The notes under the pieces were generated by a model. The model saw only the letters and a list, made by a program, of their open reading frames with translations, was not told the DNA's origin and ran no database searches. Made by a program: the position numbers and the translations under genes. A stretch of DNA of 64,000 nt from Stegostoma tigrinum (Eukaryota), in NCBI RefSeq assembly GCF_030684315.1, contig NC_081370.1, forward strand, positions 44,410,728-44,474,727, in the 5' to 3' direction. This document shows positions 1 to 64,000 of this stretch, one piece after another. Every line of letters begins with the position of its first letter. The first letter of the stretch is position 1.

Positions 1-199
1 CTGAAGAATGAGAATTATATTCTACTTCTTTGAGAGTTCATAAGGCTCTTCATCGAAGGTTCCAGATATACTGTCTGATGTGATAGTGTTTCTGAAGGTC
101 CTCTCATCCAATCTTTTGATATAGAGTGTTTGCAGCCTCTCCAAATGCAGTCCCTGCAGTTCTATCTGCAACTCTTTCAGTGAAAGCAGCAATCTCTGA

Positions 200-555
200 A
201 GAGATAGTAAGAACTGCTGACGCTGGAGTCTGAGATAACACAGCATGGAGCTAAAGGAACACAGCAGGCCAGGCAGCATCCAGAGGAGCAGGAAAGCTGA
301 CGTTTTGGCTCGAGACCCTTCTTTAGAAATGGGGGAGGGGTAGGGGACTCTGAAATAAAGGGAGAGAGGAGGGATGGGGCTGGGGAAGGTAGGTGGCGTG
401 GTGGTAGGTGAGTACAGATAGGCAGAGGTGAGGGTTGGTCAGTGAGGTGGGAGGAGTGACTAGGTGGGAGACAAGATGAACAGGTTGTGTCAGGTCAAGA
501 AGGTGGGGTTGAGAGGGAGAGTTGGTCAAGGGATGAGGTCGGAGGTGGGGACATT
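200..555 (-). mobile_element. Diverged Penelope-like element 3' end (pseudo-LTR plus degenerate hammerhead motif)
   Basis: Homologous to 5296-5660: 'gctggagtctgagataacacagc...cacagcaggccaggcagcatc...gctgacgttttggctcgagacccttc', followed by the G-rich pLTR tract. Confidence 0.85.
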
Positions 556-714
556 TTGGTTGATTTTTCTGCACTCCTTGTCTGAGACTTTTGAAGAGGT
601 GAACCGATACTTTACAGTCTTCCTGATGATACAATCCTCTCTTTGTTCCTGAATTGAAAATGCAGCACAGGAATCTCAACGTGTTATTGTCCTGTTATTG
701 CAATGGCATGATAA

Positions 715-2375
715 AATAACACATTCTTGGGATATTGGTGTTGTTGGAAGGGCAGCACTTCTTACCCATTCCTAATTACACTTTGCAAGGTGGTGGAGAG
801 CTGCCTTTGTGAATCATTGCAGCAGATAGGGTGTAGTTACACCCACAGTACAGTTAGAGAGGGAATTCCAGGATTTTGACACGGTGACTTTGGATGAACA
901 GCGATATAGTTCCAAGTCAGAATTGAGTGCCTTGGAGGGGAACATGCAAGTGGTGGTGTTCCCATGTTTCTGCTTCCCTGTCCTTCTAGATAGTAATGGT
1001 CAAGATTTGGTGGGTGCTGTCAAAGGAGCTTTGGTGAATTTCTGCAGTGCATCTTGTAGATGTATGCACTGCTGCTACTCTGCATTGATGGCGGAGGGAG
1101 TGGATGTTGAAGGTGGTGAATATGGTGATAATCAAGTGATTTGCCCTGAATGATGTCTAACTTCTTGAGTCTTGTTGGAGCTGCACTCACACAAGCAACT
1201 GAAGAGCATTCCGTCACACTCCTCACTTGTACCTTGCAGGTGGTGGACACACATTGAGCAGACAAGAGTTTAATTGCGACAGAATTCCTAGCCTTTGACC
1301 TGCTGTTGTAGCCACAGACCTATATGATTAGTCTAGTTCAGTTTCTTTGGATATTGGTAGTGGGGGATTCAGCACTAGTAATCCCATTGAATGTCAAGGC
1401 GAAGATGGTCATTGCCTGGCACAGCGTGTGGCACAGATGTAACTTAGCATTCATCAGCACGAACCTGGGTATTATCGACAGCAGCAGAGCAGAGAAGAAA
1501 ATCGAGAAGGCACAGTATAGAGAAGCATGTAAAAAAACTTAGTCACTACAATAACCTGTAAATATACAGCATGAATGGCAATAGAGAATCACAGTTCCGC
1601 AGAGAGTGTGAGACAGAAACTTAATCTATCATAAGGATATAAAAAGAACACTGGGGACCAAGTTTAAAAAAAAATGGAGGGCCAATGGAAGTCTTTCGCT
1701 TGAGGGTGCCGCCAACATTGGTGGCTGCCACAGAGATAGCCTCCTGGTGTCTGGTCCTTCGTGGCCTACATAGGCCACCCTCAACTGCAATGGTGGCTCA
1801 GTGGTTAGCCCTGCTGCCTCACAGCACCAAGGGCCCAGGTTCAATTCCACCCTCGGGCGACAGTCTGTGTGGAGTTTGCATCTTCTCCCCATGTCTATGT
1901 GCGTTTCCTCCAGATGCTCCAGTTTCCCCCCACAGTCCAAAGATGTGCAGCTTAGGTAAATTTCCCATAGTGTTCAGGGATGTGTAAGTTAGGTGGGTTA
2001 CAGGGGAATGGGTCTGGGGGGGATGGTTTGAGCTTCGGTGTGGACTTGTTGGGCCGAAGAGCCTGTTTCCACACTGTAGGGATTATATGAAGATGACAGG
2101 TAACAATACCGGGAAGGGAACAACCTTGATTGAATATGTTTTTACATCAAACACCCAGAGTTACACAGTAGTATCAATGAATGCTAGCAACGCTGCTCAT
2201 AGAATAACATAGGGAAGTCAAATCCCTGTTGCAGATGGAAGCATTCTGTTTCAGTACCTGGAGAGTCACAAATGGTGCTGAACATTGTGCAATCATCAGC
2301 AAACATTCCCACTTCTGTCCTTACATTGGAGGACAGGTAATTAATGAAGCAGGTGAGACTATCCAGAGGAACCGC
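715..2375 (-). mobile_element. Decayed L2/CR1-group LINE 3' portion, interrupted by other sequence including an HE1 SINE
   Basis: 3' tail at 720-810 matches the tail at 36830-36910 and 61070-61200; RT motif FADD (revcomp of tcatcagcaaac) near 2295. Confidence 0.6.
1786..2090 (+). mobile_element. HE1-type tRNA-derived V-SINE
   Basis: A-box 'ggtggctcagtggttag', B-box 'ggttcaattcc', V-domain 'tgtgtggagtttgcat', CR1-type tail 'cctgtttccacactgtaggga'. Confidence 0.9.
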
Positions 2376-2639
2376 CTGTGACCAGGGATGTGTTGTTTAC
2401 TTTAGGAGATAGATGGAACTATTAGCACCTCTGCAAATATACCAAGGTTAAATAGATAATTTTTCTTTTGCCCTGGTGAAAAGTCATGATTAATTGTATA
2501 AGAAAGATGGTGGGTTGTCACACTTTTGTAGGTGCCTATGATGGAAAAGTTGTTATGAGAGCAACATTTGCCTTCTGGTCATGCTGCACATCAACCCACC
2601 GCTCTTCATCTCATCCTATCCTTCCATTTCCCAATCTAT

Positions 2640-4090
2640 CACACGTGCCTATTTCTTCTTTGTTGACAGCCCCTCAGGGTCAAGGATGACTTGCTTACAC
2701 TCCAGCAGTCTGGTTTCTGTTGGGGCCAGATAGTCCAGCCCTGGAACTGCAGACCCTGCTGAAGGTGGGGGCTAATATTTGATGGAATGCTGTGCATTCT
2801 GTGTGCTCTTTCCACTGGGCACACTTAGCCTGCACATGCTCCACTCAATGACGTTCAAAGTGGTTGGCGACTTTACGGAAGCTTCTCCTCTAGTTTGTGC
2901 TTTCGAGGGTAAGTGCTTCCCATGCGTCAGTGGGAACGTTGCATTTGTTTAGGGATGTGGCCTCGGGTGTCCTTGTTACATATCCTTTTGCCCTCCCAAT
3001 GATCACTCACCTTTGCAGAGCTCAGAGTAGGGCATCAGTTTAGGGAATCTTGTGTGGGGCATGTGGTCAATATAGCCTACCCATCATGGCTGGTCAAGCA
3101 TGTTCAGTGTCTTGCTACTGGGGGAAGATGTTCATGTTGGTATGCCCATCCTGCTGGTGGATTTCCAGAATTTTGTGACCACAGCACTTGTGACAACTCA
3201 CCAGGAATTTAAGATATCTGTACATGGTCCATATTTCTCATGCATGCAGGAGGTTGGGGGGCATGGCTGCTCTACGATCATGGGCCTGCTGCTGGATTTG
3301 AGATCTTTGGCAGCAAATCATTGTCTGAAGGCTGCACAGGCCCATTATTGGATTTCATCATTAATGCCTGCTCACATTGGGAGGGGGCTCCTGAGGAATG
3401 GGAAGGGATCCATGTTGTCCAGGGGCTTGTCGTGAATTTTGGTCAGGGGCATTGTTGTGTGGCAGGAGTGAGTTGGTAAAATGCCTTTGTTTTCTGGATA
3501 TTTAGTCTGAGTTCTATTCGCTAACATTCCTCAGTGAATACATCAATGACAGTTTGTAGAATGGCCTTTGAGGCTGCACAGATGGGGGTGTCATCTGCAT
3601 ACTGCAGCTTGATGACAGAGTTGCAGTGGTCTTCATTCTGGCCTGAGGCTGCTTCCTGTAGATTTTCTCCATTCTGGTGAGGAGTTTCCTGGAGAAGCAG
3701 TGCAGTGTATCAGCGAGGAAGATGGAGAAGAACGTTGGTGAGATGATGCAGCTCTGTTTGACCCTTGTTGTCACTCCTATCATGTCTGTGAAGGATCTGT
3801 TTGTGCCAATCACAGCCTGCATGTCATCATGAAGCAGGCGGAGAACGGTGAGGAATTTCTGTGAGCATCCAAATTTTAGGAGGATATTCCACAATCCCTC
3901 AAGCTTGATAATGTCGAAGGACTTTGTCAAATTGAAGAAGGCCACGTACAGAGGTTGGTGCTTTTCATTACACTTTTCTTGGATTCATTGTACACTGAAA
4001 ATCACATCCATTGTTCCTCTTGACAGGTAGAAGCCACATTGAGACTCAGGGTAAAGCTCTTCAGCCACTGGGAGGAAGTGGTTGAGGAAC
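2640..4090 (-). mobile_element. Decayed RTE-clade LINE (RT region and 3' end)
   Basis: ORF 3514-3945 'AFFNLTKSFD..LWNILLKFGCSQKF..LLHDDMQA..VKQSCIISPTFFSIFL'; LQYADD near 3590-3610; PESQCGF near 4030-4050; frameshifts and stops. Confidence 0.85.
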
Positions 4091-4121
4091 TTTCTACTTT
4101 CATATGCTTATTTCACAACAC

Positions 4122-4461
4122 CATAGAATCCCTATAGTGTGGAGCAGACCCATTGCATCTCCACCAATCCCTTTGAAGAGTATCCCACCCAGACCCATCC
4201 CATTACCTTATCCTTGTCACCCTATATTTCCCATGGCTAATCTAGCTAGCCTGCGCATTCCTAGACACTATAGCCAATTTAGCATGACCAGTTCACCTAA
4301 GCTGGACATCCGTGGACTATGGGAGGAAACCAGAGCATCTGGAAGAAACCCATGAAGACACAGGGAGGATGTGCAAACTCTACACAATCGCCCAAGAATG
4401 GGATTGAACTCAGGTCCCTGGTGCTATGAGGTGGCACTGCTAACCACTGAGCCACCACGCC
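4122..4461 (-). mobile_element. HE1-type SINE
   Basis: Reverse complement of the HE1 head, V-domain and tail; similar to 62955-63265. Confidence 0.88.
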
Positions 4462-4789
4462 ATTCTATTTACCATCCTTTGAAATGCTTTTCGGCTCAAC
4501 TATAATTGACAATATTGAGTTTCATGTTCTAGCCACTCTGAGTAAAGGTGTTTACCTTAAAAACCCTGTTGGATTTTCTTAGTCACAATCTTATATTTAA
4601 CTCTCCAAATTCTGAACTCTCCCAAGTGTAAACATCTCTAGGCCTAACCGCCCTAATAATTTTAAAGATGATTACCCCTCAGTCAACTCTTCCTAGAGAA
4701 AAACATAATCTGTTTAGCTCTTCCCAACATTTATCATTTCTCAGTTTTAGTATCATAACTATATAACCCTTTGTCACAACTTCTCGTGT

Positions 4790-4850
4790 CTTTGTCCAGC
4801 TCTACACCTTGTTATCTCAGATTCTCCAGCATTGGCAGTTCCTGCTATCT
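4790..4850 (+). mobile_element. PLE 3' tail fragment
   Basis: 'ccagctctacaccttgttatctcagattctccagcattggcagttcctgctatctc' matches the PLE terminus. Confidence 0.8.
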
Positions 4851-5734
4851 CCTGTGTCTGTATCATGTTAAATTTAAGGTTACTACTGAATAACAACATT
4901 TGAACTATGTAGACAGTGTGGGAGTAGAAGGTAAGACACTGTGAAATTGGCGTGGGTGATACAGATAAACTAAGTAATTGCACAGATACAGCCTACACAT
5001 TCCTAGTGGGAAGATCCTCAGCCTGTTTAGTTTTAACTGTAATGTTTATTCTCCCTATGTCCTGACTCAATTATATAAAGAAAGCACCCAGTGTTGCTTG
5101 AAAGTCTGATCTTGGAGCTAAAGTATTCATTGCATTGAATATCGTAAATTGGAGATGTGTTTCATTATAAAACTCAATAATAGAATACACCTACAAATGA
5201 AAACTAATCCTTAAGATAGCTGTTGCAAGCTCAATGCAGGTCTTCAACATTATCATGTTTCACCAGGGAATTAAGACAACAAGGTTAAGCAGCTGAGAGA
5301 GATAATGGGAACTGCAGATGCTGGAGAATTCCAAGATCATAAAATGTGAGGCTGGATGAACACAGCAGGCCAAGCAGCATCTCAGGAGCACAAAAGCTGA
5401 CGTTTCGGGCCTAGACTCTTCATCAGAGAGGGGGATGGGGAGAGGGAACTGGAATAAATAGAGGGGGCAGCGGACCGAAGATGGAGAGTAAAGAAGATAG
5501 GTGGAGAGAGTATAGGTGGGGAGGTAGGGAGGGGATAGGTCAGTCCAGGGAAGACGGACAGGTCAAGGAGGTGGGATGAGGTTAGTAGGTAGATGGGGGT
5601 GCGGCTTGGGGTGGGAGGAAGGGATGGGTGAGAGGAAGAACCGGTTAGGGAGGCAGAGACAGGTTGGACTGGTTTTGGGATGCAGTGGGTGGGGGGGGAA
5701 GAGCTGGGCTGGTTGTGTGGTGCAGTGGGGGGAG

Positions 5735-6300
5735 GGGAGATTTTGAAACTGGTGAAGTCCACATTGATACCATTAGGCTGCAGGGTTCCCAGGCGGAATA
5801 TGAGTTGCTGTTTCTGCAACCTTCGGGTGGCATCATTGTGGCACTGCAGGCGGCCCATGATGGACATGTCATCTAGAGAATGGGAGGGGGAGTGGAAATG
5901 GTTTGCGACTGGGAGGTGCAGCTGTTTGTTGCGAACTGAGCGGAGGTGTTCTGCAAAGCGGTCTCCAAGCCTCCGCTTGGTTTCCCCAATGTAGAGGAAG
6001 CCGCACCGGGTAAAATGGATGCAGTATACCACATTGGCAGATGTGCAGGTGAACCTCTGCTTAATGTGGAATGTCATCTTGGGGCCTGGGATAGGGATGA
6101 GGGAGGAGATGTGGGGGCAAGTGTAGCATTTCCTGCGATTGCAGGGGAAGGTGCCGGGTGTGGTGGGGTTGGAGGGCAGTGTGGAGCGAACAAGGGAGTC
6201 ACGGAGAGAGTGGTCTCTCCGGAAAGCAGACAGGGGTGGGGATGGAAAAATGTCTTGGGTGGTGGGGTCGGATTGTAAATGGCGGAAGTGTCGGAGGATG
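5735..6300 (-). pseudogene. PLE ORF C-terminus: Cys linker plus GIY-YIG endonuclease (5'-truncated, open frame)
   Basis: 'PCNRRKCYTCPH...NVVYCI...LYIGETKRRLGDRFAEH...VANHF...LIFRLGTLQPNGIN' within ORF 5382-6380. Confidence 0.92.
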
Positions 6301-6325
6301 ATTTTGAAACTGGTGATTTTGAAAC

Positions 6326-6920
6326 ACACCACCCTACCAACCTCCGGATACAACACATCATCCTCCGACACTTTCGCCATTTACAATCCGACCCCACCAC
6401 CCAAGACATTTTTCCATCCCCACCCCTGTCTGCTTTCCGGAGAGACCACTCTCTCCGTGACTCCCTTGTTCGCTCCACGTTGCCCTCCAACCCCACCACA
6501 CCCGGCACCTTCCCCTGCAATCGCAGGAAATGCTACACTTGCCCCCACACCTCCTCCCTCACCCCCATCCCAGGCCCCAAGATGACATTCCACTTTAAGC
6601 AGAGGTTCACCTGCACATCTGCCAATGTGGTATACTGCATCCATTTTACCCGGTGCGGCTTCCTCTACATTGGGGAAACCAAGTGGAGGCTTGGAGACCG
6701 CTTTGCAGAACACCTCCGCTCAGTTCGCAACAAACAACTGCAACCTCCCAATCGCAAACCATTTCCACTCCCCCTCCCATTCTCTAGATGACATGTCCAT
6801 CATGGGCCTCCTGCAGTGCCACAATGATGCCACCCGAAGGTTGCACGAACAGCAACTCATATTCCGCCTGGGAACCCTGCAGCCTAATGGTATCAATGTG
6901 GGCTTCACCAGTTTCAACAT
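6326..6920 (+). pseudogene. Second copy of the PLE GIY-YIG domain, with a +1 frameshift near 6742
   Basis: ORFs 6279-6791 and 6625-7320 together give the same peptide; 'tgcaacct' here versus 'tgcacct' in the other arm. Confidence 0.9.
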
Positions 6921-7578
6921 CTGCCCTTCCCCTACTGCATCCCTAAACCAGCCCAGTTCGTCCCCTCCCCCCACTGCACCACACAGCCAGCCCAGCTCTC
7001 CCCCCCCCACCCACTGCATCCCAAAACCAGTTCAACCTGTCTCTGCCTCCCTAACCGGTTCTTCCTCTCACCCATCCCTTCCTCCCACCCCAAGCCGCAC
7101 CCCCACCTACTTACTAACCTCATCCCACCTCCTTGACCTGTCCGTCTTCCCTGGACTGACCTATCCCCTCCCTACCTCCCCACCTATACTCTCTCCACCT
7201 ATCTTCTTTACTCTCCATCTTCGGTCCGCTGCCCCCTCTCTCCCTATTTATTCCAGTTCCCTCTCCCCATCCCCCTCTCTGAAGGGTCTAGGCCAGAAAC
7301 ATCAGCTTTTGTGCTCCTGAGATGCTGCTTGGCCTGCTGTGTTCATCCAGCCTCACATTTTATTATCAAGGTTAAGCAGCTGTCTGTCAGTGTGTAGCTA
7401 ATGAATGACTTCAGGCACTTTTCACTATGATGCAGACTTAATGCATCAATTTTCAGGCTGAATCAGCTCCTCCATGTGAGCTAAATCTCATTTTACTGAC
7501 ACTACCCTTTGAAAGAATTAGTTTTTAAGAGCAGTTTTGGTGATTCAATTTGAAGCAAACAAACTGTTTCTGCCGTTG

Positions 7579-7784
7579 TAACAAAGTGTGGAGCTGGATG
7601 AACACAGCAGGCCAAGCAGCATCTTAGGAGCACAAAAGCTGACGTTTCAGGCCTAGACCCTTCATCAGAGTCTAGGCCTGAAACGTCAGCTTTTGTGCTT
7701 CTGAGATGCTGCTTGGCCTGCTGTGTTCATCCAGCTTCACACTTTATTATCTTGGATTCTCCAGCATCTGCAGTTCCCATTATC
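7579..7784. mobile_element. Hairpin PLE-end insertion (family A), 16-bp TSD
   Basis: Inverted arms 7579-7669 and 7670-7784; TSD actgtttc(t)[g/t]ccgttg at 7563-7578 and 7785-7800. Confidence 0.93.
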
Positions 7785-8169
7785 ACTGTTTCTTCCGTTG
7801 GATTATCTGAGGCTCGGTTTAACACTTTTAAAAATGAATCAGCAGATTGGGAAAAACCTATGTTCCATCTAAGCCATAAGGCCATACAGAAGCCTACAAT
7901 TCCACATGTACCCTGTGAATAATTTGGAGCATTTAAATTACCATGCAGTTCTCGCCATGTAAAATAATTTAAATAGCTATGCGCTTAAATAGATCATGTG
8001 CTCCAAAGAAATTGCAGGTAATGGTGCTCACAACCTAACTATTGTAAAGTGACTGAATCATGCTTTCAGGCTTGTGTGATGGACCTTTGAGTTTACTTTT
8101 GATCTGATCCACTTGATGCCACCATTACATCACTGCAAGGTATTCACTGTGCCTCAAGCTCTTTCCCTC

Positions 8170-8460
8170 AGTGGATATGGGAGTTTAATCTCACCGCAGA
8201 AATCTGAGCTCAAAAACCAACTCTCCAATATGAGACTGTAGGAATGTCATACTGTTATATGTGTCATCTTTCAAATGACCAAGGCACCATCTACCCAAAT
8301 TCCATGCCACTCTTTCAACGTAGAGCAGTGGAGTTCTTCATCACATCTTCACTTCAATTATACTAATTATCTAGTTGATATAACTTCCTTTGTCGTCTTG
8401 CTGCATTCCCTACTACGTAACAGTGACTATTATTAAAACATTTTCATTAGTGCTATGTAG
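8170..8460 (+). mobile_element. Highly diverged Deu-domain SINE (SacSINE1/AmnSINE1-like)
   Basis: 'gtcatctttcaaatga...ccatgccactctttcaacgtagagcagtggagttct' resembles the Deu core as I recall it. Confidence 0.5.
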
Positions 8461-9499
8461 GAGCAATGTGCAGTTTCGTTTGCTTAACAAATGAATTGAT
8501 GTCCGATTTGAAAATCTTGAGCTAATGTGATAATTCAGATTTCATTAATTACTGGGAATACAAAAAGTATCTTTTTAGCTTTTTATTCTGATCAATGAGC
8601 ATAGCCCTTTTGTCTTTGGGATTTATGTTCCCCTCCATCCTGGAATCGGATAAAGAGCAGCTCCTGAATGACACGGACAGGTCCATTGGGAAAATATGGT
8701 GAGATCTGCAGAAATGACATCAAGGAGAAAAGATCTGATTCTGCAACCATGTTTTGTTCTGCAAGACAAGGAATTCACTAGTAAGTGGCAAGAGGTCTAT
8801 TTGGATGCCACTACATCTCATCAATCTCTAATCACACCTCATGCAAACGTGTTTTCTGATTTTCTCACACGTTGGAAACAAACTAGGTGTCAATAATTCA
8901 CAACATGAAAATTAGGGCAGGTTCCTGCTGACTCCAGCTCACTGATTACTCCTCCGGCTGGCAGCGCTATCGTTTCAAAGCACCCTCCATGGGCAGTGAT
9001 GGCTCCTGTCTTGTCCATGAGATTGGCAATGGGCATGTAGAAGCCATTCTGTATCCTACAGGCACATCTCTGACCTGCTCACAATTTTTCTCTACATTAA
9101 TGCTGCACATTGAACCATACCAGCACCTTAGATTGTAATGCTACTACCAGGAGACTTTGCATTGAGGGACAAACACCGACCCCATAGATTTGACCAGTGT
9201 GCCCCTCAGAGTTCTTCCATTGCTGTCTTAGATTTCACACATTTCATGCCTTCTTGGATGCTCAAGGTAACTCTGCCTTGCTTTGCATTTTTGCGCTGTG
9301 CCCCCTTGTTCAGAATGTAAAGGCTCACAGGACTTCTCTGTTGCTGATTAGTGTAAGCATAAAGCCAGGCAGCTTGCCATGATTGTCAGTAGTAATCAGT
9401 CAAGTAGGTGGACATGTTGCTGCTCAGCACTTGCCACATCAATGTTACATGGGCAACATGTATCAGCAGCTTCTGTGATAAACACATCGCATTATGTTT

Positions 9500-10800
9500 C
9501 TATCAAATGTACCTATCTCAAAAGATTAATTGGATAGTCCTGGACAAGCCAAGGAGGTAGTGCTCAGTCAGGGCGTCCCAGCATGATAAGTCGAGGGCAG
9601 TATCTGATATCAGCCTGAGGCTTGGGAGTGGTCAGTCAATTGCTTGGGGCTACCAAGGTCTCAGCTGAGCTAAATGTTTATGCAATTGGCTGCTTCCAAA
9701 TGTCCACTGGGAACTCGAGTGGGACCGCACAATCCTCAACTCACGCATGTATCGATGCTGTACCAGATCAGACTGCATCATCACATTTCCTCGTGCTGAG
9801 CTTAGTGAAACAGCCAGGGCACTCAGCTTCCCAACATGGTTGGCTTCCCCCAGGATGCAGGGCTCAATGGATTGTACACAATTCTCACACTGAGAATGGC
9901 AACACTGCAGAGCTGACTTCCATCAATAGAAAAGTGTTCCCTTCCAACAATGCCCTCTGGTATGGAGCGATTGTTTTTACAATCAAAGGCTAAACAGGTT
10001 AGGACACTATTCACTGGTGTTTAGAAGAATGAAAGGTGATCTTATTAAAACATGTAGGATTCTTAAAAGGCTTAAAAGGATTGATCCAAATAGGGCCAGA
10101 CAGCATAGTCTCAGAATAAAGGGGGACCAATTTAAGACTGACATGAGGAGGAATTTGTTCTCTCAAAGGGTTTGAGAGTCTTTGGAATTCCTTGCCACAG
10201 AAAGTTGTGGGGCAATGTCCTTACGTATATTAAATGCTGAGATATTTACAGTATCAATCAGTAAAGTGGGAATCAAGGTTTATAGGAAAAGAACAGAAAA
10301 ATAGATATGAGGGATATCAGATCACCCATGATTTTAGTGATCGGTGGACCAGGCTCAAGGGGCTGAAAGGACTACTTTGGTTACTATTTCTTATGCTCTT
10401 ACCACCTGTGATCATTGGGATGACATCTTGGAAGTTTGTGCCGGGTACCCTAGGAACTGCCATGATGTATAGATCATTGAGGACTTGTTCCTTACACATT
10501 TCAAGGGCCTTACAGAGATGATTACTGGGAGACAAGGACCGCCTCCTGCAATCACAGCTGCTGACTCTGTTACACATGGCCCTGGCTGAGGCCAGCCATC
10601 TATGCAGTGCAGCCAGATTTTCAGCCAGGGCGAACATTGATCAGATGATGGGTTTGCTGTGGATGAGGTTCTGATGGTGGATCTATCTGAGGTGGGCCTT
10701 GTAGAACACCCCAGACACACTGGTCCCTATAATCCTAGCATGATAGGCTCTGCACAGCTGGAGCAGTAAAGTGGGGATGTGATGGGGTCTGAAGAGCCAG
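9500..10800 (+). pseudogene. Fossil PIF/Harbinger (HARBI1-like DDE) transposase, split by a CR1 fragment
   Basis: Collinear motifs KVSAELNVYAIGCFQ..G..QSSTHACI, GFPQ/QGSMDCT, INRKVFPS, then after the insert CDH..ILEVCAGYPRNCHD, LLGDK, RANIDQMMGLLWMRF, ALHSW; many stops. Confidence 0.85.
9985..10400 (+). mobile_element. CR1/HER1 LINE 3' fragment nested in the Harbinger transposase
   Basis: 'agaagaatgaaaggtgatcttatt' (RR.KGDLI) and CR1-type 3' tail ending 'tttcttatgctctta'. Confidence 0.85.
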
Positions 10801-10854
10801 AGAGCAGCAGCAGTTTCCTGAGAAGAAGATGAGGACTTCGAGCAAGACTGACAC

Positions 10855-11339
10855 TGTAGTGATTGTAACCACGTCAGCCACGAGGATACGGAAGCTTGAA
10901 CACACGCGCCAGCAGGTTCAGGAACAGATCCTTCCTTGCCGGCATTAGACAGATGAATGGACTGTTTAACTTCAAATAACGCTGATCTTGCTAATGTTGA
11001 TCTTGCCTAACGCATGCCCTGTGTGATGGAACCTGTATGCCTCTGTCCAGTTATTTTTAACCCTGTGATCTTTATGTCCTTGTTTACTATGATCTGCCTG
11101 CACTGCTCGTAAACAAAGCTTTACACTGTACTTAAGTACACGTGACAATAAATCAATCAATGATTTCCCTGATTTGGGCTGTTAATCTGGCCCAATCAGA
11201 GAGCTCTGGCTAACATATATAAACAGGAGTGTCAGAGGTTCTGCTTACTCTAAGGGAGCTGGATCAGTGTCAAGGTCCCTCCACGTGTGAAGAAGGGGTG
11301 ACTTGGTGACAGGATACTGGTCTCTGTGGAGTTATATCA
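10855..11339 (+). mobile_element. Solo LTR (TG...CA, 5-bp TSD gacac) with a Rex1-type LINE tail inserted at ~10886-11160
   Basis: Starts tgtagt, ends atatca; gacac at 10850-10854 and 11340-11344; homologous to 12591-12822 and 50943-51178. Confidence 0.8.
10886..11160 (+). mobile_element. Rex1/Babar-type LINE 3' end
   Basis: Ends 'cactgtacttaagtacacgtgacaataaatcaatcaa'; same tail as 49020-49070 on the minus strand. Confidence 0.7.
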
Positions 11340-12590
11340 GACACCTTCAGCATGATAGACCCGTGCAGTGTCAGCTACCAGACTCAACTCCGGTAACACC
11401 CAGTTCCAATTCCAGTGAGCTCATTGGCAAAAAATTAATAGTTCATCAAAAGGCAAGCAGCACCTAGCTGTTCCCACAACCAGATGCATCTTCCTGTTCA
11501 GTTTAGTCTCACTTTTGCTGATTTTGAATTAATGCAGGCTTTCCAGGATGTGATACTGTTGAATTGAACAATGAGAATGTATCATCTCATGCTGGCCTTT
11601 GGGGCAAGAGCAGCACTTCCTTTCAACAAGTTTTTAAGATGGGATGGCTCATGGGTTCCAAGCTGGGGTCACTTGAAATAGGAGTAACCTGTGCTGCTTA
11701 GCTCTTGAAGCTGAATTACAATGACAGCTGATCAGACGGTAATGATGTAAAATGCCACTAGATTTATGAATGTGCACCTACACTTGCAATGAAGTGTCCT
11801 TATGTGCCCACAGAGATATTTCATTTCCAATCTCCTCTCGCTACTTAGATTGTGAAGGGCAGCTCCTGGCAGTGCTGGAGTGGGTGCATGGCTGGCTTTT
11901 AAATATGGGACCAGTGCCAGGGATCCCAGGAGGTCTGAGCACTTTCACCATTGCTGAGTGGAAGTAGAGATACGATGCATCACCAATGAAGTGAACTGTG
12001 CAGAATAGTACAAGTAAATTTGCTGGAGTTCAGAGATACCATGCGCCCTGCTCCCCTCCCCCACCTCCCCCCCCCCCCACCCCCCCACCCCACCTCTCCA
12101 AAACAGTGACACTGAGATGGCTTCTGGTGAGATTCAGTCTGTTTGTGGTGGTAAAATATAACACTTTTCCAGCACATTATGTTGTTGACTGGTAACATGA
12201 TTACAGCTTGGAAGTACAGATCACAAGCTGTGAAATATCCCCACAGGAGGGGTAGCTGAAAGGGAAACAAGGATGCCTGGTGCAATGAGTGGCATTGTTT
12301 TGAGCATTTGGTGGAAAATATTGTTGCAGAAGAACTAAAGAATATTAATTCTGCATCTTTGTAATGACGACTGGCTTGGAGACAATTATTGCTATTACTG
12401 AATACAAGAAACAAGAAGGTGTTCCATTGGCTAGCATTAACTACCCATGGGCATCCCTACGGGCACAAATGGTCCCAAGAACAAATCAATATCATGCAAG
12501 GTAATGATGTATTGTAAAAGAAAAGAAAGGAAAATATATTTGTAATTCTGCACTTTAATTGAAACACTTTTGATCAATATTAATCCAAAT

Positions 12591-12822
12591 TGAAATAACT
12601 CCGCACAGGCAGGATCCCGTTCACCAAGTCGCCCTTTATTCACACATTCATAGTGCTTGACACTAGTCTTGTTTCCTCAGAGGCAGCTCTCAAAGCAAAC
12701 AGGATGCCTGGCTCTCCTGTTTATGTCTATCAGCCGGAGCTCCCTGCTTGAACCAGATTAACAGTCCCAGTCAGGGAACTCATATTCTGAAGTTCACCTG
12801 GCTGACCTATTACAATCAGTAT
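12591..12822 (-). mobile_element. Solo LTR, same family as 50943-51178
   Basis: 'tgaaataactcc...caccaagtcgccctttatt...ccagattaacagtccc..cagggaactc'; polyA signal on the minus strand. Confidence 0.75.
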
Positions 12823-14739
12823 ACGGATCTGAGATCTTATTTTTTATAACCCTTCGTGTAAGCCACGTCACACAGCTAGAGGCCCTCTTTAAAAACCTGT
12901 TCTGTCACCAAAGCTCTGCAAACATTTTCCACTTCCCTTTTCTCTAGAACTCATTGCTTGTGCAGTACTATGCAGAATATGCGCTACATAGTTCTGATAT
13001 GCTTTGGTTTTGGATATACTTTTGTGAGATGCTTGCCATCATGGCCTTTGCCATGCTGAGTGGCCCTAAGTGAACAAGTAAGCAAATGATGGATTGAATC
13101 ATGAGTTGATGTCTGTAAATTTCTCTGGTTGCTGGTTCCTATAATTTACAGGAGTGGTGCTGGTAAAAAAGATAAGGGGGTCTCTCTGTGAATCAAGCTA
13201 CTTGCCATTTTCCCTCTCCAATGCTCCTGGCTTCTTACAAATACTAGCAGTAATAAGAGAGACTTGGAAACAAAGAACAGGAGACTAATTAACTCATACA
13301 GAGTAATAGTGTAGTGCATAGTAATCATGTAATAATGCTATTGAACAGAAGACTGAGAATAACAAAAGAGAGGGTGTAGTAGGGTTATTGAACAGCAGAC
13401 TGGAAACAAAATATGCCTCCTCCAGTAAAAAGAAAACATCTAAATTGTAGAATATTCTGATTAAAGCTATTCAAAGCCTATAAGACATTTAAAATGTATT
13501 CTTACAGGAACAATTGTAAGTGAAGATAAAAAGACTAATTGATACCTTTCTCTGATTGTGTTCTGGTCTGGGGGTTATTGTCTCTGATTTGATATTATTC
13601 CCACATTTTTGTTTTAAAAGAAAGCAGCTGTGTGCAGATGCAGTAAAGTGTACTGTTGAGGTTGACTCCCACTTCTGACAACTGAAAATGAAACACCCAG
13701 AAAGGAGTGCCTTGCCCTATAATCAGTTAAAAGGAATGTGAAAAGTGGTGTAACCTGCCTTTCAGCAACTTCTAATGGTTAAATAAAATAAATTCCTGAT
13801 GCTTACTTTATAATCAACAAGTAACAATTTATTTTCTAACTCTAATAGTGAACAAACTATCTAAGTTATTAACAAACTGAATAAACCCTTTCCAACTACT
13901 AACTATACCTGAATAAAACAAATTTCTAACGGTATGCTGTTCTACCAAATACGAGTCCTATTTATATAAACTAAAATGTTTAAAAAATCAAACTGTAGTC
14001 TCTTGAAAATACAGCCAGGTAACATCTTCTGGAATGCTCTTAAAACTAAGAGAAGACTATGAGAACTAATGATTCTAGCTTGAGAACTGACAGCTGTTAG
14101 AAGGCTCTCCTAATTTTCCAATTTTCTGTCCTTTTATACCTTTGATGATACATCAGTTTCTCACAAAGGGTTGGTCCGATGTTGTTAAAAACATCAGATT
14201 TAACTTTAATTGGTATTTAGTCTCTCAAATTCAAATCACTAAATTCAAAATTTGCTATCTTGATTTAAAAAAAAACAAAACTGCTGCCTGACCTGCTAAC
14301 TACATTTTTTTTGATATAAATATTTCAATTTGAGGGCTCTCCATGCCCCTGCAAATCCAAAAGCTGCTGCCTATAGACAATTTGTTTAAATCTCTAAGCA
14401 TAGAAAAAACACACCATCGTTTAAAGGGACCACGCACTGCTTTCCCCCTTAGCATTTTACAAGCACCAAATTCTAACTTCCTGCCTTACAACTCACAAGT
14501 ATTCTACCCAGCTTCACAACAGTACAGTTTAAGGAGCTACTTATATCTTTAATGTGAAGTTCATGAAGGTGGTGTGAATGGATTGATTTTGGTGAATATG
14601 ATTTGAGGTTGCACCTCTTCTGTATATCTTCAACATATTTATCAAGATACTTGCAAATTCAGACTGTTGGACTCTGAATTTGAGAATTTGAATTCTTTGT
14701 GTTTTAAAGCCTGGCAATGAGTAACCAGTTGACGAAAAA

Positions 14740-15010
14740 GAGAGCATGAAACTATCAGGAATATAGAATGATCATCTTTAAGCAGGATATGTACTTACCC
14801 TTACCTGGTCTGACCTCCACATGACTCTAAATCCACTGCTTATGTGCATAACTCTGAACTGTCTGCTACAATAGACTAGCAAGCCACTTAGTCTTATCAG
14901 ACTACAAATAATAGCACTAGGACTGCAGCGCTTTAAGAGAACACCTAGATGATATCACTTTCAAGAGTGAACAGGGATGTGCATTGAATGCTGGACTTGG
15001 GACATGTCAA
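14740..15010 (+). mobile_element. Diverged SINE body with L2/CR1-group tail
   Basis: 'cttacctggtctgacctccacatgactc' matches the SINE core at 30160-30200 and 52470-52510. Confidence 0.55.
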
Positions 15011-15097
15011 CCACTGTTACTAACTTTGATTGGATACATGTCTAGACCAAGGCTTCAACACATGACCTCTTAGCCCCTGTGGCTCTGCCACTGGTCA

Positions 15098-15121
15098 ACA
15101 CACACACACATACACACACAC
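15098..15121. repeat. (CA)n microsatellite
   Basis: acacacacacacatacacacacac. Confidence 0.85.
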
Positions 15122-15699
15122 CTTTGTAATCCTGTACAAACTGGAAAGACAGCAGACTTCTTGATTGATTGGATGAATCTTGACTGTCAGTCAAAGATTA
15201 TGTTTCCCCAACCCCAATAATTTTACACCGAAAAGCAATTAAAACTTACAAATAAATGTGTTCAAAGGAAATAAAATCTGCTGCATGATCCATTGCCCTC
15301 TCCCCAATGCAGTTATCATTGAATGACTTGCCTGTTTGTTTGCACAGTTTGTCTCTGCATTTGGATGCAAGAAGTCCTTTGGCACTGTTTCAACAAACGG
15401 TCGGCAATTTTTCCCTGAATCCTGGTGAAAAAATAGCCTTTGACCTGTCAGTGTTGGAAATGCAGGCCGATTTAAGGGTAAACCTGAACAGCTCCGAGTC
15501 AATTGAGAGAGTGGACTTTGTATTTAAGAGCTGGGTTCTTCTGTTGTAGGGAGTTAGCTTCCAGAAAGGAAAAAGATCAAGAAGGGAAAGGCAAGAGCTG
15601 GTGTTTGTGCTAAACTATAGATTTCCAATAAAACCCTTAAAATCTCTGAAAATCTGTTGTTGCATTATTTAACATATGGATATTAAGAACATGGAATAT

Positions 15700-17030
15700 A
15701 TAATAGTGTAATACAGGAACAGACCATTTGCCCCACCTTATCTGTGTCGACTGTGTTTTCAAGATGGCACCAGAACAGGACAACTCTTTGCAGATCAAAT
15801 GCCATTCTAAACTAAACCCATCAGCCTGCACATAGACCAAAGCCCTCTATTCCCTGCCTGTTTGTGCCACTTAAACATTGCTACTGTATCTGATTCTACC
15901 ATCTTTCCTGGAAGTACGTTGCAGACACCTACACTTAAACCTATGCCCCCTAGTATTTAATATTTTCATCCTAGGAAAAAGACTCTAACTATCCAACCAA
16001 TTCATGCCTCTCATTATTTTATATATTGTCAGATACCTCCTCAGCCTCCAATGCTCTCATGAAAATAGTCCAAGTTTGTCCAACTTCTCCTTATAGTTAT
16101 TACACTCCAATACAGGCTACATCCTGGTAAACTTCCTTTGCACTCTCTCCAATTCCTCCACGTCCTCTCTACAGTGTGATGACCACAACTGTACACAATA
16201 CTCCAAATGTGGTATACTAAAGCTTTATACAACTCTAATGTGACTGACTGACTTTTATACTCAATGGCCTGACTGATGAAGGCAAACATGTCGTAAGTCT
16301 TCTTTACTACCTTATCCACTTGTGTTGCCACTTTCAGGGAACTATGGATTTGCACCCTAAGATCCCTCCATATATCAATGCTCCCACCACTTTCCCCTTA
16401 TATTTGATCTTCCGAAATGCATCTCCTCATACCATTTACCATTTTCCACCCAAATTTCCAATTGATCTATGTTCTACTGTAACCTTTGACAATTTTCTCA
16501 ATATCCACAATCTATCAATTTTCATGGCGTCTGCAAGCTTACTAATCAGACCACTTACATTTTCATTCAAATCTTTTGTATATATTGCAAACAATAGGGG
16601 TCCCAGCACTGCTCCTTGCAGAACTCCACATACCTCCAGTCAGAAAAAAATACACTCCTCCACAACTTTCCACTATCTCCAATGTCCAAGCCAATTTTAT
16701 ACTCAAACTTATTAATCACCGTGGACTCCATGTGACATAATCTTCCGGACTGGCCTATGAGAGACCTTGCCAAATGTTTCAGTAAAGCCTATGTAGACAA
16801 TATACATTGCCCTATCCTTATCAATCATCTTCAACACTCTTTTAAAAAAAGCTCAATCAAATTCGTGAGTCAACACCTTCCCTGTACAAAGCCATACTGA
16901 TTATCCCTAATGTTTTCCAAGTGTGAGGAAATCCTGTCCCTAAGAATCTTCTCCAATAATGTCCCTACCAGTGATGTAAGGCTTACCGGCCTATAATTTC
17001 CTGGATTATTCTGATGCTTTTCTTAAATAT
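15700..17030 (-). mobile_element. Decayed CR1/HER1 LINE, RT to 3' end
   Basis: ORF pieces 'SSLKVATQVDKVVKK..MFAFISQAIEYKS..LELYKALV'; RT QG/SVLGP region and FADA near 16530. Confidence 0.88.
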
Positions 17031-17068
17031 TTGTCAGGTAAACAGACTGACATCACAGAAATACAGTT

Positions 17069-17420
17069 CATAGAATCTCTACAGTAGGGAAAAAGGCCAA
17101 TTGGCCCCTCATAGGCACCAATGGTCTGAACAGTATCCCACCCAAACCCAGTCCCCTACCCTATCCCCTTAACCCCAGATTTACCTTGGCTAATCCACCT
17201 CGCATGCAGAACCCCGGACACTACAGACAATTTAGCACAGCCAATCCATTTAACCAGCACATCTTTGGACTGTGGGAGGAAACTCGAGCAACCAGCAGAA
17301 ACCCACACAGGCTCAGGGAAAATCTGCAAACTCCATACACACAGACACCTAAGGCTGGGATCAAACCTGGGTTCCTGGTGCTATAAGGCAGCAGTGCTAA
17401 CCACTAAGCCACTGTGCCAC
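17069..17420 (-). mobile_element. HE1-type SINE
   Basis: Reverse complement of the HE1 head, V-domain and tail. Confidence 0.88.
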
Positions 17421-17749
17421 ATGTGATGTTTAAAATGAATTTATTTCATAATTGCTTCAGGGATCCTGTGCACAAAGTGACTGCTGTATTTGCCACACAG
17501 CAATAATGACTTTATTGTCTGTACAATGTTCCTGAATACCTGAAGTTGTAATATAAATGTTGCTATATAAATAGAAATCTGATATTTTCTTCACAGGAAA
17601 TGGCTCATGAGGAACACGAGCCCATGAGTAATATGATTACTTAAATGATAAAATTTTAATTTTCGATGTGCAGTAGAGAGACGGAAAAACATAGAAGGTA
17701 TTGGAGATGGATCTACAGGGATCTAGAAAAGAAGAAAATTATGCAGCAC

Positions 17750-18040
17750 TTTACATGGGGACAGGATATCTCCAAATTGTTTACTGCTAAAGAAATAGTT
17801 TTGAAGTGTAGTGAACAAACCCCCACCAACAGAAATGTGATCACTTTGGACAAACTGTGTTAACAGTGTTGATTAGAGGATAAAACATGGTGTTACATAC
17901 CCTTGCTCTCCTTTAAAGGAATCCTTAACATCCATGTGATACCCTTAATTCAACAATGAATCTGAAAGGCAGCATGACCCTACAGTGCAGCACTCCCTCG
18001 AGACTTAGGATTTGTACTTAAATCCTGGAGCAGGACTGGG
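17750..18040 (-). mobile_element. Diverged Deu-domain SINE
   Basis: 'tctgaaaggcagca...acagtgcagcactccctc' is the reverse complement of the Deu core 'gagggagtgctgcactgt'. Confidence 0.6.
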
Positions 18041-18127
18041 GAGACTGGAGAAGGGGTTTTCTCCCTATATTCTCACCTGAGGAATGGCAGGTGTCATTGA
18101 AAATGAATATGTGTAAATGAGCAGTGG

Positions 18128-18210
18128 GATAACAAAGTGTAGAGCTGATGAACACAGCAGGCCAAGCAACATCCTAGGAGCAGGAAAGCTGATGTTTCGG
18201 GCCTAGACCC
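18128..18210 (-). mobile_element. Short PLE end (family A), tail-less, truncated in hammerhead stem II
   Basis: 'gataacaaagtgtagagctg...gctgatgtttcgggcctagaccc'; flanked by agcagt on both sides. Confidence 0.85.
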
Positions 18211-18315
18211 AGCAGTATTTGAATGAAAATCTTGCATTTATATGGCACCTTTAATGACTTCAACCTTCCCAAAGTATTTTCAGTCATCTGAATATACTTA
18301 TAATTTGGGAATTTT

Positions 18316-18486
18316 GGGGGTAATTTTGACCTGAACTATAAAGATGGAAAACAAATTGGAAAGGGCTTTACACTCTGCCAAATTTTACTCACTGTCACAG
18401 TCAACGTGGAGGGTGATACTTGGAGAGTTGTAAATGTAATTGCACATGATCCTGTGTGATTTCAGAGTTCAGCCAAAATTATCCCC
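18316..18486. mobile_element. MITE with ~21-bp TIRs (PIF/Harbinger-like ends)
   Basis: Left 'gggggtaattttgacctgaact' versus revcomp of right end 'ggggataattttggctgaact'. Confidence 0.65.
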
Positions 18487-18974
18487 ATACATTTTAAGGC
18501 AAAATCCATAGCTTTGCACTGTCAGATTCACCAATGGCATTACTCAGCAGTTTGTACATCCCAAAACTGTCTTGACCAAGACTGGCAGCAAATTTCCTTT
18601 GAACAAATATTCCTGAAATGTATTTTCGGGAAGGGTTAAGCATCACTATTTCAATGCCAATTTATCTCATTATAGATTTATAAATAGGAATTTATGATGG
18701 CATAGTCTTCCAATACTAAACAAAGGAAAGATTTGATAGACAGGACTATGACATTTTCATGATCATTAATGGAATGAATGCCTATAGAGTACATTGTGTA
18801 ATTACAAGTTGGCAAATCACTTTAAAATTTGTGTGGAATTAATCAAAATGGAGAAGCATTTAAAATCAGCAGAAAGTCTCCAAAGTAACAAAAATGGGGG
18901 CATCACGTGGTTTAAGAAACTATTAATCTATTTACTTTTGCTGGAGAAGTACAACTCAGCCCGTCCAATCAGAA

Positions 18975-19190
18975 ATCAGGACCAAAAACAAAGTTGCTGA
19001 AAAAATGGCAGCATCTGTGAAGGTAAGAACAGGGTTACTGTTTCGGGTCAAATGGCTTGCAGTTCTGAGAAAGGGTCACCGGACACAAATCATTTTTTTC
19101 CTTCATAGATGCTGCCAGACCTGCTGAGCTTTGCCAGGCACTTTGTTTTTGTTCCTGATTTACAGAATCCCAGTTCTTTTGATTTCTTTT
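18975..19190. mobile_element. Hairpin PLE-end insertion (family B), diverged
   Basis: Minus arm 'aaaaacaaagttgctg..ggcagcatctgt..tttcgggtc' and plus arm 'gttctgagaaagggtcaccggac..agatgctgccagacctgctgagc'. Confidence 0.75.
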
Positions 19191-20582
19191 CAGTTAGAAA
19201 GCAAGGTTTGTGCAATTCTCACCATTTACTTTGCTGGAAGTGCAAGCTGATAATGGAATGGAAAGCGGCAACAAAGTACCTGGCACTTGTGATGACAGGA
19301 GCAGCAATCTACTTCCTTAGTGAATAAGATTAAAGGCTTGAGGAATGAGTAGAGGAAAGACTGAGATGGAGGGTGAAATCAATAATAAATCGAGTTCAGA
19401 AAGCAAATTAACGAAAGGTGAAGAAAAATTGAATTAAGAAAGTGAGAAAGGGAAAAGACAGAAGTGATAAGTAAGGAAAGAAGCATTTTTTAAAAAATGG
19501 CTTTTTAAAAATCACCTAATTCACAATATTAAGGAATGAAAATACAAACACAATTCTTTGCTTCTGGCCAAGAAGATGATTAACAGACATTAACAATTAT
19601 GGCATCATTGAAAAGGTACTTGTGCTGTTAATTACCAGGTTAAATTTTTTGTGGTGCATTTAATGGACAAATAATGTGTAATGTAGCAACTTCATGAAGA
19701 TCACAGGGAGGTTTAGGGCAAGTTGTTATTCTTTGCAATTTGTGATGATTCACAATTGACATGTATCTCTTCCTGGTTGCAAGTTAGTGAATGTTTGGTA
19801 CATGAATTATGAGCACTTTTCAGATATTATTATCCTTGTAGAAGAAGATCTGCCTCATTCTGCATATTCTGCATTGATGCCCCCTGCTATTGAGGTGATT
19901 TCCCCATTGAGTACTCTGACAGGGTCTGAGATTCTCCTTAAGGTCTTTCTGGAGATTCTCAATGTTTCCATTATGATAATTCTCTGAATTGTGACACATA
20001 GCCTGTTCTCTGCTTGCATCCACTTCTGTGGTCTCCAAAGATCCATGTTACACTTACTAAGTTCTACTTACACTTTTCTAATGCAGCTCAATGTTATCTT
20101 GAATAATTACGTTTTGAATTTGTTAGCCTCCTACCCATAATATTGATATCCCAACGATATCACAAATCTCTCCCATGAGATTAACTCAAGATTCAGAAGC
20201 CCACAGGCAATAACAGAGGGAAAGGTGAAAGTGAGATACCAGATACCATAGAGATTTAGTATATGACTATAAGAGACGTTTTCTGCAATGAGAAACTTTT
20301 GTTTTGTTAGGATGACAAATGAAAGATAACAGAGCCAGCAAGATACAAATTCCTCAGATAAACACTGGGTGTTTATCTTCCACTCTTTCTCTTATCTATC
20401 TTTCCACATGTTAAGAGATAGCAGTAATCAGTATTAAACTTTTCTAATTGTTAGAATTGGTTATCTTTGAAAATTAACATCCTTTTAAAAATTAGGTGCT
20501 AGCATTTAAAAGGATACTCATTCACCACGCCTCTCTCTCATGTCGTCCATTCTATATCCTCCTCATGGTTGTCATCTCACTT

Positions 20583-20690
20583 AAGAACATAGAACATAGA
20601 ACAGTACAACACAGTACAGGCCCTTTGGCCCATGATGATGTGCCAACCTATTATCCTACGAAGATCAATCTACCCTGCGAACCCTACATT
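20583..20690 (-). mobile_element. CR1 3' tail fragment
   Basis: (aacatag)n tail followed by 'acagtacaggccctttggccca'. Confidence 0.7.
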
Positions 20691-22489
20691 TATTATAATA
20701 CATTTTTATGAACTTTCTCAGAATCATGAAATTTATAGAACACTGAAAATAAGCTGTGTAACGTGTGAAGTTTTCTGTTCCCCATCAATGTTCTTTTCAC
20801 CCGTACAAAAAGTATTTTTGCATTTCAACGCAACGGCAAGTTTCTGTTGATGCTGGCTGGTTAGGTAGCAGTATCTTGAAATATTTAACTCTTGGTTCTC
20901 ACCACTGATCTTGTATGATTTGATGAGTATTTCCAGCATTTTCTGTTTATATTATGTGCTTGCTCTTCAGTTGAACTTTCAAACTTATTTGAGAAGAAAA
21001 TGACTGAGTGTGATGTGCTAGATGATGATGAAAAATATTCCATCATTACCACACTCTGGCCACAACTGATATATCCTAGGAAATTAGGGACATTTATTTG
21101 TGTGCACACTCCTAATTCCATTTACAGAATCCCAGATCTGGCAAAAAATATTAACTCTAACATTTGCCTGAGGCGTTAAGTAAAAACAGTAAAAGGTACA
21201 AATAGCAAACCTTTGAGTAAATGTCACCATCTTTTGAGACGTATTTTTACAATCTTATTTTGTGCAATTTTATACATTACAGAGTTAAATAATGGACAGG
21301 TAAAGTACAGATGAATTGAATTTCCAGAAAACTTTATGGGAATTCAGCGACCAGTTCTTATGGTGTTTCCATGGAAGATGAAAATCCGATCTGTTAACTG
21401 TTCAGCAGCAAGAGGGTTTTTGGAGTGGAGCAATTTTGGGAGATGGAAACAAGCATTGTCAATGGTAGATGAATTATGAGGTTTAAACCTCAGGACTAGG
21501 TCAAATGCTCACTTATTTTCCACAGCCAAGATTTTGACAACTCAGTTAGAGAAGTATAGGCCAGTAGCTACAGTAAACACTATTTACCTTTATCTCAAAG
21601 CCCATACGTCGGCAAGAGAACATTGAATGGATTCATCAACTCAAAGATCAATGTAATAGTACAATAATTGTGAAAGCCACTGGAAAATGAAGGGACTTGT
21701 CAATAAGAGACAGTGTCACCAGTTTAGCATTTCAAAAGCTTTTGAAAGTCAAGAAAAGATAATAACATGTTCTCCTCTTTTCTCATTTCTTGGTTTTGAA
21801 ACCCTGGGGTTGAATCTGAAACATACACAAGACCATGAAATGTGCATCTGCAGCAGCTTTTGTTGGTATTGATTTGCAAAAATAAAGTAGCATTAAATCA
21901 AACATTATCTCTGCCTGTCATACCACGACCTTTCCTAGGGGACCTGACTGTGTATCTCCCAGAAACTAGTGTGGTTTCCTGTCAGGCATTATCTTTCATT
22001 TGCTCATTGCACAATGGCTGTGAGGAATATGCATTGAGAGTCTGTCCTTTACCGGATAGCATGTCACACAGAGAATTACTAACAAGCTTTTAAAGGGGCT
22101 ACTCTTCAAAAGCCAGTCAGTGCATACAACAGCAATTTATTAACTTCAAAAAGAGAATTTATCCAAGAATATCATTTTGTTTTCCTTCCTCATATTGTTG
22201 AAGAACCTTTTGACAACTCAGCCAATTCTGCCTATAATCACTGACAGCACTGTGCCAATCTCAAGCTGGTCCTTACATATCATTTTTTTTATGGCTTAAC
22301 TTAGAGTCAGATAAATAGCAAGTATCAGTTGTTTAAATAAAACAATTGCTCCTGAAGTAATTATTTCAAAAACAAAAGCAAGCACAAATTGACAATACCA
22401 GCAAGCAAATCAGAGTGGCAGTGGTCGTTTCAAAGAATGACCATTAAAACACAACTACCAGGCATTGGGAATTTCCAACAAGAGAGAAT

Positions 22490-23100
22490 CAAACCATTTC
22501 CCGTTGCCATTGCTGAATCTCCCACTTTCAACTTTCTGGGCGTCCGAGTGACATGAAACAAAACAAGAGTAGCCACTGTGGTTACAAGAACACAACCAAG
22601 GCTAGCAATCTTACAGCAAGTAACTGACCTCCTGACTCTCCAAAATCTGTCCACTGCCTACGAGGTACAAGTCAGGAATATAATAGAATGCTCGGATGAA
22701 GGTAGCTCCAACACCATTGAAGAAACTTGACGAAGTAGAACAACGAGGCTCACTTTATCGGCGCTATATCAAACTTTCAATCCCTTCACCTCTGAAGCAA
22801 TGTGTGTACCATTGACAAGATGCACTGCAGAAATTCACCCAGCCTCTTCTAACCACCTTCTAAATCCATGACATATATGACCTAGAAGGGAAAGGGGAGC
22901 AGATGTTTGGGAATAACACTAACTGTGAGATCCACTCTGACTTGCTACCCATCCTGACATGGAACTATCTTGTTGTTTTTCCACAATTGCTGGATCGCTC
23001 CTTAACAGCACATTGGACATGCATATCCAGAGACAGCCCTTCACTAACTTCTCCAGAGCAATTAGATATGTATAATAAATGCTGGCCCAGCCAGCGTACA
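22490..23100 (+). mobile_element. L2/CR1-group LINE 3' fragment
   Basis: Homologous to the reverse complement of 720-1400, e.g. 'acaagatgcactgcagaaattcacc'. Confidence 0.7.
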
Positions 23101-23104
23101 CTGC

Positions 23105-23161
23105 ACAGGTAAATAAAGAGTGATTTGGTGACAGAACAGCAGCCTCTGTGCAGTCATTTCA
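23105..23161 (+). mobile_element. 3' part of a solo LTR
   Basis: 'gtaaataaagagtgatttggtgacag...ctctgtgcagtcatttca' matches the LTR end at 11285-11339. Confidence 0.6.
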
Positions 23162-26096
23162 AGAGCAAACAAGATTTAATAGGCAATATTTTGTATGCTT
23201 TTTTCCCACGATCACCAAATGCTGCAGGTGTCCTGTTCACAGCTGCACAGGTTCGCTTTTCCTGAAAATTACTCAACCTGTACATGAAAGATTTGACTGC
23301 GTCAGAACAAGTATTAAAGGAAACGAGAAAGGATGTTGCTTGTTCTTAAAATCTTAACCATAGAGAATGGTTGCAGTTATTTTCTGTGGAGGGGACTGAG
23401 GAGAGACTGCATTGAAATTAGTTAATTATAAGGGTGTGAGAGAAAGTGGACAGAAAAATTCTATTCACTTGACTGGACGATCTCTTGGCCATGAAGCATA
23501 GATTTAAAGCGGATGACCCCAGCTTCTCCATTCTTCCCATTTAACTTTTGTCCTTTGTTCTTTGTACTGTTTACTATCAAGGATTTTTAGTTTTGTACAG
23601 TGTGTCTCTTCATACGTAGTATATTGTGAATGGATCTGAAAAGGTTAATACTGAGGAGTTCCATAAGCACAATGCACCATAATGATGTCACACAGGTTTG
23701 TGGGGAGGACAACAAGCGAATTCATCACCAATAATGTGCCTTACTCCAACTATTTTGCATAACGTCACCATGGTTTGAGTAGTTTCAATATGCTACTATC
23801 TCAAAATGCAAACAAATAGAAACTTCACATTCTTTGACCTTGCATTGATTCTTACTGATTCTTATTGAGTGTGCCTAGATGACATTTTAGCCAACCTATT
23901 TCCCCATACTGTCAGAATGCAACTATTATCTAGCATTTAAATGAATCCTTGGCTAATATACTCATTACTGGACTAAAGTTTCTTATGACTAATACAGTTC
24001 CTTCAGACTGATCTTTAGCCATCATCTTCAGCCTACAAATTCTCTGCATCTCATATCGTTTCACAAATCTTCCACTTTGGGGCATTTATAACATTCGAGT
24101 CATACCTGAAGTAGCTCACCGGACTTTCCTGGGGTTCATTTACCTGTGATTACTGCTCCAATCCTGTTGTCTGTCGTATCCAGTGTCTGGATGATCTCAG
24201 AGGAAAATAAGAGTGGCAACCAGGAATTGGCCAACACGGCTGGTTCTTCTGTTAAACAGCATTTGTCAAGGTTCACATGAGCAATTGTGATCGGGGACTC
24301 TCCAGTTAGGGGCACATATAGAATGGTGTGTTGCCTTCCTGGTTGCAGGGTCAAGGACATTTCAGAATGCTTCTAGCAAGTTCTCAAAAGAGAACATGAA
24401 CAGCCAGAAGTCATTGGTACCAATGATATAAGTAAAGAAAGAGATGAGATCCTGCAGAGTGAATATAGGAAGTTAGGCAGGAGGTTAAAAAGCAAGGCCT
24501 CAAGAGTAGTAATCTTTGGGTTGCCTCTCGTGCCATGGGCTAGTGAGAATGGGAATAGGAAGATAGGGCAGATGAATGTGTGGCTGAGAAGATGGTGCAG
24601 TGAGCAGAGATTCAGAGTTTTGGATCACTGGGATCTCTTCTCAGGCAGAAGTACCTGTATGAAAGGGACACTTTGCACCTGAACGGAAGGGGAACCAAAA
24701 TCATGGCAGGCAGATTTGCTTGTTCTACTCAGGAGGCTTTACATTAGTATGGATGGCAGGGTGGGATCACAAGCAGTAGTGAGAAAAAAGTGAAGATTGA
24801 GGCTGATTCAGAAGTTAAATGGAGCAGGTTAAATACACAAGGGTCAGGCAAGAGCATGGCAGAGAACAAGATAAGACTGATGAACTAAACTGTACTCGTT
24901 TCAATGCATGAGGCATGACATGTAAGGCAGATGAAGTCAGGGCGTGGATGGGAACCTGGGACTGGGATATCACAGGTATTAACAGAAACATGGCTGAGGA
25001 AGCTGGCAGCTCAAAGTTCCGGGTCATAGATACTTTAGGAAAGATAGGAGAGGGAGTGTGATTTTTGATTAGAGAAAACATCACTGCTTTCTTAGACAGG
25101 ATATTCCTGGAGGAATCGCCCAGTGAAGGTATAATGGGTGGAACTTAAAAATAAGAAAGGGATGATCACCTTATTGGGATTGTACTCTCAGCCCCCAAAT
25201 AGTCAGCTGGAACTTGTGGAGCAAAAATATAGACAAATCTCAAATATATGTAAGAATAAAAGGGTTGTAAGTTAGGGGATTTTAAATTTCCAAACATTGA
25301 CTGGGACTGCAATAGTGTTAAGGGCTTGGATGGGCAGGATTTGATATGTGTGTTCAAGAAAATTTCCTTTTTCGATATGTAAATGTACTTAACTAGAGAA
25401 AGAATAAAACTCAATCTTCTCTTCGCAAATAAGGTAGGGCAAATGACTGAGGTGTTGGTGGAACAGCACTTTAAGACCAGCGACCATAAATCTAATAGTT
25501 ATAAAAATAGTTATAAATAGGCCAATTTTGACGGTATTGGACAGGAAGTTTCAACAGTTGATTGGGATAGGCCGTTCAGAGGGATGACTGGCAAATAGGA
25601 GGCTTTCAAGAGTAAGAGAACAAGAGCTCAGAAACAGTAAATTTCTCTTAGAGTAAAGGCAAGTCTGGTAGGAATAGGGAACACTGGATGAATAGAGATA
25701 ATAAAGCTCTGGTCAAGAAAAAGAAGAAGGAATATGTCATATATAGACAGCTGGGATCAAGTGAATCCTTTGGGGAATTTTGGGGAGTGGCAGCATAAGA
25801 GGAAAATCAGGACAGCAAAAAGGAGATATGAGTTAGCTTTGGCAGATAAAGTTAAGTAGAATCCAAAGAGATTCTGCAAGTATATTCAGGGAGAAAAAGC
25901 AACTAGGGAGAGAAGAGGACTTCTCATAGATCCACAAGGCTGACTATGTGTAGAAACACAGGAATGGGTGAGATGTGAACAAATATTTTGCATCAGTATT
26001 TATTATGGAGAAAGACATGGAAGCTAGGAAATTTGGGAAAATAAAAAGTGATGCCCTTAAAACGGTCCAAATTCCAGAAGAGGAGGTGCTGGAGGT

Positions 26097-26174
26097 CTTC
26101 ATCACGAAGGGTCTAGGCCTGAAACGTCAGCTTTTGTGCTGGGCCTGCTGTGTTCATCCAGCCTCACATTTTAT
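26097..26174 (+). mobile_element. PLE family A mini-insert replacing part of CR1 ORF2
   Basis: 'cttcatcacgaagggtctaggcctgaaacgtcagc...cacattttat' sits between CR1 EEVLEV and SLMSVVG. Confidence 0.88.
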
Positions 26175-26780
26175 AGTCTGATGTCAGTGGTGGGTAGGTT
26201 GTTGAACGGGATTCTGAGAGACAGGATTTACATGCATTTGGAGAGGCAATACCAATTAGAGGTGGTCAGCATGGCTTTGAGCATGGGAAATCTTGGCATA
26301 AACTTGATTGAATTTTTTTGAGGCTGTAACTAATAGAACAGATGACAGCAGAGTGGTAGATGTTGTCCATGTATACTTTAATAAGGCCTTCAACAAGGTT
26401 CTGCTTGATAGAACGTTTAGTAAAATTGGATTACATGAGATCTAGGGAGTGCCAGCCAATTGGATACAAAATTGGCTTCAAAGGAGACAAGGTGGTTGTG
26501 GAGGAACGTTTCTCGCAGGACTGAGACAAATGGCTTTCTGCAGGGTCTGGTGCTGATTCCACTGTTGCTTCTCATTTATATAAACAATTTGGATGAGAAT
26601 ATAGGAAGCATGGTTAGTAAGTTTGCAGATGACACCAAAATTGGATGGTGAAGAAAGTTATCTAAGAGAACAACAGGATCTTGATCAGCTGAGCCAATGG
26701 GCCGAGCGGTAGCAGATGGAGTTTAATTTAGGTAAATGCAAGGTGTTGCATTATGGTAAGACAAACCAGGACAGGACTTA

Positions 26781-27113
26781 TCATAGAATAGAATCATAGA
26801 ATCATAAAATCATAAATCCCTACAGTGTGGAAACAGGCCCTACAGACCAACAAGTCCACACCAAACATCACAGTATCCCACCCAGACCCATTCCCCTATA
26901 ACACACCTAATCTACACATTCTTGAACACTACGGGGAATTTAGCATTGCCAGCTCACCTAGCCTGCACATCTTTGGACTTTGGGAGGAAACTGGAGCACC
27001 TGGAAGAAACCCACGCAGATACGGGGAGAATGTGCAAACTCGACACAGACAGTCGCACAAGGGTGGAATCGAACCTGGGTCCCTGGCGCTGTGAGGCAGC
27101 TGTGCTAACCACT
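26781..27113 (-). mobile_element. HE1 SINE nested in CR1, TSD gactta
   Basis: (catagaat)n tail; gactta at 26775-26780 and 27114-27119. Confidence 0.9.
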
Positions 27114-28524
27114 GACTTACATAGTTAATGATCCAGTCTTGGGGGGGGTGTTGTTGAACAAAGACCTAGGGGTTCAGGCGCATAGTTTCTTGAAAGTGAT
27201 ATCTTGCCCTGGACTATAGGTAGTTGAGTTGTAGAATCATGTCAGACGTAGATAAGGTGACTAGCAAAAGGGTAGGGGAGTTCAAAGCTAGAAGGCATAG
27301 GTTTAGTGTGAGTGGGGAAAGATGTTTAAGGCACCTGACAGCAACATTTTCACACAGAGGGTGGTGTGTTTATGGGATGAATTGCCAAAGGAAGTGGTAG
27401 AGGTGGGTATATTTACAACATGTATAAGATCATTGGACAAGTACATAAATAGGAAGGGTTTACAGGGATATGGACCAAATATGGATCAGGCAAATGGGAC
27501 AAGTTTAGTTTGGGAAACCTGGTCGGCATGGATGAATTGTATCAAAGGACGTGTGTCTGTGCTGTGTGACTCTACAACTCTAGGACTCTATCTTGAAATG
27601 TTACGATCAATGAGCTCTCCATCCTTCATGACACCAGAGAATGTTACATTTGCAACATCTAGGCTGCTGGAAACAACTGCTTTCAAGGAATATTTTTAAG
27701 GTAGCAGATGGCTGCTCCGAAAGGGATCCTTCTGTGAAACAAACCCCAGTTAAGTCCAACGGTCCATCCAAATGTGACATCTTAGGACAATCCAGCAGTA
27801 CAAATGGAAGTACTGAACAATAAATCTTAGTAATTTCTTCAATTTTTATACAGAGTCCAGGATATGCTCCCCCATGGAATGACTATCCTTTCAAAATTGA
27901 TCAGCCTGTCTATTTCTTGTGGGCACCCAATAGCTCACCACTTTGGTAATGAAAATTAAAGCCTTCCTCAGTATCCAAAGAACCAGCATCCAGCTCACAG
28001 AATACTTCACTGTGAAATTTATCCTTGCATCCTCTTTGAGAGGGATGTAACCGTAGTCCACATCATGTCTACTTCGTTCTTCCACTGTTCAAAAAGAACA
28101 TGATGTGCAATCACCATCTAACAATTTTCACTTGTTTCCAGATATCCTTTGCACATGCTACTCATATTGTGATCTTCTGCCTTAACAAATTATCTTAAGT
28201 TTCAATCTTTGCCTTTCGGTGCCAGCCTCTGCTGCCCTATCAAACTCCAGCAGCCCATTGGAAAAGAATGGGAACAGAAATAAATCTTTATTCAGATTAG
28301 ATTTATTCACAAAGGGGAAAATTGCAAATGTATATGCACTTAATTTATGCAATAATCAATCTGCTAGAAGGTACTTCCTACAAGATAGTGCTCCCTCTGC
28401 ACTGCAATAGACACATCAGCCTGGATTTTATGTTCCTATCTCTGTGGTGGCATTCCAACTTACAGTTAATAGAACCAACCGTAGAGCAACAGCAAATATT
28501 AAAATTCTAAGAGTTGTGCTTTTA

Positions 28525-29034
28525 CAGTTGGTTATGCTATAACATGTGTTCTGGCAACACAAACTGGCTATAATGTGACTGATGAATAGGGGAATGCTAT
28601 ATCTAAAAAACAAACTTGTGTTGGTTATAACGTGATTCCATTGGTGCGTGGAGGAGTATGTGTTGACATCACATGATTGTTTCATGGTCTTTGTCCTGAG
28701 CATGTGCAATGTTCGCACCAAAAGAGTCTCCATGACGACATCACATGATCAACATGAAAAACACAGCAACCTCAAAGCCTCCTCCTCCAGCAAGTCATCT
28801 TGATGTTTTTTCAAGGTCAGGTATTAAATTTACTTGACTTCATTATTAGATATGAATAAATCATTTATTCAAACTGTGCTATCCTTTGTGTTAGGCTCGT
28901 AAGTGATTTTTGAGTGACTTTGAATGATTTTTTTGGTGATCTAACCCTAACCCTGCTTTTCCCACATGCCCCATTATTTCTGTAGCGCAATGTTGCGCAG
29001 GAACACAACTATCATGCAATAGTAGAACTGTCTG
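28525..29034. mobile_element. Old Tc1/mariner (Tigger-like) non-autonomous element
   Basis: TA-'cagttggttatgctataacatg' versus revcomp of right end 'cagacagttctactattgcatg' (15/22); internal 'ctataa' subrepeats. Confidence 0.55.
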
Positions 29035-30034
29035 CATTTCAATTTGTTCACTCCTGCAGGGTTTTTCCTATAAATAAATAGCCTACTCCACATTTGAGAC
29101 AGATTAAGCTATCTTTGCATGTGTCACAATTCACAACCCACTTACAGAACATTAACAAGATCACCATTGAATTCTAAATCTTACTTGATTAATTGAAGAA
29201 CTATTTAATCCACCATGAGATTAGAAGCATACTGTAAATGAAGGGTAATATAATGTACAGTAACTGATGAAAAGAGCCCTTGAGTATTAAATTCCAAGGA
29301 TCAGGTTTAAACACTGCGACTCAGCTTTAACAATGGTGCTACTTTGCTCTGATCTTCTGAAAGAGTTTCTTTTGAGGTCCTTGAGAAAAATCTTACTAAC
29401 TCTAGAGAGGCTAATGTATTGAGTTTCATGATGTGGGAACATTTTCTGAACCACACTCAAAACAGGACATTACATTGAGAAATTTTGAATCCTCAGAACA
29501 GGACAGTTTAAAATTTAACCACTTCCAGTTTTCCGCACTTTGCATAACATTTTATGCAGTATTTAGTCCCATATGTGCTGAAAAAAAGTAGATAAATCAC
29601 AAGATAATGTCATGCTTCAGTAGTAGGCTCCAACGAAATAGCATTCTCACCACTTACAATTGAAATTCCTTTGTGCAGGGAAAGATACAGAAGTGGCACT
29701 AATCATAGCATCATATCACTGGTAAAAGCATAAGCCCTCTTTTGAATCATAGAATTTTACAACAAAGCGATAGGTCTTTTGATTGATGTTTATGATCGAT
29801 GCAAGCTTCCTCACATCCTATTTATTCTAACCCCCATCAACGTACCCTTCTGTGTCTTTCTCCTTCAGCAGAATATCAGAAGATAAGAAATAACAGCAGG
29901 AGTACACTATGCAGCCCATTCAGCCTCCTCTGCCATTCGATTTGATGATGACCAATCTTCAGTTTCAGCCCCATCTTCTTGCCTACTCCGAATATGCTTT
30001 GACTCCCGGGGGAACAGAAAGGAAAACTGTCTTA

Positions 30035-30300
30035 TTTGAATTTTTGAAAATTTGAATTCATTAAAAATCTGGAATTAAGAATCTGACAATGGCCATGAAT
30101 CCATCGTTCATTGTCAGGGAAAATCCATCTGGCTCACTAATGTCCTTTAGGGAAGAAATCCGTCATCTTTACCCAGTCTGGTCTACATGTGACTCCAGAC
30201 CCACGCCAATGTTGTTTACTCTTAACTGAACTTTAGGCAACTGGGGTGGGCAACAAATGCTGGTTAGCCAGTGATGCTCTCATCCCATCAACAAATTTTT
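30035..30300 (+). mobile_element. SINE with L2/CR1-group tail
   Basis: 'ctcactaatgtcctttagggaagaaatc...tgtgactccagaccc...gggcaacaaatgctgg'; same family as 51780-52612 and 32460-32800. Confidence 0.8.
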
Positions 30301-30514
30301 TTAAAATTCCCTTTTACCTACCTTGATTCCTCTTAAATGAATGTATGCCATTCACCTTGACTGCTCCTCGTGTTAGCAAATTCCATATTCTCATCATTCG
30401 CTCAGCAAACAATCGGCGAGCAAGTCAACAATTTCACCCTTAACCTGAGCTACAAATCTTTGCTAAAACTTTATACATTTTTTCCTGAGCTCCTATTGAG
30501 CTTATTAATTAACT

Positions 30515-30612
30515 CTGTTTTGCTCTTCACATACACTGCCTGACCTGCTGAGTATTTCCAGCATTTTTAGTTTGTATTTTTTAGATTCCAGTATCTGCAG
30601 TATTTTGATTTT
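30515..30612 (+). mobile_element. Old PLE 3' end (family B-like)
   Basis: 'ctgcctgacctgctgagtatttccagcattttt...attccagtatctgcagtatttt'. Confidence 0.7.
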
Positions 30613-31411
30613 GAATACACTCCCTGCTTGTCATACACAGATTTGCTACCTACAGATTTATGTATTCACAAGGTTGGCCTCAACTCAATTTTGTATCAAA
30701 GTCAATAGGTCTGATGGACCATGCAGTCCTTCATGGCAGATAGCAGATCTTTGTTACAGTGCTCCCTGCATTTTGCGTTATCCACACAAGGTCTGTGTCC
30801 CTATCTCCTGCTGTTAACAAGGATTGGGTATTAATTCATAGTCTCTGTTCTGATCTCCTTCACATGTGGAAATTTTGGCAATATTAAACCCTTCCATAAT
30901 TTTAAAAGCCTCAATTTTAGAAGAATGTAATTTCTTTCCAATGAGATTATTCATTTATTCAAGTGACTTGAGAAGTTGATCATTAGCACTTATAAAATTC
31001 TTTTGCAGTCCAAAGTTTAAACAGTTAAACTGGCCACAGCTGGGACTGCAGAGGTTCTAGAGGATAGTGATATAGCCTGGACTTGGTACATTTGGGATCC
31101 TATAAGGACCAGAGCGTCTGACCCTATTATAGGGGCTTGGTACGTGAGAAAAGCTGGTGGTAGGAAGAAATGGAGGGAAGGTCGCAATGTAGGCCCATAC
31201 AGGAGGCATCCACTTGAGAATCCATCAGCCCATCCAATGAATCCAGCCAGACTGGACGCTTGGCACTAGTTTCCTACCGATTGTTAAGTAGGGGTGTCAT
31301 TTGTTGGTGGGGTGGGTCACCTGACAATCCCTCACTGCTAGTAAAATTATGGTGGTGTGGGGCAAAGTGGATGGATAGACATTGGCAAAAAAGGCTAAGA
31401 ACATGGCACCT

Positions 31412-31543
31412 TTTCTGATGAAGGGTCTAGGCCTGAAACATCAGTCTTTGTGCTCCTAAGATGCTGCTTGGCCTGCTGTGTTCATCCAGCTCCACACTTT
31501 GTTATCTCAGATTCTCCAGCATCTACAGTTCCCATTATCGCTG
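31412..31543 (+). mobile_element. ~130-bp PLE family A end starting at the hammerhead core, 15-bp TSD
   Basis: Begins 'tttctgatgaagggtctaggcctgaaac'; TSD aagaacatg[g/a]cacct at 31397-31411 and 31544-31558. Confidence 0.92.
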
Positions 31544-31559
31544 AAGAACATGACACCTA

Positions 31560-33660
31560 ATGTTATGATTCTTGCCAGTAAACTCTTCTGCACCCTCTCC
31601 AAAGCTTCCACATCCTTCCTATAGTGTGGCAACCATAACAGTGCACTGTACTTCAAATGTAACCTCACCAAAGTCTTCTGGATTTGCAAACATGACTTGC
31701 TAATATTTGTATTCCATGTCCTGACCAACGAAGACATGCTTACCGTGTGGCTTCTTTACCACCTATCCACATGTGTTGCCACTTTCAGGGAGCTATGGAC
31801 TTGGAACCCAAGATCCCTCCATATATCTTAAGAGTCTGGCCACTTACGGTGTACTTTTCTCTTGCATTTGACCTCCCAAAATGCATCACCATTAAACTCC
31901 ATCTGCCATTTCTCGGCCCAACTTTCTAGCTGATCTATATGCTGCAGCATCTTTTGATATCCTTCCTCATGATCCACAACTCCACCAATTTTCATGCAAT
32001 CTGCAAACTTTCTAATCAAACCACCAACATTTTCATTCAAATTGTTTATATATATTACAAACAACAGAGGTCCCAGCACTGATCCTTGTGGAAGATTACT
32101 GGCCACAAACCTTCATTCAGAAAAGTACCCCTCAACAACTACACCTTGACTTCTACAGCCAAGTCAATTTTGTATCCAATTTGCCAACTCACCATGAATT
32201 CTATGCAAGTTAATCTTCTGGGCCAGCCTACCATGAGGGACCTTGTCAAATGCATTAGTGAAGTCCATGTAGAGAATATCCACTGCCTGACCCTTATCAA
32301 CCACTTTAATTGCTTCCTCAAAAAAACTCAATCAAGTTTGTGATACAAGGCTTCCTCTGTACGAAGCCATGCTAACTATCCCTAATTTGTCCATTCTTCT
32401 CCAAATACAAGTAAATCCTGTCCGGTCCAATAATTTCCCTACCACTGATGAAAGACTTTTTTTTTAATACTCATTCACAAGATATGTGTGTTTCTGGCCA
32501 GGCCAGCATTTATTGCCCAGCTGCAATTGAATGTCAACTACATTGCTGTCGGTCTGGAGTCACGTGTAGGCCAGATGAGGCAAGCATGGCAGTTCCCTTT
32601 TCTAAAGGATATTCGTGATAGAGATGGATTTTTCCAGATAATTGACAATGTTTCATAGTCATCATTAGATTCCTAATTCCATATATTTTATTGAATTCAA
32701 ATCTTACCATCTGCCATGGTAGGATTCCAATCTAGGTCCCCTGAACACTACAAAAGTCTTTGGGTTAATAATCTAGCGATAATACCACCAGACCATCATG
32801 ACCCTTAAAGGCTCGCCAACTTATAATTTCCTCACAGTATCCCTGCTGCCCTTCTTGAACTAAGGAACAACACTCCCCTAGGATCTTGTCTGTGACTAAG
32901 AGGATACAAAAATATCTGTCAAGGCACTAGCAATCTCCTGCCTTGCTTCCCTCAGTATCCTGGGATAGATCCCATCAGCAGCTGCGGACTTACGTACCTT
33001 ATTGTTTTTCAAGATACCCAACACTACCTACTTTTTAATATTGTCATGCCTTAGAGTATCAATAAATCCCTCCCTAATCTTACCATCATTCATGTCTTTC
33101 ACCTTGGTGAATACTGATATGAAATACTCATTAAGGAACTAACCCACTTCTTATGGCTCCATACATAAATTCCCTTTTTTTTATCCTTGAGTGGACCTAC
33201 CCTTTCCTTTGTTACCCTCTTGTTTACAATATATGTATAAAATGCTTGGGATTCTCCTTAATCCTACTTCCCAAGGACATTTCATAGCCACTTCTAGCCC
33301 TCCTAGTTTCTTGTTTAAGTTCTCTTGTGCTTCCTTTATATTCGTCAATGGCCTTGATTGATTTCTGTTTCCTAAACCTTACATGTGCTTCCTTTTACTT
33401 CTTAACTCTATTTACAACATCTCTCATAGTCCAAGGCTCTCGAATCTTACTGTTCTTATCTTTCATTCTAGTAGGAACATGTTGGTCCTGAATTACAGTC
33501 AACTGGTTTTTAAAAGACCCCCAATCCAGTTTTTCCAGTTCTTTCCTAATGCTGTTGTAATTAGCCTTCTCTCAATTTACTATTTCCACCCGAGGACCAG
33601 TCTTACTCTTTTCCATAACGACCTTAAAGCTGATAGAATTATGATCACTCATATCAAATT
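31560..33660 (-). mobile_element. Decayed CR1 ORF2, interrupted by a SINE at ~32460-32800
   Basis: ORF 31828-32106 'PQGSVLGPLLFVIYINNL..KFADCMKIGG..WAEKWQMEFN'; 'MSDHNSISFK' near 33640. Confidence 0.9.
32460..32800 (-). mobile_element. SINE with L2/CR1-group tail
   Basis: T-run plus 'ggccagcatttattgccc', 'ggtctggagtcac', tRNA-like head near 32730-32790. Confidence 0.75.
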
Positions 33661-34394
33661 GAGAGAAAAATATGGCTGTGACTTTTTCACAACCTGCTTC
33701 CCACAAACATAGCCCTTCCAGGGAGGGGACGAATACAGAACAAACTCTACTGGCCATAACATGCCGACATAGCATTTTCTCACAAGTGGAAGATATCTGA
33801 TAGTTTACTGCTTAGCCATGTGAATTCGACTTCTGCACAACACATAAATAAATGAAACTGCCCTCATTGGAATAGCAGTGAAATATCTTTATGTTAGTTT
33901 GGTTTATAAAGCTTATATCTATTCAGTCACCTGCTGATTTGTAAGCATTGAAAGTCCCATGTGAAATATCAGGAATGAATAATTGAAATCATGGTTACAC
34001 TGACTGGACATTCCATGCACTCAGTTAAATCACAAGTGTTAATAAATGGAAGTCTATTTACTTCTTTCCTGGTATCAGTTTGATTTCTCAATGGAGGAAA
34101 AGAAACAAAAAATAGTACTAAAATTCCTGAACTAAAAGCAACTCCAGATATGCCATATAAACTGTTTGTGCCTGGCTTTGCTGTGAAATTGGTAGCATTC
34201 CCGAGGAATTATAGCAAATAGTTGAGGAGCAGGATTTTAGTTTCTGATGTTTATCAGAGCTGACTACATTTGCTCATTGTTGTAATGCAAATAAACCTGA
34301 GACAATATATTGCATGCTCACCAAGAATACTGCATATTACTAATGACTAGAGATATACTTTAAATAATCTTTCTGATTTCCATATTACAAAAAG

Positions 34395-35015
34395 GCTATA
34401 CAAGCACTGGTGAAGGTGAATAAAAGATGCCCAAGAATCTTCGCAAAACTGAGCATTTATAACCATAAGGAAAGACTGAATATGCTGGGGAGCTTTTCTC
34501 TAGTGAAGGGAAAGCATTGAGGGAATCTGGACAGATATCTTTCAAACAAAAAATAAAGAACTGGAGATATTGGAAATCAGAAACAGAAGTTCTGAAGAAG
34601 GGTCACTGGGCCCAAAACGTTAACTCTGCTTTCTCTCCAAAGGTGCTGCCGGACCTGTATTTTTCCAGCAATTTCTGTTTGTATTTCGGATCTTTCAAAT
34701 TATGAATTTGATAAGGAATATTTTATAAAGTTGCATCCTGCTGTGGGGAGACCAAAAGCATTAGTCTTAAATATAAGAGGTCACTAATAAATAGGATGGT
34801 AAGTTCACAAGAGAATGGTTAGCATGTGAAAGTTCCTACTGCTGGGAGTAGCCCTGGGTCCAGAGGACAGATGTATTTAAAGGAAAGCCAAGTAAATACA
34901 TGAAGAATAGAGGAATGAAAGGTATCACTATAGGGTTAGATGAAGCTGAATTGAGGCTGTTTGTTTTTAGGATGAACCCTGGCATGGACCTAGTTGGACT
35001 AAAAGGCCTGATTTT
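34395..35015 (+). mobile_element. CR1 3' fragment hosting a PLE hairpin
   Basis: 'ggctatacaagcactggtga', 'gaaagactgaatatgctgggg', tail 'ggactaaaaggcctg'. Confidence 0.7.
34547..34689. mobile_element. Hairpin PLE-end insertion (family B), 10-bp TSD
   Basis: Inverted tail 34547-~34586, plus arm 'agttctgaagaagggtcactgggcccaaaacgttaact'; atctttcaaa at 34537-34546 and 34690-34699. Confidence 0.85.
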
Positions 35016-36499
35016 CGGCTCCTTTAAGTGTCCTGAGGATACATTGTCATTAGTCAAAAACAAATGAGCAAAGCAGTACGAAGAATTAAAATTAGTGGAA
35101 ATTTATGAAATCTAAATATTGCTGCTCACTTCTATTATATACTCCAGGCATGGAAGGTCACAAGTATACCCACGGACACTGGGCCTGGACCAGGAAGTTA
35201 AGGGAACATTTGGGCAGACCAATCTCCCATTAACCTGGAATCTAGTCTGCTTCTGCGTGGTAAATTCTTTGCAAGTTACTAAGTGCAGTGATCAAACAGT
35301 AACTTTTCCTTGCTTGAGAGGACAAAGATAGGTGTTGCATTTCAATACAACAAAAATATACCCTCAATCCAGATGACTATAACGAAACTAAAATTTCCAC
35401 ACTTAGATCCTTCAGTGAAATAAAAGCTATTTGCTTTTTCCTGTCATCTATATCTTATTAATGAACTATTTCGTAGTTCAATTATCTTGTAATCTAGTGA
35501 CTTATGGGAGAAGAAACAATTTATTGTGATTGCGCTCAGATACTTAGACTGCTAATTGTCTTCTCAGAATCCAGGAGGTTTCAGCAGAAGTCAATGCTTG
35601 CATTTTCAAAACGTGGGCTGCTTGTCTTTCTACTGCACACTTACTAATCGAGCACTTTGATATGATATTAGCATGCATCTTGCTGACCTGCTTCAAATGC
35701 ATTCAGCGTAATCAACATGCTGAACCTTCCCGAATTCATCATCCTAACTGTTGACACTTTTAGCATTTTAATGAACGATGAGACACTTGTGGCTGTCACC
35801 CAGTAAATAACCGTGGTGCTTGTTGGTTCGTGAATAAACATGAGCTATTCGATATTGCAGCAAGCCTACATGAAATTCCCAAGCATCATTGTGACTCATA
35901 AAAGTTGAAGTGAAAGTGGTTTATACTTGAATTGAAATGTCAAGCTGAAAAGAAATTGGCCTGGTTAAGATCACAATGCATATTCTGATGCTAATGAAGG
36001 ACATCTGTTCGAGAAGTAAACCCTTCATATAAATCATGCAATTGCCCCAATGACTTATTTCTAAAGGCTTTCAGTAGCATTTATATAAAAAGTTAAAAAG
36101 AAGTGACTACTTTATGCTTGCAGCAAAATAACCATATTCTTTAGTTATTAAGAATTGATCTACATGTGAAGATGCATATTGTAATGAATGGATTGTTCTT
36201 GACTGCCTGTCCATCATAGTGCATCAGAGAGTGGCACAAAACACATTTCGCACAAAGTTATAGGTCTTGACTCCCCAGCATCATGAAAACACTAGATCTT
36301 TTTGAAAGTATTTTAGTAGAGATAGGAACAAGTTGTATGTAACCTGTACTTCTAAGATCCTCCTACCTTCTGTGAGAGCTGTCCCAGAATACCTTCCCTT
36401 GCTCCCTCCTGCAATTCCTTTGGAAGACAATGTTTCACTTGTTCCTGTTCTTGAGTTATGCACAAGTCCCATACCATTAACATTCTCTCACATTGTATT

Positions 36500-36910
36500 C
36501 CTGCTGCTACACCATCCGCAAACTTTCATTCCCTCCACCAGCAATGCACAATATTAGCAGTGCGCACCATCTATAAGATGCATTGCAACAACTCACCAGC
36601 GTTCCTTCGGCAAATTTTCCAATTGCCTGACCATTATCGTTTAGAAAGTAAGGTACATGAGAATATATCATCTGCAAGTTGCCTTCCAAACCACTCACCA
36701 GCCTGACTTGGAAATGTATCACCATTCCTTCAGTGTTATTAATTCAAAATCCTGGAACTGTTTCCTAAGCAGAATTGTTCGTCTATCTACAAAATGGACT
36801 GTACGGTTTAAGTTAGAGAGCTCACCATCACCTTCTGAAGGGCAACTAGGAATGGGCAATAAATTCTGGTCTAGCCAACAACGCCCACTTCCATGAATGA
36901 ATAAAAAATA
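36500..36910 (+). mobile_element. L2/CR1-group LINE 3' end
   Basis: Tail 'gggcaactaggaatgggcaataaattctggtctagcc...ccatgaatgaataaaaaa'. Confidence 0.8.
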
Positions 36911-36934
36911 CAACTTTTTTTCATTTTAATATAT

Positions 36935-37500
36935 TTGAGGCATTGGAGAATGTGCGAAAGAAATTTGTGAGGATGGTACCAGGAGTGAGAGAATATACAC
37001 ACTACAAAAGATTGAATAGGCTTGGTCAGTTTTCTTTAGAAAAGTTGTGAAGTGGTGTGACAGAGGTTATTAAGATTATGAAAATATTTGACAGTGTAGG
37101 GAAGACATTTCCATAGTGGGAATGCTAGGCCCGAAACGTCAGCTTTTGTGCTCCTGAGATGCTGCTTGGCCTGCTGTGTTCGTCCAGCCTCACATTTTAT
37201 TATCTTGGAATCTCCAGCATCTGCAGTTCCCATCATCTCTGAGGTTATAAACATGATAGCCATTAAGAAATTCAATAGACATTTCAAGAGATACTTCTTC
37301 ACCCAGAGAATAGTCAGAATGTGTAACCATATGCAACAGATTTAGCAAGTGACACATAGATACATTTTACGGGAAATTAAATAGGAATGTGAGAGAACTG
37401 GGAAGTATATGCTGATACGGCTAGTTGAAGAGGGGTAGGAGGATAAACCCTGGCATAGAGGTCAATTAGCCTGAATGGCTTGGCTTCTGTACTGCGGGGA
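36935..37500 (+). mobile_element. CR1 3' fragment hosting a PLE insert
   Basis: 'gaggcattggagaatgtgc', 'ttcttcacccagagaatagt' (FFTQRIV). Confidence 0.75.
37125..37240 (+). mobile_element. PLE family A end starting inside hammerhead stem II
   Basis: 'ctaggcccgaaacgtcagcttttgtgctcc...gcagttcccatcatctct'. Confidence 0.92.
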
Positions 37501-38228
37501 TGATATGTAATACCACAGTTAGAAATTCAACAGTACTTTTAACTTTCAAAAGGTTATGCATTTAAGCAGGACATACAGTTGCTGGTCTCTGAGGAAGGAC
37601 CAGGAAAGTGGGGCCAAATGGGGCCAAATCAGAATGGCCCAAATGGCACCTTTATGTGCTACCATATTGTTTGATAGCCCTCTCTTCAAGGAAGACTCGT
37701 TTCATGTGAAGTATAGAGGCAAGTCCTGCATGGACAATTTATGGTACTTAGAGATTCTTGCATGAATTAGCTTTTGTGTGATTTTATTAGTTGAGTGCAC
37801 TTTTTAAGTGATTTTCAACCACTCTTACTTTATTGATTAGCAGAATGGAACAAGGCTGTGCCCTTCTCAACAGATGTGGAATCGTTGGAAACAATAGTAG
37901 CTAATTTCCACCAGAGTTGAAATGTGTCTTGAGAACTGTATAGTTTACAATCATTCTAGTGAGCTGTTGTGTGATATCTCATGGAGATAAGATTTAATGC
38001 CTTTAATTTGTCTGACCTCCAGTACTAAGTGCACTGAAGGATTTCCAGTTCACAGCTAATGCTGCAGAATACCTTGCAGTGAACAAATTCAGTAAGACTG
38101 CGCCAGCTCTGAGCTCTGTGGAACATTTGTGAATGGTCATGTTTTTGCAACCTTGGACTTCATTTTCCCTAATGTCTTATTTGCTAGCCTTCTGAACACA
38201 GACGTGTAGAAAACCCAACATGTTGACC

Positions 38229-38418
38229 AAAGAATAAAATAATTGTGGATGCTGAAAATCTGAAACAAGAACAGAAATTGCTGGAAAATCTCAGCAGGTC
38301 TAACCTGATCAGTTCTGAAGAAGGGTCACTCAACCTGAAACATTCATTCTGATTTCTCTCCACAGATGCTCCCACTCCTGCTGAGATTTTCCCACATTTT
38401 CGGTTTTTGTTTCAGATA
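38229..38418. mobile_element. Hairpin PLE-end insertion (family B)
   Basis: Minus arm with tail 38229-38305, plus arm 'cagttctgaagaagggtcactcaacctgaaac' to 'tttcagat'; imperfect TSD cccaacatgttgac / cccaaacgtgac. Confidence 0.82.
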
Positions 38419-38846
38419 TCCCAAACGTGACTACTCGCATTATGCTTTGCACCATATCAAACATGTCCAAGTAACATTCATCTGCTTTCCCCTCTTCAAA
38501 TGTATTAAATTCAGACTTCTGATCCATACTTACGAACCTGTTCATGGCCTTACTCTGCTTATTTCCCTAGAATCTGCTAAGATTATCAGGCTGATAATTA
38601 GAATACTACTTATTAAAACCTAGCTTCATTATAAACTAACATTTACCTTTATTAGATACCTTACTTTGCAGAACAGAACAGTGGGAACATTCAGAAATTG
38701 AGCACAATATGGAAAAGAGGCCAATTTCATGGGATGATGGGAAAGTTGTCAGTTTTTAAGCAGCTTACTACAGCAAAACTAAAGCTTTGAAGGTAGTTTG
38801 TGACAAACTGCTTGTGTATGATAAAGGCAAGAAATGAGTGTAGCTG

Positions 38847-38867
38847 TCTCTCTCTCTCTCTCTCTCT
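38847..38867. repeat. (TC)n microsatellite
   Basis: About 10 TC units. Confidence 0.9.
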
Positions 38868-40214
38868 TTGTGAGAGAAGGGACCTCAGGATTGTGAGATG
38901 CAGTAGCCAATAAGAAGGAGATATGATTATGTAAAGTTAGTGACAGGCACATGAATTATTACTGGTGGGTGAGGAAAGCACGCCTCGTCATGATCACGGT
39001 TTCAGTGAAGGCAATTGGGAGGGAGATAAGAGCAAGGATAAAAGAAACTTTTCTTCTGCTTCTGTCTGCTGGAAACATTTGAAACCCAGAAGCTAGAAAT
39101 GAAGGCATGGCACAAAGCAGTGAGAAAGAGAGAGATGGTTGAAGATCAAAAACTGCCAGAAGAGAAATCATTGTGCATGCCCTGTCCAATTATGATATGG
39201 GAAGTAGTTTTCATTAAGCAGCAATTCGCTGCCTTAAACTTGTTGCTGTATTTTACCAGAAAACTTCAGAAACTTGTTCTGACTGTATCTAATTCAGGTG
39301 GTCTCATGACAGAACTTCTCGCCAGTGCATTCCCAAAACTATTAAGGGCTTACAAAATCACAAAAATCGACAATGAGATCCCCGACTGAACTGGCCTAGG
39401 TCCTGTGCACTTTTTTTTTGAGAGTGTCGGTCTTGAGGTAAAGTGTTTGACCAGCTAGTGAGGGAAAATCTTTGAAGAGTACATAGCACTTAATGACTCA
39501 CCAAATGATAAAAGCTACTTATAAGAAAAAAAATGAATAGTTATGTCATCCAAAAATGTTTAATTAGTTTGGAGCAGAAAATAGAGTTCGTCTAAGCTAG
39601 GATAGTTTTGAGGAAGTTAATAAGTAAGCAAGTTAGAGACAGCCCTGCTCACAGTGTTCACCTTTGTGCTCATGGTAAGACTAATGACCAGAATGATCAA
39701 GAAATAAACCAATTGAATCAGTGAGCTCGTGATTTGGAATTGTGCAAAGTGAATGCTTTGTTGCCGAAGCAGCATGACTTTAACCTGAAATGACCAACAC
39801 CGTCATTGAAGCTCAACAAGCTAAGAATCAGCTGAATTTTCAGAACAGGGATTCACAGAATGGGAGGTGGGAACCTAAAGGGGAATGAAAGGTCTGATGC
39901 AGCAATGGTAGTCCGTGAAGCTTGTCCAACCAACTGAAAAGCCACGAGGCAGCTTTAAATCTTCACTTCTTTCAAACAACTCAAAAAAGCTCAACGTTGA
40001 GACTGTTTGCTGTGGCTAAAATGCTCAACCTTAAATACTTTTACAAAGGCTTGAAAGCTCCTCCTAACAGCAGCCCAAGGCTTCTCCAGAGACCCACACC
40101 ACCTCCACAAGCCCCTACCCCACCACCTTGCCCCATTCTTACAGATCTGCTCCCCTTAGCTTTTACAGCTCTGATCCTAGATTGAAAACCCTCACCCCAG
40201 CTCATGTTCATGCA

Positions 40215-40760
40215 TTAAGACCATACAAAGCTGAGGCAGAAGAAGGGTCTAGGCCCGAAACATCAGCTTTCCTGCTTCTCTGATGCTGCTTGGCCTGCTG
40301 TGCTCATCCAGCTCCACACTTTGTTATCTTGGATTCTCCAGCATCTGCAGTTCCCATTATCTCCGAGGCAGAAGTAGGTCACTCAGCCCATCGAGTCTGT
40401 TCCACCACTCAATAAGATTATGGTTGATCTGATAATCCTCAAATTCACTTTCCTACCTTTTCCTACAACCCTGACTTCCTTACTGATTAAAAATCTGTCT
40501 ACCTCAGCATTGAATATATCTAATGACCCAGCCTCAACAGCACTGTGTGGTAAATAATTCCACAGATTCACTACCATCAGAGAGAAGAAATGTCTCCTCA
40601 TCTCTGTCTTAAATGCACAATCCATTTTTTCTGAGATTATGCCGTATGGTCCTACACTGTCCCAAACAGGAAATAACCTCACGACATCGACATTATAAAG
40701 TCCTCTAAGAATGTTTTATGTTTTTCTATATTCTAACAAGTACAGGCTCAATCTACAGAT
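40215..40760 (-). mobile_element. CR1 3' fragment
   Basis: ORF 40383-40682 'FKTEMRRHFFS..VVNLWNYLP..VEAGSLDIF..VDRFL'. Confidence 0.85.
40243..40364 (+). mobile_element. ~120-bp PLE family A end starting at hammerhead stem II, TSD gaggcagaag
   Basis: TSD at 40233-40242 and 40365-40374. Confidence 0.92.
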
Positions 40761-41234
40761 TCCAACCCCCCTCACCCCCCATATGAGCTATAAAACTACA
40801 TAACAATTTTCCAGCCTTAAAGTTGGGTCTTGGTAGGAAAATGTACGTAGAACAGGAGGCTGAATCGCTAAAGAGTTAGTCTGCCAAAACAAGCTGTTTA
40901 GAGAACAGTTCAAAAAGTGAAACAAGTTGAAACTATAACTTAGGCTGGAGAAGCAATTAAGATTGTGCAGGAAGGAAAACAATTCTGGGGAAAAGAAACA
41001 AGTTAATAAGCGCACAACAATAGTGAGAAAAGAATATGTGTAATTTCTTGGGAGTGACAACTGGATTTGGTTTTCATTATTTCTATAGATATATGTGCGT
41101 GTGTATGTGTGTTTGAATCTCAAAGACTTTCTGTGACCATATCATGTTCTTTCATGTGAAGCAAGAAGTTGCTGTTGTCTGACCTTTAATGTTGAAAGCA
41201 TAAAGTTTGCCATTTATCTAATCTATACATTTGT

Positions 41235-41455
41235 AAAGTCACCATGGTCCTACTGGACTATACAGCTGCTTTCTCATTAGAGAGCGATGACTGGTGGTGA
41301 TTTAACCTGAGATCTGCCGTACCTCAGGCAAGAGGAAAGGTTGAGAGGAGAATCCTTCATGATATTATCAGCTGATGTGAGAATTAAGCCCATGTTGTGG
41401 GCATCAGTCTACATCACAATCCAATTTTCCAACCAATTCGTCTAACTAACGCCCA
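41235..41455 (-). mobile_element. Short tRNA-derived SINE, copy 1 of a head-to-head pair
   Basis: Reverse complement aligns to 41470-41680. Confidence 0.75.
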
Positions 41456-41469
41456 TCCATACGCATTTC

Positions 41470-41680
41470 GGGGTCAGTTTAGTTCAATGGACGACTGGTT
41501 TGTGATGCAGACTGATGCCAACAACATTTGGCCTAGTCCTGCTCCAGGTAAGGTGACCATGAGGGACTGTCCTTCTCAACCTCTCCCCTTGCTTGAGCTG
41601 TGGTGACCCTCAGGTTAAACCACCATCGGTTACTTTTGTCTAATGAGAGAGCAGACCTGTTAAGACTATGGTGCCTTTAC
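41470..41680 (+). mobile_element. Short tRNA-derived SINE, copy 2 of a head-to-head pair
   Basis: A-box-like 'gggtcagtttagttcaatgg'; body 'ccttctcaacctctcccc..ctcaggttaaaccacca..ctaatgagagagcag'. Confidence 0.75.
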
Positions 41681-43659
41681 CTGTACACATGTATATTTCA
41701 TGGGGAACTGTAGCCATGACTTGGTAGTGAAGTAATTGTGCTTGTGTGCTCTTTCAGTCTGAGAATGGGAATATAACACACATTTTTTGCACTGAAAATC
41801 ATAAGCCTTTAAAGGGTTCAATATTTCTAAGCTGTATGAATGCGATTGTTGGGTTTATTTGTTTCAATTGTAGATCCTGCTGTGAGAATTGTAAATTTGA
41901 AGAAGTGAATTACGTTTTAAATCAAAGTTACTGTTTGCATGTTATTCTTACTTACAATTTATTTTTGTAGCTATGGAAAAATAACATTTTGATTTGTAAG
42001 TGATGAATTTTCAGCATTAATGACTTAAAAGTATTTAGTAAAAATTCAGTTTTGAACTGTTCAAAACATTTTTCTCTAATTTGACAATCTGCTTTATTTT
42101 CCAGTTTAAATATGTCATAATGAACTTTTCTCAACTTGACACTTGTTTTCAACGGATGTCATGCTTGTTGTTTGGGCACTGGCAGTCTAGCTGGTGAGCT
42201 GGTGAGAGATCCATGTTATCTTGTCCAATATAAGTCTACTGTACCATGTGCCAATTAGACAGTGACGATATCACAGGCAAGATCCCAAGTGTATTAAATC
42301 CCATCCAACTTGAGGCAATTCGAGGCTGGCATCTCTGGAGCCCAGCAGCACCATGGTTGAGGCCGTGGTCCCTGATGGAAAACATAGAGGACCCATGTCG
42401 AAGTTAACCCTGTATGAGGCCAGGGTTTTTGCAGCTTGTATGTCACAAAGACTGGGATGCAGTTGGTGAAGGATGGGATGTTGGAAGCAAGTGCAGTGGC
42501 AGGCTCACAGTGAGATATTGAATTGCCTTTGAATGAGGGCCGCTTCCCTATTTCCCTCAGTGATAAGCTGCCTGCAGAATAGAAGCAATTGGGAATACCA
42601 TACTTCAACACACTCTCCTGCCCATGGGGTTAGGTCTAACAGTGGTGGGCTGGAGCCCTTGTGTGGCCCTTGATTTGTTACTTAAGGGCATGAATTTGCA
42701 GCAGGTTTGAAAATCAAGCTTTGACTTTTCTGCCCAGAACTGATGAAAGCAGGAAGACAGCAGGGCTTGGTTATGCCATCACTCACCTAATTCAATCTCC
42801 TTCCCATCTCCAAGCCCGCCTTCTCCAGGAAGATAAAATTCCGCCCATTGTCTTTTTAAGGCATCTCTCTCTAACTCTTTTGATCACAAATTGTTGGAGG
42901 TGTTATCTAACTTGGGCAGCTAAATTTCTCATGGATCTTATTTCCTTGTATGCATTATAGCATTCTGAGTTTAGTTATTATGTCTTGGTTTGAATTTAGA
43001 CCATTAAGATTAAAGTATTACGTTTAACTGAATTTTAAAGCACTGAAAACGAGAATTTTTTTAGAGGTCACAGTGACATTCTAACTATTATGTTAATGTA
43101 TATGGGACTCTCTAATTTTCAATAAGTCTCATTATTCAAAAGCTAGTAGTTCTAAATTTTAAATGATCAATGCTGTGAATTTGAATTTGAGATACTTGAA
43201 TTGATTCAGGTTGTTCACACATCTGGATTGCACCCCAAACATAAACCTTGGATGATGGATCGACTGCAAAATGCTGAAATGCTTGGAAACAATTGGAATT
43301 CAATCTAAAATGCTGGTCTCCCCAGCCAGAATACTGTTATTTTGAAATGATAAAGTTGCAAATGATTCTTCTTGTTTCCCTTCACTAAAGGCAAAATTTA
43401 GGCAAGGTTAAAGAAAATATAACAAAAAATAATTAGGATGCAAAAAGAAGACATAAGTTAGACTGGCAAGCTTTTAAAAGGTATAAAAATTGGAGCAATG
43501 GTGTACAGATGAGAAGTTTCTAAGAACCATGACAGCTCCTTCTAAGCCATCGCCTACCAATGGATACTTATTAAAATGACCTGGCATGTTGGTAATTTGA
43601 AGCTTCAATTGCTTTGAATACTTAAAAGATATATTAGTCCTTATTTTAGTTTAATTAGA

Positions 43660-44215
43660 CAAGATATGTTGGGGTCTTGTTGAAGTTGTGCAGAACATTG
43701 TTGAGGCATTTTCAGGAGTATTGCATTCTGTTCTGGTCACCCTGTTATAGGAATGATATTATTCAGCTGGAGAGGGTTCAGAGAGATTTACCAGCTTGTT
43801 GCTGGGTATGGAAGGTTTGAGTTATAAAGAAAGGCTGGATAGGCTGGGACTTTTTTCTCTGGAGTTTAGGAGGTTGAGAGGTGATCATTTTGAGTGTTTC
43901 AAAATCATGAGGGATATGGACAGGTTTGATGGTAGGTGTTTTTTCATAGGATGGGGGATTTCAAGACAAAGGAGCATATTTTGCAGGTGATTGGACAGAG
44001 ATTTAAAAGACATGGGGGCAAACATTTTACACAGAGGCTGGTTCATATGTGGAATGAGCTTCCTGAGGAAGTGGTGGATGCAAGCACAGTTATAACATTT
44101 ATAAGATAATTAAGTACATTAATAGGAAAAGTTTGGAGGAATATTGGGCAGGAGCATGCATGGGCTGATTGGACTGAAGGGTCTGATTCTGTGCTGTATG
44201 ACACTATGACTCTAT
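43660..44215 (+). mobile_element. CR1/HER1 3' fragment
   Basis: ORF 43796-43990 'GMEGLSYKERLDRLGLFSLEFRRLRGD'; tail 'tctgtgctgtatgacactatgactcta'. Confidence 0.9.
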
Positions 44216-45444
44216 ATTGGAGAATTAAACGATTTGGCAAGGCTGTACCAACAGTGAAGACTGAAGATTTCAGTCACCTGTCATGGGAGTGTTATAACTA
44301 CTCCAAGCTGGATGAATTTTGTTGAAATAAAAATAGAAACAACAGCAGATGGAAAATGGTCCTGTGACTCACTGATGAGCACTTCTGTTCAAAGGTCTTC
44401 AGCAGTTGCTTGCAAAAGATTGCGAACCCATGCTTAGAATTTACGGCAACTCTGTCACCATCTGCAACATGGTCTTGCAAAGGCGATCATAGCAACTGAT
44501 GAATATAGATTCATTGACTATACTTTTCACTAAGAATGATTGTATTGGCCTTTGTTCAGGATTGTCAGGAATTACATCTGGAGAGGTTCAGTTGCTTTGA
44601 AGGAACATCAGCATTTATAAAAATAACCTTTTGATATAAGGTCCTAATGGCCAATTTTTCATCATTTGTAAATGTTGTTACTGATGCCAGAATGGCTGGT
44701 ATTGGAGATTCAGAACCTTCTCCACTTTCCCTACAATACGAGCTGTGAAATTGAAACTAGGCCACCTATAAGACTGTCCTTGTGTTGTATGCACATCAAT
44801 TGCTCGGAGATTCAGTGTGAATCTAGAAACACAGTTATCGCGAGTTGATCTTCTGGCATTGATCAATGCGCAAGAGCAGATCAGGCAGGATTTTGTTCTT
44901 TGGGTCAGGATCGCAGCATCAGGGCCAAATGGAGGTCAGAACCAGCACACTGAGATTTTCCCTAAAATGGTCATTACTGGCCAGAGTTCAGGCTCCCTGT
45001 ACGAATCAGAATGGTTAATGGGCTCTTGAAAATGGGGGCCTAATTTCACTCCACCACTGATGATTGCTTTCTCTGGTAACAAAGACAGAGAGGGTACCTT
45101 GAGGTGAAGATGTCCTTTCCCTAACTTCTTAAACATTAAAATAAAAAGTGCTATCAGTTGCCATCCACTACTCCATCCTCCACAGGGTAGCCTTCAGCTT
45201 CAACTCAAATCTGACTGGAAAGGAGTGCCTCTCGGTCTGTCTGGCCCTGCCACTGTCATGTACTCCAGTGCTGCCACCCAGTACCTGATCCAGTCTCATT
45301 AGTTGGCCATGTTAGAAATACAGCCCACCTCTTGCTTTGATCAGTGTGGAAGAGCACATGGAGAAGGATTTTGCTCTTTGGTTAAGACCCCAATATTGTG
45401 GTCAAATGGAAGTCAATAGAACCTGAACATGATCTTCCATATCC

Positions 45445-45772
45445 TTTACCTCCTCCCAAAACCTAGACCCTGTCATAACATGGGCAGCTTTCATTACTGG
45501 CAACCCATTTTCACCTACTTATTGTCCCTATTTATCAGCTTTTCTTTCCGTTGAGCATCATCCACCCCTTTGACTCCCTAACTGTTATTCCCAGTTTTTG
45601 GGCTCCACCTGTACCTATCCACTCACCCTTTTTCCCTTGCCATGCCTTTAGCATATATATTATCTTTTGCTAGCTAATATCACTTCTAAAGAAGGGTCAC
45701 TGAACTCAAAATATTAGCTGTTTGCTCTCCACAAATGCTTCCAGACCTGCTCCAGCAATTTCTGTTTCTGTG
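45445..45772 (+). mobile_element. Old PLE family B pLTR with decayed hammerhead
   Basis: Pyrimidine-rich tract, then 'ttctaaagaagggtcactgaactcaaaatattag...ccagacctgctccagcaatttctgttt'. Confidence 0.7.
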
Positions 45773-46513
45773 TTGAATTAACCTCCTATGGTTCAGGAAT
45801 GGGGCTAACATTCTGACAAAGATCGCAATTTTAAACAGCCTTCACTGGCTCGCCATTGCTTGTGGTGTGGGTGAGCAGCCAGTCTCCTGCTTTGCACCGC
45901 CCAAATCCTACACCTGGCAAGATGGCCCAGACGATGGAATGGCACCAACAAACTGGCGTGCCATCTGGCTGTTTATGTTTCCACTCCCACCCATACCTAT
46001 GCTCATCCCCATTCACTGACGGGTAAAAATCCTGCTGATGGTCTTAGATGTTTCATGATGTGGCCAACACCTTACAGCAGCATTGTTGCTCTAACACAAC
46101 TGAACAGGTCTCTCGAGTGAAGACAAAGGCCTTTCTTTGGTTTTGAGAAATGTTACTGAGCAGTTCAAGGGGCAATTAAGATCGAGAAAACTTGGCAATG
46201 TGTTCTCAAACTCTCTGCCAGAAAAGTATTTTGCTCTCAGAACCTTTGTGCAGACAAAGCTTAAGTTGCGCAAACTGAGACCTTGGATTTTTAAACTTTT
46301 CCCCTAGACCTCAGAGCGGGGTATGCGGGTATCTCAGAAAATGATAAAAGTCATCAGATTTTGTGTCTGTACTTTGCCAGTATCTGTATTTGTGGGTGCA
46401 AATGTTTGTGTGCATAAATAATGCACTCATCCCACTATCAATCTTACATAGTCCTATATTTACCTGGTGCAGTGCATATGAGAAGGTTTGGAAAATAGAC
46501 AAGACCAAGACAT

Positions 46514-46719
46514 AACGGGAACTGCAGATGCTGGAGAATCCAAGATGGCAAAGTGTGAAGCTGGATGAACACAGCAGGCCAAGCAGCATCTCAGGAACAC
46601 AAAAGCTGACGTTTCGGGCCTAGACCCTTCATCAGGGTCTAGGCCCAAAACATCAGCTTTTGTGCTCCTGAGATGCTGCTTGGCCTGCTGTGTTCATCCA
46701 TCTTCACACTTTGTTATCT
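46514..46719. mobile_element. Hairpin PLE-end insertion (family A), 13-bp TSD
   Basis: Arms 46514-46635 and 46636-46718; aaga[c/t]caagacat at 46501-46513 and 46720-46732. Confidence 0.93.
46606..46635 (-). ncRNA. Minimal hammerhead ribozyme core (5' strand of stem I lost at the inversion point)
   Basis: Reverse complement reads CTGATGA-A-GGGTCTAGGCCC-GAAAC-GTC-AG. Confidence 0.65.
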
Positions 46720-47429
46720 AAGATCAAGACATGCCCTATTCTGGCCTGACCCAATGGCTCCATTGGATGATATAAGAGTTAAAATGTCCTTTGCTGTTTA
46801 CACGGTTGGCGAAGGATTTCTAGACTCACATCTGTGAATTTTGAGGCAAATATTACACAAATAACCAAAAGATTATTTCAGAGCCAGCCAAGTTTCAGTT
46901 TCACAGCCTGAAGTGTACGGAGGAACGGAAGGGATCAGAAATTCCTGTTCCACCCATTGTGGGCATCAGATGGCATTTAAGAAAAAATGAAAATTTGAAA
47001 TTGTTTATGAGCGTGGTTTGTAGAGATATTTTCAGAAACTCTGGTGCTCCTTCAAGGTAACCAAACCTGTTCATATGATGCAGCAAGTCAACATTGCTTA
47101 CATTCCGTCAATGAGTACAAAAAAAATTAGTAATGCTTTATTTAGTGATTGAATCAGTGCACTTCTCCACCCTCTCCCTAATGGTTACTATGGTGACCAG
47201 CAGTTACACAATAAAAACATTTGGAGGAGCTTTCTGAAGCTCAATGGATTGTAGCTTAATTTACACAGAATTAAACATTTAAAAAAATGTATTTAAATAG
47301 TTAAATCACTTTAATAGTTAAATTATTATTGTAATATTCCAATTGCTCCCAAAAAACCAGATGTAGCATAGATATTGCTGTTAAACTTAATAGCTTTTAA
47401 TAAGTTGAATTTTCAGATTATACCACAGT

Positions 47430-48200
47430 AAGGTCAGGTTATAATTTCAAAATTTACAGATGACAAACTTAGACTTGTGGCAAATAGTAAGGAAAATATT
47501 GACAGATTTCGTGGCAACATTGACAGTCTGCTGACATGGGCAGACACATGGTAGATTCATCTTAATGTAAAGAAGTATGAAGTGCTTCATTTTGGTATGA
47601 AAAAAGTAGGAGAAATAATATAAAACAAATGGTGCATTTTTATTGGGAATGCATGGCAGAAAGACTGGGGTGTGTTCAACAAAAATCTACAAAAGTGGCG
47701 GGACAAGTTGATCATAAAATGTGAGGCTGGATGAACACAGCAGGCCCAGCAGCATCTCAGGAGCACAAGTTGATTCAGACTGCTTTTGCTTAAAAAATCT
47801 TAGAGGAGGCACAGAGTGGAAATCAAGGAAATTATGCTAAACAGAAAGCTTTAGTTATGCCTCAGCTTGATTTATAGGCCTACTTTACGCTGTGTCTAAG
47901 TTTTGATAAAATATCACCAATTAAGGGCATTACACTCCAGGGAAGATACCTTAGAGAAGGGGCAGTTAATGTTTCTTACAGTGCTAATAGGGATGAGAGG
48001 CTGCATTATCTAGAGAAGGTGTAGTTCCCCTTGGAGCAGTAAAGGTTAACAGCTGGTGTTCAATATCATGAAGAGTTTTGATTGTGAGAACAATGAGGAA
48101 TTGTTTCCAGTGGCAGAAGGTTCATTAATTTGGAAACATAGAATTAAATAGATTGGCATATGAACCAGAGATGATATTTTTTGCGATCTTACTTGCATTC
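47430..48200 (+). mobile_element. Highly decayed CR1 RT to 3' fragment
   Basis: 'aatttcaaaatttacagatgacaaa' (ISKFTDD), 'tgggcagacacatgg' (WADTW). Confidence 0.7.
47713..47764 (-). mobile_element. 52-bp PLE micro-insert, 10-bp TSD
   Basis: acaagttgat at 47703-47712 and 47765-47774; insert matches 5338-5390. Confidence 0.88.
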
Positions 48201-48234
48201 TCTGAAAGGATGGGAGAACAGTAGGAATAACCTC

Positions 48235-48510
48235 ATAGAGTCATATAGCACAGAACAGGCCCCACGGCCCATTGAGTCTGAGCTGACCTACTGACACTGA
48301 TGCCACTTACCGGCACTTGGCCTTAAATATTATGACGTTTCAAATTCTCATCTATGTACTTTTTAAAGGTTGTGAGTTTTTTTTTGCCTCTACTGTCCTC
48401 CCAGGCAGTGCATTTCAGATTCCTACCACCCTCTGGGTGAAAACAAACTTCCTCAACTTCCCTCTAAGCCTCCTGCCCTTCACTTTAAAATTGTGACCCC
48501 CCATTATTGA
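48235..48510 (-). mobile_element. CR1 3' end
   Basis: 'catagagtcatatagcacagaacaggccc', 'accaccctctgggtgaaaac'. Confidence 0.8.
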
Positions 48511-49310
48511 AATACATGTGAAGGATTGGAGGAGAATATAGCTGGGCTGATCAGTATGTTTGCACTCAACTCAAAGATTAGAGAGCTGTGGATTACGAAC
48601 AGGGTCGCCAGAATATATTGCAAGATGTAGATAGCTGGAGACTTAGGCGAAGAAATGGCAGATGGAGTTTAATCTGGGGTGATGCATTTTAGAAGACCTA
48701 TTGCAAGAGGGAAGTATACAGTAAGTGGCAGAACCCTTAGTAGCACCAACATACAGAGAGATCTGGGTGTACAGATCAACAGTTCCCTGAAAGTGGCAAT
48801 ACAAGTAGATTAGGTTGTCAAGAAGGCATACAGCATGACTTGCCTTCATTTGTAGGGACATAGATTACAAAACATGGCATGTAATGTTACAGGTGAATAG
48901 AACTTAGTTGGGTAACATTTGGAATATTGAGTACAGTTCTAATTGCCACTCTACAAGAAGGATGTAGAGATTTTGGTGAGGGTACCGACATGGTTTACCA
49001 GGATGTTGCCTGGTTTGAATTGATTGATTGATTGCGTTATTGTCACATGTACCTAAGTGCAGTGAAAAGCTTTGTCTGTGAGTGTTACAGGAAGATCACA
49101 GTGACCAAGGACATAGAGATCACAGGGTTAAAGGAAGTTGGACAAAGTAAGGCATACAGGTTACACCACACAGACAAGATCAAAATTAACCAGATCAGCA
49201 TTATTCGAAGTTAGAGAGCCCATTCATCAGTCTAATGATGGCTGAAAAGAAGCTGTTTTTGAACCTGTTGCTGTGTGTGTATTCAAGCTTCTGCATTTTC
49301 TGCCTGATGG

Positions 49311-49534
49311 AAGAGTTTGTAGGAGAGCATTACCGGAGTAGGATGAGACTTTGATGATGTTGGCAGTCTTTCCGCAGCAATGAGATGTGTACATGGAGAC
49401 CATGGGTGTGACTTTGGCTTCCAAGAGTTTGTAGGAGAGCATTACCGGAGTAGGATGAGACTTTGATGATGTTGGCAGTCTTTCCGCAGCAATGAGATGT
49501 GTAAATGGAGACCATGGGTGTGACTTTGGCTTCC
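49311..49534. repeat. 112-bp tandem duplication
   Basis: 49311-49422 and 49423-49534 are identical except for one base. Confidence 0.95.
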
Positions 49535-49837
49535 ATGACAGTCTGGGCTGTGCACACCACCTTCTGTAGTTTCTTATGGTCCTGGGCAGAGCAGTTGCTG
49601 TACGAGGCTGTTATGCACCCAGACAGTATGCCAAATTTCCTGAGCCGCTTGAGGAAGAAGAGGCATTGTTGTGCCTTTTTGACTGTTGCATCTACGTGGA
49701 AAGTCCAGTGCAGGTTGTCAGTTATTGTCACTCCTGGGAACTTGACAGTCAACCTTCTTACCTCCGCTCCGTTGATATAGGTGGGGCATGTTCTCTTCCT
49801 TTCTTTCTGAAGTCAACGATCAGTTCTTCCAACATTG

Positions 49838-49985
49838 AGAGACAGAGCCTGGTATTGCATCACATGGTCACCCTTTGTTTACATGTGCATAGCACTTAAC
49901 ACTGGTCAGTTTTCTTAGAACTAGCTCTCAGAGTGAGCAGAACATCTGACATCCTGCTTATATCTGTCAGCCAGGGCGCCCTGGT
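49838..49985 (-). mobile_element. Partial solo LTR nested in Rex1
   Basis: 'gtcaccctttgtttac...agctctcagagtgagcagaac...tgtcagccaggg' matches 50975-51095. Confidence 0.8.
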
Positions 49986-50942
49986 TATTATCATTGCACC
50001 ATGTCACAAAGCCCTCTATCTCCTTTCTATATTGGCTATGAGGACAAACTTGATTAGCTTACAGTTGAGTGTCGAAGGATAAGGGAAACCTGATAGAAGT
50101 TTACAAAATTAGAGAGGCATGGATCGTCGGAGTCTTTTTCCCAGGGTAGAAATGTCAATTTCCGGGGTACATGTGTTTAAGGTAAAAGGGCTAAGTATAA
50201 AGGAGACATGAGAGGCAAATATTTGACACAGAAGGTGATGAAAGCTAGGAATACATTGCCAGAGGAAATGGTGGAGGCTGGTACAACAGCAACATTTAAG
50301 AGGCGTCTTGACAGAAATATGAATAGGCAGGGAATAGAGGGATATGGACCATGTAGAGGCAAAAGGTGTTTATTTTAAAATGGTATCATTTGTCAGCACA
50401 GTCTTGATGGGCTGAAGGGCCTGTTCATGTGCTGTACAGTTCTTTGTTCTTTGTTATTGACCCTTCACCAAGGTGAACTGCTGCTTCATATCCACTCTCT
50501 CCATCCACACTCAGACTTCATGAAGGTGACAATGTTTTTCCAATACAGGGCAGCAATGAACAAATTGTATTTTTGCAAGATTCCAACATTTTTAAGGCTG
50601 GTTTTACTGAAATTGGATGTTCTTTGCAAATTGTTGTTAAATTCAAAATTGTCCAATCTCTCTGGTGGGATATAAACTTTCATTCCCTACATTATAAGTG
50701 CAGGCCTGTGGAATTATAGCCAGAATGTAACTAAAATACAATTGTAATGATATAAATCATCCACCAAGGAGAAAGCTCTTAGGAATAGCTGTCTATGTTC
50801 AATTTGTAATGTAATAAAGATGTTCAGATGTTTATCGAATGCTTTGCAGGCACATTTGGAAACTGAAATGGCTGGCAGTGCCACTAAAAATTAAATGATA
50901 AAATGAAAGTCTTAACATGTCTCCCCATTGTCGTGTACACAG

Positions 50943-51178
50943 TGAAATAACTTCACAAAGCCTGATATCCCTTCACATAGTCACCCTTTGTTTACCTGTG
51001 CATAGTACTCGACACTAGTCCAGTTTCCTTAGGGCCAGCTCTCAGAGTGAGCAGAACCTCTGACACTCCTGCTTAAATTTGTCAGCCAGGGCTCCCTGAT
51101 TGGACCAGATTAACAGCCTCAATCAGGGAACTCATTGTCTATGAAGTCCACCTGGCCTTCCTTGTTACAGTTACTACA
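50943..51178 (-). mobile_element. Solo LTR, 236 bp, 5-bp TSD cacag
   Basis: tgaaat...actaca termini; cacag at 50938-50942 and 51179-51183. Confidence 0.85.
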
Positions 51179-51989
51179 CACAGCACAAGTGATTGGATGT
51201 ATCTGTAACGAATGTGCTTTTGAGATTTCTGCACAATCAGCTGTGAATGTAAGTAAAATGATGTTATAGATTGAAAACTATTCGTGGCCTGTCTATCTTC
51301 GATTTGATTTCATGATCAACTTGGGCTCACCTGAGTCCATGTCCTAAAATTGATTAATTTTTGAATACTCTACATGGTAGAAATTTCACTCAGTGATGCC
51401 AACTGGTCATCATATTATGTATTACAGGGCCCATCATACCCTGCGCCTGATAGTCAGTTTTATTGATGTTAATGTAATTAGAATTCGGGTGCCGTGTTAA
51501 AAGGCCAACTGACATCATCTGTCATGTCCCTGAGACAGATTTCAATCCCTGCAACCCTTCCTTTGCTGGCACAGGTAGGAATCCTTTGATCTGAGGTATT
51601 AGGAAATTGAAAATGCAATGTGGAGAATTAATAAATAATTTCCATCCTTAATTTCCAATTTTATATTGAATCTGTATCATTTGGTTACCAACTTATCCAT
51701 ATATACAAACTGTTTATCATTCCTTTCTCCGTGCCTACTCTTTTAAAATCCTTCATTATTTTTATCATCTCTCTTAAGGGGATATGATAACTAAATGGCA
51801 TTTTCATTGGTCTGTTAATCCAGAGACCCTAGTATTTTCCAGGGACCTGAGTTCAAATCTTGTTATGGAAGATGGTGGAAATAGAATTCAATAAATATTT
51901 AGAATTGAAAGATTAATGATAACCATGAACCCATTGTTGATTGTTGGAAAAACCCATCTGGTTCATTTATGTCCTTGAGGGAGGGAAAC

Positions 51990-52466
51990 CACCGCATCCC
52001 AAAACCAGCCCAGTTCGTCCCCTCCCCCCACTGCACCACACAACCAGCCCAGCTCTTCCCCTCCACCCACTGCATCCTAAAACCAGTCCAACCTGTCTCT
52101 GCCTCCCTAACCTGTTCTTCCCCTCACCCATCCCTTCCTCCCACCCCAAGCCGCACCTCCATCTCCTACCTACTAACCTCATCCCACCTCCTTGACCTGT
52201 CCGTCTTCCCTGGACTGACCTATCCCCTCCCTACTTCCCCACCTATACTATCCTCTCCACCTATCTTCTTTTCTCTCCATCTTTGGTCCGCCTCCCCCTC
52301 TCTCCTTATTTATTCCAGAACCCTCACCCCATCCCCCTCTCTGATGAAGGGTCTAGGCCCGAAACGTCAGCTTTTGTGCTCCTGAGATGCTGCTGGGCCT
52401 GCTGTGTTCATCCAGCCTCACATTTTATTATCTTGGATTCTCCAGCATCTGCAGTTCCCATTATCA
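51990..52466 (+). mobile_element. PLE family A pseudo-LTR (~480 bp) with intact hammerhead and full tail
   Basis: Near-identical to 6933-7366 plus the tail 'ttggattctccagcatctgcagttcccattatc'. Confidence 0.93.
52339..52370 (+). ncRNA. Minimal type I hammerhead ribozyme (PLE-associated), predicted cleavage after GUC at 52368
   Basis: ct-CTGATGA-a-GGGTCTAGGCCC-GAAAC-GTC-ag: conserved core, stem II, loopless palindromic stem III (ACGT). Confidence 0.75.
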
Positions 52467-54114
52467 CTGCCATCCTTACCTGGTGTGCCCTGCATGTGAC
52501 TCCAGACCCACAGCAATGTGGTTGATCCTTAACTGCCCCCTGGGCAATTAGGGATGGACAATAAATGCTGCCTAGCCAGTGATGCCCTCATCCCATGAAT
52601 GAATGGAAAAAAAGCTAAGGAGAGCATATTTAGTTGGTGTCGATGGTGAAATGGTGATAATGTTACTGGAATAGTAGCCCAGAGGCCCATGCTAATGATC
52701 AGCAGCAAATTCCCTCATGGCAGCTAGTAAATTTTAAATTCAATGAATAAACATTGTAAACTTAAATCTAATTCCAATGACGATGAACATGAAACATTCA
52801 TTTTTCTTTGTTGTTACTGTGAAAATGTACCTTAGGTTACCTCCAGAAAAGGAAATATGCCATCCTTACCTGTTTGAGAAAATGGTTGAGCAAGCCTTTC
52901 AGTTCGATGCCAGTTATACTGCTGTTTCTTCACTGTTGCTGAGACCAAATCCTGGAAAATCTTTACTTAAAAGTACTATTGGATACACCTACCTCCACAG
53001 CCTGCTGTGGTTCTGGGCTACCAAATTTCACCTGGTTGCTGTGATCCATTAGTATCTTAAATTGGGGCAACTTGAGGCCAAAATTGGCCACAAAAATAAC
53101 TTCATTGCAAATGGATTGGTTAAGACTGAAGTATTAGTCTGATCTAAAATTGGTTTTGATTGAGTTTGGGCTAACGTGAAATGTTCCTTATGAATTGTCC
53201 AGTGGTTGTCCACCATGCAACTGGAGCAATAAGCTCCACAACATATTCGGTTCCTGAGTTTAGCAAAAAGCAAGGGCAAAATAAAAGACAATTAGGCAAA
53301 GTAAAACATACCACAAATTGTGATCAGAGCGAGTTTACAAAATTGTCAATCAGAATTTACAAGTATGTCCAAACTTAACAATTGTGTCAATTTAAAATGT
53401 GGAAGATAAAATGTGCTGATTTATGCAGGTAGTCAATATGAGGAAATAGTTACAATGTACCAATAAAAAAAACTTCAAGAATACTTACACTAAATTTACT
53501 TGACAAGGAATTATAGAAAGCCCAGCTGGGAATTAACACCTGCATATCATCAATACATTATATCCAAAATTTGTAGGAACAATGAGTCAACAAATATGTG
53601 AAGCTAGAGTATGGAGAGGAAAATTTATAAGTAGCCAATAAGAGGAAATAGTTACAATGTACAATGAATTTATTTCAAAGGGCTTGTGTGTGAAATGTAA
53701 CATGAGATTTGAACAGACAGACAACTCAAAGATCACAAAGAAGGGATTCTTTATCCCACTAGCGTCTGGCCATTACCAAATGAAGGAAAATTAAAGATAA
53801 ACAAGGATCTATTTACAGTATGTCCATGGAACTAACTCTGCAGGTTACATTGGGCAGAAGAATCTTTTCTCTACCTGCTCCCTGTCCATCAAAAACACCT
53901 TTTAATCCTCTCCCAAGAACCCATTTGACTTCTCCAGCTGCAGGTGAAGGTCACTGCGAACTGCTCAGCTCCTTCGCTCATTACCCTCCACAACTGTCAC
54001 CACCTCCTGCTGGAGGTCCCTTATGCATGACTAATAGGTTTAATTGAACTTTGGTGGTTAGAATGTTCAAATCAGTATTCTGCTCTGGCATCGAACTGGG
54101 TTGTGATGATAAGA

Positions 54115-54402
54115 CTTAGATTCCCTACACTACCCTTCGGCTCAACAAGTCCACACTGACCCTCAGAGCATCCTACCCCGAGCCATTCCCCATAGCCCAC
54201 CTAATCTGCATATCCCTGAACACAACGGACAATTTAGCATGGCCAATCCACCGAGCTTGCACATCTTTGGACTGTGGGATGAAACCCACACAGATACAGG
54301 GAGAATGTGTCAACTCCACAGAGACAGTCACCTGAGGGTGGCATTGAACCTGGGTCGCTGGCACTGTGAGGCAGCAGTGCTAATCACAGAGTCACCGTGC
54401 TG
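54115..54402 (-). mobile_element. HE1-type SINE
   Basis: Reverse complement of HE1 with an internal deletion. Confidence 0.85.
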
Positions 54403-55114
54403 CAGCAGTTGGTCAAGAAGTTCTTTTCAGCCTCTTATCTGTACTGGTTCTTCCAGGGATCCTGGCTGTGTGACATATTAGCGCCACTGGGGTCCAGATA
54501 AGTCAGGATTGAGGAGTTACATGATCGGCAGCACTTGTTGCTTCAGTTCCTGCCTCTTGTCAGGGTGTTCATGCACTATTTTCCTGGGCAGGTGTAGACC
54601 AGTCCACCCTGGGTGCACTCCCTGGATTTACAAAACACAACTCACTCCTAGATTCCACATCACTCTTCAACACCACTTCACTCGAGCCATCAGGCACTGA
54701 CATTTCAGATTCTGCGACACCTCTGAATGAGCTTCTTGCTTTCACATCGTTTACCAAACGCCTGTCTTCAAGTAACTCCCCTCCATGAACTATTGTCTAA
54801 CACTGTCTCCCATCGCCTCACCCATCCCCACCTCCCACACTGCCCAGTTACTGGCTCAACAACATAAGTGTAGCCACCTGAGTCTAGATGCTTGATGACT
54901 CTGTAGATATGAAGATGTCACACAGGTTGTTACACCTTGAGCATGTTGAGCAGTATTCAATCTTCCAAGCTCGTAATATGCTGCTCCTAGCAGTTACTAT
55001 ACACACCAATCCAAAGAGACCCAATATCTTTTAATATTGCAACCCCAGCACCACAGGTAGTCTGAACATCCTTAATTTCACTGGAGTATTGATCAAATCA
55101 CAATTACTAGAAAC

Positions 55115-55370
55115 ACAGAATAGTGAAAACAGAGAAAATAGGAGCAGAAGGTCATTTGGCCTGTTGAACCAATATGAACACGGCTGATCATCCAATTCCA
55201 TATCCTGTTTTCACTTTCACCCCATACTCTTTGATCCCTTCGGCCCAAAGAATTATATCCAATTCCTTGTTGAAAACTTTCAATGTTTTGGCCTCAATTA
55301 CTTCTGTGGCAGCTATGTTGAAAGGCACCCCACTCCCTGGGTGAAGAAATTTCTCTTCATCTCATTCCTA
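55115..55370 (-). mobile_element. CR1 3' fragment
   Basis: 'aataggagcagaaggtcatttggcc', 'cactccctgggtgaagaaattt'. Confidence 0.75.
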
Positions 55371-55904
55371 ACACTTGGTTAGAGAGCAAGATGCAGACCC
55401 TCCACTTTAACATATCCCGCACCAACAGTGTGTTTGCACCCTGGCATCAGTGAACCATCCTCAATTGTCACGGCAGTATAGTTTCTTTGTCCATCAGCTG
55501 ATGGAACATATCTTCTCCTGCTCCTTAATAAACTCAGTAAACTATCAGAAAATTGCTTTCAAATACTGGTAATAGGTAACTGTCATCACAAAACCCCTAA
55601 AATCAACACTGTTGAGCCAAGATGGCAGTTGAAAAGCACAAGAAATCTGGTGGTGTTATCTACAGTGATCAGATAAGATTGCTGAAAGTAGAATCTTCAA
55701 TTTTACCACAGAAGTTCTCCATAAAGACTATACTCCATTTCTGAATTCATTATTGCTGTTTTCATATCATCTGGGGGAGGGCTTGAGTGTGTGTGTCTCT
55801 CAGATGGACAATTGAGAAAAAGTAGGAGTCATGGAGATCTTGGCTGTGCTGCAAGAGCCTGTAGGATATCGACCAATTCATTGATTCAGAATAGGCTAAT
55901 ACTG

Positions 55905-58520
55905 TAAAACCATAGGAAATAGGAGTAAGCCATTCAGCCCTTCGAGCCTATGCTGCCATTCAGCAGGATCATGGCTCATCTGACATTCCTCACATCCACT
56001 TTCCTGTTCTTTCCCCCTAATCCTTGATACCCCGACTGATCAAGAATTTATCTATCACAGTTTTAAATGTATGCAAGGACTCAGACCCTGCAGCTCTCAG
56101 TGAGGAGAAAGTCAAGGACTCATAATTCTGAGAAAAGAAATTACTTCTTATTTCAGTCTCAAATTGGCACCACTTTCTTCTGAGGCTATGGCCTCTGTCC
56201 TTACATTCTCCCATGAGGGGAAACATCTTCTCAGCATTTACCTTGACAAGCTCCTTAAGAATCCTATATGTTTCAATGACATCACTACTAATACTTCTAA
56301 CCACCAAGTATTAGAGTCCAAACCTGTTTAAAAATTGTTCATAAGACAATCCCTCCATAGTGAATACCATTCTAATGAACCTTCTGTAAACTGCCTCCAA
56401 TGAAATTATATCTTTTCTTAAATAAGGGGACCAAACTACTCGCAGTACTCCAGATATGGTCTCACCATCACCTTATACGGTTACAGTAAGTCTTCACTAC
56501 TCTTATAATCCAACCCCTTGAAATAAGGGCCGACATTCTTTTAACCTTCCTGATTAACTACTGCCCCTGCATGCTAGCTTTCTGTGTTTCATGAGCAGGA
56601 ATTTCCAAGTCACTATGTGTTGCAATTTTCTGCAGTTTTTCTCTATTTAAATAAGACTCCCTTCTTTTGTTCTCCCTTCCAAAATAAACAATTTTACATT
56701 TTCCCACATTATACTTTATTTGCCAATATTTTGCCCACTTACTTAACCTATCAATATCTTGCTATAAACTGGTCCTATCCCTCTCACAACTTGCCTTTCC
56801 GCCTGTTTCTGCGCCATCTGCAAATTTGGCTGCAGAACATTCATTTCCTTCCTCCAAGTCATAAAAAATATAATGTAAATAGTTGTGGTCCCAGCATTGG
56901 TCTTTATAGAATCCCACTGGTTACAGGTCACCAGTCTGAGAAAAAAATCCTTATACTTACTTGCTGTTTCCTTCCTATCAGCTAATACGCTATCCATGCA
57001 AATATACTACTGCCAACATTATGGGCTGTTAGCCTACTAATTAACTTCTGTGAGATACCTTGTCAAACTCCTTCTGGAAGTCCAAATATCACACATCTAT
57101 TGGACCTCCTGTATCCACTCTGGTTGAAACTTCCTCAAAAATCTCTAATAAATTAGTTAGACAAAATTACCCTTTCATGAAGCCATCTCGACTGCGCTGG
57201 ATTAAATTAGGATTTTCCAAATGTGCTGCTATTATTTCCTTATTAATTGATTCTAATTTTTCCAATAGATGTTAGGCTAATTGGCTAATCGCTCTATTTT
57301 CACCTGCATTTTACCTCCTTCTCTTTTTGAATAGGGGTGTTTCGTTGGCAGTTTCCCCAATCTTCTGGTGCTTCTCCAGAGTCCAAGGACTTTTCAAAGA
57401 TTACATCAATGCATTCACTACTTCTCTAGCTACCTCTTTTAGGATGCAAGCCATCTGGGCCAGGGGTATTTTCTGCCTTTATCCCCTTTAGTTTGTCCAA
57501 TATGACTTATCTAATGATAGTGATGGTACTTAATTTGTCCTCCACTAATCTTTATATTAATGGGATGTTTGAAGTATCTTTCACTGTAAATGTAGATGCA
57601 AAATATCTTTTTAACTCCTCTGCTATTTCCTTGATCCCCATTGCTATCTTCACAGATTCATTTTCTACGGGTCCTAAGTTCACATTGAACGCTCTTTTCT
57701 TTTTATTTACACATGAGAGGAGAAGCTTGGATTGTTAGTTTTCATATTCCTTGCCAGTTTGCCCTCTATCTTTAGTTTATTTTCTCTATCTTTATTATCT
57801 TGTTGGTCCTCTTTGCTGGCTTCTGAATTTATCCTAGCCTTTGGGGCTAACTCTGACTTTGGCCTATTTATATCATGTTTTACCTCCTTAAATGTCTGTC
57901 ACTGCTTGCTTACTATCTTTACTGCTAATCTATCTGCCCAGTTTACTCCAGCAAACTCTATCCTCAATTCATTGCAATTTCCTTTATTTAAGTTAAACAC
58001 AGTTGTTTCTGACCCAAGTTTCTAACACTCAGATTGAATATTAAATTGAATATTCAATATTGTATATTGAATATGATCACTACCTCCTGGGGATCTTTTA
58101 CTCTAATGTTATTTATTAAACCTGATTTATTACCCATTACCAGATCTAAGGTAGCTAGATCCGAACAGTTCCAACCAGCTCCCGAGTTGGCTCCAGGACG
58201 TATTCTTCTAGGAAATGATCCCTAATGCACTGTTGCCTCAGCTATTCTTTCCAACTTGACATGATCAACATGAAGATTAAAGTCATGCATAATTATTGTT
58301 CTATTCTTTTCACATGCTTTCATTATTTGTTGATTTTTACCCTTTCTTACGATGTGGCTGTCGTTAGGTTGGGGTGGGGGATTGCTATACAATTAGCCTA
58401 TTAATGTCTTCTTTCCCTTGTTACTACTTACCTCTACCTAACTGGGATCAATATAATCCAAGCCTGGGTATCTCTCACAACTGTCCTCATTTCATTTCTT
58501 ATTAACAGGGCTACCCTGCG
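55905..58520 (-). mobile_element. Long decayed CR1 ORF2 to 3' end
   Basis: ORF 56017-56307 'DVIETYRILK..KMFPLMG..RGHSLR'; RT and linker motifs; tail 'cataggaaataggagtaagccattcagccc'. Confidence 0.88.
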
Positions 58521-59179
58521 CCAGGTTGGAGCGGACTATAATGAATACGGTCTGTGTTACATCTTTGGATTTTGCTTGTGACTTTATATATGTATGCCCA
58601 TATTACCGTTGTTCTGTGCATCTATCTTTATATCTGTTCAGCACAAAATTTTTGCAGTATTGTGCATGTCGCAATGGGAAAATCTGAATTTGTATTTTGT
58701 AGATGAAGAGTTTCCAGAATTGCAATTAAACCTATAGGGATATCAATATGCAAAACAAATCAGATTTGACTTGAATATTGATTGACTAAACCACTAAACC
58801 TACAATATTAATTAATGATCATTGAATGCTTTGATTTGTAGTGGGGCCAGCAAAACAAAAACAATTATCAATCAACTTAAAACAAGGGAGGAGGTAAAGC
58901 ATTGTGTGCGAAATTTAAAAAGTCATTTTTGACATTTGGTACTGCTCTTACAAATGACACTAAACCCAGATACAACATTAAAGCCAAGGAATTGAAGCTA
59001 AAGAATAGGCTTAGGTAAATTAACATGAATGTGCTAGCCTTGCTGCTGTGTGAAAACAATGGTTAAATTTAAATTGAGTTGAATATTTTGTTAATTGAAG
59101 CATTTTGGTTGCATGAGTATGAGGGTTCACGGTCATGTTTTCACTTGAAGTTGATTAGACTGCCATCCTGCAAGTATTG

Positions 59180-59710
59180 ATTGTCACTGTCAAAAAGCTG
59201 TCCATTATTGAAACCTATAAGATTTCTAGGAAGAGAGATAATGGGAACTGCAGATGCTGGAGAATCCAAGATAACAAAGTGTGGGGCTGGATGAACACAG
59301 CAGGCCAAGCAGCATCTTAGATTTAAGATGTTGCTTGGCCTGCTGTGTTCATCCAGCCCCACACTTTGTTATCTAAGATTTCTAGGGAGCCTGACAGGAT
59401 AGATGGTGAGATGTTTCCTCTTGTCGGGGAGTCTAGCCCCAAGGGGAGCACAGTTTAAAAAAATAAAGGGTCACCAGCTTAAGTTGGAGATGAAGAGAAA
59501 TTCCTTCACAGAGGGCTGTTAGTGTTTGGAATTCCCTTTCACCGCGAGGCTGATTATTAAAGATGGTGTTGGAAAGCTTTTTGATCTATAATGCAGTCAA
59601 GGGTTACAACAGCAGCAATGGAATTAGGTCATAATCAGATCAGCTATGATCTTATTAAATGGTGGAGCAGGCTAACGGTGATGAATGCTACTCTGACTCC
59701 TATTTCTTAT
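59180..59710 (+). mobile_element. CR1 3' fragment hosting a PLE hairpin
   Basis: 'attgaaacctataagatt' (IETYKI), 'gagatgaagagaaattccttc', tail ending 'ctcctatttcttat'. Confidence 0.75.
59231..59373. mobile_element. Hairpin PLE-end insertion (family A, no ribozyme), 13-bp TSD
   Basis: taagatttctagg at 59218-59230 and 59374-59386; arms fold around ~59320. Confidence 0.93.
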
Positions 59711-60494
59711 ACTAGCTATTTCTTTCAAGCTATTTATTGGAATTTTACTTCTTTGTCCTGTATCGGTATCCTTTTGCATTCATTTGCTTTGCTTCTTTCC
59801 ATGGTTTAAGTCTTCCTATCTCTGTAACTGTCTATAGCTCTACAAAGCCCCAAGTATCAGTGCTCCCCCAACTCTGTTCTCTTGCCCTTCCCTTACATCC
59901 TCTAGTTGTGCCACCATTTGAGTTATGTTTTCAGGTATACAGGTTTTAAGCCATAGAATTTCCTTCCTAAAATGCTTCCAGCTCACTCTCTTTAAATGTG
60001 TACTGTAAAACCTGCCTCTTTAACAAAGCTTATGGTTGCCTGTTCCATTTTCATACCCTCTGGTTCAGATTTTCTCCAGTCTTACTATGTTAATACCACT
60101 GTATAAATACAGTTTTCACCTAAGTATCCAGTTCCCTGTTAAATTGTGTAACAATCAACAGTAAAGGGTTTGATATGTTGCAAGAAATATCCTTTCTGTG
60201 TGAGATTTTGAGCCAGTCCATCAGGAAGAATATCTTCACATAGAAGTTGGTGGAAAACTGTTTTGTTTTCCTTCAAATGTTCAAATTACTTGGATTCAAA
60301 TGAAAGATTTATAATTGCAATTGAAGGATTTATGGGCAAAGGGTTAGGAGTTATCGAATGAAGACAGATAGCTGAAGACACAGAACAGCCATGATCCAAC
60401 TGATGAAACAGGCTGGAGATGCTGAATGGCCTGTTTGTACTGATGTAAGACTGAATAACTACTTGTGATGTTAAAACAAACTGTCATGTTCTAA

Positions 60495-60632
60495 ACAAAA
60501 ACTGACAGAACTGAGGATGCTGTAAATCAGAAACAAAAACAGAAATTGCGAGTAAAGCTCAGCAGGCTTGGCAGCATCTGTGGTGAGAAATCAGAGTTAA
60601 CATGTCGGGTTGAGTGACCCTTCCTCAAAACT
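60495..60632 (-). mobile_element. ~135-bp PLE family B end starting at the hammerhead
   Basis: Reverse complement reads 'agttttgaggaagggtcactcaacccgacatgttaactctg...atttacagcatcctcagttct'. Confidence 0.82.
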
Positions 60633-60854
60633 TGGCAAACTGTGTTTATCCCTTAATTACCTCAACATTTTTTTCTGCATTCGTGTCTATGTTCCTGTGC
60701 TCCAAATTATTTTTTTCCAGTGATAACTCTGAGCAAACTTTCATTCATGCTTCCAATGTTCTTTCTCATTTTGAGAATCTCTATTTCAACTTTTCCCTTC
60801 CATTCTTCTATTCCAGTGTGAAAAGCCTGACAATTCAACTGTTTTTATCATCAA

Positions 60855-61200
60855 TACAGGAGCTGTGGGCCTTGGTGGCTCATCCAGCATTTATTGCCCA
60901 TCCCTAATTACCCATTACGAAGTGGTGGAACCTGCCTTCTCGAACTGCTGTAGTCCATGTGTTGGAGATACACCCACAGAGCTGTTAGGAGTTTTTAGGA
61001 AAGCAAACAGCTGTAAGCAGCTACATACAGTGTTCATGGCTTTATTGGTCATCTGAGGCTACTATAGTCCGGGTTTATCTACACTACTGCAGCGGTTCAA
61101 GAGGCAACTCACCAGCACCTTCTCAAGGACAATTCAGAAAGAGCACTGAATGCTGGTCTAGCCAGCAATACCCACATCTTAGGCATGAATAAAAAAAAAA
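60855..61200. mobile_element. Two L2/CR1-group LINE tails in opposite orientation
   Basis: 'ccagcatttattgcccatccctaatt' (-) at ~60883-60910 and 'gcagcggttcaag..ccttctcaagg..atgctggtctagccagc..aataaaaa' (+). Confidence 0.7.
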
Positions 61201-62954
61201 TTCTTGGCTTATCTATCTGACATCTTTATGCCTTCTTTTAAATGTTTTTCTCCTTGACTACCAAGCATATCAGATAATTGTGCAAAACATAAAGACAGTT
61301 ATGGTGAGAAAGAATGGTTGAGTTAGCAGGAGAACAGAAACAGGTTAGAGGAGCAGACCAAGTCATTGCAGATGAAGCTCAATATAAAAAATGTTTTGCG
61401 CAATCTAATTTGGAGTAAAGAACAATAAAATTGCAAGGTGATTAAGAAAGTTAGGGAGCACATGGTTGCAGATACCAAAGTTCTCATTGCCGTGGAAGCA
61501 CTTCAAAGAAGTTTCACGAGAATAACTCTGGGAATATGGCAGTAATTATAGTTCTAGAGATTTATCAAATATGGCAGTTACATGGGAACATTATCACTGC
61601 AAATTCCCCTCCAAGACATGCACCATACTAACTTGGAGATATATCAATGGTCCTCCACTGTAATTGCACAATTATCTGATACGTTTAGTAGTCAAGGAGG
61701 AAGACATCTAAAAGAAGGCATAAAGATGTCAAATCAATAAGCTAAGTTTTTTTTTTATTCATGCATAAGATGTGGGTATTGCTGGCTGGGCCAGCATTCA
61801 GTGCTCTTTCTGAATTATCCTTGAGAAAGTGGTGATGAGTTGCCTTCTTCAACCACTGCACTCCACTGTAACTTTCTACTATTAAATTACATACTGACAA
61901 TTTTTTTTACCCTACCATGCAATCCTCCTTAACAATGATTTTTGATTACAATAAAAGTACCTCCATGGTGGAATTTAATGTCCTCCCCCTATGGTGAGCT
62001 TAGTGGTAAGGGTATTTAACCAAGCCGGACGGCAGCAGCTGGAAACATTAGAGTGCCACGCTCATTTTAATTAATGGGAAGGCCCATTCACTGTCTTCCT
62101 ATTCAGCCCCTCACGTGGCCAATTAATGCCCCCTTACAGGCCTCAATATGCAGCGACCATGACAAGCAAACCTTGTTAAAGTTTCTTGTAGGCTACCAAG
62201 TGGGGTGGAGGGAGTTACTGTGTCACTCATTCAAGGGCATTCAGTACCTTTATAATTGATTGACTGATGTCAGGAAGGTGAGGGTCCTGTGGTGGACCAA
62301 TCTCAGCTCCTGCTGCTGAGACCCCTCCCTCGTGACCACCATTCCACAACCATTTTCTGCCATCACTCAACTGAAGCCTGCCATCCAGGAACGAACCCGG
62401 ACCTCAGGTGGATGCAGTACCACCAATAGCCACCATCTCCCCAGTGGCGTTGCCGTTCTAATTTGAACTCTATTGACCCACAGCTCCTGGCGGGCAGGGC
62501 GTCTACCATTGGATCCTTGATTCTGGGGAAGACTGTCACGGTCTGGTTAAGAGCCCTGCGTATGTTTCAAGAAGGACTAGGGACCACAGTATTTAAAACA
62601 AAGGAGGTGTTCCCCGTACAAGGCAGCAAACTAGACTAACCTGTTACCCTTCAAAACAGCCACGTGATCAGATTACCATGCCATCTGATCGGATTGTTAA
62701 AATGACAGCCCAACATACTTACATAAATATGCAACAACTCAATACAGTGGTGATTTCCTAAAACAGGGGGATTTCCCTTGTTCTCTAGTTGGGGGAAAGA
62801 GCACAATTGCCAAGCAGCATATCAATGCAAAAAAAATCCCAATCAATGAAACTAAAAATGAAAATATTTGATCCAGGTATCTTATTACAGTACTATACAC
62901 TTGTTTGTCTCTGTGACATCGTATATATATTCATTTAACTATTTAAAGTAGTTT

Positions 62955-63265
62955 GGGTGGCACGGTGGCTCAGTGGTTAGCACTGCAGCCTCACAGCGCC
63001 AGGGACCCAGGTTCAATTCCAGCCTCAGGCGACTGTCTCTGTGGAGTTTGCACATTCTCCACGTATCTGCGTGGGTTTCCTCCGGGTGCTCCGGTTTCCT
63101 CCCACATTCCAAAGATGTGCAGGTTATGTGGATTGGCCATGCTAAATTGCCCGTAGTGTTCAGGGGTGTGTGGATTATAGGGGGATGGGTCTGGGTGGGA
63201 TGCTGCAAAGGGGTAGCGTGGACTTGTTGGGCCAAAGGGCCTGTTTCCACACTGTAGGGAATCTA
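62955..63265 (+). mobile_element. Young, near full-length HE1 SINE
   Basis: Clean A-box 'ggtggctcagtggttag', B-box 'ggttcaattcc', V-domain and CR1-type tail. Confidence 0.95.
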
Positions 63266-63603
63266 ATAAAAAAAAGTAGAAGCAGTAGCATATAGAAAGA
63301 GTTAAACAGTAATGGAAATCAGTAGAATGAATGAGGGATATCTGTTCATTGCTGTCACAGGCTGCAAAGGTGCTTCAAAGTAATGACTTGCAGCTACTGT
63401 GGCGTAATCAGACAAAATGCCAGCTCCAGTACAATCTTCTATTTATCTTGTTGTTTCAGACAAGTAGAGGTTTCGGAGGAAAAACCTTACTGGCCAAAAC
63501 CTTTTTGATGTGTTTGATCCTCCTGTAGCAAGGATGGAAAATTCCAGTCACCCAAAAAGCCTACACTAAATTAGTTTCCAGCTTTGGTGAATTTAAGGAG
63601 TAC

Positions 63604-63721
63604 AAGAAGGGTCCCAACCTGAAACGTCAAACTTTCCTGCTCCTCTGATGCTGCTTGGCCTGTGTTCATTCAGCTTCACACCATGTTATCTCAGATTCTC
63701 CAGCATCGGCAGTTCCTACTA
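63604..63721 (+). mobile_element. ~120-bp PLE end flanked by a 41-bp direct repeat
   Basis: 63563-63603 and 63722-63762 are 39/41 identical. Confidence 0.9.
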
Positions 63722-64000
63722 ACACTGAATTAGTTTGCAGCTTTGGTGAATTTAAGGAGTACTTTTCAACTAGTTAGTATCTTTAGTCTGTTTATTCCTT
63801 CATTACTTATCCTTCATAGTTTTCTTGCTTACCACAGCTGTATCCTCTTTGCCTCATTTCAGTTAACTACCATCTCCTTTGTGCAAAAAAAACTTTATTT
63901 CGCAGAATAATTTTCATTTTATGGTGTGAGAAATTCATATGTATTAATGACTTACTTGAGAACATTTCTTTTGTGGACATTTCCATTCCAATACAAACAT

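Follow-up and report, generated by a model that had tools for sequence, protein, structure and literature searches.

Short Penelope-like insertions in the Stegostoma tigrinum genome begin at the edge of a predicted hammerhead ribozyme

Introduction

At 31397-31558 of a 64-kb window of the Stegostoma tigrinum genome (3.2 Gb; the window is the whole stretch analysed, C20:44410728-44474727), about 133 nt of inserted DNA lie inside a 15-bp TSD, begin just before CTGATGA and finish with a conserved tail. The insert is the 3′ end (pLTR) of a Penelope-like element (PLE) with RT and GIY-YIG, as judged from the sequence it shares with the ends of longer copies in the window, at 5298-7367 and 51991-52469, whose upstream part codes for an endonuclease segment of GIY-YIG type. 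Why should so short a copy begin at a ribozyme? A sequence-only reading of the window had noted that other short insertions begin in the same way, and had proposed either that RT stops at the folded ribozyme or that a short hammerhead-headed RNA is mobilised in trans as a SINE.

Results

The locus and its relatives in the window

Positions are counted from C3, the first C of CUGAnGA, taken as 0; in family A the cut is predicted between +27 and +28. We recovered 24 arms of two families, A and B, in the window (Table 1), and 14 of them end at the ribozyme edge (10/17 A, 4/7 B). The remaining ten end upstream (-36, -46, -344, -920, -953) or downstream (+33, +41, +44, +60, +73). All 14 arms listed by the sequence-only reading were present where it had placed them, and its estimate that the stub 5′ ends lie 15-35 nt upstream of the cut site holds. 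Directly adjoining the insertion is a different interspersed repeat (31578-32458), which we take to resemble a CR1-type LINE. The hammerhead core of the insertion was defined with the motif of PMC4209133; this copy has lost the helix-III palindrome through two CpG-type changes (+19, +25).

Table 1. Features of the window, with the 5′ ends of arms counted from C3
Feature	Position	Strand	Remark
Left TSD, 15 bp	31397..31411	+	1 mismatch with the right TSD; last 3 nt overlap the possible element 5′ end (microhomology)
Family-A stub, tailed 'L' form	31409..31543	+	5′ end between -6 and -3 from C3
Arm of this stub, family A	31414		-1; exact reach -6
Minimal type-I hammerhead core	31415..31442	+	CUGAUGA, bulged A, 4-bp stem II, GAAA, NUH; predicted cut after 31442
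Tail of ~36 nt, between the short (+92) and long (+130) 3′ ends	31508..31543	+	two-peaked 3′-end histogram
Right TSD	31544..31558	+	pairs with 31397-31411
Head-to-head pair of long 5′-truncated family-A copies (-920 tailed, -953 short)	5298..7367	.	encodes GIY-YIG region
Head-to-head stub pair, -2 short arm and +7 tailed arm	7579..7788	.	arms at 7670 (-2) and 7667 (+7)
Older family-A stub (+8)	18128..18210	-	
Family-B stub (-5)	19060..19190	+	inverted arm upstream; end approximate
Family-A stub (+5)	26106..26174	+	internal deletion
Family-B stub (-4)	34588..34699	+	end approximate
Family-A stub (+12)	37125..37242	+	
Family-B head-to-head pair	38228..38425	.	arm at 38308 ends at -7; tailed arm lies inverted upstream; approximate ends
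Family-A stub (+2)	40239..40366	+	14-bp TSD overlapping the 5′ end
Head-to-head stub pair, 0 tailed arm and +7 short arm	46508..46719	.	arms at 46635 (0) and 46634 (+7)
Family-A stub of cut-site class (+33)	47710..47768	-	10-bp TSD
5′-truncated family-A copy, reads through the ribozyme (-344)	51991..52469	+	
Head-to-head pair starting downstream of the cut site (+41/+44)	59234..59383	.	
Family-B stub (-4)	60496..60632	-	end approximate
Older family-A stub (+5)	63606..63728	+	

The parent elements

In longer family-A copies, ORFs reach 822 aa and comprise RT motifs, a Cys-rich linker and a YCIH...LYIG endonuclease segment. Pfam RVT_1 matches this ORF at E=2e-4, below its curated cut-off; no GIY-YIG domain was found in it with Pfam, so that the endonuclease call rests on motif reading. 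Read in this way, the element has the single ORF, with RT and a GIY-YIG at its C terminus, of an endonuclease-bearing PLE. The linker that joins RT to EN is of the form CxxxxCxxC, Cys-rich and zinc-finger-like as in the Neptune/Nematis clade, its exact Cys spacing being presumably that of the clade. Such a Cys-rich, zinc-finger-like linker between RT and EN is given as a Neptune/Nematis feature (PMC8557442). The family also shows a pLTR derived from a partial tandem, an optional tail of 30-40 bp and an inverted 5′-truncated copy. Full-length copies measure about 3.6 kb; their first ATG is located about 40 nt beyond the tail of the upstream pLTR, and they differ in the copy number of a tandem repeat in the N-terminal part of the ORF (L141:1370-1480).

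Family B likewise includes long copies with RT/EN homology (L203, L204, L216), and the sequences upstream of the ribozyme are unrelated in the two families. Since both have long RT/EN-bearing copies, the short inserts of A and B are the 3′ ends of autonomous Penelope-like elements. The sequence-only reading was thus right on the PLE origin and the two families and, as far as motif and pairing go, on the minimal hammerhead.

The hammerhead motif

The motif possesses CUGAnGA, a bulge, a stem II with G10.1-C11.1, GAAA, NUH and a palindromic helix III, that is, the elements of a minimal type-I hammerhead. Stem II is paired at 95.7% and stem I at 81%, with weak covariation (one pair with a double change). 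Rfam returned no hammerhead family in the window at E <= 10, and the call consequently rests on sequence and pairing, which fit a predicted self-cleaving minimal hammerhead as described in PMC4209133.

A pile-up of 5′ ends at the ribozyme edge

The pile-up was measured over 1.264 Mb, namely the window, 100 kb beside it and 22 blind-chosen 50-kb blocks. Among 267 family-A-like arms, the 158 with at least 88% identity in the 3′ part ('young' arms) were used, and the 109 below 88% did not enter the hazard table. Of the copies of both families, about half are stubs of 95-135 bases that start about 4 bases before the hammerhead core. In family A, 61 of the 130 young arms that reach +13 end at -10..+13, a hazard of 19.6e-3 per nt compared to about 1e-3 in the other long bins, or about 14-18 times the background. 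The peak of 5′ endpoints expected from the sequence-only reading is borne out beyond the window, where 146 young A arms give 54 ends at -10..+13 for 3.4 expected (Poisson p ~6e-45). Among the 90 family-B arms, 53 of the 65 at risk end at the ribozyme edge. In all, 123 stub arms were counted in the 1.264 Mb, which extrapolates to roughly 3e5 per genome.

When the exact upstream reach was taken, the mode fell at -4 in both families (14/48 A, 9/43 B) and the edge was sharp at -7, with only 1 of the 91 arms of A and B reaching further. Family A presents a second peak at +27..+44, starting from the predicted cut site, with 22 ends observed and 3.4 expected, and between the two peaks a gap at +14..+26 (1 end for 2.2 expected). 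Family B has no clear gap, with 10/75 ends at +14..+25 and 6/81 at +26..+39.

We considered an alignment artefact, as divergent upstream sequence of older subfamilies would break the alignment at -1. The peak stayed under the controls, which were, for A, the limit of at least 88% identity and a re-measurement of the exact reach in which long copies supplied the common upstream contexts and, for B, three separate long references with the furthest end kept. Some near-identical loci have identical flanks (C1b 25657/48311; C2 38653/39394; L242/L243); they are segmental or assembly duplications, each counted twice in the raw tables.

The -4 base in B is the A of TCAGTT, and in A it fits a polypyrimidine initiator; these consensuses being degenerate, the likeness was not counted as evidence. 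Upstream of the family-B ribozyme, between about 26 and 13 nt from it (L215/L217/L207), lie what we take to be a branch-point-like and a 3′-splice-site-like motif, and in D. virilis Penelope an intron ends at the ribozyme (PMC4209133). A splice-acceptor origin of the stub 5′ end was rejected, because the stubs share no common upstream exon and AG does not precede the modal end.

Structure of the insertions

Two positions, about +92 and about +130, account for the 3′ ends, and 97 of the 158 young A arms sit in head-to-head pairs. These pairs associate one tailed and one untailed arm in 66 of 68 cases in A and in 10 of 14 in B, an arrangement found also in all eight full-length insertions with a complete upstream inverted arm. 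TSDs flank 48/56 pairs compared to 13/79 single arms. For the stubs themselves, a TSD score of at least 9 was reached by 19 of 23 stub-stub pairs and 4 of 20 single stubs (random controls, 1.25%), so that the earlier remark that many copies have a TSD of their own applies mainly to paired insertions.

The two arms of a pair belong to the same length class. Among 48 classified pairs, 21 are stub-stub, 17 long-long, 7 cut-cut and 3 cut-stub, and none is stub-long, whereas 15.9 stub-long pairs were expected by shuffling (minimum 5 in 20,000). Paired arms are usually of the same haplotype (0.877, compared to 0.612 after shuffling), and some are identical over more than 1 kb (1288/1288). In 3 of the 48 pairs, by contrast, 3/3 or 3/4 of the differences between the arms are subfamily-diagnostic alleles (p 2e-4 to 1e-3 each): C20dn 12893, C17 38014 and the pair of the window at 7670 (7579-7788), where 3 of the 4 sites that differ between the arms have alleles of different subfamilies. 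Two further pairs were left out of this count, C6 30558 (two tailed arms, nested) and C3 39910 (weak, p=0.036). The allele patterns suggest that two RNAs took part in one insertion event; since a fold-back cannot give different subfamily alleles, these arms are not simple fold-backs.

Many pair junctions use microhomologies of 2-4 nt. In three stub-pair junctions (C14:49066, C1c:38669, C9:20182), a short stretch of the stem II region has been copied again from template, as if, on reaching the template end, RT had jumped back.

Long copies and the second ribozyme

Behaviour at a second ribozyme was followed in 30 copies, the top-scoring ones in which the ORF start is present and the sequence runs on into the upstream pLTR. 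Of the 26 copies at risk, only 1 has its end at -10..+13 of the second ribozyme, compared to 61/130 at the first pass (Fisher p = 1.3e-5); the sole hit extends only 472 nt into the ORF, and two of the 26 represent a duplicated locus. Three second-pass copies end at +28..+39.

Within 20 ORF-start-bearing insertions, the repeated 5′ and 3′ parts of a copy differ at 97 of 14,096 sites (0.69%), compared to 1.67% between copies, and several are nearly identical (2/2114, 2/1202, 0/871). This fits either rolling over a circle, as PMC4209133 proposed, or the copying of a tandem that was already there. Three of the 20 (L265, L266, L271), with an internal mismatch of 1.7-3%, are not explained by a single circle. 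One insertion (L272, G000:C12:92173800-92179401) repeats an internally deleted family-A unit of 1.77 kb head to tail for about 2.4 turns, with a hammerhead in each unit and 0/702 mismatches between the parts compared; it looks like a rolling copy of a non-autonomous derivative.

Stubs and long copies intermix

Could the stubs be a discrete SINE-like family, descended from short hammerhead-headed masters and moved in trans by the PLE protein? Their very high number (the 123 arms counted above), their fixed 5′ end and the composition of family B, with 53 stubs and 8 arms extending beyond -58, would fit such a family, as would the unequal stub:long ratios among haplotypes (chi-square p = 0.015). 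Nevertheless, a poorly resolved tree (70 rows, 117 columns) that combines 34 stubs with 36 long copies shows 20 label changes compared to a shuffled mean of 23.5 (48/500 as low), and two sets of identical rows span the stub and long classes. At this low resolution the stubs intermix with long copies, forming neither the independent clades that the SINE proposal of the sequence-only reading would imply nor a lineage apart from their autonomous partner. Each of the four common haplotypes contains both classes, all 21 stub-stub junctions differ, and 43 non-arm stub flanks revealed no common 5′ flank or 5′ transduction, except one pair at 69%. Moreover, the stubs are devoid of the ORF-side sequence beyond the tail that the anole protein needs (PMC11167929). 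We consequently give a family amplified on its own little chance of being the explanation. The other half of the proposal fares better: the data agree with a short RNA headed by the hammerhead as template, though one made by the autonomous element and not by a family of its own.

Discussion

How, then, do the stubs obtain their 5′ end? The ends of both families show a sharp edge at a fixed distance from the core, with a second peak from the cut site onward; each pair unites one tailed and one untailed arm of the same length class, and the second ribozyme is read through. We think it probable, though far from assured, that the stubs result from run-off of RT, which starts in the tail and leaves the template at the end of a linear RNA whose predicted 5′ end is about 4 nt before the core.

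In this process RT would bind near the ORF start, begin at two internal sites, +92 and +130, and extend both nicked target strands, for which the anole element offers an in vitro precedent (PMC11167929). It would then copy toward the RNA 5′ end, with an outcome set by the template. If the RNA is linear and uncut and begins at the ribozyme edge, most likely the transcription start, run-off after 95-135 nt would yield the stubs. On an RNA cut at its 5′ ribozyme, RT would stop from +28 onward and produce the +27..+44 class. On a circular or tandem RNA, continuous across the ribozyme, it would proceed into the 3′ UTR and the ORF, and long copies as well as partial tandems would arise. Finally, the two cDNA 3′ ends would be joined head to head, or a single cDNA end fixed.

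Background from other PLEs bears on these predicted RNAs. The internal promoter of D. virilis Penelope, of the Inr+DPE type, starts transcription in the pLTR (PMC2377424), but that start lies 46 nt and an intron upstream of the ribozyme, not adjoining it (PMC2377424, PMC4209133). A circular RNA template for PLEs has been proposed (PMC4209133); for the anole element, RNA-seq reads at the cut site were looked for and not found (PMC11167929). This and the distance in D. virilis speak against our reading, as do two observations on the stubs. No cap-derived G signature was seen, G being the first unmatched base in 15/48 A arms and 11/43 B arms, and the stub:long ratios are unequal among haplotypes, as given above. 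The second peak could have other origins as well, either a hairpin of the monomer pairing 0..+5 with +24..+29, or the AGCT palindromes at +28 and near +37, which could favour joining.

The sequence-only reading had RT stopping at the folded ribozyme. In its fuller form, RT would stall or switch template at the first folded, dimeric or protein-bound ribozyme of a long or circular RNA, the second RT would be blocked behind it, and the second pass would be free as the RNA is by then hybridised to cDNA. Indeed, the end position is fixed relative to the core in two families, at least 3 of the 48 pairs use two templates, as a two-RNA complex would, and the anole ribozyme needs protein to cleave, so that a protein may sit on the ribozyme (PMC11167929). 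A hybrid-protected template would also give the 0/48 mixed pairs and the 1/26 second-pass stops; both results fit a first-pass stall, since the first cDNA on a circle would keep the ribozyme unfolded. Against it, the stops are located 5′ of the core, after stem II and helix III have been copied. The stub ends lie beyond all core helices, where the remaining stem I amounts to 2 bp in A and 4 bp in B, and the zone in which stem II should block RT holds 1 end for 2.2 expected in A (+14..+26), although 10/75 fall at +14..+25 in B. The position of the ends past the core, the shared length class of the pairs and the rarity of second-pass stops thus favour a template end over a stall, which appears weakened and which we regard as unlikely.

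It is improbable, in our estimation, that the position is fixed by biased joining, with self-complementary bases near stem II and upstream pyrimidines letting cDNA ends anneal or fold back: the 2-4 nt microhomologies, the three stem II re-copies and the prevalence of one haplotype within pairs agree with it, but unpaired stubs end at the same place, B has the same mode without a pyrimidine tract, the two-subfamily pairs cannot be simple fold-backs, and the upstream edge at -7 is sharp.

Returning to run-off, we may tentatively go one step further, to a reading that we rate as possible but hold with less than even confidence. The genome would be a countable record of three PLE RNA species, copied by a dimeric complex that primes both strands and sometimes holds two RNAs. 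Here the uncut transcript would give rise to about half of the cDNAs and would be a dead end, by analogy with retroviral strong-stop DNA; the ribozyme-cut linear form would give the +28 class; and the ligated circle would be the only productive template, rolling past unit length and regenerating the pLTR. If true, the endpoints would provide evidence of cutting by the PLE hammerhead in vivo, and circularisation would decide between junk stubs and full transposition.

Already in print are the class of element and its ribozyme, as well as the inverted copy and the tail. As in EN+ PLEs of the Neptune/Nematis type (PMC8557442, PMC3846280), an ORF with RT and C-terminal GIY-YIG accompanies a pLTR with a hammerhead, 5′ truncation is frequent, an inverted 5′-truncated copy lies adjacent, TSDs and partial tandems occur, and a tail of 30-40 bp is found at one end only; however, in the accessible text of these papers truncation is not described as peaked at the ribozyme, and stub, cut and long classes or two-template pairs are not reported. 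The anole Poseidon element PAc resembles ours in its two internal RT start sites bracketing the tail, its predicted dimer, the cutting and extension of both target strands and the ribozyme just upstream of the start sites. It differs in that its ORF starts inside the ribozyme, whereas the first ATG of family A comes past the tail, and the study maps the 3′ (start) ends, a map of 5′ ends not being found in the text accessible to us (PMC11167929). Metazoan PLE hammerheads (PMC4209133) share the core, the bulged nucleotide, G10.1-C11.1 and the palindromic helix III; they are mostly dispersed singles, 'probably related to truncated PLEs', with dual motifs on opposite strands, as here, and endpoint statistics and sharks were not found in the part of that paper available.

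Animal non-LTR retrozymes (bioRxiv 10.64898/2026.07.22.740005) are likewise PLE-pLTR-derived and non-coding, with a type-I hammerhead, and the survey includes one cartilaginous fish and notes dispersed monomers. Retrozymes are head-to-tail tandem repeats of hammerhead units, whereas the stubs are single or head-to-head; the supplements of that survey may list related monomers. One head-to-tail duplication was seen, at C2 15375/15427. An endpoint pile-up or map at the ribozyme was not found in the freely accessible literature searched.

The pile-up is real and highly significant, and it refines the mechanism within a known class; it does not define a new system. It nonetheless offers a testable clue to how Penelope-type elements move, as the end map gives coordinates to look for: an RNA 5′ end around -4, another at +28 and, at that latter position, a circle junction. 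The map also accounts for the short hairpin-forming inserts, roughly 3e5 per genome by extrapolation from 1.264 Mb, for which Rfam gives only weak matches to unrelated microRNA precursor families. The best such matches in the window (6250-6409, 7632-7696 and 59281-59362, all below the gathering score) are the palindromic centres of head-to-head PLE pairs.
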